Shown here: positions 1-64,000 of the stretch, piece by piece
Layout of the letters: each line of letters opens with the position of its first letter
Position numbering within the stretch: the stretch's first letter is position 1
Translations under genes and position numbers: made by a program
Source of the DNA: Octopus vulgaris
Taxonomy: Eukaryota
Assembly (NCBI GenBank): GCA_951406725.2
Contig: OX597825.1
Span: 78,864,001-78,928,000, forward strand
Direction of reading: 5' to 3'
DNA length: 64,000 bases
Notes under the pieces: generated by a model
What the model saw: only the letters and a program-made list of their open reading frames with translations
Told to the model about the DNA's origin: nothing
The model's database searches: none

Positions 1-568
1 CATCAAGAAGCACCAATGCTGACGATGTTGACACTCATCATCATCATTTTAACATCCACTTTTTTGCGCTTGCATGGATCAGATAAAATTTACTGAAGCA
101 GATTTTTCCTGCTGTCAGTATTCACCTGTCTGCAAGCAAGGAAATATTTCTCCATCACCTGGTTTTTTTTCACGGAAGATTGGAAACAAAGGACACCACA
201 AGTTTGACAGGGATGCTTGTTTACATCTATTGCACAATGCCAGCATGGAAAGTGGACACGAAATGATGATATGATGGACTTCTTCCAGTTTGTCTTGCAA
301 ATCCACTTACAAAACATTGGTTGACCCAGGGCTATGGTAGAAGATAATTGTCCAAGGTGCCATGCAGTGAGACTGAACCCCAAAACACATAGCTGGAAAG
401 CAGGCTTCTTAACCAGTGTGTGTGATGGTGCATGGGGAAAACCCCTCAAACGTCACTAAAAATAGAAATATGTTTTGTATTTCTGTTAAAAACTGAAACT
501 TGGTGTAAGGACCGATTTCTTCACTATTCTGACTCCATTTTTCTCAGTTGTTTATTTAGTGACATAAA

Positions 569-1078
569 GGCGCAGGAGTGGCTGTGTGGTAAGTAGCTTG
601 CTTACCAACCACATGGTTACAAGCTCAGTCCCACTGTGTGGAACCTTGGGCAAGTGTCTTCTGCTATAGCCCCGGGCCGACCAAAGCCTTGTGAGTGGAT
701 TTGGTAGCCGGAAACTGAAAGAAGCCCGTCGTATATAAATATGTGTGTTTCTATGTCTGTGTCCACTCACAAGGCTTTGGTCGGTCCGAGGCTATAGCAG
801 AAGACACTTGCCCAAGGTACCACGCAGTGAAAATGAACCTGGAACCACACAAACATACACACTCACACACACACGTGTGTGTCTGTTTCTCCTCCCACCA
901 TTGCTTGACAACCGATGTTGGTGTGTTTACATCCCCGTAACTTAGCAGTTCGGTAAAAGAGACCGATAGAATAAGTACTAGGCTTACAAAGAATATGTCC
1001 TGGAGTCAGTTTGTTCGACTAAAGGCAGTGCTCCAGCATGGCTGCAGTCAAATGACTGAAACAAGTAAAAGAATAAAA
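569..1078 (+). mobile_element. tRNA-headed SINE, family A (octopus-type), with an internal inverted fragment
   Basis: Head ggcgcaggagtggctgtgtggtaag with A/B-box-like motifs, body ccttgggcaagtgtcttct...gaaactgaaagaagcccgtcg, central microsatellite, tail gaaacaagtaaaaga. Many homologues in the window. Confidence 0.85.
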
Positions 1079-1099
1079 TATACACATATATATATATAT

Positions 1100-1299
1100 A
1101 TAGTTAATCCAAACAAGAAAGCACAAAAAAACACAACAACGCGAGGACATGGAACAAATATAGTATTATTGGATGCTCAGGAAAGAAGGAGGGTTTAACG
1201 TTTCGAGCAGAGCTCTTCGTCGGAAACATAGGAAAAGGAAAGATCCAGAGAAGGGAAGACAGAGGGGAAAAAATCGCCAACGGTACACACGAGGTCACA
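1100..1299 (-). mobile_element. About 200-bp dispersed element with a minimal hammerhead motif at 1193-1227
   Basis: Minus strand reads gttt-CCGACGA-a-GAGC.TCT.GCTC-GAAA-CG-TT-aaac. Homologous to 10195-10390 and ends in ggattaacta(TA)n. Confidence 0.55.
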
Positions 1300-1429
1300 T
1301 TACTCCAGTATATATATACTGGAGTAAGCACATAAATGTGAAACAAGGTGGTAATAAAAGAGTACTCAAATACCAGAGGTAGAGTAATATGCTTTATTTA
1401 AAAGCAGCAGAAATATCACACACAAAAAA

Positions 1430-1473
1430 AAACAGTTACTCAGAGTTTCACGTTCCCGTTCGTCGGACAGTTT
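1430..1473 (-). ncRNA. Minimal type I hammerhead motif (CCGACGA variant core)
   Basis: Minus strand reads aaactgt-CCGACGA-ACG.GGAA.CGT-GAAA-CTC.T.GAG-TA-actgttt. Stem I pairs at 6 of 7 positions, stem II is 3 bp plus a GGAA tetraloop, and stem III is palindromic. Confidence 0.6.
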
Positions 1474-1491
1474 GGTAAGAATGATTCTTAC

Positions 1492-1537
1492 AAAACTGTC
1501 TGACGAACGGGAACGTAAAACTCAGAGTAAGAGTTTT
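1492..1537 (+). ncRNA. Minimal type I hammerhead motif, GAAA mutated to AAAA
   Basis: aaaactgt-CTGACGA-ACG.GGAA.CGT-AAAA-CTC.A.GAG-TA-agagtttt. Canonical CUGANGA core, but catalytic G12 is replaced, so it is probably inactive. Confidence 0.55.
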
Positions 1538-2373
1538 GTGATATTTGTGCTGCTTTTAAATTGTAGAGATTTCTCAATCACCGTCTGTGAACCCCCCCAC
1601 ACTTACACATTGTATACAACTGCTGCTGCTGCTGCCTATTCCGTTGCATCTATCGGAATGAACGAATAAACGAACACGCATTCGACAGACTTATTTTGAT
1701 TTAATCATTTGTTCTGATACAAAAACGAACCCGGATTTTCTCATCTCTTTTGTCTGTGTTGGTGTCTTTCTATTCGCCACGTTAACCACCAGTCAACAGG
1801 CGAGCCACTCTCTTTATGAGGGCTTTCGATCTGCTCGAAATACCTGGTCCAGAACTTACTTTAATCACACCCACCCGTCTTAGATAATAAAGGAAGTTTT
1901 TTCATTGGACTTTGTAGTTCTTGGTATACGAAAACGGTTTTTTTTTCCCAGGGTCGAATGCTTCTTCAGTATAGGTCTGGGACTAAACCTCAATATTTCT
2001 GATCCCCTTTAGTTTTGTTCGCAATAACAGAAGGAACCTCGGTGAGATTAGACGACCTGATATAGATATAGGCGCCAGATTCTCTAATATAGAAATATTA
2101 AAAAAGAAAGAAAATAACTAAGTACACATAATGACAATAGTAGATCCGTGCTTCAAGCATAAGGGCTATTCAATGAAGGGTAAATTAGGGGAGTGGCTAA
2201 ACACCTATGTGATCGTTCGACCTGCTAGAAATACCAGTTAAATCTCCCTTGCAGTTATATACACTCGGTTGTGCTTAGAATATTCTCCTTGGAAATTGTT
2301 AGGCGTAATATTTTCACCCATGCTCGAGATTTTGGAGTATAACTTTTAAGTTGTATTGAGTTGAACCAAACTG

Positions 2374-2413
<40 letters not shown>

Positions 2414-3770
2414 CGCCGAGGTCGACTTTGCATTTCATCCTTTCGGGGTCGATAAATAAAGTACCAGTTTCGCACTGGGATCGATGTAATCGACTTAATC
2501 CGTTTGTCTGTCCTTGTTTGTCCCCTCTATGTTTAGCCCCTTGTGGGCAGTAAAGAAATATATATACACAACTCCTACCAAATGCGTTATGAGCCTCTTT
2601 CATTTATCTATCCCTTGTGTGTGTTGTGTGTGTAATACCTACATAATTATTCCCCCACCCCTGCTCTACTGTTTTCCCCTAACTTTTTGAAAAATAAATG
2701 TTTTTTTCAATGAAATTTTCTGCAAACACCTTTCAGGTGGTGTAGATTAACGTTATGTTGGAATTTAATGTTAAAAAAAAGGAAAAAGAAAACTGGGCGT
2801 GCATACATACTGATACTTAACACAATCTTTTTCAAAAGTTCAAATTTCACTTCGTACATATGTAATGTAATGTGCACGTCCACCAGTTCTTCTTTTTGCA
2901 TGAAATTCAAGCGTAATTGGAATTTACACCATATGAAAGGTATTTGCCTTTTAGTTTTTATTTGTTTCAGAAATACTTTTTACAGAATTGCTTAATTACG
3001 GGGACGTAAACACGTCAACACCGGTTGTCAAGCAGTGGGATGGAGGACAAATGCACACACACACACATACATACACACATGGTTTCTTTCGGTTTCCGTC
3101 TACCAAATCCACTCACGAAGCTTTGGTCAAGAGGCTACGGTAGAAAAAAAAAAACTTGCCCAAGATGCCAGTCGGTGGGACTGAACCCGGGGCCGTGTGG
3201 TTCAGAAGCAAACTTCTTTACCACCTGTAGAAAATTTAATTAAAAAAAATATCCATTTTTCTGAAAGTTATAAGGAGACAGTCAGTGGGTGGGACGGAGC
3301 ACACATGTGTAAGTATGACACCTTGTGTGTGTGTGTGTGTGTGTGTGTACACAGGGTGTTTATGTCGTAGGGTTACGAGATCAGGTCTGACCTGGTGCCA
3401 TTATACAATAACAAGAGCAATAATCGTTGTCTTAAGATCGAATATTGAACGGTGATTAATGTTCGTTGGAGGATAAAAATGTGTAGCCGTGGTGAAATGT
3501 CTGTCGATCGGCCTCGCCCATGTCATATCCGTGTTGTTTAGGATAGGTAAGGTCATTTGTCATGCTCTAGAGTCTATAGTCCTATATGTGTGTGTGTGTG
3601 TGCGGAGAAAGAAAACGAGAGAACCATTGTGTGTGTGTGTGAGAGAGAGAGATTTTCTTTTTCTTTTTCTTTTATAATTTGAACTCTTTCCCCCCACTAA
3701 AGAAACACTACCGCTGGAATATACATGGCAACAACAGTAAGTAATTATAGGGACGATTTTTAAACAATTC

Positions 3771-3910
<140 letters not shown>

Positions 3911-4503
3911 ACGCACACATATATAACTCGCGCACAAATTTTGTATGGTATATAAGTCTGAAGCGTAGCAAACGAAAATACATATATGTACGCATACAAA
4001 CGCATGTACACACCCACCCGTTTGTATGTGTATAAAGTGTGACAAAAGAAAACATATATACATACATCCGTATATATATATATATATATATACTCAGGCA
4101 TACACTAGACGTATATATATATTGCTCACACACATGCACTAGACGTGTTAGTAAAGAGAGAAACGAACAAGTGCGGTGTCACATAATTGCCACTGTTTAA
4201 AGACAGCCCACACAAGCTGTTCCGGAAGTTTGGTGGAAAGGGCAAGATGTGGTTCCACTCATAACAATATCGTAATTATTTACCAATTTATTATGTGTTA
4301 TAATGTGTGTGTGTTGTGTGTGTGTGTGTAATCGGACTCTTATTTCCAGCTACTAATACTTTGATAATAGTTTATCAATAACCAATCGATGTATTGATAT
4401 ATATATATATATAGGCGTGTGTTACGCGTGTAAATAAATATACTGTTAAATACTGTTGAACTAAACTACTATCTCTTATTACATACTGTTGAACGTGTAA
4501 TTG

Positions 4504-4556
<53 letters not shown>

Positions 4557-5827
4557 TATTAGGTGTGTGGTTGAATCAAAATGCTTAAGTGTCGTGCCAG
4601 AGCACTTTGTCAGTCTGACGAGTAAACTGGATAAGTGCTTTGATGCGAAACTTCAGGTCCTTCAGGTACTTATGTAGCTTCGCAGCTAATTAATAAGAAA
4701 TAATTACACACATACGCGCCACGCGCGCGCGCACAACGCGGACTCTCGACATTACACTTTGTCATTGATTACTATGTGGACTGATAGCCGAGTCCGTAAG
4801 CGGAGCTTTCTATGACGGCAGCACGGTTCTCTAAATCCACGTTTTATGCTATATATATACACACACATGCATACATACATACATACACGTATCTATGTAC
4901 ACACATACGATTTTATAAACGGGAAAACAGAACTCTGTATACAGATATACATGTGCATATATGTATGCATAATTATGTGTGTGTATAATGTACACATAAC
5001 CTGTCTTTAATTACGGCTTAAAACTATATTCTACTTTGCGCAGCTGTCATTTTAGTATTACAACTTATACGATAAAACCAGGAGCCTCTCTGTTGTAGTT
5101 CGATGTGCTAGAAACAGCTGCAAATTCTCACTGAAATCCCTCGAAATTATACTTGACCGTTTTAAAAAGGTCGCATTAGGCAGTGTAGTCTTAGGTATAC
5201 AAAAAACATTGGATAGTCACGACTGGTGCGTCTTTCGATTGTAGATTTACTCCCCTCAGGTCTGACCTGGGGCTAAACAGAAATTACATAACGACTGTGG
5301 GAAATCTCGACCGAACGAGCTTCCTCGTATGGTCGGTCGCTCGACCTGCTAGAAATAGCAGCCAGATCTCCCTCATCACACAGCAGACCATTAACAAAAA
5401 GTGTGGTAGAGAAATATGAGATGGTCGCAGTTGGAACGTCTTGGAGTAGGGCTTACATCGGGGCTTGTTTTCTTTGAATATATATGTATGAATGTTTGTG
5501 TATATATTTATATGTAACCTATGGGATTATATATACGTGTGTGTGTCTTGTAAAGCGTTTATTTACAAATTATTTCTCTGTAGTCCCTATGACGAGGTTT
5601 CAAATCTTACACAAGTTATAACAAATTCAATATATGACTTGGGGGTAGACGACGGCGAGACGGAAGAACTATTTGATTGTGAAAAAACTTTGCCAGCGTC
5701 AGATGTGAACACGTGTAATGTTATCATAACCCTAGGTCAGTCCTGGTTCACCCCCGATTTTATGATCGATAAAAATCGTTCCTATCACACTTGACCATCC
5801 CGTCATTTTACCTTTTTTTTAAAAAGG

Positions 5828-6248
5828 GGCAATCTTTCGTCTCTAGTAGACCTTTCCGTCGATTTCCGTAAAAAATTTTTTTTTTTTACATATGGGCTTG
5901 CGGGAACTTTTGAAGTAATGAGAGCGAAAGAGACTAAGAGAAAGCGATTGTATGACGAGGGAAGTTCTTTTGAAGTTACCGTGCATGGGAAGCATTGATG
6001 GACATGTGTGTGTGTGTGTTTGATGGGGTGTGGGAGACAGACAGTATGTTGTGTAAGTGAAGTGCTTCTGTTAGTGCGTGTGAAGAGACAGAGTAATGTG
6101 TGAAAGAAAGAGATAACTGAAATTTTTTACTCGGTGTATGTGTATATGTATGTATATTACTTCAAAAGTTCCCGCAAGCCCATATGTAAAAAAAATAATT
6201 TTTTTTACGGAAATCGACGGAAAGGTCTACTAGAGACGAAAGATCGCC
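5828..6248. mobile_element. MITE with TIRs of about 90 bp
   Basis: 5828-5919 (ggcaatctttcgtctctagtagacc...cttttgaagtaat) is the near-perfect reverse complement of 6156-6248. Flanks taaaaagg / aaaaaagg look like an 8-bp TSD with one mismatch. Confidence 0.85.
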
Positions 6249-7044
6249 AAAAAAGGAAAGAAAGAAACGTCTTGGCTATTTCCACCCCTCTGAAGCTATA
6301 GAATGCGATTTAAGGTATAATTTTCTGCAACCTCAAGCGAACCCTTAGAACGGGCATGGGCAACCTTTTTCGAGAAACGGGCCGCATGTCCATTATCAGG
6401 TGGTAATCTTTTCATTAGATGGGAGATTCAGAAAGTCCCGCGGGCCGCTGGTTGCCTATAGCTTATTTAGAATCAAGTTGCTTTTTTAAAAATTTTTTTA
6501 TCGCTGATCGCTCGCTATTTGAACTTACATATGATAATAATAGCATTCCATCCACGACCGTCTCCTGTTATTTTCAGGCGTAGTTTATCTAAGACCACAT
6601 TTTATCTTGTACATCAGTTTTTTTCCCCCCTTTTCTCCTTAAAAAAAAAGAGAGAAAGGAAGAAAAATGATAGGACGATTGTGACCCAGGTTTGACTGCT
6701 ATTTCCACCAGGTCGAGCGGTCTACGTAATAGCCTCCCTTATTGGTTCGACACGTGTTAATGAATAACAGAAATCTTGAAAAAATGCAACTTGCTGACTA
6801 AGCATGTTCGCTCGCTTTAAATAGAACTGCAAGTCGCCAAATTTATACAAGTTCCTCCCCCACTATCGCTACCAAATTTTCTGGCAATTATTAAAAATAT
6901 ATAAATTAAATAAATAGTTTATTTCTGTCCATCTCCAGCGCTTTTGGTGTTCAGTTTTACGAATTGATCCAGTTTTGCAAATATTTTCTTGTTTCTTCTC
7001 AAGTTGTGTCCGACTTTTGATATTATCTGGGTTTTGTGTTTTTT

Positions 7045-7910
7045 AAATCTTGTTTCAGTTATTGGACTGTGGCCACGCTGGGGCACTTTCCTTGGAAGGT
7101 TTAGTCGAACAAATCGATCCAGAATTTGAATTTTTATTTTTAAGCCTGACTACTTATTCTGTCAGGCTTTTTTTTGCCGAACCACTAAGTCACGGAGACG
7201 TAAACAAACCAACCCCGGTTGTCAAGCGATGGTGGTGGTGGACACGGACACACACACACACAGAATAGGTTTCTTTCAGTTTCTGTCTACCAAATCTACT
7301 CACAAGACTTTGGTCATACTGGAGCTATTGTAGAAGAGTCTTACCCACGGTGCTGCGCAGTGGGACTGAACCCAAGACCACATGGTTGGGAAGCAAGTTT
7401 CTTATCCTCACAGCCACGCCTACATCCATTCTTCAAATTCTTCACAAACGTCTGGTGCAAATCCATTGTTGACGTCCCCCTCGCTGCCTTCTTTACATTC
7501 GTCTTTCTTCCATGCCCCTCCCGCTGAACATAATATTCTTTCCCAACCACATAGTTCTAGGTTCAGTCCCACTGCATAGCACCTCGGGCATGTGCCTTCT
7601 AGCGTATCCTTGGGCTGACCAATGCCTTTACGAGACGATTTGATAAACAGAAACTGTGAGAAGCCTATCGAGTGTGTGTGTTTGTGTATATCGAAGTGTC
7701 TATTCGTTTATCACCGCTTGACAACCGGTGCTGGTTTGTTTACGTCCATGTAACTTAGCAGTTCAGCAAAAGGGCCTGAGGGACTAAGTATCAGACTTTA
7801 AAAAACAAAATAATTACCGGGGTCGATTTGTTTGACTAAATAAACCCTTCAAGATGGTGTTCCAGTATGGCCACAGCCCAATGACAGAAACAAGCAAGAG
7901 CAAAAAAGGA
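7045..7910. mobile_element. Two SINE A copies in opposite orientation (about 7045-7420 minus, about 7540-7910 plus)
   Basis: Both align by eye to the 569-1078 copy. Confidence 0.75.
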
Positions 7911-8239
7911 ACCACTTGCCTTCTTAATGTTTCCAAAGACTTCTTTTAATCTTTGACAATCGATCTCCCCTTGGTTGCAAGTATTTTGATCGATTTCTTG
8001 TTGTTCTTCTTTCTGTCGGTGATATTCTCAATGATCTTCTTGAGCACCTTATTTTGCATCTTTAACTTGTTTCAGTCATTTGAGTGCGGCCATGCTGGGG
8101 CACTTCCTTGAAGAGTTTTTGTTGAACAAATTGCCTTCCCCATCCCGCAGGGCTTATTTTTATAAGCCTAGTACTTATCCTATTGATTTCTTTGTGAACA
8201 AGAATGAGAGAAAAAAACTAACAACCAAAATGGATAGAT

Positions 8240-8440
8240 GAATGTTGAGGTGGTTTGGCCACATGGAGAGGATGGATGAGGAGTGGATGGTAAGGAGGGT
8301 GATGAAGACAAGTGGTAGGCAGCAGAACCAGAGGCAGACCTCAGTTTGTGATGGAATGAGGAAAGCTTTGGTGGTCAGAGGTGTTGGAGTGAGAGAGGCA
8401 GGAGAGTTTATAAATGATAGGAAAGCTTGGAGAGTGTTTG
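8240..8440 (+). mobile_element. RTE-clade LINE C-terminal fragment
   Basis: LRWFGHMERMDEEWMVRRV...DRKAWR matches the typical RTE ORF C-terminal motifs LRWxGHVxRM and DRxxWR. Confidence 0.7.
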
Positions 8441-9202
8441 TGGATGGATGGGTGAATTTGATGTTGCTCAAAGGGGTACCGGACCAGTATATGCTGTCGG
8501 GGCCCGCTGCTGATATTGGGGGTTGCATTCTATGTTTTGACCCAAGCATAGAACAGGGCTTGCTTCTTTGAGCAGGGAAATGAATGGAATGCCTGGTGTG
8601 TGCCTTGTTGTGGTTACCCCCTCCTAAAAAATAAATGGGGAATAAGCCTGGATATAAAAAAAAAATTTTTTTGCTGAACCGTAAGTTATGGGGGATATAA
8701 ACACACCAACACCAGTTGTCAAGCAATTGGTGAGAGACAAGCACACACAATGGGCTCCTTTCAGTTTCCTTCTACCAGATCCACTCACTAGGCTCTGGTT
8801 GGCCTAAGGCTATGGCAGAAAACACTTGCCCAAGGTGCCACACAGTGGGACTGATCCCAGAACCATGTGGTTATTATTTTGTCAGTTTCACTTCAGATCG
8901 TGACCCCCTCCTTATCATAGCTTCTTTTCATATATATTTATAAATGTATGTATGTGTATACATGTATATATGTGGAGGTGTGTGGCCTAGTGGTTAGGCT
9001 GGTGCATTCACAACTGTGAGATCATAGGTTTGATTCCTAGACCAGGCAGTGCATTGCGACCTTGATCAAAACACTTAATTTCATGTTGCTTTAGTTCCCC
9101 CATTCAATCAGCCCACATGGTGGTGTCATTTGAAGGTTAAAATGACGCCAAGTGCATTGTGGCTAGCAATGTGTAACAAAATCTAATAGTCTGGCTGGTC
9201 AC

Positions 9203-9239
<37 letters not shown>

Positions 9240-9359
9240 CCTGATTTATAACCCGACCTACCATCAGTATGGTCACCATTCTTCCCTCCCCTCCCCGCCT
9301 TGTTTATCTCTTCCTCTGCTCACACCTAACTGGACTAGACTAAAGCATGGCTTTGTTTC

Positions 9360-9755
9360 TACATCCACAATATGATACTTTATCTGTCTCTGCGTTATTG
9401 TGGGACATGTGAAGTTTGGTGAGTTTCTCACCAAACATCACAAGGTATCACTTCTGCATCCATCCTATTTGCCAGATTTAGCACTTGCAAACTCCCATTT
9501 CTTTCCCAAGATGAAAATGCAGCTTAGAGGTCCCTGTTTTAAAACCATTGTCAAGATCCCGAATGAATTAGAAGGTCCTCAGTCGCTTGCGGAAACTGAC
9601 TTCAAGACTAGATTCCAAAAGTGGCAAAAACCCTAGAACTGTTGTATTACTGCACAAGGTGACTGTTTCAAAGATGATGTTAAAATCTTAGGTAAATAAG
9701 TTAGTTTTTTATTAAACTTAACTGGTCCTGGATCTTTTTGATACCACCTCATGTA
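9360..9755 (+). pseudogene. Decayed mariner (Tc1/mariner) transposase C-terminus plus right TIR
   Basis: ORF 9400-9636 HPSYLPDLALANSHFFPKMKMQLRG..F is a degenerate HPPYSPDLAPxDFxLFPKMK..L.G..F, followed by FQKWQK..xCCITAQGD. Ends in TIR-like ggatctttttgataccacctcatgta. Confidence 0.85.
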
Positions 9756-10194
9756 TGTATGTATGTATATCATCATCATCATCGTTTAACGTCTGCTTTC
9801 CATGCTGGCATGGGTTGGACGATTTGACTGAGGACTGGTGAGTCAGAGGCTGCACCAGGCTCAATCTGATCTGGCAAAGTTTCTACAGCTGGATGCCCTT
9901 CCTAACACCAACCACTCTGAGTGTTTAGTGGATGCTTTTTACGTGCCACTGGCACAAGGGCCAGTCTGGAAGTTCTGGCAACAACCACGCTCAAAAGGTG
10001 TTTTTTACGTGCTACCTGCATGAGAGCCAGTCCGGTGGCACTGTTTGAATGTCGTTTTTCACGTGCCACCAGCAAATGTGCGGGTAAATATATGTATATT
10101 ATGATGATGAATGTAAGTCATCAGAAAACCTACACACAAAGTATGGCTAATTCTACAACATATATATATATATATATATATATTTTCAAAATGG

Positions 10195-10392
10195 ATCTAC
10201 ATGTGGATCATTGGTTTTTGGGGTCTTTTCTCCCTCTGTCTTCCTTTTCTCTTGGACTTTCCTCCATCTCCTGTTTCTGAAGAAGAGCTTTGCTTGAAAC
10301 ATAAAACTGCCTTTCTTTCCTTCCCTGAGCACTTGCTAATACTTTACATGTACCACATCCTCACTTTGTTGTTTTTTGGGGGATTAACTATA
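10195..10392 (+). mobile_element. Second copy of the about 200-bp hammerhead-bearing element (motif 10273-10307)
   Basis: gttt-CTGAAGA-a-GAGC.TTT.GCTT-GAAA-CA-TA-aaac. Alignable by eye with the reverse complement of 1100-1299 and ends in ggattaacta(TA)n. Two of the motif differences are CpG-type transitions. Confidence 0.55.
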
Positions 10393-11680
10393 TATATATG
10401 TGTGTGGAATGTGTCCTGTCCTTATTTCATTTGGGTGCTTGGTTTACCAAGATACGCATCACTAATAGTGTGACTGAATGAATATAAGTTGTCATTGTTC
10501 CCCAGTGTCTTGTTATTTAATGCAGTTCTTTTGGTGGTTTACTTTTCATAGCTTCATGCTTCACTTAACACACTAGTTGACACTGAACTGGGTGGCCTGG
10601 TGAATCACTCCATTACCACTTCGGCACAAAAGCTGATCTCTTGAAGATGGATGTACTCAGCTCTGAATAATGTTTGGACCATCAGGCTCTGGTGTTTCAA
10701 TTTTTGCCTATTCAGTGACCAACGTATAGAAATACTAGTCAGCTCATTTAACTTCTTTTTGTTTTTAAGTTACTCCTTCAGTAATAATGTGTATATCATT
10801 GTAATGTATTTACACATGTAGAACAATACTATCTGTAGGAATTTCATCATCATCATCATCGTTTAACATCCATTTTTCATGCTGGCATAGGTTGGACAGT
10901 TTGGGGACTGGCAGGCCAGGAGGCTGCACCAGGCTCCAGTCTGATCTGGCAAGGTTTCTACAGCTGGATACCCTTCCTAACGCCAACCACTCCCAGGGTG
11001 TAGTGGGTGCTTTTTATGTGCCACTGGTACGGGAGCCAGTCAGGCAGCACTGGCATCGGCCACGTTTGGATGGTGCTTTTTACATGCTACCGACACAGGA
11101 GCCAGTCAGGAAGAAGGGTGGAGGCTGGCATCAATCACATTCGGATGGTGCTTTTTACATTCCACTGGCACAGGGAGCCAGTTTGGTGGCACTGGCAACG
11201 ATCCATGCATGAATGGAGTTTATTGCATGCCATCTCAGAGAAACCTCTCTTTGGAGACTGTTAAAAATACAAACTCTGATTGGCATCAGGATCTTCAGAC
11301 ATTGGTAATTTGGTTTAATTTTGCCTCTTCAGATGTCCCTGGTTATTTGGAGCGGGCTAGGAACTATTGCTCTCAAGTGTCTGCCACTGAATAGGTGAAA
11401 TTAACCTGAAACACTTGAGCCCAATGGTCCTGACACCATTCACAGCTGGTTCTGTTTTTAACACACCAAGTCTCTACTGAGACATTACTCAGACACAAAA
11501 TCCTACAACTTGCGCTGTTCTATATTTGTATACACATTATAATATTACTTTAATCCAGTGTTTCTCAACCTTTTTACCCTTGTGTAACCCTTAAAATATA
11601 TTACATGTCTCAAAGAATCCCTGCTCAAAAAAAGTTACATACCATTATCGTTCTCATATTTTATTCATCATAGTTCATGT

Positions 11681-11735
<55 letters not shown>

Positions 11736-12074
11736 TATATATAGGGTGTCCCTAAATTACAGACATCACTAAATATATTCCCAATGGTTGTTATATTTTT
11801 TTGATAACATAATAGGTTAAAAAGGATGATGTCTATATTACAATAACCAATAACATGTTGTGCATGTACATTAATATTACGATCATGAAATTAGCACATT
11901 AGCTTGTCTCACTCTTTCTCGTGGAACCCTAGGCTTCTGGGGAACCTCGGCTGCTATTTCAAGTGCATATATTTATACTCATGTTATATCGTTTTGAAGA
12001 CCAAACAAAGTTGCATGACTTGTTGCACTTTATGTACTAATGAGTTGATTCTAATACATTTTAAAAGGATTATG

Positions 12075-12675
12075 TTCTTTTACTTGTTTCAGTCATTTGA
12101 TTGTGGCCATGCTGGAGCACTGCCTTTAGTCAAACTAATCAACCCCAGTAAGCCTTGTACTTATTCTATTGGTCTCTTTTGCCGAACAGCTAAGTTATGG
12201 GCATGCAAACACACTGGCATTTGTTGTCAAGCAATGGTGCAGGTGACAAACACTGACACACACATAAATATATACATACATATGTGACTGGCTTCTTTCG
12301 CTTCCACCTACCAAATCTATTCGCAAGGCTTTGGTTGGCCTGAGGCTATAGCAGAAGACACTTGCCCAAGGTGCCAAGCAGTGGGACTGAACTTGGAACC
12401 ATGTGGTTGGGAAACAATCTTATTTCTTTATTGCCCACAAGGGGCTAAACAAGGACAGACAAGGAGATTAAGTCAATTACATCGACCCCAGTGCATAACT
12501 GGTACTTAATTTATCGACCCCAAAAGGATGAAAGGCAAAGTCGACCTTGGTGGAATATGAACTAGGAACGTAACGGCGACGAAATACCACTAAGCGTTTC
12601 ACCCGGTGTGCTAACATTTCTGCCAACTCATTGCCTTAAGCAATCTTCTTACCACATAGCCACTCCTGTGCCTGT
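12075..12675 (-). mobile_element. SINE A interrupted by a nested SINE B (about 12422-12640)
   Basis: The SINE A head resumes after the insert. caatctt is duplicated at 12415-12421 and 12641-12647, consistent with a target-site duplication. Confidence 0.8.
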
Positions 12676-13417
12676 ATATAAATTGACTTTCTTAATGAAT
12701 AGTTCTTTTAATTGATAATAGAATGTTTGTTAGTGCATTTCAATGTCATTAGGTTTAGTTGTTGAAGATGTTTAGTTTGTTGGTGATTGAATAACTTTTG
12801 TTAATGGGATCTAACACCCGGCTGACCCCGTTAAACTGGGTAGCATCTTAAATCTACCATCTGTTAGTTAAATTGCAAGAGGCCTGCACAAACATCAGAA
12901 GGCATCTAGTCTGGTGCTCCAACAGTTCCAGCCATCTGCGATCCTCTATCCTGGACTAGTAATATCAACTGTAGAAGGATGAAAGGCAAAGCCTGACATA
13001 GATTTCAACTGAAGAATGCAGGCATTTTGTGTTACGCTCTGCTTCGTCTCCCACTTCAGAATTCCAACAATAGATTAACAATAGTCTCAAACAAACACAC
13101 ACACCTTCCTTGACAATAGGAAACTTGTGATTATGAGAAATATGAGCAAATCATTGTTGTGGTGAGGGTGGAGACAGAATTTGATTCGAACCTATGAATA
13201 TTATCAAAACCTGTTTTAAGGCGGCAAGCTGGTAGAATCGTTAGCATGCCATTAGGTTCTGAGTTCAAATTCCTCCGAGGTCAACTTTGCCTTTCATCCT
13301 TTCAGGGTCGATGTAATCGACTTAATCCCCTCCCCTGTGCTGCCCTTGTGGAAAAAGTTTGAGGTCATTATTAAAACCTGTTCCCTTTGAGATTCTTTAG
13401 GTTTTTGTCTTTTCTTT

Positions 13418-13850
13418 CATCATCATCATCATCATCATCGTTTAACGTCCGCTTTCCATGCTAGCATGGGTTGGACGGTTCAACTGGGGTCTGAGAAGCC
13501 AAAAGGCTGCGCCAGGCCCAGTCTGATCTGGCAGTGTTTCTATGGCTGGATGCCCTTCCTAACGCCAACCACTCCGTGAGTGTAGCGGGTGCTTTTTACG
13601 TGCCACCTGCACAGGTGCCAGATGAGGCTGGCAACGGCCACAATCAGATGGTGCTTTTTACATGCCACCGGCACGGAGGCCAGTCGGGGTGGCGCTGGCA
13701 ACAGCCACGTTCGGATGGTTCTCTTATGTGCCACCGGCACTGGTATCACAGCTACAATTTCCATTGATGTTGATCGATTTCGATTTTGATTTTGATTTTC
13801 ACTTGCCTCAACAGGTCTTCACAGGTAGGGTTTGTGTCACAAGAAGGAAA
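13418..13850 (-). mobile_element. RTE LINE 3' UTR/tail (family C); similar copies at about 9770-10080, 10845-11240, 23055-23215, 29485-29750 and 35172-35620 (minus), and 16210-16413, 25775-25923 (plus)
   Basis: (CAT)n-cgtttaacgtccgctttccatgct.gcatgggttggacg...ggatgcccttcctaacgccaaccactc...acgtgccacc. The same sequence is joined to RTE coding sequence at 54690-55400. Confidence 0.8.
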
Positions 13851-14089
13851 GGGATAAACTTTTTCCTTTGTTTGTTTCTTTTTGAACATCCCCCCCCCCC
13901 CCCGCATAGCTTCGTTTAATATTCGCCTATGTCATTTGGTCTCTTTGCCTGCTTTTGATGTGAAGTCATCGCTGCATTGGCTGAATGATTAGGCCAACAA
14001 AACTAAATATTTGCTCCTGGTTAATGAGGGAGGAAATTAGCAGAGGGTCAGTGTTGCATCATGTTACCTAACCACTCAACCATGCTGTT

Positions 14090-14124
<35 letters not shown>

Positions 14125-14483
14125 CACACAAACACACACACGTATGTGTATGCACATGGTACGAGTGTAAAGGTATGTGTGCGCACTTGGAAAATTGTTT
14201 TCAGGCCCTTATCTTTTATTTTTTACTTTTTTCAGTCATTACACTGTGGCCATGCTGGGGTACCGCCTTGAAGAATCTTTAATTGAATGAATTGATCCTT
14301 GTGCTTATTTATATCTTTTAAGCCTGGTACTTATTTGATCATTTCTTTTTGCCAAATTTACACTTACCATCATGGAAAAGGAAGTGCAGAGGCATGGCTG
14401 TATGGCTAGAAGTTTGCTTTCTAAGCACAGTGTTCCAGGTTCAGTAGTTCACCAGTTATTTATGGCCAAAGTTCTGTAGTCCA

Positions 14484-14600
14484 CTACATGTTTATGCAGC
14501 TGTCCTCATCCATACGCATTGCGCAACCATACCAGCATAGTCTTGCGTGTGACATCCGATGCCTCTTGTGCCCAATTTTTCTCTTAAGCCATACTCCATC
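14484..14600 (-). mobile_element. RTE LINE fragment
   Basis: RLCWYGCAMRMDEDSCI is a degenerate RLRWYGHVxRMDEDSCV, the same region as at 54690. Confidence 0.6.
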
Positions 14601-15039
14601 ATACATGCACACTGACATTACACATCCAGCAGAGATATATCTATGACGGGCTTCCTTCAGTTTCCGTCTACCAGATCCACTCGCAAGGCTTTGGTCAGAC
14701 TGAGGCGATAGTAGAAGACACTTGCCCGAGGTGCCATGCAGTGGGACTGAACCTGGAACCATGTGCTTGGGAAGCAAACTTCTAACCACACATCCATGGC
14801 CATGGACTTCTTTTTTTATGATGGTAGGTGTATATTCATATGGTCATCTTTGCAAAGATGCATTGTGACTGCCTGAGGTACAGTCTCCAGTTCACTGCTT
14901 TGACTGCGCTCACTCTGTCAGCTGTGTTTGTTGTCATCTGGTGATTGTGTTCACCAGATGTTTACTGTCTCAGTTCACTATTCAGTATATGTTTACTTCT
15001 GTATTTCATTAGTTCACCAGTTGTTTACAGCCAAAGTAC

Positions 15040-15525
15040 AGTAGTTCACTACATGTTTCTTGCTACATTTCTATTATTCATTACATGTTCACTACTACAT
15101 TGGGAAGTTCATTACATGTTCACTGCTATATTGGGAAGTTCATTACATGTTCACTGCTACATTGGGAAATTCACTACATGTTCACTGCTACATTAGGAAA
15201 TTCACTACATGTTCACTGCTATATTGGGAAGTTCATTACATGTTCACTGCTACATTGGGAAATTCACTACATGTTCACTGCTACATTAGGAAATTCACTA
15301 CATGTTCACTGCTATATTGGGAAGTTCATTACATGTTCACTGCTACATTGGGAAATTCACTACATGTTCACTGGGAAATTCACTACATGTTCACTGCTAT
15401 ATTGGGAAGTTCATTACATGTTCACTGCTACATTGGGAAATTCACTATATGTTCACTGCTACATTAGGAAATTCACTACATGTTCACTGCTATTTTGGGA
15501 AGTTCACTACATGTTCACTGTTACT
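15040..15525. repeat. 31-bp minisatellite, about 15 units, with 93-bp higher-order structure
   Basis: Unit catgttcactgctacattgggaaattcacta; the three overlapping ORFs cycle through the same 31-aa pattern. Degenerate units extend to about 14945 and 15700. Confidence 0.95.
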
Positions 15526-16659
15526 GCAGTGCATCTGCTACATGCTCTCCGTCACATTGGAGCATTGACTACATGTTTGTTACTACATTAAGACACCTGC
15601 TACATACTTGTTCCATCACCAACAAGTGTTCACTATGTTAGCTGCTACATGTGGCCTTCTGCTCCATGTTCACTGTCACACTGGGATATTTGCTACTGGC
15701 TAAGAAGTTTGCTTCCAAGCACATGATTTCCAGGTTCAGTTCCACTCTGTGGCCCCCTTGGACAAGTGTCTTCTATTATAACCCTGAGCCAACCTAAGCC
15801 TTATGAGTTGATCTCGGAGATGGAAACTAAAAGAAGCCTGTCATGGGTGTGTGTGATTGTGTTTCTGTTTCCTAGTCTTGATGTTGCATGATTGTCATAA
15901 AATGAGTGTCACCATCATATTATCAGTGTCCTTTATTTCCAGTCTCCTGTGAAAATAAGAAATGGTTAAAGGTTGGCAACAGAAAGGGCATCCATTGAAA
16001 ATCTTCAATGAATTCCATCTAACCCATGCTTGCATGGAAAACTGGATGTTAAATGATAATAACGAAGTTCCATATATCAGTTCTTCCTGACCTTTTTTTT
16101 TTTTTGTTTTTTGCTTCATGGGACAGTTTCATGCAAGACAATTTTTCCATTGTCTGGGGTTGAAGTGTATGATACATAATTTAATCCTTACATCTTTGCC
16201 AGTGCTGCTGGACTGGCCCTCGTGCTGGTGGCACGTAAAAGCACCCACTACACTCTCGGAGTGGTTGGCGTTAGGAAGGGCATCTAGCTGTAGAAACTTT
16301 GTCAGATCAGATTGAGCCTGGTACGGCCTTCTGGCTCACCATTCCTCACTCAAACCGTCCAACCCATGCCAGCATGGAAAGCGGACGTTAAACGACAATG
16401 ATGATGATGATGATCTTGTTGGCTCATTCCTCAAGTCTGAGAACTGATCTCTTCTCTTGGATGAATATTTGGACTATTAATGCCAACAGCACATGTAGCA
16501 AACAAGGCTAATCCTTGCATTGGCCACATGTGAATGTTGGAGCCGGTTCTGGTCATTGCTTTCTGGCCTCCCATTGTCTCTCCTCTCCTTTTTCATTCTT
16601 TCTCTTTCAAACAATATTATGTTTTTGTTTATATTTTGTCAGTGGCCAAGACACAGTTG

Positions 16660-16864
16660 GTTACTCATTTACTTGTTTCAGTCATTTGACTGTGGCCATG
16701 CTGGAGCACCACCTTTTAGTCGAGCAAATCGTCCCCAGGACTTATTTTTTGTAAGCCTAGTACTAATTCTATCGGTCTCTTTTGCCGAACTGCTAAGTTG
16801 CGGCGATGTAAACACACCAGCATCGGTTGTCAAGCGATGTAAACACACCAGCATCGGTTGTCAA

Positions 16865-16910
<46 letters not shown>

Positions 16911-17083
16911 GCATATATACGACGGGCTTCTTTCAGTTCCCGTCTACCAAATCCACTCACAAGGCTTTGGTCGACCCGAGGGTATAGTAGAGGACACTTG
17001 CCCAAGGTGTCATGCAGTGGGACTGAACCCAGGACCATGTGGTTGGTAAACAAGCTACTTACCACACAGCCACTCCTACGCCT
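16660..17083 (-). mobile_element. SINE A, full length
   Basis: Reverse complement of family A, with an internal tandem duplication of about 31 bp at 16805-16864. Confidence 0.85.
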
Positions 17084-18043
17084 ATACATATAATGCACAT
17101 ATAACACAAAAACACCCTGCAGACTGTGATAGTAAATAAAACAGAAATAACAGTTAAAAATTTATTCTTTCTATGCAGCCAGGTACCAAATGACCTGTGG
17201 TCTGGTGTGTGGGGACACCTGCCTTAGATGTCTCAAACAAACTGGATGAAAGTTGTTCCCTTGGATAAAAGAAAGCTGTTCCAATCAATCAAAACATTGT
17301 GATTGATAAAGAGTAAGCAAACATCTCGGGTGGGGGTGAAGCATGAATTTTCCTCAGCTTAAAAGTCGTTTAGGAAGAAGGTTGGTTTTGCTGATGCAGC
17401 ACAAAGTGTTTTAATGCTTGTAAGCGAAAGAATTGTGCCAGTCACAGCTTCTTATATCCCGGCAACTTGATGCACGTCTTAGAAGATTAAGTTTCAAATG
17501 TTTTTTTTTTTTGGTTTGACTTTTTGTCTATTCCAATACATTCATGTGTGTGTGTGTGTGTGTATGTGGTCACTTTTACGTCTATTTTGTGATGTTATGG
17601 GTTGGCCCCACTTTATCCGGCAGACCAACAGAGAATATAGTCTATCTTATTGGGTAGGTTAGGTCTTTTTGGCATGCATCTGCACACACAGACACATGCA
17701 AATGTGCATGTGTGCAGATGCATACAGCCAAGTGGCTAAGAAATGGGTTTTGCGAGCATGAGGTTTATGAATTATGTGCATAGCATATTGTTTACATTGT
17801 TCTAATTGAAGCGTCTTGTGTAACATGAAAACTGTAACTAGCAGGACTTTATTTCAAGTCCTAAGTGCAGGCGTGGTTAAGAATCTGGTTTCATTTGTGG
17901 TTTCAGGTTTTGTCTCGTTGCACAGCACTTTCAGCTGGTGTCTTCTACTGTAGCCCTGGACCAACTAAATGCTTGTAAGTGAATAGAAATTGAAAGAAAC
18001 CAGTCATACACGTGTGTATGTGTGTGTGTGACTGTTTGTATTC

Positions 18044-18258
18044 GAGTAGGTGTTGAAAAGTCCCTGGCTTTGGATAACAGTAAATGCAGGAGGATCTATT
18101 AATTATGATTCCATTCAACACATTTCTCTCTCTTATTGACACACTTATTGCAGTGGTCCTTCAGTTTTTCTAAGCCCTGTGAAAGAACTTGGAAGGTTGG
18201 GCCTCAAACCAGGGCTTTAGTGATACTCTTAAACCCAGGAATTTTTCAGCACCCCACT
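18044..18258. mobile_element. Mariner-type MITE, decayed
   Basis: ggtgttgaaaagtccctggcttt ... aaacccaggaatttttcagcacccc are imperfect TIRs. Confidence 0.6.
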
Positions 18259-19292
18259 CACCCCTTCCTCTGTGTGTATGGTGCTTGTACTTTGTCTCGA
18301 CATCATATGATGGGTGTAAAGGAACATCATTGTCATACAAGCAAAGTTGTTCATTTCCTGTCGTCTGTGAAAACTCTGGTTGACCATTCGGAAATATTAC
18401 CTTGCTTGGAAACAGGTGAGGGTTGGCAACAGGGAGAGCATCTGGCTGTACAAAATCTGCCTCATCAAATTCCATCTGACCCATGCAAACACGGGAAAGT
18501 GTGGTTTTCGCTTTTAAGCTCCATATCTTATTTATTTCAGTATCAAGATCTTTATGCTTTGACAGAGGTCGTCACCTTATTCCAGTCAACGTTTTGTTGG
18601 AATCGTTTTGAGGTGTCTATCATAGTAGACATATTCATATCTGAGCATTTTCCTTTTTTTTTGCTTTCCTCTTTCCTTCCTTTTACGATCCCTTTTGATC
18701 GAAAACCAAAACCCCTTTTTTTTTATCCCGAAAAAGGAAAGCTCTACCTTGTAATTTGTCCCGTCTGTGTGCAGCCCTGTGTGGCTAATAAAGAAACATA
18801 TATCTGGGCACTTCCTTGACCATCTTGTCTGTCTGAATCGGCATGTCTTTGATTGATTCTACTCAGACTATTTTCTTGCTGTTCATGGACTCTGTTCACT
18901 ATGTGTGTGTGTGTGTGTATACCACTTTTTATTTATTCCCATTCATCTTAAAGTGTCCACATATTTTCCCACTGGACATGACTACCAAGTCAATCACGTC
19001 TCTGAATGATCTTGGACTTGGTAAGGACTTGGCAGCTGGAAATGATGCGAACGTGTTTCGTTGCACTGATTGCACAGTCAGCACCTAGCATGGCTCAACA
19101 GCAAAGCAAACCGGGATTGAAAGCCAGCAGTGGCTCAAACCCAGGGCTAAAAGCCTTCAAACGGGTACACTCGCACTCACAAATACACATGCTCTCGTCC
19201 TTACACTTTTGTTCACTCTTGACTCATAAATTTGTACACATACACATGTTCGTGTATACACACACACGTCCACAGCAATACCTACATACAGG

Positions 19293-19294
<2 letters not shown>

Positions 19295-19336
<42 letters not shown>

Positions 19337-19610
19337 TCTATACCCAGATCTTTGTAAAAACAATTATCAATCTAATTTTCATTTCAGAAAATGTTTGTGT
19401 TTTATTTTTATATGTGTCTGTGTGTATACACATATATATGTATGTTTATATATGTATGTGTATATATATATATATGTGTGTGTGTATATATATGTGTGTG
19501 TATACACGTATATGTATGTGTATATATATATGTGTGTGTATACACATATATATGTATGTGTATATATGTGTGTGTATGTGTGTATGCACATATATTTATG
19601 TCTATACACA
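19295..19610. repeat. (TA)n and cryptic TA/TG microsatellite
   Basis: Read directly; it produces spurious YIYV/THTH ORFs. Confidence 0.9.
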
Positions 19611-20203
19611 TGAATTAATTAAAACAAAAGCATTATATGTATTTGTATGTATGTTTGTGTTTTATTGTTTCTTTTAGATGCTGTTTTTCTTTAATTTCTA
19701 ATGTAATTTGAGCAACCAAATGAATATTTTAAGTCAGAGGCTAGGGAAGAATGAGGGCAAGTTTTGTTGTTGTTGTTCTTACTGTTGTTGTTGCTGCTGC
19801 TGCTTTTTTGAGGGATTATCTTCCCTTGAACCCCACATCCCTGCTGCTACTACACTGATTTGCTTTATCTAATTTCAGTCATTGCGCTGCGACCATGCTG
19901 GGGCACCTCATTTAGTGGTTATCGACTCAGTTATATCACCACCCCTCTTGCCCTAGTACCCGGGGGGTGTATGGTATTTATTTTATTGGGATCTAAGTGT
20001 TAAATGTCTAGGGTTAAGGTCTGCCATACGGTGGGGTACAGCTTAATTCGGTCTTATATGTAAGCACAAGCACAGGCTTAGACACAGATGCTTGTGTGTG
20101 TGTGTGTGTGTGTGTGTGTTTCTTGGGCTTCTGCACAGTTTCCATCTATCAAATTCCATTTACAAAAATATCTTTCAGCCCAAAACTACAGTAGAAGACA
20201 ATA

Positions 20204-20255
<52 letters not shown>

Positions 20256-21077
20256 AGGTGGTCCCCAGTGGGGTCAAAATTAGGACACTGTGGTTATGAA
20301 GTGAATTTCTCAATCATGCACCATATGACAGAATCATTATCATTGTTTTAATGTCCATCTTTCCATACTTGCATAGATCAGATGGAATTTGTTGGTACGG
20401 ATTTTCTGTGGCTGGATGCCCTTCCTGTCACCAACCCTCTTCTGTTTCCAAGTAAGGTAATATTTCCCCCATGGCCAGACATGTGATTTATGGAAGACTG
20501 GTTTACAATCAATATCAGGACATGGATATGTTCACACACACACACACACACACACAGCAAGCTTCTTTCAGTTCTTATCAACTAAATTTATTCACAAGGC
20601 TTTGGTCAGCCCAGGGCTATAGTAGAAGGGACTTGCCCAAGATGTCATGTAGGACTGAACCTGACACTATATGAAGACTATTCCGAAGGTAGTGAGCTGG
20701 CAGAAAAGTTAGCACACCGGGCGAAATGCTTAGCGGAATTTCGTCTGTCTTTACATTCTGAGTTCAAATTCCGCCAAGGTCAACTTTGCCTTTCATCCTT
20801 TCGGGGTCGATAAATTAAGTAACAGTTGTGTACTGGGGTTAATCTAATTGACTGGCCCCCTCCACAAAAATTTTGGGCCTTGTGCCTCGAGTAGAAAAGA
20901 ATATATATACACATACATAATCACAAACAGTCATATACAAATGTATATACACACACATACACACACACACACACACGCATGCATACATACAATATAACAA
21001 AGGAAAAAACAATTCCTTCAAATTCCTTTAAAAGGTCACATGACATATCTAAATCTCTAGAATTAGGAGTATATTAA

Positions 21078-21270
21078 TTTCTCTCTGCCTGTCTGTCCCT
21101 CTATCTCTTTGTCTGTCTGTCCCTTTTTCTCTCTGCCTGTCTGTCCCTCTATCTCTTTCCCTTTTTCTCTCTGCCTGTCTGTCCCTCTTTCTCTCTGCCT
21201 GTCTGTCCCTCTTTCTCTCTGCCTATCTGTCCCTTTTTCTCTCTGCCTCTCTGTCCCTCTTTCTCTCTCT
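21078..21270. repeat. Pyrimidine-rich tandem repeat of about 24 bp
   Basis: ttctctctgcctgtctgtccct(c/t)t repeated about 7 times with variants. Confidence 0.85.
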
Positions 21271-22484
21271 GACTTCAAATAAATACCAATGTTGGACTGA
21301 AGAATTTTCAACTTTGACTTACTTGACGGTGTGTGCGGATGGCCAAATGGTCAAGACATTAACTGCTGGGACTTGGGGAGCAAATGCTTTGTTTAGCATA
21401 GTGTCAGGTCAGCCTCAGGTTGGGTGGATGGGAACTCTGAATGAAGGCCTGTGAAATAGAATGTACATGTTCTTGGGTAGCAGATTAAATTCATTGCATG
21501 GTTTGATGCCACCTGCTCCTTGGGCCCCTCCTTTTTAGCTGAATTCATTTTGTCACAAGCATGCAAACCAGGTCTCTGGTGTGAGGAGAACTTGATTTTG
21601 ATATTCACTGCTTCCTACTGCAACCCCACATTATCAGAGGGTACTGCTTCCGATTGTGAAAACCCACAACCCCTATGGCAACCCATGACCCCACAGCAAA
21701 TCACGGCCCCCAACCTCAACCAATGACACATAATGTGACCTATAGCAACCCACAACCCCACGACAATCCTTGAGCTTAAGACCACCCCATCAGTATCAAA
21801 GACCCTGCAAATAGTCACAGCCACTACGCTTCCTCCTGTCACTAAACAGAAAATTATAATCCAAAATCGGGTTTTTTCATGTTGTCATTATTAATCACCC
21901 TAATAAGTATTGCTTTGAAAACTTTTTAAATCATATTTTTCATTTTTTTCCATCTAAAATATATGTTCTTTTATCACCATTGACATTGTTGTTGTTATTT
22001 TGATGTCCACTTTTTCCATACTGAATGAAATAAATAGGTTGAATGACATTGAGGGAGCCAGTGTACTCTGGCTGGTTGTTCTTCCTCTTGTCAGCCCTTT
22101 TTTATTTTTGTCTTTTATTAATTTTTTTTGGGGGGGTCTTTTTACGGGTGTCAGTCATTGGACTGCAGCCATGTTGGGGCACCATCTTGATGGGTTTCGT
22201 TGAGCAAATCATCTCCAGTAGTTATTTGTTTCTAAGCTTGATACTTTCTCTAATCAGTTTATTTTTGCCAAACTGCTAAGTTATGGAGATGTAAACAAAC
22301 CAACTCTGGTTATCTGGCAGTGGAGGCGATAAACACACACACACACATACCTGTGCCTACTTTCAATTTTGATTTTTCCTTGCTTTTGTAGACATTTTCT
22401 TCCCAATTTTATTAGTGTCATGGCAACCCAAGTCTTTTTTAACGAAACTCCTTTGATGGAATCTACTTTCTTTACTCTCTCTGT

Positions 22485-22487
<3 letters not shown>

Positions 22488-22564
<77 letters not shown>

Positions 22565-22592
22565 GCTACTACTACTACTACCACTACTACTA
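22488..22592. repeat. (CTA)n microsatellite, about 35 units
   Basis: Read directly; it produces the poly-Y, poly-V and poly-S ORFs. Confidence 0.95.
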
Positions 22593-23285
22593 GAATACCC
22601 TCTGTTCTTCTGAACTTGACTTACATAACACTTCCATCTCTCTCCTCCATCACATTCTTTCCTGTCACTCTTTGACACCAAACTAAATGCTTGGCTCTTT
22701 TCTTCTTTCTTGGAACAAGAAAACGTTTGTATATGCCATTCCACCCCTAGCTCCCACCAGCACCGTCCCTCTGTTCCTCCTCTCTCCTCCCCTGCAGTCG
22801 TTGATCTCCAAACATTCAAACTGAGTATCAACCATATCAGTCGCACTTTTTGCCTTTGACGTGATGGACATCTCTGCTTCTCTTGACCAAAACCATTGAA
22901 AAAAAAATTCTATCAGTGTAAGAAAGTAGATTAAGATGGTGATGATGATGATCCTTCATTTCTCTTGATATTAAATCTTCCTTTGATAATGAGCTTCTGG
23001 GATGACAGATTTAAACTAACCTAGTAGTTCCTTCTTTTCTCACCACAACGGTGTTATCATCATCATCATCATCGTTTAATGTCTGCTTTCCATGCTGGCA
23101 TGGGTTGGATGATTTGACTGAGGTCTGGCGAACTAGATGGCTGCACCAGGCTCCAATCTGATCTGTCAGAGTTTCTACAGCTGGATGCCCTTCCTAATGC
23201 CAACCACTCCAAGATGTTTACACCTGTCTGCTACAAAGTGCTGGCTAAAATCTTAAGGAGCTTGCCTTGTAACCACTTGGTTTTG

Positions 23286-25572
23286 AGTCCATTGAGTGAA
23301 CCAAATAGAAGATAAAGGATGCTATGTAGTACAGAGAAGCATTAGATCTTTTGTTTATTGTTCTAATAAAATAATAATCTAGTTCAAATATCGTTCTTGA
23401 TTGTTTACACAACGCTTGGATTGTGTGTCTCTGGACAACAATAGGTTCGTGTCAGTCTGCCTGGCTGACCGAAGAGTTGACTGGATTAGATGTAAATAGT
23501 CGTAAAAATACTTCGGGATTTCTGGCTAAAATTCTATGTGAAATTACAAACCCAACAATTATTCGGGTAACAGAGAGCATAAAAATAATTTATTCAAATC
23601 GATAATTACCTTGAATTAGTATCTTTTTGATTAAGAGTGTTATTTATTTGTCTATTTGATGGTATTGCTATATAAGCTTGGTTTCTTTCTGAGTAAATAA
23701 GTTATTTGCTGTTAAACAGCAGTAAATCAGGATGTAAATCTAGTTTTATGTGGTTTTTATGTTGTCAAGATCTTGTGTTTTGTCCTTTCACCTGTCTAGG
23801 GTCCCTGTGTATGTGTGAACAAGCTTAAGGGCTGGAGACAAGATAGCTGATTTTATATATATGTGTGTGCATATATATATATATATAAATGTCTATGTAT
23901 GTATATGTGTGTATGTATGTGTGTGTGTGTATGTATGTATGCCTGCGTCTGTGTATGTATGTGTGTGTGTGTGTATGTATATGTGTGTGTGTCTGTATTT
24001 GTCCCTCAACATCACTTGACAACCAATATCAGTGTGTTTATTGATAGTAGAAGGTTGGTACAAAGGTTTTCCTTTAAATTCAATGAGCAATATGCTTCAG
24101 ACTTTTAGAATGGAATTCTTGAGAACCAGAAATGAAATGAAAAGCGTGGGCTTGAAGCATGTGTTATCACACGTGTCATTCAAAAAGCTTTTTAAACAGG
24201 AATATAAAGAGGTGTTGTTTTCAAACTTTCATTTCATATTTGAAAAAATATTCAGACAATGGATATTTCAGAAGAAAATCTGGCTTGGTTTACCAGCTGA
24301 TGTTTGGAAACGAATACCTCTGAATCCTGGAAACCAGCGTCTTTCAGTTATAATGGCATTAAAGAATACTCTATATTTGGTGATTCAACGACATATATAT
24401 ATTATACTCTCGGAGTGGTTGGCGTTAGGAATGGCATCCAGCCGTGGAAATCATGCCAAATCAAGCTGGAGTCTGGTGCAGCCTTTCAGCTTACCAGTCC
24501 TGGTCAAACCATCCAACCCATGCCAGCATAGACAACGGATGCTTAATGATGATGATGATATATCTATCTATCTATATATATATATATATATATAAATATC
24601 ACGTAATTGGATGGCTGTTCACTCTTCTAAGGTCCTGTGCTCTTTTGCATATCTTCTTTTCCATCCTGCAGGAGGCTTAAAACCTATTGGTTTGGTGGTG
24701 GTTGTCAGTTTAGTTACCATCAGCCGAGCTGTGCAACAGATTGTATTGGGTTACATTTTACCAGTGGCACTCAACAGCACCTTTCCTATCTTGCGGGTTA
24801 CTTGGCAATCTCACTAGTGCAAGGGGCACTTTTGATCCCCATTTCTGTCAAGTAGTTGGTTACCAGGATGGAATTGTGACGAGCAATTTTTAGTAGGGTA
24901 TGTTCAGAGTGTTGTTACTGTTTCCTTCAATCTAGAATTAAAGGTGTTGGCAGGTCAGCTTATTAGAAAATGATGTACTAAAATTTCAATAATGTCGGAC
25001 AATTATTACTGTCTCTCCAAAAAAAAAAAAAAGAAAGAATTGTTAGTATCTCTTATTTGATGATAGGTCTCCATTTATTCTGAGGTTAAATAATATGGTC
25101 TTGGACATAAACCTAGGAGAGCTCTTTGAATTTCATTATTAGAAGACTGCCCTTGTAGTAGATAAATGTTCTGCTAAGCAACATCCTGCCATGTCGAATT
25201 AGGAATCGTGTGTTTTGAGCGTGAACCATAACACGCTCAAAACGAAGCAGCCTAGAATACCAAGTTGCAACCAACTAGCAAAAGTTCATTGAAAGTGTGT
25301 ATCTGGACATCATTGCATATTCATGAATCTCTAATATGAGGTTTATTCCCTCCTACGGTCCGTTTGCCTGTCTGTCTTCATGAAGAAAATAATTGATGGC
25401 AAAACTGATCTAAGTTATTTGAAGCACAAGAGGTTGCAGCTCTATGATACATGGCAAATACTGGGACCATATTTGAACTAGATATTATTTTATTAGAACA
25501 GTAAACAAAGATTTAATGCTTCTCTGTACTGCATAGCATCCTTTATCTTCTATTTGTTTCACTCATTGGACT
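23286..25572. repeat. Inverted duplication of about 105 bp (23286-23391 and 25469-25572) bracketing 2.1 kb
   Basis: aaatagaagataaaggatgctatgtagtacagagaagcatt...tctagttcaaatat versus atatttgaactaga...aatgcttctctgtactgcatagcatcctttatcttctattt. Confidence 0.8.
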
Positions 25573-28372
25573 GTGGCCATGCTGGGGCACCATCTTGAAA
25601 GGTTTACTCCAGTGGTCCTCATGCAGGCATGGATGTATGGTTAAAGTGTCACTTCACAAGCATGAGGTTTTGGGTTCCGTTTCACTGCATAGTTCTTTGG
25701 GCATGTTTCTTCTATTACAGCCCCTAAAGCCTTGTAAGTGGATTTGGTTGTTGGAAACTAAAAAAAATAATAAATAATTGGCATTAGGAAGGGCATCCAG
25801 CTGTAGAAACTCTGCCAGATCAAGATTGGAGTCTGGTGCAGCCATCTGGTTCGCCAGACCTCAGTCAAATCGTCCAACCCATGCTAGCATGGAAAGCGGA
25901 TGTTAAACGATGATGATGATGATGAAATGGTGTGTGTGTGTGTGTGTTTCCTTCTTGTCTCCATATGAGTTTCACTTGACAGTTGTCACCAGTGGCTTCA
26001 TTAAGTGTCAGCTGCTGGCAGTCTCCACTACAAAAGCACATCCAGGGTTTCTTGACATATTGCACAATCTTTGTAAACAAAAGGCTTGTCTCAGTGTCAT
26101 TTGTTTCCACTTTTCCACATAACCATGTCCAGGCTGTTTGTTGTTTGTTAGACTGGGAGATTTACTATATCACTGGGAAGCAGGTGGGTGCTGGTGACAG
26201 GAAAGGAATCTGTTATTAGAAAACTTTGCACTAACATACACTCGTCTGACCCACGCAAGTATGGGGGGAAAATAGACATTAAAACAATGCTGAAAGTAAG
26301 GTGATTGGGTACTTGAATGTCACGAGGAACTTGTTGTTTGCCACACTGATACATACATACATTTATGGCTGCCCCCTCTTTATCGAGTATGGCCATTGCA
26401 CGAAGCTTAACTGTTACTGGTGCAGTGATCGAATGTGACTTTTTAGCCCAGCCAAAGATCTACAATATCTTGTACAAAATTGGCAATTATACATACATAC
26501 ATACATACATACATACAAGCATAAATAGCACACACACATGCACACACCTATAATTTCACATGATGGGCTTCCTCATGCTTGCATCTGCCAAATTTCATTC
26601 ACAGCATATTAACTGACTCAGACCCAAATTTATGGAAGAAAATATTTGGCAAAGGTGCTGCACACTGACATCAAACTTCGTACCATACAATTGCACAAGC
26701 AACATCTTAACCACTTGGCTATTCTTGTGCCCAGTTAGGTGTAGAGCTGGTACTCCCTCAGTTATGATGACAAGGGTTCCAGTTGATCGGATCCCTGGAT
26801 CTGCCTACTTGTGAAATTAACATGCAAGTGGCTGAATACACCACAGACACACGTGCCTATTTCTTTACTACTCACAAGGGGCTAAACACAGAGAGGACAA
26901 ACGGATTAAGTCGATTATATCGACCACAGTGCGTAATTGGTAATTAATTTATCGACCCTGAAAGGATGAAAGGCAAAGTCAACCTCGGCGGAATTTGAAC
27001 TCAGAACGTAGCGGCAGACGAAATACCGCTAAGCATTTTGGCTGGCGTGCTAACATTTCTGCCAGCTCACCGCCACAGACACACATACCCTTAATGTATT
27101 TCTCAGGGGTATTCAACATGACACAGAATACTGGCCCTTTGAAATACAGGTACAACTCACTTTTGCTGGCTGAGTGGGATGAAGTAATGTAAAATAAAAT
27201 GTCTTGCTTAAGGACACAACATGGATTATGTGTAGAACAAATCATTAGAGTTAATGATTGCACTCCCTTCGTTACAGGAATATTTTTAATTAAATAAAAT
27301 TATACTTTTGGTTCTGTCAACATTAAGTTAACCCACATTCGACATGTTGCGAACCTACATTTGACAAGATGTTGGCCCAGGGAAATATTTAAGGGAAGCA
27401 TTTAGGGCTGGGTGCTCTTCTTATCAATGACCTTTACCTGTTTTAAATAGGGGATTTTTTTTTATTCCAAGGGTCTTAGAAAGTGCAGAGTGGCTGGTCA
27501 TAATGTCAACATGGACTGTGAAAATCATCACCAATTAGCTTTAAACTGGCAACAAGCAGGAAACATCATTCGTATATTGCTGTGTGTGTGTGGGTTTCCT
27601 TCAGTTTCCCCCTCCAAATTCTTTCACAAGGCATTGCTTGATTCCGGGGACTAGAGTGTTGACAAACACCAAATGTATCATCAGTTAACATCCGTTGTCC
27701 ATGCTGGCATGGGTTGGACGGTTTGACCAGAGCTGGCAAGCTGGTATGTGAGTGTGTGTGTGTGTGTGTGTATTCACTTATTCTTTTATTAATGTTCAGT
27801 CAATTGTTTCTTGCTTTGAGTAACAATACAGGACAAAGAAGAAATGGAATTCTACACCTCACTTATTGGTTTTTATGCCATTGTTTCATTCTCATATGAA
27901 TCTTTTGTTATGTATAAATCTATTTTCCTTTCAAAAGGTTTTACTTACAGCTGTTAATGGTTCAACTACTTCATTTTTTTTTTTTTAATCCTGTTTTCTC
28001 TCAAATTTCCAAGTCGTTTTGCCAACCTTTATATTAAATAAGTCTTAACCTGCTTCCTGTGTTGTTGTCAACACCATCTGGTGGTATCAGTGTAATGCAA
28101 TATTGGCTATGAAATGCTGACTTTGTTTTATGTTTTGACAACCTCTTGCCTTCTCTTTGCACTTGTTTACAAGATCAATGCTGAAATGTTGTCTTTTCTG
28201 TTAACACGACCATACTTAGTCAGCTTTAATGACATTCTAACGATTTTTTGTGTTAATGATTAAATGTCATATTTCTTGATGACAGTCTCTCTCTCTCTTA
28301 ACTATTTATCATTATTATTATTATTATTATTATTATAATTATAATTATAATTATTATTATTATTATTATGAT

Positions 28373-28824
28373 TAAGGTGGTGTGCTGACAGAATCATTAG
28401 CACGCTGGACAAGATGCTCAGCGGTGTTTCAGTTGTCACTATGTTCTGAGTTGAAATTCCGCCGAGGTTGACTTTGCCTTTTATCTTTTCGGGGTCAATA
28501 AATTAAGTAGCAGTAAAACACTGGGGGTCAATATAATCAGCTAGTCCCATTCCCATTCCCACCCCCCCCCAAAAAAAATTTCAGGCCTTGTGCTTTCAAT
28601 AGAAAGGATTATTATTGAAGATGGTGAGGTGGCAGAATCTTTTGCACACCGGGCGAAGTGCTTAGTGGTGTTTCGTCCATCTTTATGTTCTGAGTTGAAA
28701 TTCCGCTGAGGTTGACTTTGCCTTTCATCCTTTCGGGGTCAGTAAATTAAGTACCAGTGAAACACTGGGGTCAATGTAATTGACTGCTCCCCTTCCCCAA
28801 AATTTCAGGCCTTTAGTAGGAAGG

Positions 28825-28856
<32 letters not shown>

Positions 28857-29070
28857 AGCAGCATGTTTGCAGAATCATTAGCAGACCAAGCAAAATGCTC
28901 AGCGGCATTTCATCCATCTTTACATTCTGAGTTCAAATTCTGCTGCTGTCAACTTCGCCTTTCATCCTTTCTGGGTCAATAAAATAAGTACCAGTTATGC
29001 ACTGGGGTCGATGTGATTGACTTGATCCCTCCCCCAAAATTGCTGACCTTGTTCCCAGATTTGAAACCAA
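28373..29070 (+). mobile_element. Head-to-tail array of three SINE B copies separated by (ATT)n
   Basis: Repeated unit ggcagaatc.ttagc...gttctgagtt.aaattc.gc.gagg..gactttgcctttcatcctttcggggtc.ataaa.taagtaccag...ggccttgtgc. Confidence 0.85.
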
Positions 29071-29756
29071 TATTTACAATGAGCTGTGATGTGTAAAAAT
29101 ATATCTGGGCTTTAGTAGCATTTAAGTACAGAATGTGAGAAGACCCCAGCTAAATATTTTATTGGACACTTTCACAATTCTGTGAATCCACTGCGAATAC
29201 TACTAAGACCAACATTGCAGAAACTGTTTAGGAACTGCTACCTGGGGCCTCCTGGCCATATTTGGCCAGAGACAGACAGCAGTGGAGGGGGTCTAGGAGA
29301 GGTTCCTCCTTTAGGAGTAATGAATCCCTGAATGTTGGATTTACCATAAATAGGATCTTCCAACTTATGAAGGCCATGGAAAAGTCTAACAACAAAAATA
29401 TTCTGTACTTCTTCCCTTTTTTTCATTTCAGCTTTTTTTTTTCCTGACACTTTCTACACACACACACATATCTATATAATATATATCATCATCATCGTTT
29501 AATGCTAGCATGGGTTGGACGATTTGACTGAGGTCTGGCAAACCAGATGGCTCCACCAGGCTCCAATCTGATCTGGCCGAGTTTCTACAGCTGGATGCCC
29601 TTCCTAACGCCAATCACTCCGAGAGTGTAGTGGGTGCTTTTACAAGCCACCGGCACAAGGGCCAGTCAAGCGGTACTTGCAACGGCCACGCTCAAATGGT
29701 GCTTTTTATGTGCCACCTGCACAGGAGCCAGTCCAGCGGCACAAGTGCTAGTAAGG

Positions 29757-29823
<67 letters not shown>

Positions 29824-30608
29824 TACAATGAATACTCTGTAAACCCAGTACAGCCAAATGGTTTAGAATTTTGCTTTGCAACCTTGAGGTCCCTGGTTTA
29901 TTCTCACATTTTTTGGTAATCTCTGCACAAGGGAATTGAGTAAACAGAACCTAGTTAAGCCCATATATTTCAAAAAGTACAGCTTTTTTCACATACTTTA
30001 TGCCATGCTGATTCTACTTGAGAATTTACACTAAGGCTACACATGTCTGTGGAATACTCGGTCACTTACACATTACTTTAGGAGCAGGTAATTCAGGTGA
30101 TTGGACAGTTGAATAGACATTGGTCAAAACCACCACGACCCTTTCCATGATCACAACCACCCTCACCACTACCATATCTCTTTCCTTATCTGTCAAGGCT
30201 TACCAGGATTTTCACAGGCTAATAAATAAGCGATGACATTTGTCTCAGCTTGTTGATCACTTTCTCTAGTGTCCTTATTACTTGATGTAGGTCTAGTGCT
30301 TTCCTTTCCTTTTGTTTTTTCTTTTTTCTTAAAAGTGCTTCAACCACCCTATTTCTGACTCCAATGTTGTAACCCCCCATTATTTCTCTCTTTTTGATAG
30401 CAACCTGCCTAAGATTGCCTCTGATTCTATTATACGACCTTCCTGATTTAAAATGACCTAAATTAAAACCTTTTTGTCAAAAACATTCTGAAGCATTTAG
30501 CTGTACCGGGTTTACATAGCATTCATCATATATAAAACAAAAACGTTACAAACACACAAAAAAGTTAAAATGGAAAAAAAAGAAGGGAGGAAATGTAAAA
30601 TTTACTGA

Positions 30609-30710
30609 AATAATTAAATGAAACACAGATACCTGTACAAGAGTGTGAAGTAGTACAGATGATCAGTGTCCACAAAATCAATGTTATACCTGTGTATTCG
30701 TGTGTGCGTG

Positions 30711-30748
<38 letters not shown>

Positions 30749-30848
30749 CATGCACACATGAGTAGACAGGTATAACATTGATTTTGTGGACACTGATCAT
30801 CTGCACCACTTCACACTATTGCAGGTACCTGTGTTTTGTTTAATTATT
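30609..30848. repeat. Imperfect palindrome of about 240 bp centred on (TA)n
   Basis: cagatgatcagtgtccacaaaatcaatgttatacctgt / acaggtataacattgattttgtggacactgatcatctg form a perfect core, with imperfect extensions inward and outward. Confidence 0.85.
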
Positions 30849-30959
30849 ATATATATATATATATCATTATATACATCATCATCATCATCATCATCGTTTA
30901 ATGTCCACTTTCCATGCTAGCATGGGTTGGACAGTTTGACTGTGGGCTCCAGTCTTGAG

Positions 30960-31020
<61 letters not shown>

Positions 31021-31192
31021 CACTTTCATATTCGCACACATATAGATGTGTCTTTGTTTTTGACTTGTTTTACTCATTGGACTGCAGCCCATGCTACAAA
31101 CACTTCCTCATTCTGTCTCTTTCTGCAATAAATGTTACATTCTCTCTTTTTTCTCTCTCTCCATTGTAGAATATTCTTTCTGGAGACTTAAC

Positions 31193-31457
31193 ATGCCAGT
31201 TGGAGACCATGGCCACTCAAGCAATTCTATACTGGATTCCTTTGTGACACCCAAACTATTCCACAGTTTAAAATTCCCCTCTGTGCGAATGACGCGCTCA
31301 AATTCAACCTTAAGCCGAGAGGAATCTTGTGAAAAGGTCGGACTGCTGAACTTAAGAGCCTTCATCTTCCTTTTACTATGGTATTTTTTCAGTTTTTGCA
31401 CTTTGTTTCTCAACAAGTACATTCTCTCAACGTTAAGCGGCGACCCCACCTTGTTAG
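31193..31457 (+). CDS. SLC35E2: SLC35E2-like transporter, coding exon 1 (exon begins at acceptor 31170; first in-exon ATG 31193)
   Basis: Polypyrimidine tract plus ccattgtAG at 31168-31169; donor G|GTGAGT at 31458. Encodes ...AFIFLLLWYFFSFCTLFLNKYILS..GDPTLLG, the TM1 signature of the SLC35E/TPT family. 265 nt, ends in phase 1. The start codon is tentative because the frame is open back to the acceptor. Confidence 0.9.
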
Positions 31458-33754
31458 GTGAGTTAAATTCATTTTTTATTTTATTTCCGTTTTCCTTTTA
31501 TCTTTTGTTTGTTTTGATCATTTGGCTGTGGCTGGACCGGGGCACCATCTTGAAGGGTTTTGGTTGAACAAATTGACCCCAGAACTTATGCTGTTTTTCA
31601 TATCCACAGTGTGACAAGGCTGGCCTTTTGAAATACAGGTACAATTCATTTTCGCCAGCTGAGTGGACTGGAGCAATGTGAAATAAAGTGTCTTGCTCAA
31701 GGACACAACGCACCGCCAGGAATTGAACTCACGACCTTACGCTCATGAGCCGAATGCCCCTAACCACTAAGCCACGCACCTTCACTAAATCATACACACC
31801 AGCTAACTCACTCACTCACTCACTCCGATTTGTTCTCATTCCTTCAAGGTCTAAAAACTATTTACAAAGCTGTTGTTATTTTAAAAAGGGTGTGGACACT
31901 TAACGAAAACTTTTCTTCTTTTCCTTTCAGGCAATTTTTTTCTTTTCTTTTCTTGTTGGTTTGCAAAATCAATCTGCATTCGAGACTTCAGCTTTGCTAT
32001 CAAACTGAGCCGTTTATGTTTTGACTGAGAGTCATGTCCACATGACTCGAGTCAAAGTCAATAAAAATATTTTGGGTTTTTTTTTTTCTTTTTTTTCCAT
32101 TGTTTTGAAAATGAACTCGGAACCATAAAAGTATTGAGACTTTTTTCCTCTTTCCTACCCAAACAAAAAGAGAGATCATTGTGCAATTAGTGCAATCACA
32201 CATTTTGTATATGCACCATATGTGCACCACATGTCGCTTGTTACGCTGAAACAACTTAAACGGCCACAGCTGCTGCTGTTGCTACTACTACTACTACTAT
32301 TACTACTACTACTGTTACATGTATGTATTGAGTATGTGTATAAATGGTTACTGCTGCTGCTGCTACTACTACCACGTCCACCATTGTCACATGCGTGTGT
32401 GTGTGTGTGTCTGAATTGTGTTAGAAATCATCATCATTGTTACATGAACTGGCAAAATTGTCAGGGTCAGGCAAAACACTGTGCCGAGTTCAAATCCTGC
32501 CGAAGTCAGCTTTGCTTTTTATCCCTCCAGGGTCAATAAAATAAAGTACCAGTCAAGTGCTGCAGTAGGTTTCCCCCTTTCGTTACCAGATCTCGATTGT
32601 TGTAATACTCTTTGCTTCACTTGTTTTCTTAAAAATAATGAATTTAGTAAAATAAGTTTGTCATTATTAAGCTGGTGTTTGAAACCTAAATTAAAAAACA
32701 GAGGTCACTATAAAACGGAGGGCGGGGGGTCATAGAGTAAAGAGTGGTCTTAGATAAATTGCTGTCAAAAGGGTTAATCATCTAACCCCTTTTTCATTAA
32801 ATTTGTGACTCTGGGCCTATGTTAGACACAACAGATATGAAACTAAGGTACTGAGCCATGGATGGCATAGTCAACAGATCAAACTTTATTGCAGGTAATG
32901 TATAAGTGTTGTTTATTGAGAATAAATAGCATTTATTGAGATATATATACCTGTCTGATAAATTTATGTCTCACTTGTTTGACGAAGATAAAGTTTCATT
33001 TACATTTAATAGTTCAGCAATTAGGAGTTGGGAAATGCAACTCTCTTAAAAAGAAAGAAACAAATGAAAAATAAAACCTGACCAAAATCAATTTCCTCTC
33101 CCAACCGAGACCCATCCCACTTTATAATAATGGTGGATGTAACCTAGTTTCTAGAGAAGTGTTTACTATGAAAAAGGTGGGTGAAAATGGTTATGAGGTC
33201 TTAATAAGTTGGTTAACTGTAACATGGGGCAGGCCCTTTTTGTATCCAAGGGCAGAATCTCAAAGCCAGAGCCCTTGCCTTTCTCACCATGGTTGATAGA
33301 GATAAGGACGGGGTTTTGTTTTGAGGTCAGCTATATTTATCATTCTCCACCCAGTTGTGCTGACCTGTTTGTGGCTGTTTGGTGTTGTTGTGTGAATGCG
33401 CGTGACTTGGTAGTTAAGGTGTTGCTCTCATGGTGTCACAAGATCACTGTTGTGTGTTGTGTTTGGGAGTGAAAGCACTTCATTCCACATTGCTGCAAAT
33501 GAATCAACTTCCGACTGGCTGTCGTCCCATTCAGCAGAGGTGTTGGGGTGATTTCATCACTTCCACACTATGGGAATCAGATAACTGGCCCCATGAGGCC
33601 TAGGACTCGAGACAGTCATGTGTAGGGGGTTTTTTAAATTTTTAAAAAAAAAATTTTTTTTTTTTTTTTCATAGTTGTTGTAAGAGGTTATTAGGTTTCT
33701 TCACATTCTGAAATCAAATCTCATTTGAAATACAGTCTGAATTTAAAAGTACAT

Positions 33755-34145
33755 TTTATCTTTTACTTGTTTCAGTTATGAGACTGTGGCCATGCTGAGG
33801 CACCACCTTTGGGAAATTATAGTCAATTAAATCGACAACCTAGTTTAAAAAAAAAAATTTTTTAATCTATATCTTTTTAAAGCCTGGTCACTTTTGCCAA
33901 TCCACCAAGTTATGGGGTCATAAACACCAGCATCATTTGTCAAGCAGTGGTGAGGGACAAACAGACGCATGCACACACACACAATATGAGCTTCTTTCAG
34001 TTTCCATCTACCAGATCCACTCACAAGGCTTTGGTTGGCTCAGGGGTTATAGAAGACACTTGTTGAAGGTGCTGTGCAATGGGATTGAACCCAAAACCAT
34101 GTAGTTAAGAAGCAAGCTTTTTGCCACACTGCCACCCCTGTGCCT
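33755..34145 (-). mobile_element. SINE A, diverged
   Basis: ttttacttgtttcag...ggccatgctg...ccactcacaaggctttgg...gaagacacttg. Confidence 0.75.
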
Positions 34146-34198
34146 TGGAAAAGTAAAATGAAGAAAATAAAAGATTGTTAAATTCTTCTCCTCTCCTA

Positions 34199-34230
<32 letters not shown>

Positions 34231-35949
34231 CACCCTATGTTGGTTTCAAATTTTTGCACAAGGCCAGCAATTTCAGTAGAGGGGTTAAGTCGATTACATC
34301 AACCCCCAGTGCTCAGCTGGTACTTATTTCATCAACCCTGAAGGGATGAAAAGTAAAGTCGACCGTGGCAGAATTTGAACTTAGAACGTACAAATGCCTG
34401 AAATGCTGCTAAGCATTTTTCCTGGCATGCAACCGATTGGGCCCCAGGTCCCAACTCTATATACTTACGTATTGCCTTAACTCTTGATGAGGTTGCAGAA
34501 GCATTGTTGCAGTGTATGACATGTCATGGGCATTTTTTAAAAAATCCTGCTGGGACCCATCTCTCTTCAGATCTGAAAACAGCTGATTTCTTTCAGAGAG
34601 GCGACAGGAGTGGGGTGGGGTGAGGGTGAGTATTGATCCTAGTATTGGACTGGTACTTGATTAACACACTGAAAGGAGGAAAGGCTCAGCTAACGTTGAC
34701 ACAATTTGAACTCAAGTGTGCAGACAACTGGAGTGAATACTGCATTTCCATTTATCTCATGTGCTAACAACTCGGTTGACTTCACACCTACATATTTTAT
34801 CTTCGTCATCGTTTTAACCTCCACTTTTCCTTGTTCACATGTGCCAGTCTAATTGAGACAGATTTTTCTATCGCTGGATGCCAATTCCTATCACCAACCC
34901 GCACCTATATTCCGAGCAAGGTAATATTTCCCCCATGGCTGGCCAGACATTTTGCAAAATACTGGAAATGAATGCCATTGCTTGTATGATAGGGACCCAC
35001 ATTTACATCTAGCATGCAATGGCAAGACAAGGAGAGACATACACACAACACATCTGTACATGTACAGGAAGTCTGGTGCAGGCATTGGCCTGGCCAGCTC
35101 TTGTGGTACCATCCAACCCAAGCTAGCATGGAACACGGACATTAAATAATGATGATATTTTTGTGTCTATATCATCATCATCATCATCATCATCATTTAA
35201 CGTCCGCTTTCCATGCTAGCATGGGTTGGACGGTTCAACTGGGGTCTGGGGAGCCCGAAAGCTGCACCAGTCCAGTCAGATCTGGCAGTGTTTCTACAGC
35301 TGGATGCCCTTCCTAACGCCAACCACTCCGAGAGTGTAGTGGGTGATTTTATGTGCCACCGACACAGGTGCCAGACGAGGCTGGCAAACGGCCACGCTCG
35401 GATGGTGTTTTTTTATGTGCCACCGACACAGGTGCCAGACGAGGCTGGCAGACGGCCACGCTCGGATGGTGTTTTTATGTGCCACCGACACAGGTGCCAG
35501 ATGAGGCTGGCAAACGGCCACGATCGGATGGTGCTTGTTACGTGCCCACAGCACGGAGGCGAGTCGATGCGGTACTGGCTACGGCCACGTTCGGATGGTT
35601 TTCTTGTGTGCCACGTGCCATGTGTATATATATATATATATATGAAATTTTATAATAAATGGAATATATATGGCTTGCCCATCATTTTGCCTGTTGAAAG
35701 TTTAGCACTAAAAACGATTTTCCTTTTTATATAAAGAAGAATTTGATTTTTCATTGTTTCTGAGATGTTAAGTATGAGTTGCCGTAGTGTCCTTACAGAT
35801 TGTGGTAAACATCTTCTTTTCCAGGATGAAGAGAGAGCAAACCATCGAATGTAAACTAATTATTAAAAAATTCCAATCGTTATGCTGTAGTTTATGAAAG
35901 CTGTTTTTAATTTCCAGTTACTCTTTTGTTCCTTTAAATTCATTTTCAG

Positions 35950-36085
35950 GGGCCATGCAGATGGTTATGACAACGGTGTTGGGTTTTGTACAGATTTATC
36001 TCCCTTGCGGCATGTATGTCCCCATACAGCGCGAAGGCAAACCGCCCAATTTCTGGAGGAACATGATAGTTGTTGGGATAATGAG
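35950..36085 (+). CDS. SLC35E2: SLC35E2-like transporter, coding exon 2
   Basis: ttttcAG acceptor, AG|GTAAG donor, 136 nt, phase 1 to 2. Translates (G)AMQMVMTTVLGFVQIYLPCGMYVPIQREGKPPNFWRNMIVVGIM(R). This frame is not shown in the ORF track. Confidence 0.93.
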
Positions 36086-36326
36086 GTAAGAAATGATGTA
36101 CTACTGAAATTATTATAATTATTGTTATTACTACTACTACTAAGGTGGTGAGCTGGTAGGATTGTTAGCATGCTGGACAAAGTGCTTAACAGTATTTTGT
36201 TCTGAGTTCAAATTCTGCCGAGGTTGACTTTGCTTTTCATCCTTTTGGGAAGTCACTGAAATAAGTACCAGTAACGCACTGGGATCGCCCCAAAATCTCA
36301 GGCCTTGTGCCTATAGAAAGGATTGT

Positions 36327-36530
36327 TATTACCTCCACCTTAGCGAAGGCAGAGGTATTGTTTTCAGTTGCATCTGTTTCTTTGTCTGTGGACAAGAAAT
36401 CTCAAGAACCGCTGGATGGATTTCGATGAAGCTTTCAGGGATGTTTGGCCTCATGACTAGCACAAACTGATCAGATTTTGGGATCAATCTGGTACTGGAC
36501 AAAGATTCCGGATTATTTGTTACTTTACTT
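36327..36530 (+). mobile_element. Helentron-associated (HINE/DINE-1-like) non-autonomous element fragment
   Basis: ttattacctcc.cctt.gcgaaggc.gaggta hairpin start, gtctgt, then atctcaagaacc.ctggatggattt..atgaa.ctttcag. This layout is what I recognise from HINE/DINE elements. Confidence 0.5.
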
Positions 36531-36925
36531 TATACATGAAGTATTACGATCTCTGATTATCTCCCTTGAGAGCACGCTCCTAGTTCCCACATAAATCATG
36601 GCAGAAGCATCCTGGACAAAGATGATGCCTAGTAGCATTTGATTCATGTTCTGAGTTCAAATTCCACTGAGCTCTTCTTTACCTTTCATCCTTTGGGGAT
36701 TGATGAAATAAATATTTGTTGACCACTGGGACCAATGTAACTGACTTACCACTCTGCCTAAAAATTCCAGGCCTTGTGCCTATAATAGAAAGGACTATTA
36801 TTATCATTTCCTGTCATAACTTTATTTCAACTGCTTTAGTACTGAGCATCTTCTGGAGGCCAAGAGTAGCAAGGGCACTTTTGTTTTGCTCTGCATGCTG
36901 AAATCATCACCACGTCTATTCCATA

Positions 36926-37066
36926 TTAGATGGAGAATGCTTTCTGTAGTATATGGGCTGTACCCATCAAGGTTATCTTTTGTAGTTCAAGGAGATTGGA
37001 ATTACCGGGCAGTTGCTTAATATACTTATCCGCTCCCTTCTTCACCATTCCCAACACACCAATTAT
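36926..37066 (-). mobile_element. 3' end of an RLE-type (R4/Dong/NeSL-like) non-LTR retrotransposon ORF
   Basis: IIGVLGMVKKGADKYIKQLPGNSNLLELQKITLMGTAHILQKAFSI-stop resembles the xxGALG...LQK..LLGTAxILRK.L terminus of RLE elements. Confidence 0.65.
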
Positions 37067-37792
37067 TATTATTATATCAGTAGTCATATTTTTATCATGT
37101 GCTTTCACTGCGTTACCAAGTGCAGCTCTGAGTGCCTTGGGTATGTGCTGTGGTTTCTTGTGGTGCTCTTATTTTCACTGTATTGTAAGTGTTACATAGG
37201 ATGTGTGCGGTGCCTAGTAGTGCTATTTTCTGTATGTTATATATATACTTGTTAGTCCTGGTGTTTTTTTATTATTAGTAGTAGTAGTAGTAGATTGGCA
37301 GATCTTTTATAATGCCAAGCACAATGTCTTTCAGTATTCAATTTCTACTGTTTTGAGCTTAAATCATGTCGACTTCAATTTTTCCATTCATCCTCACCAT
37401 GATAAAAGAAAGAGGAAAAAAGTACTCGTCAGGTTCCAGTATTGTTGAACCCTTCTGTTACTGTATTTCTAGTAAGATTATGCTATGTTCCTACATGTGT
37501 TAGTCTTTGGTTCATAAACACATGTGATAGTCTCTACTCAGTCACCCGATCTGCTAGAATTAGCAGCCAAATCCCCAAATCAAATTCTACCACCTTATGA
37601 AAGAAGGATGCATTGGGTGAGATAGTTTTAGGTATGTTTTCTGTAAATAAGATGAGATGGTCTTGGCTAGAATGTCTATGGACTGGGTCTGTTTGTTCAG
37701 GATTGGCATAGAGTTCAGCAATATGTTCCTATATGATTCTGTCTGTGTGTTGCTAATATTGCTTCTTATACAGTAATTTCCTCCCAGCCTAA

Positions 37793-38071
<279 letters not shown>

Positions 38072-39932
38072 TAAGTCCTTTCTTTTTCTCTTCCATGTTA
38101 TTATTTAAAAATTTTTTTGTCTTGTGTCAAAATTTGTGAACAATAGCATTGTTGGTTACAGGTTTCCAGTGAGCCAATCTCCAATTCAATACATTTCTGA
38201 AAAGGAGAATATGACAAGGGAGTCTTTGTAAGACAATACAGAACAATTATCACAAGGGGCTTTTGCTTGAAAAAAGCACTTGTTTTTCAGTTTTTCTTGT
38301 AAATGTTTACCTCTTTCATTTATAGGCATCAATAAAAGTACTCTGTATTCTGTGGTTCTTGAGAAATGATTCCAACAGACATAATTTGAATATATATAAA
38401 GCTGGGGTTCTGATAACCCTTGGGAGTGTTAAATGGCATTTCGGGGTATGCAACAAAAGTGTGAAAGTATATACTTTCTTGAAGTTATTTCTGAGAAGGA
38501 AATTATTAACTAATTCTAAGTAACTGTATTTTGTTGAGCAGCTTAAGCTCTTTATTATACTATATATGTAGATTTAAACCTTTAAGAGATTATAATCAAG
38601 GATTATCTCCTCCTTTCATCTGCAACAACATACTTGATGACCTTACTTGTTTTGGTTCCATGGAAAAACTCGCCCAGTACACCTGGGTGGGCATTATCAG
38701 ACTTAAGCAAAATAAGGACTGGGGTTGATTTGTTTGACTAAAACCCTCATGGCCCTGCCCAGCATGGGCGCAGTTCAATGATTGAAACTAATAAATGATT
38801 AAAGATGTGGGCCTCAGGAAGGGGTCAAGATGAGGAGGGAATAACATTGATGTTTATATTTACTTCTTCAGGAAAAGTCATTTGGAGGAGGTTTTCTCTT
38901 TCAATGATGAGGGGACCCCTTTGGTGCTCAGCCTGCTAGAAATAGCAGTAAGATATCCTTCAGATCAAACCCACCTCACTAAAAATGAAGGACATTATTG
39001 AGTAATGTTGTCCTAGATACATTGTGCTTGAAACCATAAGCTGGGGGTAGTCATGGTTGGCTTGCCTTTGATTGTAATGTTTTCAGTCAACAAAACTGTC
39101 GACCCAAATTAAGTTGTTTTATGACTTTATTTATTGCATATTCTCTCCTACACTACCAAACTCCATTCCTCCCTCCCCCCACAGCACAAACCTTCATTCC
39201 ACTGCCCCCACCCCACCCCCGACCCACATTGTCAAGTTTCAGTCCGCCCTTGCACATGACCAATCTTCACACACCCTCCTACATCACCAAACTTCACACC
39301 CCACCACTACCAAACATTATTCCCTCCCCCCAAGCTTGTTACACCAATCATTCCCTCTCTCTCTCTCTCTCTCCCTCCCTCCCTCGCCTCCCTCCCTCCC
39401 TCCAGCAGAACCTTCTTAACAGCTTTATAGGCCTATGAGCAAACCAATACATTGGGCCTTGTAGACCTTTTTTTCATTAACAGCAAGCTACAACATAGAT
39501 CTGAATTGGGCCTCTAGACCAGTGTGTCCTGCCTTAAGGTGGCCCTCTTCACCAGAGAATAAAACTATTTACATTTATTACAATGCAACTGTGTTGTTAT
39601 TTGATAGAATTGTTACAACAGCAGACACAAATGCCATCCAGTCTTTAGTTGTGGGCCTTTAGGCTCTCTAAGCCCAAATAATGCCAAAGCCAGATTCACT
39701 AGTTATCTCTTCCACACACTGTAAAAGAAATACCAGTCATATATTGACATTGGTGTAATCAACAGTTCTTGTCTTCTGATATTTCTGGCTTTCTGCCTTG
39801 TTAAGAAGTCTGCTCCACATGGTCACCATCAGTTATTGGCTATTCAGCCTGATTAATACATATTGATATTTATGTTTTTAATAATCAATAATTTTTGTTG
39901 CTTGTTTATATATATAATACACACACACACAC

Positions 39933-40135
39933 ATATTTGAAGAAAGATTTTCTTCAAAAGTTATTATTTGAAGAAGTCTTACATTAATCCATGCCATGTG
40001 TTTGGAAAATTGAACAATGGAAGCACACACAATATGAAAATTACATTCCAAAAAGTTCATGTTATTCTGTTTTCCAAAGGTTTTTTCAAAAAAAAAAATA
40101 GTTAATATCTTTTAAGAAAATCTTTCTTCAAATAT
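39933..40135. mobile_element. Small foldback/MITE-like element
   Basis: 22-bp perfect inverted repeat atatttgaagaaagattttctt / aagaaaatctttcttcaaatat, with further imperfect inner pairing. Confidence 0.55.
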
Positions 40136-40231
40136 TGCGACTATATCAAGTCCTTTTTGCAATATATATATATATATATATATGTCAAGAAAACAGAAAT
40201 AACTGTTTTTGTATATATGTATCTGTATATG

Positions 40232-40848
<617 letters not shown>

Positions 40849-40859
40849 TGTGTGTGCGC

Positions 40860-40924
<65 letters not shown>

Positions 40925-41303
40925 AATGAGATAGGGGTTGAAAATTCAACCCACCATGGGATAATATATATCCAATATACTGCTAGATAGGTACCCAACA
41001 AAAATTAATACATAGATGTTAGAAATTGTCAAGCAATCAGTTCATCTATTGTATTAAATGGGTAAGGGTAATAATATTACCGTAAATTAATACTACAAAA
41101 TTAGAGAATGGAGAAACATACTTAAATCAATAAAGCATCAACTATCCGATGATACTCAATCCATACTTTAATACACCATTACATAGGAGTAAAGGCAATA
41201 TATAAAATGAAATGAGATATACAGTAATAGTAAAAGTAAAAGTAAAAGTAAAAAGATAAAGAGATATAAGTAAAAAATTACAAATACAATATGCAAATAA
41301 ATC

Positions 41304-41419
41304 AAAACTGACAGCTGTTTCGGCAGTGAGGACAGTCATACCTCATTTAACCTATAAGCCATAAAGGCAGGTATAAATGAGGCATTAACAAAGATGCCCC
41401 ACGGCCTCTTCAGAGAATT
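41304..41419 (-). ncRNA. Type I hammerhead ribozyme motif (mirror copy)
   Basis: Reverse complement of 42131-42246 within the left arm of the inverted repeat (gacagctgtttcggc...gcctcttcagag). Confidence 0.65.
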
Positions 41420-41755
41420 AAATTAAATTTGTTATAATAGTGAAAAATATTATATAATCATATACATATAAATATAAAAATATAAAAAAGTAAAGTATAA
41501 AAACTTATACATCATAATGCTACACTTGTATAATATAATACATATTTGTACAAAAAGGAAGGTAACCAGAACAAAATAAAACAAAATATATAACAGTGTA
41601 TATATAATATTAATAAGTACCGATATCATACATATTTAGCTAATAGTTTTTTTTATAAAAAAAGGGGCTAACACACATAGTTATTTCGATCTTGGAAGGA
41701 TGGACTTGGTGATAACTTAACTGTATCTATTTTTATTATTTTTTATTATTATTAC

Positions 41756-41792
<37 letters not shown>

Positions 41793-42130
41793 AGTAATTT
41801 TTATTAACTTTTATAGCTTTAGAATTTTATGAACTGTACCACGGATTTAATTATTATTATTTTTCATCTCCATATGTGTTAGCCCCTTTTTTTATAAAAA
41901 AAACTATTAGCTAAATATGTATGATATCGGTACTTATTAATATTATATATACACTGTTATATATTTTGTTTTATTTTGTTCTGGTTACCTTCCTTTTTGT
42001 ACAAATATGTATTATATTATACAAGTGTAGCATTATGATGTATAAGTTTTTATACTTTACTTTTTTATATTTTTATATTTATATGTATATGATTATATAA
42101 TATTTTTCACTATTATAACAAATTTAATTT

Positions 42131-42246
42131 AATTCTCTGAAGAGGCCGTGGGGCATCTTTGTTAATGCCTCATTTATACCTGCCTTTATGGCTTATAGGT
42201 TAAATGAGGTATGACTGTCCTCACTGCCGAAACAGCTGTCAGTTTT
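42131..42246 (+). ncRNA. Type I hammerhead ribozyme motif with long stem II
   Basis: CTGAAGA at 42137-42143. Stem II is GGC.GTGGGG / CCTCAC.GCC with inner CCTCATTTA/TAAATGAGG, ACCT/AGGT and GCC/GGC pairings. GAAA at 42229-42232, minimal stem III C-AGCT-G with a palindromic loop, GTC cleavage triplet at 42238-42240. Stem I is weak (CT/AG, then mismatches). Confidence 0.65.
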
Positions 42247-42456
42247 GATTTATTTGCATATTGTATTTGTAATTTTTTACTTATATCTCTTTATCTTTTT
42301 ACTTTTACTTTTACTTTTACTATTACTGTATATCTCATTTCATTTTATATATTGCCTTTACTCCTATGTAATGGTGTATTAAAGTATGGATTGAGTATCA
42401 TCGGATAGTTGATGCTTTATTGATTTAAGTATGTTTCTCCATTCTCTAATTTTGTA

Positions 42457-42494
<38 letters not shown>

Positions 42495-42750
42495 TATATA
42501 CACACACACACTCATATATACATACATATGTATTCAGGGACATGTAATGCATTTCTTTTGTATGTATACACATACTCATCTGTACATGTGTATATATGTA
42601 TGAGTGTGTGTGTGTGTCTGTGCTCCTTGGCATATAAACTACTTTTATTATTTTATGTATGTATGAACATGTCTGTATATGCACAGTATTGAGTGGTTTT
42701 ATATTGAACATATAATTATTGATATATAATCTACTTTTATTTTATATATA

Positions 42751-42841
<91 letters not shown>

Positions 42842-43699
42842 TATATCATTGTTTTTGTTTTTTTCCTTCCTTCTTTTAACATCCACTTTTCCATGCCCCC
42901 CTGGGCCAGATGAAATTTGTTGAGGCAGATTCTCTATGGCTGGATGTCCCCTTCCTATCATCAATCCTCTCCCGTATCCATGTAAGGTGATGTTTCCCCA
43001 TGATTAGACATGATTTCATGGGAAATTGGAAAAGAAATATATATATCTTTTGGTTTGTTTAAGGTTTTGGAAAATTTGAAAATATATCGTTGCTATTATG
43101 CCAAAGTGTTGTAAGTCCAAAACATTGCTTTTTCAGAAAACAAAAAAAAATAGTTTCACCATTCCAGATCAAAACTGTTGTAGGACACTTTGACAATTTT
43201 AGATATTTTGGCATCTGAAGCAGCTGGAGATACGATAGTTTGACCAAAAGAACTGGCTATTGCAAGCAAAAAGAAATATTGAAAAAAAACATATTTGGCC
43301 AAATTTGGACATACGACACTTTAACATAATAGCAACAATAAGACCATCAACTATAAATGAATCTATAAATAAATACTAGATTGTAAAATATTGGTGGGGG
43401 TCACCTGTTCCTGTCTCGCCTTCTGCTATCATACTTTACTGTCTCTACATCTGGCACAACAAAGATTCATCTCCTTCAAAACTGCTCAGTGAAGAGCTCT
43501 TGTGTTATGAGGAAAACCGCAGCCATTGCACCCTGTAAAGTGGTTCGCATAAGGAAGGTCATGGTAAGAAAGTCAGAAACACTGACATCATAATCGCACA
43601 TCTAATTCAGTTGATTTACTGGTTGTGTGTGACATATTGTTCTTGCAGAACTGACTGAGGTGGGGGGGGGGGGTTAATCACTATTTACAACAGCAGCTG

Positions 43700-43808
43700 T
43701 AATAATAACAATAAAAATAATAACAATAATAAAAATAACAACAACAATAATAATAATAAAAATAATAACAACAACAATAATAATAACTATAACAATAATA
43801 ATAATAAA
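43700..43808. repeat. (AAT/AAC)n microsatellite
   Basis: Read directly from the sequence. Confidence 0.9.
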
Positions 43809-44269
43809 CTGTCATATTTATTGATGAATCAAAAATGTTCAATTATTATTGAATTGTAACGATGTTGATTCTAATTACATTTTCTCTTTGTCATCATCCT
43901 CACTTTTGTATTCATTAATTCATTAATGTCCTTATTATCCTCATTAAGTCTACATTTATCATCTTCATTATCAGGTGTACATTTACAATTATCATAATAA
44001 TTACAAAAACATAAACTCGACGACAATTATCATCTCTAAATCTGTATTTATTGTAATCATTATTGCCTCCATCTTGACTGTCTCTTAATGTTGTTGCATC
44101 TTTTATTATCATCACAAGTGAGCTGGCGGAACTGTTAGCATGCCAGACTAAATTCTTTGTGGCATTTCGCCTGCCTCTGTTCTCGGTTCAAATTCTGTTG
44201 AAGTCGGCTTTGCCTTTTATCCTTTTGGAGTTGATAAAATAAGTGTCAGTCAACTACTGTGGTGTTCAA

Positions 44270-44655
44270 CTCCTCTTTTTCTTGTTTCAGTCATTTGACT
44301 GTGGCCATGCTGGAGCACCGCCTTTAGTTGAGCAAATCGACCCCAGGACTTATTCTTTGTAAGCCCAGTACTTATTCTATCGGTCTCTTTTGCTGAACCG
44401 CTAAGTTATGGAGATGTAAACACTCCAGTATCGGTTGTCAAGCGATGTTGGTGGGACAAACAGAGACAAATACATACATACATATATATACACGAAGGGC
44501 TTCTTTCAGTTTCCGTCTACCAAATCCACTCACAAGGCTTTGGTCAGCCCGAGACTACAGTAGAAGACACTTGCCCAAGGTGCCATGCAGTGGGACTGAA
44601 CCCGGAACCATGTGGTTCGTAAGCAAGCTACTTACCACACAGCCACTCCTACACC
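44270..44655 (-). mobile_element. SINE A, full length
   Basis: Near-consensus reverse-complement copy. Confidence 0.85.
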
Positions 44656-45693
44656 TATCATAAAATTGCGGTTTCAATTCCTGAGCCAGGCAACACATTT
44701 GTGTTCTTGAGCAAGACACTTCATTTCATGTTGCTCCAGTCCAGGCAGCTGGCAAAAATGAGTTAACCCTGCAATGGACCAGTGCCCCATCCAGGTGGGG
44801 AATTTATAGGGTATGGAAACTGGGAAACTGGCCCTTATGAGTTGATATGACTTGAGAAGGAAGGAAGAAAATGCTGGAGTCAGTAAAACTCCCCTCAAAA
44901 AACTGTTGGCCCTGTGCCAAAATTTGAAACCATTATTACAAGTGAAATGCATAGAAATTGTAGGGATTTCACTGGTGAACACTGGGGTTGGTGGCTTTAG
45001 TTGTCTGTTATTGTGATGATGATGACAATGGCAAAGGACAAGACAGAGAGAGGGAGAGAAAGTTGTGATGGGTATTAGCTGAGGTGGTAACTGAAAGATA
45101 GGGGACGGAGGACCAAGAAAAGCATCGACTGATCAATGCAAACATGTAATTGCACACACACACACACACACACGCACATGAATGTATACAGGCATTCCGA
45201 TAGTTTGTTGTGGTTTTTGTCAGAAGGAAGGAGTTGACAGCAAACAATTTATTTTGTTAACTGAATTAAAAGAAAAAAAATGCCAATTACAATAAATTGC
45301 ATGTACTTTAGTGTGAGTGATCTTCGTCACTGTCGTAACCACCACCAACAGCTGTTACAACAAATAAGCACTACCACTACCATTATTTCGTCATTTTCCT
45401 CTGGCTGTCTCCTCTCTCTCTCTCTTTCTTTCTCTCTCTCTCTCTCTTTCCTTCTCTCTCTCTCTTTCTTCCCCCTCTCTCAAGTTCCTTCCTTTAGTGT
45501 GTGGCACGAAAGGTAAGTAAGAACATAGTATTGTGTTAACATACACCTTAGACATCTTCATCATTTAATTACTTTACCTGTCAGTCCTCATCCCGTCAGT
45601 CTTCGTCTGTTGTAATCACACCCATCATGTGTCTCTCTCTCTCTCTCTCTCTCTGATTTCATTCAACTAATTTCCTGTCTTCTTCTGTTTCAG

Positions 45694-45747
45694 TTTACAA
45701 AATGTTTATTCTAAAATGCTTATCAGTGGTGAAAAATATAGATATAC
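45694..45747 (+). CDS. SLC35E2: SLC35E2-like transporter, coding exon 4 (54 nt)
   Basis: ttctgtttcAG acceptor, AC|GTAAGT donor, phase 2 to 2. Translates (C)LQNVYSKMLISGEKYRY(T), the conserved LQNVxSKxL motif. Too short for the ORF track. Confidence 0.93.
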
Positions 45748-46431
45748 GTAAGTATGTATAGCATTTTGTTATCTTGACTGTCATATCTCTTGCTGGTTGT
45801 GCACAGATACACAATTTCCCAGTCCTAATTTTAAGACTGGCATAAAATATTAGGAGGTAAGGGAAGAGGAAATATCGATTGAGGGGGTTTCTGAAAACTG
45901 CACTTTGACTCTTTGTGGGTAGCTTAGGGAGACGTTAGGGGTTGTGGGAAAACCTCTAGAAATATATTCTGTTTGTTGTAGTGTCAGTAATATAGTGAAG
46001 AGAAGGTGATAAATGGTTATATATCAACTGATAGGGCAGTGATTCTGGTGATGTCCTTAGCCACTGGATCCTATAATGGAGCTGTCGAAACGTGGTGGGA
46101 ATTCCTCCAGTGAGGTGAATGAAGCTGACAAGAGTTATCTATCTTTACTCCAGAACCCTTAAATTACCAGTAATAAGTAATAAGAATCGTGAAACGTTCA
46201 AAAGCCATTTGGTAAGCCATCAAGAGTTATCTATCTTCGTAATATACACCTTTGGTGATTAGTAATGATTGGATGCGAATGATTAAACCTTCTGCTTGGT
46301 TGGTAAGCACCCGATCAATTCTATCAAACGCCTTGTCAGATCGCAACTGCAACAATCTTGTAGGCGTTCACTGACCTCTACTGTCACTCAAAGTACAATT
46401 TAAAATAATCTCAACTGCAAATTAGGATATT

Positions 46432-46629
46432 ACTCTACTCTTTTACTTGTTTCAGTCATTTGACTGCGGCCATGCTGGAGCACCGCCTTAGTCGACCAAA
46501 TCGACCCCGGGACTTATTCTTTGTAAGCCCAGTACTTATTCTATCGGTCTCTTTTGCCGAACCGCTAAGTGACGGGGACGTAAACACACCAGCATTGGTT
46601 GTCAAGCAATGCTAGGGGGACAAACACAT

Positions 46630-46660
<31 letters not shown>

Positions 46661-46713
46661 CATATATACGACAGGCTTCTTTCAGTTTCCGTCTACCAAA
46701 TCCACTCACAAGG
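46432..46713 (-). mobile_element. SINE A, 5'-truncated, young (CpGs intact)
   Basis: tactcttttacttgtttcagtcatttgactgcggcc...ccactcacaaggc, then an abrupt end. Confidence 0.85.
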
Positions 46714-47394
46714 CATATGAGAATAAGTTAAAATAACATCAAAATAAATTGAAATAATTTTGGGATCAAATTATACGAATGTGTTCTGGTCTTTTTTTTT
46801 TTATCTATGCTAGCATTTTTTGGACAAGGAAGAAATTGGTGCAAGATTTCTACAACTGGATTCTCTTCTGGCTCTGATTCTTGCCTGTATTTCAAATAAT
46901 GGAAACATGAACACACACGTAATTATATAAGAGGACTAAAAAGCTTTCCTCCAGACAAACCAGAGAACAAAATATTCTGTTGGCATTAATTAGCACTTAA
47001 ATGTCATTCTTTTTGGCCTAAACAAATCCTTATAAGACACATTGTTGGCCTAAATTAATCCTTACAAGGTACACTATTAGCCCACAGTCTTTGAGGTGAA
47101 AAGTAAATGCATTTAATTTCTTCAAGAATATGCATACATTTCTTCAAGTATATAAGAGAGCTTGACTGGCTAGAAATAGCTACCAAATCACTCTGTCTTT
47201 AAAAATAAAAAGATACACATGAGATATAGTATTCCTAGAGGTTTTTAAAAAGCTGTAGAACCGTACCTCAAGCCCTGTGCTTGAGAAGGTTGTCTGTCTT
47301 AATCTGCAAATACTGATATTTCAAAGGGAAGCAAGGCTCCAATCTTGCTTTTTACATGCCACTGATGTGCTAAAAAGAAACCCCACAAAATATT

Positions 47395-48222
47395 TTTTTT
47401 ACTGCCTAGAGGGGGCTAAACATAGAGGGGACAAACAAGGACAGACAAAGAGATTATTGATTACATCGATCCCAGTGCATAACTGGTACTTATTTAATCA
47501 ACCCCGAAAGGATGAAAGGCGAAATCGACCTCGGCGGAATTTGAACTCAGAACGTAGCGGCAGACGAAATATTGCTAAGCATTTCGCCTGGCGTGCTACC
47601 GATTCTGTTGTCTTTATTGTTCTTCATCATCCGTTTTCGATGCTGCCATGAGTTGACCAGGTCACAATTCAAGTTGGTTCCTAATCTGGATTTACCGCTT
47701 TCTCAGACAGTTCAGTGAACCATATCCTTTATCATGGCCATTCCATTTTTGCTGTGCTTTCCATGGTTGGATGTCCTTCTTTAACGTCAACCATTCTAGA
47801 ATGCCCTGCACATGCATTTTATCATGGCACCAGCAGAAGTTCATTTTTATCTTTTTTACCTGTTTCACTCGTTAGACTGTGCCATGCTGGGGCACCACCT
47901 TGAATTTTTTAGTCAAAGGAATTGACCTCAATGCTTATTTTTTAAGCCTGGGACTTATTCTATCAGTCTCTTTTGCCGAATCGCCAAGTTACGGGGACGC
48001 AAACACACCACCAGTAATTGTCAAGTGGTGAGGTAGGGACAAACACACACACATAGATATATATTCATATATAATGGGCTTCTTTCAGTTTTTGTCTACC
48101 AAATCCAGTCACAAAGCTTTGGTTGGCCTCAGGCTATAGCAGAAGACACTTGCCCAAGGTGCTACTCAGTGGGACTGAACCCAGAACCACATGATTGGGA
48201 AGCAAGCTTTTTATCACTCAGC
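47395..48222 (-). mobile_element. SINE B (about 47395-47605) and SINE A (about 47845-48222)
   Basis: Reverse-complement matches to the family A and family B copies elsewhere in the window. Confidence 0.75.
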
Positions 48223-48769
48223 ATCATTTTAGCTTTGATGGGACAATGGTTAGATGGCTTGATCTTTCTAGGCCTTTAGTTGACTGTTTGTGGTTTCAAG
48301 TGGCTGCAAGTATGGCTTCTTGTATAAAGAAGGAATAAAGATAATTTACTTTTATGATTTGATGACCAGTCATAGTCAGGAACAAATTTATTCAAACAGA
48401 TTGTAATGAAGTGCCTTCTTTTGATGTTATATTGATTAACCATTTTCAGTCCAATCCACTTGAGAACAACTCTTATCTCATGACACAAAAACCCCCTATT
48501 TTAACCCTTCTGATTCTGACCCACAGGACACTGCCCCTTGGTTCTGTGATACAAACTTCCTTTTTTTAGTATGATATAAATTAAAAACCTTCCACTGAAA
48601 TTCGCCATTGACTTAGGCTCTAAACACTGACTTAATGATTGCTATTTCACTGGCTTTATTATTTTCACAATTAACTAAAGCAAAAGCAGTGTATTCCAAC
48701 AACAATATGGTAAATGAGAGGGTTAAAGTGTGTTTAAATTCCTTTCATTCCAAACACATTCTTTTCCTC

Positions 48770-49660
48770 CAACAACATCTTCATTCTCTCTGATACACCA
48801 CTCTAGAACCTAAACACCTCAAACCCCTGATTCTCTCCACTATGAAACCCTAACAAACTTCCCACTCTCAGCTTTTCTCCTTGCCGTGCAATCCTGACAT
48901 CTAGCATCTGTTTTAGCCACTTCATTATTGCCTCTTACTCTCACATCTCTTCCTCCCTTCTTCACGGGCTTAGCTTTTAGCTTTTATGGCTCTTATAGAA
49001 GCACCATCACCTCTTGTCTGGTTGGAACCTTTCTCCATCCATCTACATGGGTCATGGCTTTTGGCATCTCAAAACTCCCCATTGTTATAAGCCTCTAGCT
49101 CCTCATTATCGTACATCTCAGTCAATATTCCTTCAAACCTTCGTCTGGCCAAAGAATTCAGTTACCTTAACCTTCCACCTCCAGACTGTCTTGTGTCTCT
49201 GAAGCCACAGCCACACAGAAGACTGACTGCAGGGGTTAATGCAGGGCCTGGTTGCGTTGAACGAAATATGGGTGCTAAGAAGAGGAAAGATTAGTGAAAT
49301 GAAAGTGCCCGAGTGACAGGAAAGGCAGAGGGTGAGATGGCATGTCTGTGGGGTCCCCTGATGGAGTGTTTTTGTATTCACGGATCTCTAGTCTTTCTCA
49401 AACATTCTTACATTCTTCACTGGGAAGTCAATTAATATTCACATCCGGTTGCCAATCCCGTTTCCTGGTGATGGTGTGAGTACGAGGCATATCTAACTTG
49501 CAATGTCTTCCTGACTGCCAGGTTATCAGGTGCCAGGCCTGTTTCCTGAGCTTAGCATTGCAAATGGTCAGCTCACTTGTATTACAGAACTCCTTGAGCC
49601 GTGGTCCCCCTTTTCATTTCTCATCCCTTATCCTTAAATGTTAGTCCTGTTCATTGTATT
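48770..49660 (-). mobile_element. Highly decayed RTE LINE fragment (end of the AP endonuclease and linker)
   Basis: The minus strand near 49480-49620 reads RLKEFCNTSELTICNAKLRKQAWHLITWQSG, resembling the RTE endonuclease motif RLLEFC..N.L.I.NT.F.K...H..T..SG. Confidence 0.6.
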
Positions 49661-50754
49661 TGCAATCATTTCCTTTTGAACCTGATGATATGCCCTTCCT
49701 GTTGCCAACCATTTCGGGTGCATTTTGTTATGCTACAAGCTCTGCTGTGAAGGTTGTTTTTGTCAGGGCCGAAGTATTTTGCTGAACCACTAAGTTATGC
49801 AGACATGGAGAAACCAACACTGGTTGTCAATTGGTAGGAAGGGGACAAACACCAAACACACACACACACAGGGTTCCACACTGTTTCTGTCTGCCAATTC
49901 CCTCACAAGGTATTGGTTGCCCTGAGATTATCATAGACAATATTTTCCCAAAGTGCCACCTAGTGGAACTGAACCTGGAAGCATGTTGTAATGTGAGGTT
50001 CTTGACTACACAGCCATGCCTGTGCATGCATGTATGTATGTATACACATATGTATACAAAGAGAGAGAGAGAGAGAGTTTGTTGAAAGTGAGTAAGGGCA
50101 TCTATATTTTTGTTGGAGATAAACAGGGATTCCAGTTGTGTGATAAGAAGCTTGCTTCCCAACCACATGATTCTGGGTTCAGTTCCACTGTGTGGCACCT
50201 TACCATGGACCAACCAAAACCTTGTGAGTGAATTTGATAGACAGAAACTGAAGGAAGCCCATCATATGTATGTGTGTGTATGTGTCTGTGTTTGTCCCCC
50301 ACCATTGCCTGACAACCAATGTTGGTGTGTTTACATCCCTATAACCTAGCAATTCAGCAATGGTGATCAATAGAATAAGTATTAGGCTTCAACTAAAGGT
50401 AGTGCTCCAGCATGGCTACAGTCAAATGACTGAAACAAGTAAGAGAGTAAATAGTTTAGTTTAGTTTTGTCCATTGATCAGCTGTACAAGTCAATGGGTT
50501 GGAAACTCTGCTGATGTGAATTATTGAACTAACCCATGTTTAAGCCTCATGTAATTCTTGTTTATCTGGTTTAATTTTACACACACACACTCTGACACAA
50601 AATGATAAAAACATTTCTAAACCAACCATTTCCTCCCTATCTTTTTGTTTTCCTATTTCTGTATTCATTTCTTCATTCTTCACTCTCTCGCCATTGTCAA
50701 TGCTTTTTCTGTTTCTTTTTGTCTGCTAATCTGTAATTTTGTCCCCTTTTGCAG

Positions 50755-50958
50755 CCCAGCAGAGCTGCAGTTCTACACAAGCATAGCATCGGTAGTTGTG
50801 CAAATTCCTGCTTGTTTCCTCATGATGGACATCACACATGCCAAGGACACCCTCGACTACACAATGTTCTTTGCACTCATCACTAATGGTATCTTTTTCC
50901 ATTTCCAAAGTATCACAGCATATGTCCTCATGGGCTATATATCACCAGTTACCCACAG
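50755..50958 (+). CDS. SLC35E2: SLC35E2-like transporter, coding exon 5
   Basis: cccttttgcAG acceptor with an upstream ctaat branch-like motif, AG|GTCAGT donor, 204 nt, phase 2 to 2. PAELQFYTSIASVVVQIP...NGIFFHFQSITAYVLMGYISPVTH(S). Confidence 0.95.
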
Positions 50959-51237
50959 GTCAGTGATTCACATTCTACATTCATCATTTATTTCTAAATG
51001 AAATTGTTGGGTTGGTGGGGGTGGATACTCAAATCACAGAATCAGTAGAGCATCATCGGACTCAGATCTCTTTACATTGAAATCTAGTCCGGCTCACCTC
51101 TCCTTTTCATCCTTCCAATGTTGAAGGAAATTAAGGAGAGAAATTGATGTAATTGACTCAACTTGTGCTCCAGAATGTCTCGCTTTCTGCCTATTTTAGA
51201 AATAAATGTTTTTATTTGCATTATTAATGTTAACTAT

Positions 51238-51875
51238 GGCAACGTGGCAAGCTGGCAGAATCGTTAGCGCACTGGACAAAATGCTTAACGGTATTTTGCC
51301 CACCGCTATGTTCTGAGTTCAAATTCCGCCGAGGTCGACTTTGCCTTTCATCCTTTCGAGGTCGATTAAATAAGTACCAGTTACGCACTGGGGTTGATAT
51401 AATCGACTTAATCCATTTGTTTGTCCTTTCTGTGTTTAGCCCCTTGTGGGTAGTAAAGAAATAGGTATTTCGTCTGCCACTACATTCTGAGTTAAAATTC
51501 TACCAAGGTCTACTTTGCCTTTCATCCTTTTGGGGTCGATGAATTAAGTACTAGTTGTGTACTAGGATCAATCTAATCGATTGGTCCCCTCCCGCAAAAT
51601 TTCAGGCCTTCTGCGTAGAGTAGAAAAGATTATTAATGTTAATTATGATGAGGCAGCAAGGTGGCAGAATTGTTAGCACACTGGGCAAAATGCTTAGCAG
51701 TATTTCGTTTGCCACTACAGTCTGAGTTCAAATTCCACTGAGGTTGACTTTTCCTTTCATTCTTTCGGGGTGGGAGGATTAAATAAGTACCAGTTATGCG
51801 CTGGGGTTAATGTAATCGACTTAATCCCTTCCCCCAAATTTGAGGCCTTGTGCTTCCAGTAGAAAGCATTATCAA
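51238..51875 (+). mobile_element. SINE B cluster (about three units)
   Basis: Same unit as 28373-29070, head-to-tail. Confidence 0.85.
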
Positions 51876-52419
51876 TGTTAACTATGACTCTAGGCTTTGA
51901 TTTCAAACCTGGTTGGAGTTGACTCTCCAGGCATAGGTGTGGCTGACATTGTGTGATGTGTCACTGTCATACAGACACAGTCATTCAATTCAAACGTTCC
52001 ACGTAAACATGAGGTGGGTGGGGATATTACCTTACTTGGAAACAGGCGAGAGTTGGTGGCAGGAAAGGCATCCAGCCATAGAAAAATCTGCCTCAGTGAA
52101 TCTCATCTAACCCATGCCAGCATGGAAAACTGGACATTAAAACGATGATGATGATGTCAATGTGTTATAGCTTGAGGAAATGTTATCATTGTTTAAATAT
52201 TGTCTCTTCACTATTCAAACAAAGAAGTCAATGAAACGAAAGCCATTAGACAACAAAAACATGGCAGAACCAGAGGAGAGGACCTGATTATCACCTGTGC
52301 AGGTGTCTTCTAGACTAGTGCGACTGGTTGAGGGGGGGGGGGTTGATGTTTCGTTTGAAAAATCTGCTGGCTGGTGTCTGTTGGAACATTCTGGGTTGGA
52401 AAGTGAATTTCCAAAGTCC

Positions 52420-52925
52420 TGAGAGGAAAGGAGAGAGGGAAATGTTTATCTCGTGCAAGAATTGGTGAGTGAGCTAGAGTGAGAGGATGAGGAGAGATTG
52501 TATCACAGGGAACTAGATAGAGGTGGTAGGAGTGACATACAGGAGAGAGGGGGGTGGTTGTGTCAGGCAGGGATGATATGAGGAGGAGGAAAGGCTGTGT
52601 CTGGTAGGAGTGACATGAAGGAGATGGGGTGCCGTGTCAGGTGTGGTTAGATGAGAGTGACAGAGAGGAGAGGAGAGAGTGGGGTGCTGTGTCGGGAGGG
52701 GGTGGGTGGGAATGAACAGCGGGTGGAGGGGCTGTTAGATAAGAGTGAAGGGGAGGAGAGGGCTGTCTTGTAGGAGTGATGGGAAGGAGATGGGAGTGTT
52801 GTGTCAGGTAAAGGTGACAGGGAGAGGAGTGAGGGGGGTGCTGTGTCGGGGTAGGAGTGTGTAGTACAAGTATGAAGTTAGCTACTTGGGAAGAGGCAAA
52901 GAGGCGGGGGTGGGGGAGGGGGACC
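52420..52925. repeat. G/purine-rich degenerate repeat region
   Basis: Recurrent gtaggagtga.a..ggagag and ggggtg.tgtgtc.gg motifs. Confidence 0.55.
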
Positions 52926-54687
52926 AAGGCATCTAAGAGTGTGTGATTGCAGCTCGTTATTGATCAGTTAATCATTGTCATTTAGTTGACTGGTTTCTCG
53001 TGCATGTTGTTTATTATGTCTGTGTGTGCAGTTGCAGTACTATGCAATGTCTGCAGCTGTAGCAGCAACACTTGACTGTGTGTGTGTGTGTGTGTGTGCA
53101 GTAGGAGCACTGCACCATTTACCTGTGCATATTTGCATTAGCAGCATCTTGCCAGGTTTGCTTGTACAACTGTTGCATTATTATATCTGTTCATGTGTGC
53201 AGCACCAACACCATGGCATGTCTGTATGTGTGCAGCACATTACGTACAGCATTGCTGTGTGTGTGTGTGCATGCATGTGCAGCTGCAAGAAACATACCAT
53301 ATCTATGTATGTCTGCATTTGTAAAAGTTTCAGGAGACAGAATTTAGGATGTTCGTTATGCACAAGTTAATGAATAATGAAGACTGGACTAATTGAAAAA
53401 AGTAATTGAAACGAATCTAAAATTAACAAATTCTCGTAATTAAACACAAAAGTGACGGATTTTGTTTCAAGGAATTTAGTCAAATTGATTCTTTAGTAAT
53501 CATCTTGTTTCATGTTTTGTGGAACCTGGGAGTGTGAGAGGTTAAGTCGACTTCAGTAAGATTTGAACTCTGGGCTGTAACTAAAAGCCGTTGTCTGTTA
53601 GTTTAAGTATTTTTACAGTCCACCACCTTTGAGATCATCCTCATCATTTTAATGTCCACGTTTCCATCTTTGCATGGGTCAGATGGAATTTATAGAAGCA
53701 GATTTTCTATTACTGGATGCCCTTCCTGTCACCAACCCTTACCTCTTTCCAAGCCAGGTAATATTTCCTACTTGTCAGGTATGTTTTTCGTGGGTGGCTG
53801 GAAATGGACAGTATTGGTCATATGACTGTGGTGCTCATTTATGACCATCATGTGATGTCTAGACAAACACACATACGGTGGACTTCAGTTTCTGATTACC
53901 ATCTCCACTCACAGGGCTTTGGTCAGCCTGGCGCTGTAGTAGGAAATTCTTGCCCACAGTGCCACATAGTGGGACTGAACCTGAAACCACATGGTCGGGA
54001 GGCAATCTTTTTAATCAAACATCTACATCTATGCCTATAAATAATAATTTTTAACAGGTCCAAAAATCAACTAAGAACATAAGGGGATGTAATTATATAT
54101 ACACTAAAAAAACCTTTTATCCAGTGCTCAGCCCATCTGCCACACTTTAATAATAATAATGATGATAATAATTATGATAATGTTAATATATATGGGTAAT
54201 GAAACATCTGACCCATGTTGGGTGTTGGGAAAAGTCGACGTGTGTGTGTGTATATATATATATATCGTCATCATTTTAACATCCATTTCCCAGACTGGCA
54301 CAGGTTGGATGGTTTGACAGGAACTGGCAAATCAGAAACCTGCACCAATGTCTCTTTCCTTTGGCCTGATTCTGTGGCTGGATACCCTTCCTAATGCCAA
54401 CCACTTCACAGTGTGTGTGTATGTGTGTATTTTCGAATTATGCAATAGAAACAGCTCTATAGTAAAAATTGTTTTATCACTATAACATACTTAATATAGG
54501 TGTGTCACTGAAAAGCAAGAAGCTGCAGGTTTTGTCTGGAGAAAAATCCTTTTAGAGACATACTGTGTTGTTAGAAAGCACAATATACTTCAGAGCCAAG
54601 CAAAACAAAAACACCCCTGTTGTGTGTGTGTAATTTTTCATATATATGTATGTGTAATTATTTATATATATATGCGTGTGTGTGTGG

Positions 54688-55400
54688 GGGGGTCATGTGT
54701 TGCGAATGGATGAGGGCAACTGTGTGAAAAACTGTCACACCCCAGCAGTTGAGGGAACCTGTGGAAAAGGTAGACTCAGGAAGACTTGGGATGAGGGGTG
54801 AAGCACAACCTTCGAACATTGAGCCTCACTGATGCAATGACAAGTGACCGAGACCTTTGGAGATATGCTATGCTTGAGAAGAGCCGGCAAGTCAAGTGAG
54901 ACCATAACTGTGGACTATGCCACTGTTGCGTAACCAGCCCATTTAAGAGTACCCTTCAATCATTGGGCAATAAACTGCACTTGCGAGGACCTGTTGAGGC
55001 AAGTGAAATCGTTGTTGTGGCTGATGACAGTGCCACCTGATAGGCACCCATACCAGTGGAACATTAAAAGCACCATTTGAGCGTGACATTGCTTGGGCTG
55101 CCTGACTGTCTCCCATGCCAGTGGCACATAAAAAGCACCATTCGCACATGGTCATTACCAGCGTCACCTGACTAGCTCCTGTGCTGGTGGCACGTAAAAA
55201 AACACCAATTGAGCATGGTCGATGCCAGTACCACCTGACTGGTCCTTGTGCCGGTGGCACTTAAAAGCACCCACTACACTCTCAGAGTGGTTGGCATTAG
55301 GAAGGTCATCCAGCTGTAGAAACTTTGCCAGATCAGATTGGAGCCTGGTGCAGCCTTCTGGTTCGCCAGCATGGAAAAGCAGATGTTAAACATCGATGAT
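54688..55400 (+). mobile_element. 5'-truncated RTE LINE: ORF C-terminus, 3' UTR with internal repeats, (GAT)n tail
   Basis: GHVLRMDEGNCVKNCHTPAVEGTCGKGRLRKTWDE, then repeated ggcacgtaaaagcacca units and ...gcatggaaaagcagatgttaaacatcgatgat. Confidence 0.85.
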
Positions 55401-55558
55401 GTGTGTGTGTGTGTGTGTGTGTAATTATATATATAATCTGTAGAATTTAATATTTCACAACTCAATTACTGGAATGCAGATATAGACAGACATTTATGTA
55501 GGTAGATATAGATAGATACAGAAAAAGATGCACAGAGCTAAATCATGTGAATGATATA

Positions 55559-55740
55559 TCTATTATATAAAATCCATTCTGTCTGTCTGTGTGTGTGTCT
55601 TCTAGGATCTCGGGCATCCGCCATCCGATTGCACTCAAATTTGATATGTAGATACCAACGGTATCAAGGCGTGTATCAGTCTTGAAAAAATTACAAAAAT
55701 CGATTTCAATTGAGAATGCGATTGATAAAGCATTCTTTGG
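55559..55740 (+). mobile_element. Helitron-type 5' end
   Basis: a|TCtattatataaaa...(ctgt)n...atctc...ccgattgcactcaaatttg. No 3' CTRR end identified. Confidence 0.5.
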
Positions 55741-55896
55741 AATAAAAAAAATGTCTCTTTATTTCTTCTTTTGCTGGTGTCTCAAATTTAGGTTAAATCA
55801 GTGTTTCTCAAAGGGGAGTCCTATGGGACGGTTTTGAGAAAATCTAGTTTAAATGATTGACAACTCAGCACCGTCCATTGGACAGGGTGTTTTTTT

Positions 55897-55929
<33 letters not shown>

Positions 55930-55963
55930 GTGTATATAATGTATATTTGACACATGTTTGTAA

Positions 55964-56209
<246 letters not shown>

Positions 56210-56241
56210 AGTTGCCTCAAGATGGAATCTCAGATTTGGTT

Positions 56242-56273
<32 letters not shown>

Positions 56274-56395
56274 GTGTGTTTGTATATATATATATATATA
56301 TATATACATATATAAATAACAGAAACAAAAACTTAACTTTTCTTCACCACAGGCAACTGCATTGATTAAAAAAAAAAACCCAACAAAAGAACAAA

Positions 56396-56401
56396 AATAA
56401 A
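56396..56401 (+). terminator. Candidate polyadenylation signal of the SLC35E2-like gene
   Basis: An AATAAA about 190 nt after the stop codon. AT-rich context and later AATAAA hexamers make it non-unique. Confidence 0.25.
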
Positions 56402-56663
56402 ACATAATATGTCTGTGATAAGCAAGTCACAGGAGGAGATGGTGTGTTGTCACTGATGTATATAAATGTGCCTGAAAGTGTAGCACCTGCTTGCTGCATC
56501 TTTTCAGACTCTTCTCTTTTGGCCCCTCTTGCTCTCTTTCTTTGACCGCTGACGTAGCAGCCGTCCAGTAAAGAAGTTGGTGGGGTCAGACAGGCCATCA
56601 TTCTTCAACTTCATTAATTTTTTTATTTTTAATTCAATTTTTATTTCGTTCTTTTCTTTTACA

Positions 56664-56664
<1 letters not shown>

Positions 56665-56697
<33 letters not shown>

Positions 56698-57895
56698 TCT
56701 ATTGTGTAGAGGTGGATCATTAGAGTTTCAGGAAAAATGCTGTTTGCAGTATTTCTTCCAACTCTTTTGTGTTCTGCGTTCAAATCCGGCCAAGGTCAAC
56801 TTTGCCTTTCATACTTTACGGGGTCAGTAAAATATAATACCAGTGAAATACTGAGGTTGATGAAATTGACTTGCGCCCCCTCCTCCCCTCAAAATTGCTG
56901 GCCTAGTGCCAAAATTAGAAAGAATTATCCTTATTTTAAGGCAGCAAGCTGGCAGAATCATTCGCATGCCAGGTGAAATGCTTAACGGCATTTCATCCAT
57001 CTCCAAGTTCTAAGTTCAAATTCTGCCGAGGTCAGCTTTGCCTTTCATCCTTTCGGGGTTGATACAATAAGTACCATTTGAGCACTAGGGTCAACGTAAT
57101 CGACTTACCCGCCCCTCCCCCTTGGAATTGCTGGCCTTGTGCTAAAATTTGAAATCATTATTATTATTATTATTATTATTAGGAGGTGAATTGGCAGAAT
57201 TGTTAGACCATCAGAAAAAAAAAATGCCTTGCATTATTTCTTGATCTGTATGTTCTGAGTTCAAACCCCACCGAGGTCAACTCTGCCTTTCATCCATTTG
57301 AGGTTGACAAAATAAAGTACCAGCCACGTAATGTTGTTGATGATACTGACTTACCCTGTCCCCTCCTAATTTTTGGCATTGTGCCTAAATCAGAAATTAC
57401 TACAGTAAGGAGGTGGTAGACAAGGGGTTGGCAGAAACAAGAGAACATCAGACAAAAATGCCTTGTGGTATTTTTTTTTCTGGTCCTTTATTTTTTGAAT
57501 TCAAATCCTGCCATGATTAATTTTGCCTTTTTCATCCTTCTGGGGTCAGTTTATATTAAGTACCAGCTAAGTACTGAGGCTGATATAATTGACTGTCCCC
57601 CTCCACCAGAATTTCTGAATCTGTAGTAGTATCAGAAATTATTATTATTATTATTATTATTATTAAGGCCATGAGCTGGCAGAATCATTAGAATGCCAAG
57701 CAAAATGGCATTTCTTCTGGTTTTACGTTCGAAATTCCATCAAGGTCGACTTTGCCTTTCATCCTTTTGGGGTTGATAAAATAAGTACCAGTTGAGCACT
57801 GGGGTCAATTTAATCAACTTGCCCCCTTCCAAACAAAATTTTAGGCCTTGTGCTTTTAGTAGAAAGGAATATTATTGTTATTATTATTATTATAA
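56665..57895 (+). mobile_element. Head-to-tail array of about five SINE B copies with (ATT)n linkers
   Basis: Same unit repeated with varying divergence, just downstream of the SLC35E2 stop codon. Confidence 0.85.
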
Positions 57896-60244
57896 TTTTT
57901 TTTCATGACAAAAGAAGGCTGACCAATATATCATCCATTAATATCATCTTTTAAAAGCTTTTGGAACAGGTTTTTTTTTTATTAAATTTTTTTGTTTTTA
58001 TATTTTGAGGGATGGGGGATGACGGGGTAAGATCTCTCAGGGACCCTTCCCCACTGATCATACATCTTCCCTACTTTTAAGACTTTTATACGTTTCTTTT
58101 CCTTCCCTTTTCTTTTCTCTTTAAATAATGGTGGTGTATCGGAACGAATACTTAATATCTCGTATTTCCCTCTAATTAGGTTGCATTACAGAGTTTGTTT
58201 TTTTTTTTCTCTTTCTGTTAGGTTAACAGAACCCTACTTCCAAGTTAAATAAAAGCTGGTTAAAAAGAAAAATATAATGAAAAATTAACAACAGGGAAAA
58301 AACATATACCATAAAAAAAATAATAAATAAAACCACACTGTATAATAAGTAAAGGTATTTTGTTTCTGTTAACTGGGGACTTCCTCTACATTCTATGAAT
58401 GGTTTGTACAACACTGGAATAAAGAGCTTGTGGGGGAGGGTGAACTTTGTATGCAACCATTGGTACTAGTTTTCAAATTCCTCTAAACTGCTCTCCCTCG
58501 TTTTCACACACACACACACACACACACACAAACATGTAGTAACTTATGAGGTTTAACACGATACTATTTGGCTGTGTAAAACCCTCAAATTTTGGATGCA
58601 GACCTGTTTCAAAGGAAGTCAAAGCAATACTTATTCTGGTCCATATTTGCAGAGAACTCTAAACAATATTCTAGAAACTTTGAATCTGTGCAAAGAATGG
58701 TATGTAAAAAAGGAAAAAAAACGAAAAAAAATGAGAAATTCTTCAGTTTGTTTATTATTTCATTTATATACTTATATATATTTCTTCATTTATATATTTA
58801 TATTTTTTTCTATTGCATCTCCCATCTTCCCACCGCCACCAAATGCAATTTTTAATGAGGGAGTCGCCTTGTGGATGCTTAACCTGCTAGGAAGAGCAGC
58901 TAAGTCCCTTTCAAATCATACCCTGCCATCTGAAAAGAGGAAGGACACATTGCATGATGCTGACCTGCAGTTAAACAACAGTGTATATTCATGAACTGTA
59001 GGGGCTAACCTGATATTTGAGACCACCACAAAACAAGAATGGTCTTTCTGACGCAACTGTCCATACAGTTTCTGTCTCCCCAATTTTATTCCCAAGGGTT
59101 TGGCCACATCACTAGTATGGTAGAAGTCACTGCCACCCGAGATGTAGTACAGAGAAATTGACCCTGGAATTGAACTTCTTAACCACATGGCCACATCAAC
59201 TCCACCAAGATGACATATCCTACATACATTTTTTTCTTAAAGTCAAGGCTTCATTTAAATTATAACAGCTGAGTAGGTGCTATTAAAGACAGCATTTGTA
59301 TTGCTATTGAAATTGAGGAGAGGATGAATGCCATAACTGCTCACTCCTTCTCCATGATTCAATGTGAGGGATTATGGTGGTGGATTACTGTGGCTCAATA
59401 ACGAGGATTCAGTTGTTGGATCAAGGGAAATCACCTGCCCCTGGATTAATATGTAAGTACCTGAGCTTTCCAGACACGTGTAGAGTAGTCTGTTGTAGTC
59501 CAAGAGAGACGGTTCTTCAATTTCTTGCTGACCAACCTGGACAAATGATTTGTTTAGTGACCAAATGTATGTGGCTGTACATTGGCTCACTCCCACCTCC
59601 ACCAAATTGGTGTTGCCTCTACAGGTGCACTTTGACATCTGTTTATGTTCCATATGTCAGGTGTCATAAAGTGATTGCAGAATGACATGAAGTATTTTGC
59701 TCGTAGACACCAACACATTTGCCTGATCTGGAAATTTCGCAACCATGAGTGTAACAACCCATCCCCCTGGGCCACAAAGCTGCGCTTTTGAAATCTAGGA
59801 ACAATCCAACTGACAGGCTTTTGTTAACTTTCTGTCTACACAATTTCAATCACAAGAGCCTGGGATTAAAGAAATTTGCCTGAGATACTATGCTGTGGGA
59901 TTGAGCTTCTGGATGCAAACTTCTTAACTGTTCAGCAACGAGGGTTTAGTTCAATCAGCTGAATAACCTGTTTCTGAAATAATGTCTAAAGGACAGACAC
60001 TGGTGCAAATACACACAGTTATCTATTTAAAAAAAAAAAAAGTTCATGCTTAAGGGAGACAACTTTTACTGTCATTGTTCATGTCAGCTGCCTTCATATC
60101 CCTGGTCAGTAGAGCAAGGTTTGCTTGGACAGTTTCACAGGATTACCGTTATAGAGTGCCGTTTTTAACACACTGACTATGCTCTCATCTTTTGCGGAAC
60201 TTAGTTTTCTAAAACCTTTTGAACAATATACATGTTTGTCGGTA

Positions 60245-60725
60245 TGTGTGTACACATGTCCTCAGCAGTCATGGCCCATGTTTCACTGCCATGTAGCATG
60301 GCTGTTCGTACACATGCGTCATAGTCTACCTTTTACTCTGAGCAAGAGGCTGCCTTTTGTCACCAACAGAGGTAGGATCTCTCTGAACTTTGCCCAGGTT
60401 ATTCTTATTCTAGCAGCTACACTCTTAGAGCATCTACCCCTGCAACTGACTTGGTCTCCTAGATAACAGAAACTATCAATTACTTGAAGTTTTTCTCCCT
60501 GGAATGTGACAGAAGCTGTTCTCTGCACATTTTCAGTGTTTATAGCATCTGAGCATTTGCCACATACAAAAACTATCTTCCCAGTTAGCCTCCCTTTGAT
60601 ATTGCTGCACCTCTTATGTGTGCAAAGCTTACACTGGGTACATCTTATGGAGTTTCTACCTACACCTTTTCTACAGATCAAGCAGGGCCATCTACCTGAA
60701 TGGTTTTGTGATTTGTCTGCCCTAT
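60245..60725 (-). mobile_element. RTE LINE reverse-transcriptase C-terminal fragment with an embedded PHD-like Cys/His finger
   Basis: WPCLICRKGVGRNSIRCTQCKLCTHKRCS...FVCGKC, then EKLQVIDSFCYLG...VAARIRITWAKFREILPLL...RVKGRL. An adjacent frame continues ACVRTAMLHGSETW. Confidence 0.85.
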
Positions 60726-61494
60726 GTATGTATATATGTGTGTGGCCTAGTGTTGCCACTCACGATCGCTAGACCATGGGTTCAATTGCCAGACTGGGAA
60801 ATTACCAATCCTTACTAATTTATGAGTAACAATCAAGATGGTCATTAATGAAGAGATTTTCTTTGGTCAGACAAAGCCTGGAAGCAGAATATCTCAAAAT
60901 CAAGTTTGTATAGCAACAACAGGTGTACTGGTAGAGACAGCAGAAGATCAAAGTAAATGCTTGTAACAAAAGTGACACAGGGGTACAAATATACGAAATC
61001 CAACATACCCATCATGACTATCCGTCTAATGAGGGTACATGCATCACAATCATATGTGCGCAGCATATTGATCTCATCAAGGTAAACAGCACAAGACCTT
61101 GCAGGTGGAGCTCAGAATTTTCTTCGGGTCAAGTAGCCCATCCCACTCAAATGGTTCCTGAATAAGGGTCGTTTAAGGGTGTTGAACAAAACACCCTTGT
61201 TTCCAGAGGTGAATTATTCAAACTTCAAAGAATTCCTCTCAACACATGGCTATGATGCTCCCCCACTACTTCTGCTCATGATCAAAGATGCATATATCAT
61301 CTGCCACTCAAGGACATGCTCAACTGGTTATGGTCAAGCAACTGACAAGCAAATCTGTGGTATTGAGCAGAATATTTGCTGTAGCCCATCTTTTATACCA
61401 AGACAAAATCTGTACATGATAACACTTCTAATCAGTTAAAGTCAGAAGCCAGGAGAGCCACTGCCTGGTACTGCATCAGGGCATTCAAATTATT

Positions 61495-62690
61495 ATTATT
61501 AAGGTAGCACACTGCCAGAATTGTTAGCATGCTGGACAAAATGCTTAGTGTTAATTCCTCTGTCTTATGTTCTGAATTCAATTTCTGCCTAGGTTGACGA
61601 AATAAGTACCAGTTGAGCACTGGAGTTGATGTAAATGACTCTCTCTCTCCCCGAAAAGGATTTTCGTTGTTAAAATGGTGAGCTGGCAGAATTTGTAGCA
61701 TGCTAGACAAAATGCTGAAGCAGTCTGTTTTTACGTTCTGAGTTCAAATCCAACCAAGGTTGACTTTGCCTTTCATCCTTTCAGGATCAGTGAAACAGGC
61801 ATCAGTTGAGAACTGAGGTCAATGTAATCGACTAGCCCTGCTCCCCCAGAATAGCAGGCCATGTCTCTATAGTAGAGAGGATTATTCATTTCTACTCCAT
61901 GCACAAGGCCCGAAATTTGGGGGTGGGGGTCAAATCGACCCCAGTACACAACTGGTACTTAATTTATCGACTTCCAAAGGATGGAAGGCAAAGTCGACCT
62001 CGGCAGAATTTGAACTCTGAACGTAAAGACAGACGAAATACCACTAAGCATTTCGCCCAGCGTGCTAACAATTCTGCCAGCTCACCACCTTAATAGAGAG
62101 GACTATTATTATATGGCAAGCTAGCAGAATCATTATCATGCTGGGTGAAGTGCTTAGCAGTATTTCGTCTGTCATTACATTCTGAGTTCAAATTCTGCTG
62201 AGGTCAACTTTGCCTTTCATCCTTCAGGGTCAATAAATAAAGTACTATTGAAACATTGGGGGTCGATGTAATCAACTAATCCCCTCAAATTTCAGGCCTT
62301 GTGCTTCTAGTAGAAAGGATTATTATGTGGAGCAGAGAGGCTGATCTGTGAGAGAGTTAGAAAAATACCTTGCAGTATTTGTTCTTGCTGTTCACATTTT
62401 GTGTTCAGATCCTACTGAGATCAGCTTTACCTTTCACTCCTCCAGGGTCAATAAAATACCAGTAAAGTTCTGGAAACAGCTTAATTAACTAACTCCCATC
62501 ACATCAAAAATTTCTGTCTTTGTGCCAGAAATTTAGAAATAATTATTATATGGGGTATATTGGCAGACTCGTTAAGAGCATTGGATAAAATATCCTGCAA
62601 TAACGTTACAGCTCTTTATGCTTTAAGATCAAATCTTGCAGAGATTAACTGTACCTTTTATTTTTCTGGGACCAGTAAAGTACCAAATAT
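61495..62690. mobile_element. SINE B cluster, mostly + strand, with one inverted copy (about 61900-62090)
   Basis: Repeated family B units; 61900-62090 is the reverse complement. Confidence 0.8.
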
Positions 62691-62695
62691 TGGGG

Positions 62696-63016
62696 TTGGA
62701 GTAAAGATTATTTGCCAACATAACATGGCAGTCCAGGTGTAGGATGACTGATGCTGTAATTTAGCCCCAGGAGACATCATCTCCAGCTGGCTATACGACA
62801 ATCTGTGTCCTTATATTTTCAAACAAGGGAATCCAGCACCCCAACTCAGCTTGAGCAATATCTGTGTATCACAATTTCCGGGTTAGTTTGAAAATATAAG
62901 GACACAGATTGTGTCTTATAGCCAGCTGGAGACGATGTCTCCTGGGGCCAAATTACAGCAACATTCGTCCTAAACCAGGACTGCCATGTTATGTTGGCAA
63001 ATAATCTTTACTCCAA
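62696..63016. mobile_element. Foldback element with inverted arms of about 130 bp
   Basis: ttggagtaaagattatttgccaacataacatggcagtcc...gtgtccttatattttcaaac versus gtttgaaaatataaggacac...ggactgccatgttatgttggcaaataatctttactccaa. Confidence 0.8.
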
Positions 63017-64000
63017 AGTACTGTTGCTGAATATCTCGTGTTGTGAGATTTACAAATATTGGGGTTGTTTTAATCAAGTCATCCTACTAAATCTGTGGTC
63101 ATGGGCCTATGTTAGAGATCAGGGATGGTGGATTAGCAGAACCATTAGACAAGACGCCTCATGGGGATTTAGCTACAGTCCTTTATACTGTGAGGTCAAC
63201 TTCAATTTTCATCTTTGCAGAGTCAATAAAATAAAGTACTGAGGTAGATATGATTGATATATTTCTGTCTTGCCATTATCATCATCATTTAACATCAGTG
63301 TTCCATGCTGGAATGGGTTGAGAGGACCCAAGGACTGCCTTGTATTCCAGTGTCTGTTTTGGCAGAAAGCAGAAGGCGATGAACTGGCAGAATCATTAGC
63401 ATGCCAGGTAAAATGTTTAGTGATATTCTGTCCAGTTTCATGTTCTGAGTTCAAATTCCACTGAAGTCAACTTTGACTTTCATCCTTCCAGGTTTGACAA
63501 AATAAGTACCAGTTGAACACTGGGGTTGATCAGATCAACTGGAACCCTTGTCGTCGTCACCAACGGAGTGCCATTAATGTTATATGTTGTACATTAGCCA
63601 CTAGGATACAGTTGTGTATCTTGTGATACAATTGGGTTGCAAACTGGCTGTCATTAAAGAATAGAATACCATTAAAGTGGTATTTTATTCTAATTCTCTG
63701 TGATTTGTGTTCACATCCTGCTGAGGTCAACTTCGCTTTTCGTCCTTTCATGGCTGACCAAAAACCATATCAATCCAGATTAGTGAATTGGTGGAACTGT
63801 TAGAAGATTACGCAAAGTTCCTTACAGTTTCTGTTTTGGATCTTTGTGTTCTGTGAAAACATTACTGCTAAGTCCGGTGGCCTTTCCTTTGAATAAACAT
63901 TGCTGGTGTAGAAAATGGGAAACTTGCATGTATGGGCAATTTCCAGTCTTCCAAAAGCATCTTGCCCATGCCTGCATATACAGGGACAGATGTATGGTCA

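Follow-up and report, generated by a model that had tools for sequence, protein, structure and literature searches.

How a perfect palindrome with a hammerhead ribozyme motif on each strand came to lie in an intron of Octopus vulgaris, and what would become of a ribozyme transcribed together with its own complement, are the questions that this locus raises. We analysed it within a window of 64 kb, by which we mean the whole stretch of DNA. With a probability of roughly 80%, the unit is a recent, 5'-truncated insertion of an Octopus Penelope-like element (PLE) in which a direct and an inverted copy lie head to head in a (TA)n tract. The initial annotation of this DNA had read the unit as a Penelope-like element that inserted very recently together with an inverted partner, and that proposal is supported by the architecture of the unit, the type of its hammerhead, the TA target and the multi-copy nature of the family. 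The features of the locus, in window coordinates, are as follows.

38071-45693, + strand: host intron of an Octopus SLC35E2 gene (triose-phosphate transporter family), from its GT..AG ends, in-frame join, Pfam TPT match, homologue and exon order.
40877-40919, no strand: left (TA)n run, alternating TA, likely part of the target site.
40920-41089, - strand: 3' extension of 170 bp, on the inverted copy only, tail-like, with predicted hairpins (z = -4.1).
41090-41675, - strand: left arm, an inverted, 5'-truncated copy of the 3' region of the element, 586/586 complementary.
41310-41413, - strand: hammerhead of the minus-strand copy, antisense to the host pre-mRNA, the mirror of the + copy.
41676-41874, + strand: spacer, the native upstream part of the + copy, from a contig of run X5 that passes from spacer to arm and contigs of runs X2 and X5 that exit at 41676.
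41718-41720, + strand: stop codon of a possible ORF end in the spacer, from the reading frame.
About 41728-41806, + strand: (TAT)n tract in the spacer, from the tract listing.
41875-42460, + strand: right arm, the direct copy, ending within the right TA run, from the arm alignment.
42137-42240, + strand: type I hammerhead, sense to the host pre-mRNA, from its core boxes and descriptor match.
42144-42228, + strand: stem II hairpin of 85 nt, closed by G10.1-C11.1 (-38.0 kcal/mol, z = -6.1).
42232-42239, + strand: palindromic stem III of 8 nt, without a stable monomer fold (dimer duplex -11.1 kcal/mol).
42458-42491, no strand: right (TA)n run, alternating TA.

The location in an SLC35E2-like intron, the perfect 586-bp arms around a 199-bp spacer and the position between (TA)n tracts had all been claimed beforehand, and all three were upheld. 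The intron starts with GT and ends with AG, its flanking exons are joined in frame and the host exons match Pfam TPT; one of them (83 aa) is 100% identical to a cluster named Octopus sinensis SLC35E2A, and the SLC35E2A exons are found in order on either side of the insertion. Self-alignment of the arms gave complementarity at 586 of 586 positions, with the spacer between them and the alternating TA runs outside. None of the other inverted pairs among the 1,607 in the window is as long or as well matched as the arm pair (596 nt at 99%), the runner-up being 195 nt at 87%. Viewed on the ribozyme strand, the unit consists of two copies pointing apart, head to head: the direct copy occupies 41676-42460 (+) and the inverted copy runs from 41675 to 40920 (-), reaching 170 bp past its arm where the plus-strand copy has no such extension. 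The extension has a predicted fold of -42.0 kcal/mol with several hairpins, its z-score being relative to shuffles, and recalls the stem-loop where PAc begins reverse transcription (PMC11167929). Its outer boundary lies inside the TA run and is uncertain by 1-2 bp, both ends of the insertion being set in TA runs. A self-search of the 64 kb found no third copy of the element. We rejected a reading of the insertion as a MITE or DNA transposon on the grounds of its unequal ends and of arms that face outward from the truncation point.

The surrounding window is rich in other repeats. Immediately upstream, an AT-rich segment of about 230 bp (40620-40850) with imperfect inverted ends of about 30 bp is MITE-like. 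It is bounded by a (TA)n(CA)n run and the mirrored (TG)n(TA)n run, and the insertion took the TA run on its right as left target run. SINE-like sequences of three families or more, each family with 8-24 copies that face either way, are spread across the window (for example 20685-20862, 28373-29031 and 51240-51826, and also 7226-7428, 16883-17085 and 44456-44658), and we take them to resemble octopus SINEs. A tandem array with a period of 31 bp and about 18 in-register copies listed occupies 14977-15698, and a 146-codon frame on the minus strand at 60322-60759, with a PHD finger (E 3.6e-4) and a DUF1677 match, is presumably a LINE fragment. The 64-kb window contains no tRNA genes.

Contigs of four public sequencing runs were compared with positions 40915-41905; X1 is a DNA run, and X2 and X5 are presumed, as a guess, to be RNA. 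Contigs pool all copies of the family and contig depth is not a true share of copies, and bins without contig cover coincide with repeats that the method skips and were left out of account. Part of the stretch is present in 20 of the 24 listed runs, from six studies, and the contigs of the two DNA runs, 1,364 and 558 in number, include many variants, which makes the element a multi-copy repeat family. The 170-bp extension is covered by contigs in all four runs, with an exact match of 147 nt in X2. In X2 and in X5, one contig departs from the window sequence at 41676, and the two share the 30 letters listed out of at least 255 beyond that point; this identifies 41676 as the putative 5' truncation point and the spacer as native sequence; as these contigs run at least 255 letters upstream of the spacer, the insertion would be a 5'-truncated piece of something longer. 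A contig of X5 also crosses from the spacer into the arm. An opposite-strand joint in X5 (41644 to 41905) was considered as proof of the palindrome and discarded, as it reflects only the native continuity of spacer and arm. The presumed RNA contigs carry on beyond 40919, which is what a start of reverse transcription within the RNA would lead one to expect (PMC11167929). There is a weak hint that the outer arm end recurs in the family, since 41092 is the first position of contigs in both X1 and X2, and a contig of X2 gives out at 41094, within a CA/TA microsatellite.

Two further observations concern variation within the family. Single X1 contigs skip 407 bases (41279-41687) and 79 bases (41598-41678), and each could mark a further head-to-head junction or a family copy with a deletion. 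At 41156, 41162, 41186, 41287 and 41332 the alleles of the window account for more of the contig depth in the presumed RNA run X2 than in X1, which hints weakly that the subfamily of the window is the expressed one.

A perfect palindrome invites the objection that it, or its perfection, is a product of assembly, arising from a fold-back read or from polishing that equalised the arms. The arms do have zero mismatches, assemblies are known to have difficulty with the inverted structures of PLEs (PMC8557442), and the insertion junction 41675|41676 is bridged by none of the 32 contig pieces listed (2,197 more unlisted). The flanks of the two arms differ, however, with 170 additional family bases on the left copy, and a single-strand fold-back, whether in the cell or in a read, is unable to add these bases to one arm, which argues against a simple fold-back. 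The spacer is native family sequence and the host exons are ordered across the site. Moreover, both arms carry the same minority alleles relative to the main X1 depth (41135, 41156, 41162, 41186, 41287 and 41392), not the family majority, and this sharing fits derivation from one source. A check of the junctions had been advised with the earlier claim of a perfect palindrome; the unequal flanks, native spacer, ordered exons and shared alleles came out in favour of a genuine structure, but the listed contigs did not supply a bridge. On balance we consider an assembly artefact very improbable.

The ribozyme motif is complete on both arms. In the + copy the boxes CTGAAGA (42137-42143), GAAA (42229-42232), CAGCTG (42233-42238) and TC (42239-42240) correspond, in hammerhead numbering, to C3-A9 at 42137-42143, G12-A14 at 42229-42231, A15.1 at 42232, U16.1 at 42239 and C17 at 42240. 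A descriptor that combines the core boxes, a closed stem II and a palindromic stem III matched just two sites in the window, this motif and its mirror (41413-41310 on the minus strand), in agreement with the initial annotation, which had a hammerhead on each arm. In local shuffles of the 64 kb, any descriptor match occurred in 41 of 1,000 and one with a palindrome of at least 6 nt in 10 of 1,000; a looser hammerhead descriptor matched in 11 of 100. An Rfam search had been recommended with that claim and missed the motif: the covariance models gave no hammerhead match in the window at gathering score, and only five weak unrelated matches at E up to 10. Among 40 listed of 75 variant rows, the DNA contigs show no change in the core boxes, and three substitutions fall in stem II, two of them G-U to G-C and one in the loop; the core is thus intact in the listed variants, but two-sided (covarying) changes in stem II are absent from them. 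Scans for the motif elsewhere were negative. An 18-base core motif found 43 loci in metagenomes, none like the element beyond the motif itself; CTGANGA lies upstream at two of the 43, but the fold of the octopus hammerhead is predicted for neither. Of two scans of viral sequence, one gave no match and the other a single chance match in a contig of 64% GC.

The motif resembles the type I hammerheads of metazoan PLEs described by Cervera and de la Pena in 2014 (PMC4209133) in its CUGANGA and GAAA boxes, in the G10.1-C11.1 pair, in a palindromic 15.2-16.2 suited to dimers, and in U-rich and AU-rich flanks as in the PLE consensus row. Its stem III, CGAA-ACAG..CTGT, equals that of Hydra-1_aMil, Penelope-1_SK and Penelope-2_SK (PMC8557442). 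Stem I has 2 bp beside the core and is then interrupted (-3.1 kcal/mol); in metazoan PLE hammerheads this helix has 4-5 bp, though the D. virilis variant shares the 2-bp length of the octopus motif (PMC4209133). Further departures lie in and beside stem II, which spans 85 nt in the octopus motif in contrast to about 7-8 bp in metazoan PLE hammerheads, and the extra nucleotide after A9 of the PLE minimal hammerhead is absent (PMC4209133), G42144 pairing directly with C42228 in the predicted fold (probability 0.28). With the helix lengths and this nucleotide both departing from the published form, we do not class the motif strictly as a PLE minimal hammerhead.

Membership of the PLEs is suggested by the layout and the ribozyme. 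The features present are a type I hammerhead in the 3' region, an inverted 5'-truncated copy joined at its 5' end, a TA target and a family with hundreds of variant contigs in each of two DNA runs; a bias to (TA)n appears in the runs on both sides and in the one further family end within the CA/TA run of X2. By these sequence features the element appears to behave as a PLE insertion. Published PLEs have an inverted 5' copy, a one-sided tail and a (TA)n bias (PMC8557442; PMC3846280), and a 2014 study described pairs of hammerheads that lie on opposite strands at a distance of 100-700 bp (PMC4209133). The octopus unit shares with this layout a 5'-truncated copy with an inverted 5'-truncated partner, hammerheads on both strands, an extension at one end, a (TA)n target and microhomology at the 5' junctions. 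The closest case listed is Penelope-13_HM of the Hydra clade, with a 5' inverted copy, a hammerhead per strand and a (TA)n target (PMC8557442). The differences are that the octopus unit carries no ORF, and that its extension measures 170 bp as against an optional tail of 30-40 bp at one end in the published elements (PMC8557442; PMC3846280).

No ORF for a reverse transcriptase or GIY-YIG endonuclease was found in the unit or in the contig sequence reached. A stop-free frame of 26 residues lies over the spacer. Read by eye, the 30 contig letters and the first 45 spacer bases form a stop-free frame of 24 codons with a P-x3-H-F-x2-H word that resembles the words of PLE endonucleases (PMC8557442). 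The putative endonuclease frame stops 13 codons past the second H, before the expected conserved E and N, and this early stop makes it too short for a whole endonuclease and a hint only. Five DNA words and one peptide word of the window gave no match in the accessible consensus text of Craig 2021 (PMC8557442), where Naiad_Ovul, Naiad_Obim, Naiad_Omin and Hydra-1_Obim were compared and line breaks or cut runs could hide a match. Naiad_Ovul, despite its 'HHR_half_core' note, was set aside as the source as it shares no word in that text. The O. vulgaris genome holds 190 PLE families that make up 6.83% of it, 31 of them recently active with 336 recently active insertions (PMC13282606), and the repeat library of that study may hold the family already.

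The initial annotation had called the insertion non-autonomous, and the donor could instead be a non-autonomous, hammerhead-bearing PLE derivative, its endonuclease shortened or its ORF largely lost, that borrows the protein of a PLE; the insertion layout would be unchanged, and this account differs from the preferred one in the donor only. The frame across 41676 does end early, an ATT-type tract and about 400 non-coding bases precede the hammerhead, and non-autonomous PLE derivatives with type I hammerheads have been described (bioRxiv 10.64898/2026.07.22.740005). Contigs from two runs nevertheless hold at least 255 more letters upstream, and the unit lacks the tandem array that defines the non-LTR retrozymes of that preprint, in which two or more same-strand units, each with a hammerhead, are arranged head to tail. 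Although it resembles animal non-LTR retrozymes in being non-coding and PLE-derived with a type I hammerhead, the octopus unit is head to head with one hammerhead per strand; as tandem units are absent from the window, we did not adopt a retrozyme identity. A non-autonomous donor is possible, though we think it unlikely.

For the insertion of a 5'-truncated Octopus PLE as two head-to-head copies, the structure suggests a route. The endonuclease of the element would nick both strands of the TA run, and each nick would prime cDNA on RNA of the element. Synthesis would begin at one or the other of two internal points separated by 170 nt, and the cDNAs would then be joined by their 3' ends through short, imperfect microhomology at 41675|41676. 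The arms would be identical through being copied from one source subfamily at one time. When the run-on of the inverted arm was aligned by eye with the native sequence across the spacer start, 8 of 9 letters matched, with a 2-nt slip in the window. Two cDNAs from opposite nicks can yield unequal arm ends. [quoted passage not shown] For head-to-head units, Arkhipova (2013, PMC3846280) favours self-priming on an antisense template, which leaves the two-nick route with at least one competitor. The insertion itself is most likely ordinary for O. vulgaris and of a kind already known.

The initial annotation had gone on to suggest that the antisense arm could sequester the ribozyme as double-stranded RNA, and this holds as a fold prediction. 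In the fold predicted for 41090-42460, every one of the 586 arm bases is paired, as are the 13 core positions that were checked, and over the motif the arm-arm duplex is predicted at -274.5 kcal/mol compared with about -44 kcal/mol for the local fold. In the host pre-mRNA the arms would pair fully and bury the hammerhead. The ribozyme would be silent at this locus in any case, needing a second sense copy or a protein of the element. In the monomer, stems I and III have predicted pair probabilities of 0.11 and 0.001, metazoan PLE hammerheads assayed singly in vitro did not cleave (PMC4209133), and the PAc hammerhead needs protein and leaves no cut ends in RNA-seq (PMC11167929). By this analysis the hammerhead is likely silent in the host transcript anyway.

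The same annotation had seen in the two arms a built-in arrangement for tolerance, in which SLC35E2 pre-mRNA could be cleaved by the sense hammerhead and the insertion stays in the gene thanks to the antisense arm. This part was not supported. The completeness of the core, unchanged in the listed DNA variants, and the strength of the predicted duplex would suit such a role, as would the depletion of tandem hammerhead repeats in Xenopus introns (bioRxiv 10.64898/2026.07.22.740005); yet 42-44% of Xenopus retrozyme copies still overlap introns in the same preprint, the monomer junction barely forms, and single PLE hammerheads are uncut in vitro (PMC4209133) or, in PAc, protein-dependent (PMC11167929). 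An inverted copy is also routine in PLEs, and any head-to-head unit, in either orientation, automatically has the antisense arm first; selection, moreover, cannot be shown from one locus. An arrangement that lets the host tolerate an active ribozyme is thus hardly credible. As head-to-head geometry places the antisense arm first from either side, the 'anti-ribozyme' arrangement is likely a by-product of insertion and no device.

The long arm duplex would be a substrate for ADAR, and one of the two presumed RNA runs shows an excess of A-to-G changes. In X2, 31 of the 59 changed places are T-to-C on the + strand, which on the ribozyme strand reads A-to-G; in the DNA runs T-to-C accounts for 5 of 23 (p = 0.014 for the X2 excess) and 6 of 26 (p = 0.017); X2 and X5 are presumed RNA without matched DNA, and with contigs that pool family copies the changes are not tied to this locus. 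Of 13 T-to-C rows picked from the 40 listed, 11 stand at zero depth in either DNA run and the other two at no more than 3.2%. The changes include 42231 (A14), 42232 (A15.1) and 42234, at 45%, 63% and 32% of summed contig depth, and those at A14 and A15.1 are missing from both DNA runs. In X5 the T-to-C excess is absent (10 of 40, p = 1.0) and the three core sites are unchanged, and a test of ADAR neighbour preference in which 5' G was found at 0 of 12 sites against 6 of 53 in the background was not significant (p = 0.32). Labelling chemistry that yields T-to-C changes would be an alternative source of the X2 signal. Across 41187-41424 most of the X2 excess concerns the ribozyme strand (31 T-to-C against 9 A-to-G), yet the other strand is the richer in A (112 vs 53). 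This strand bias may reflect edited antisense reads that fell below the 80% cut-off, or editing of stem II alone.

The A-to-G changes of X2 are likely host editing. Neighbouring inverted repeats form duplexes that are edited by ADAR, a lizard Penelope has more than 40,000 edited sites and the editing rate in octopus is exceptionally high (Porath et al. 2017, PMC5625713). The hyper-edited repeats of that study involve inverted-repeat duplexes as here, with edits not placed in a ribozyme core in its accessible text. A14G is a standard inactivating change that abolishes hammerhead cleavage (PMC4889925). A search mostly outside subscription journals found no report of ADAR editing in the core of a hammerhead or PLE ribozyme. 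A further proposal, which we put forward tentatively and regard as doubtful, is that the inverted partner makes new PLE copies ADAR substrates and that A-to-I editing rewrites their own hammerhead core at A14 and A15.1.

The locus is of some value for the biology of PLEs in three respects. A hammerhead with an 85-nt stem II escapes both Rfam and PLE hammerhead descriptors that allowed a spacer of 7-17 nt (PMC8557442), and such motifs may therefore be under-counted. As a young, mutation-free copy, the insertion would record its own joining step and bears on how the inverted repeats of PLEs form. If the core A-to-G changes are ADAR edits, the family offers a direct test of whether a retroelement ribozyme is silenced by editing; and if the proposal is true, a ribozyme carried by a retroelement, in this case a long-stem form overlooked by present models, would be switched off by host editing.
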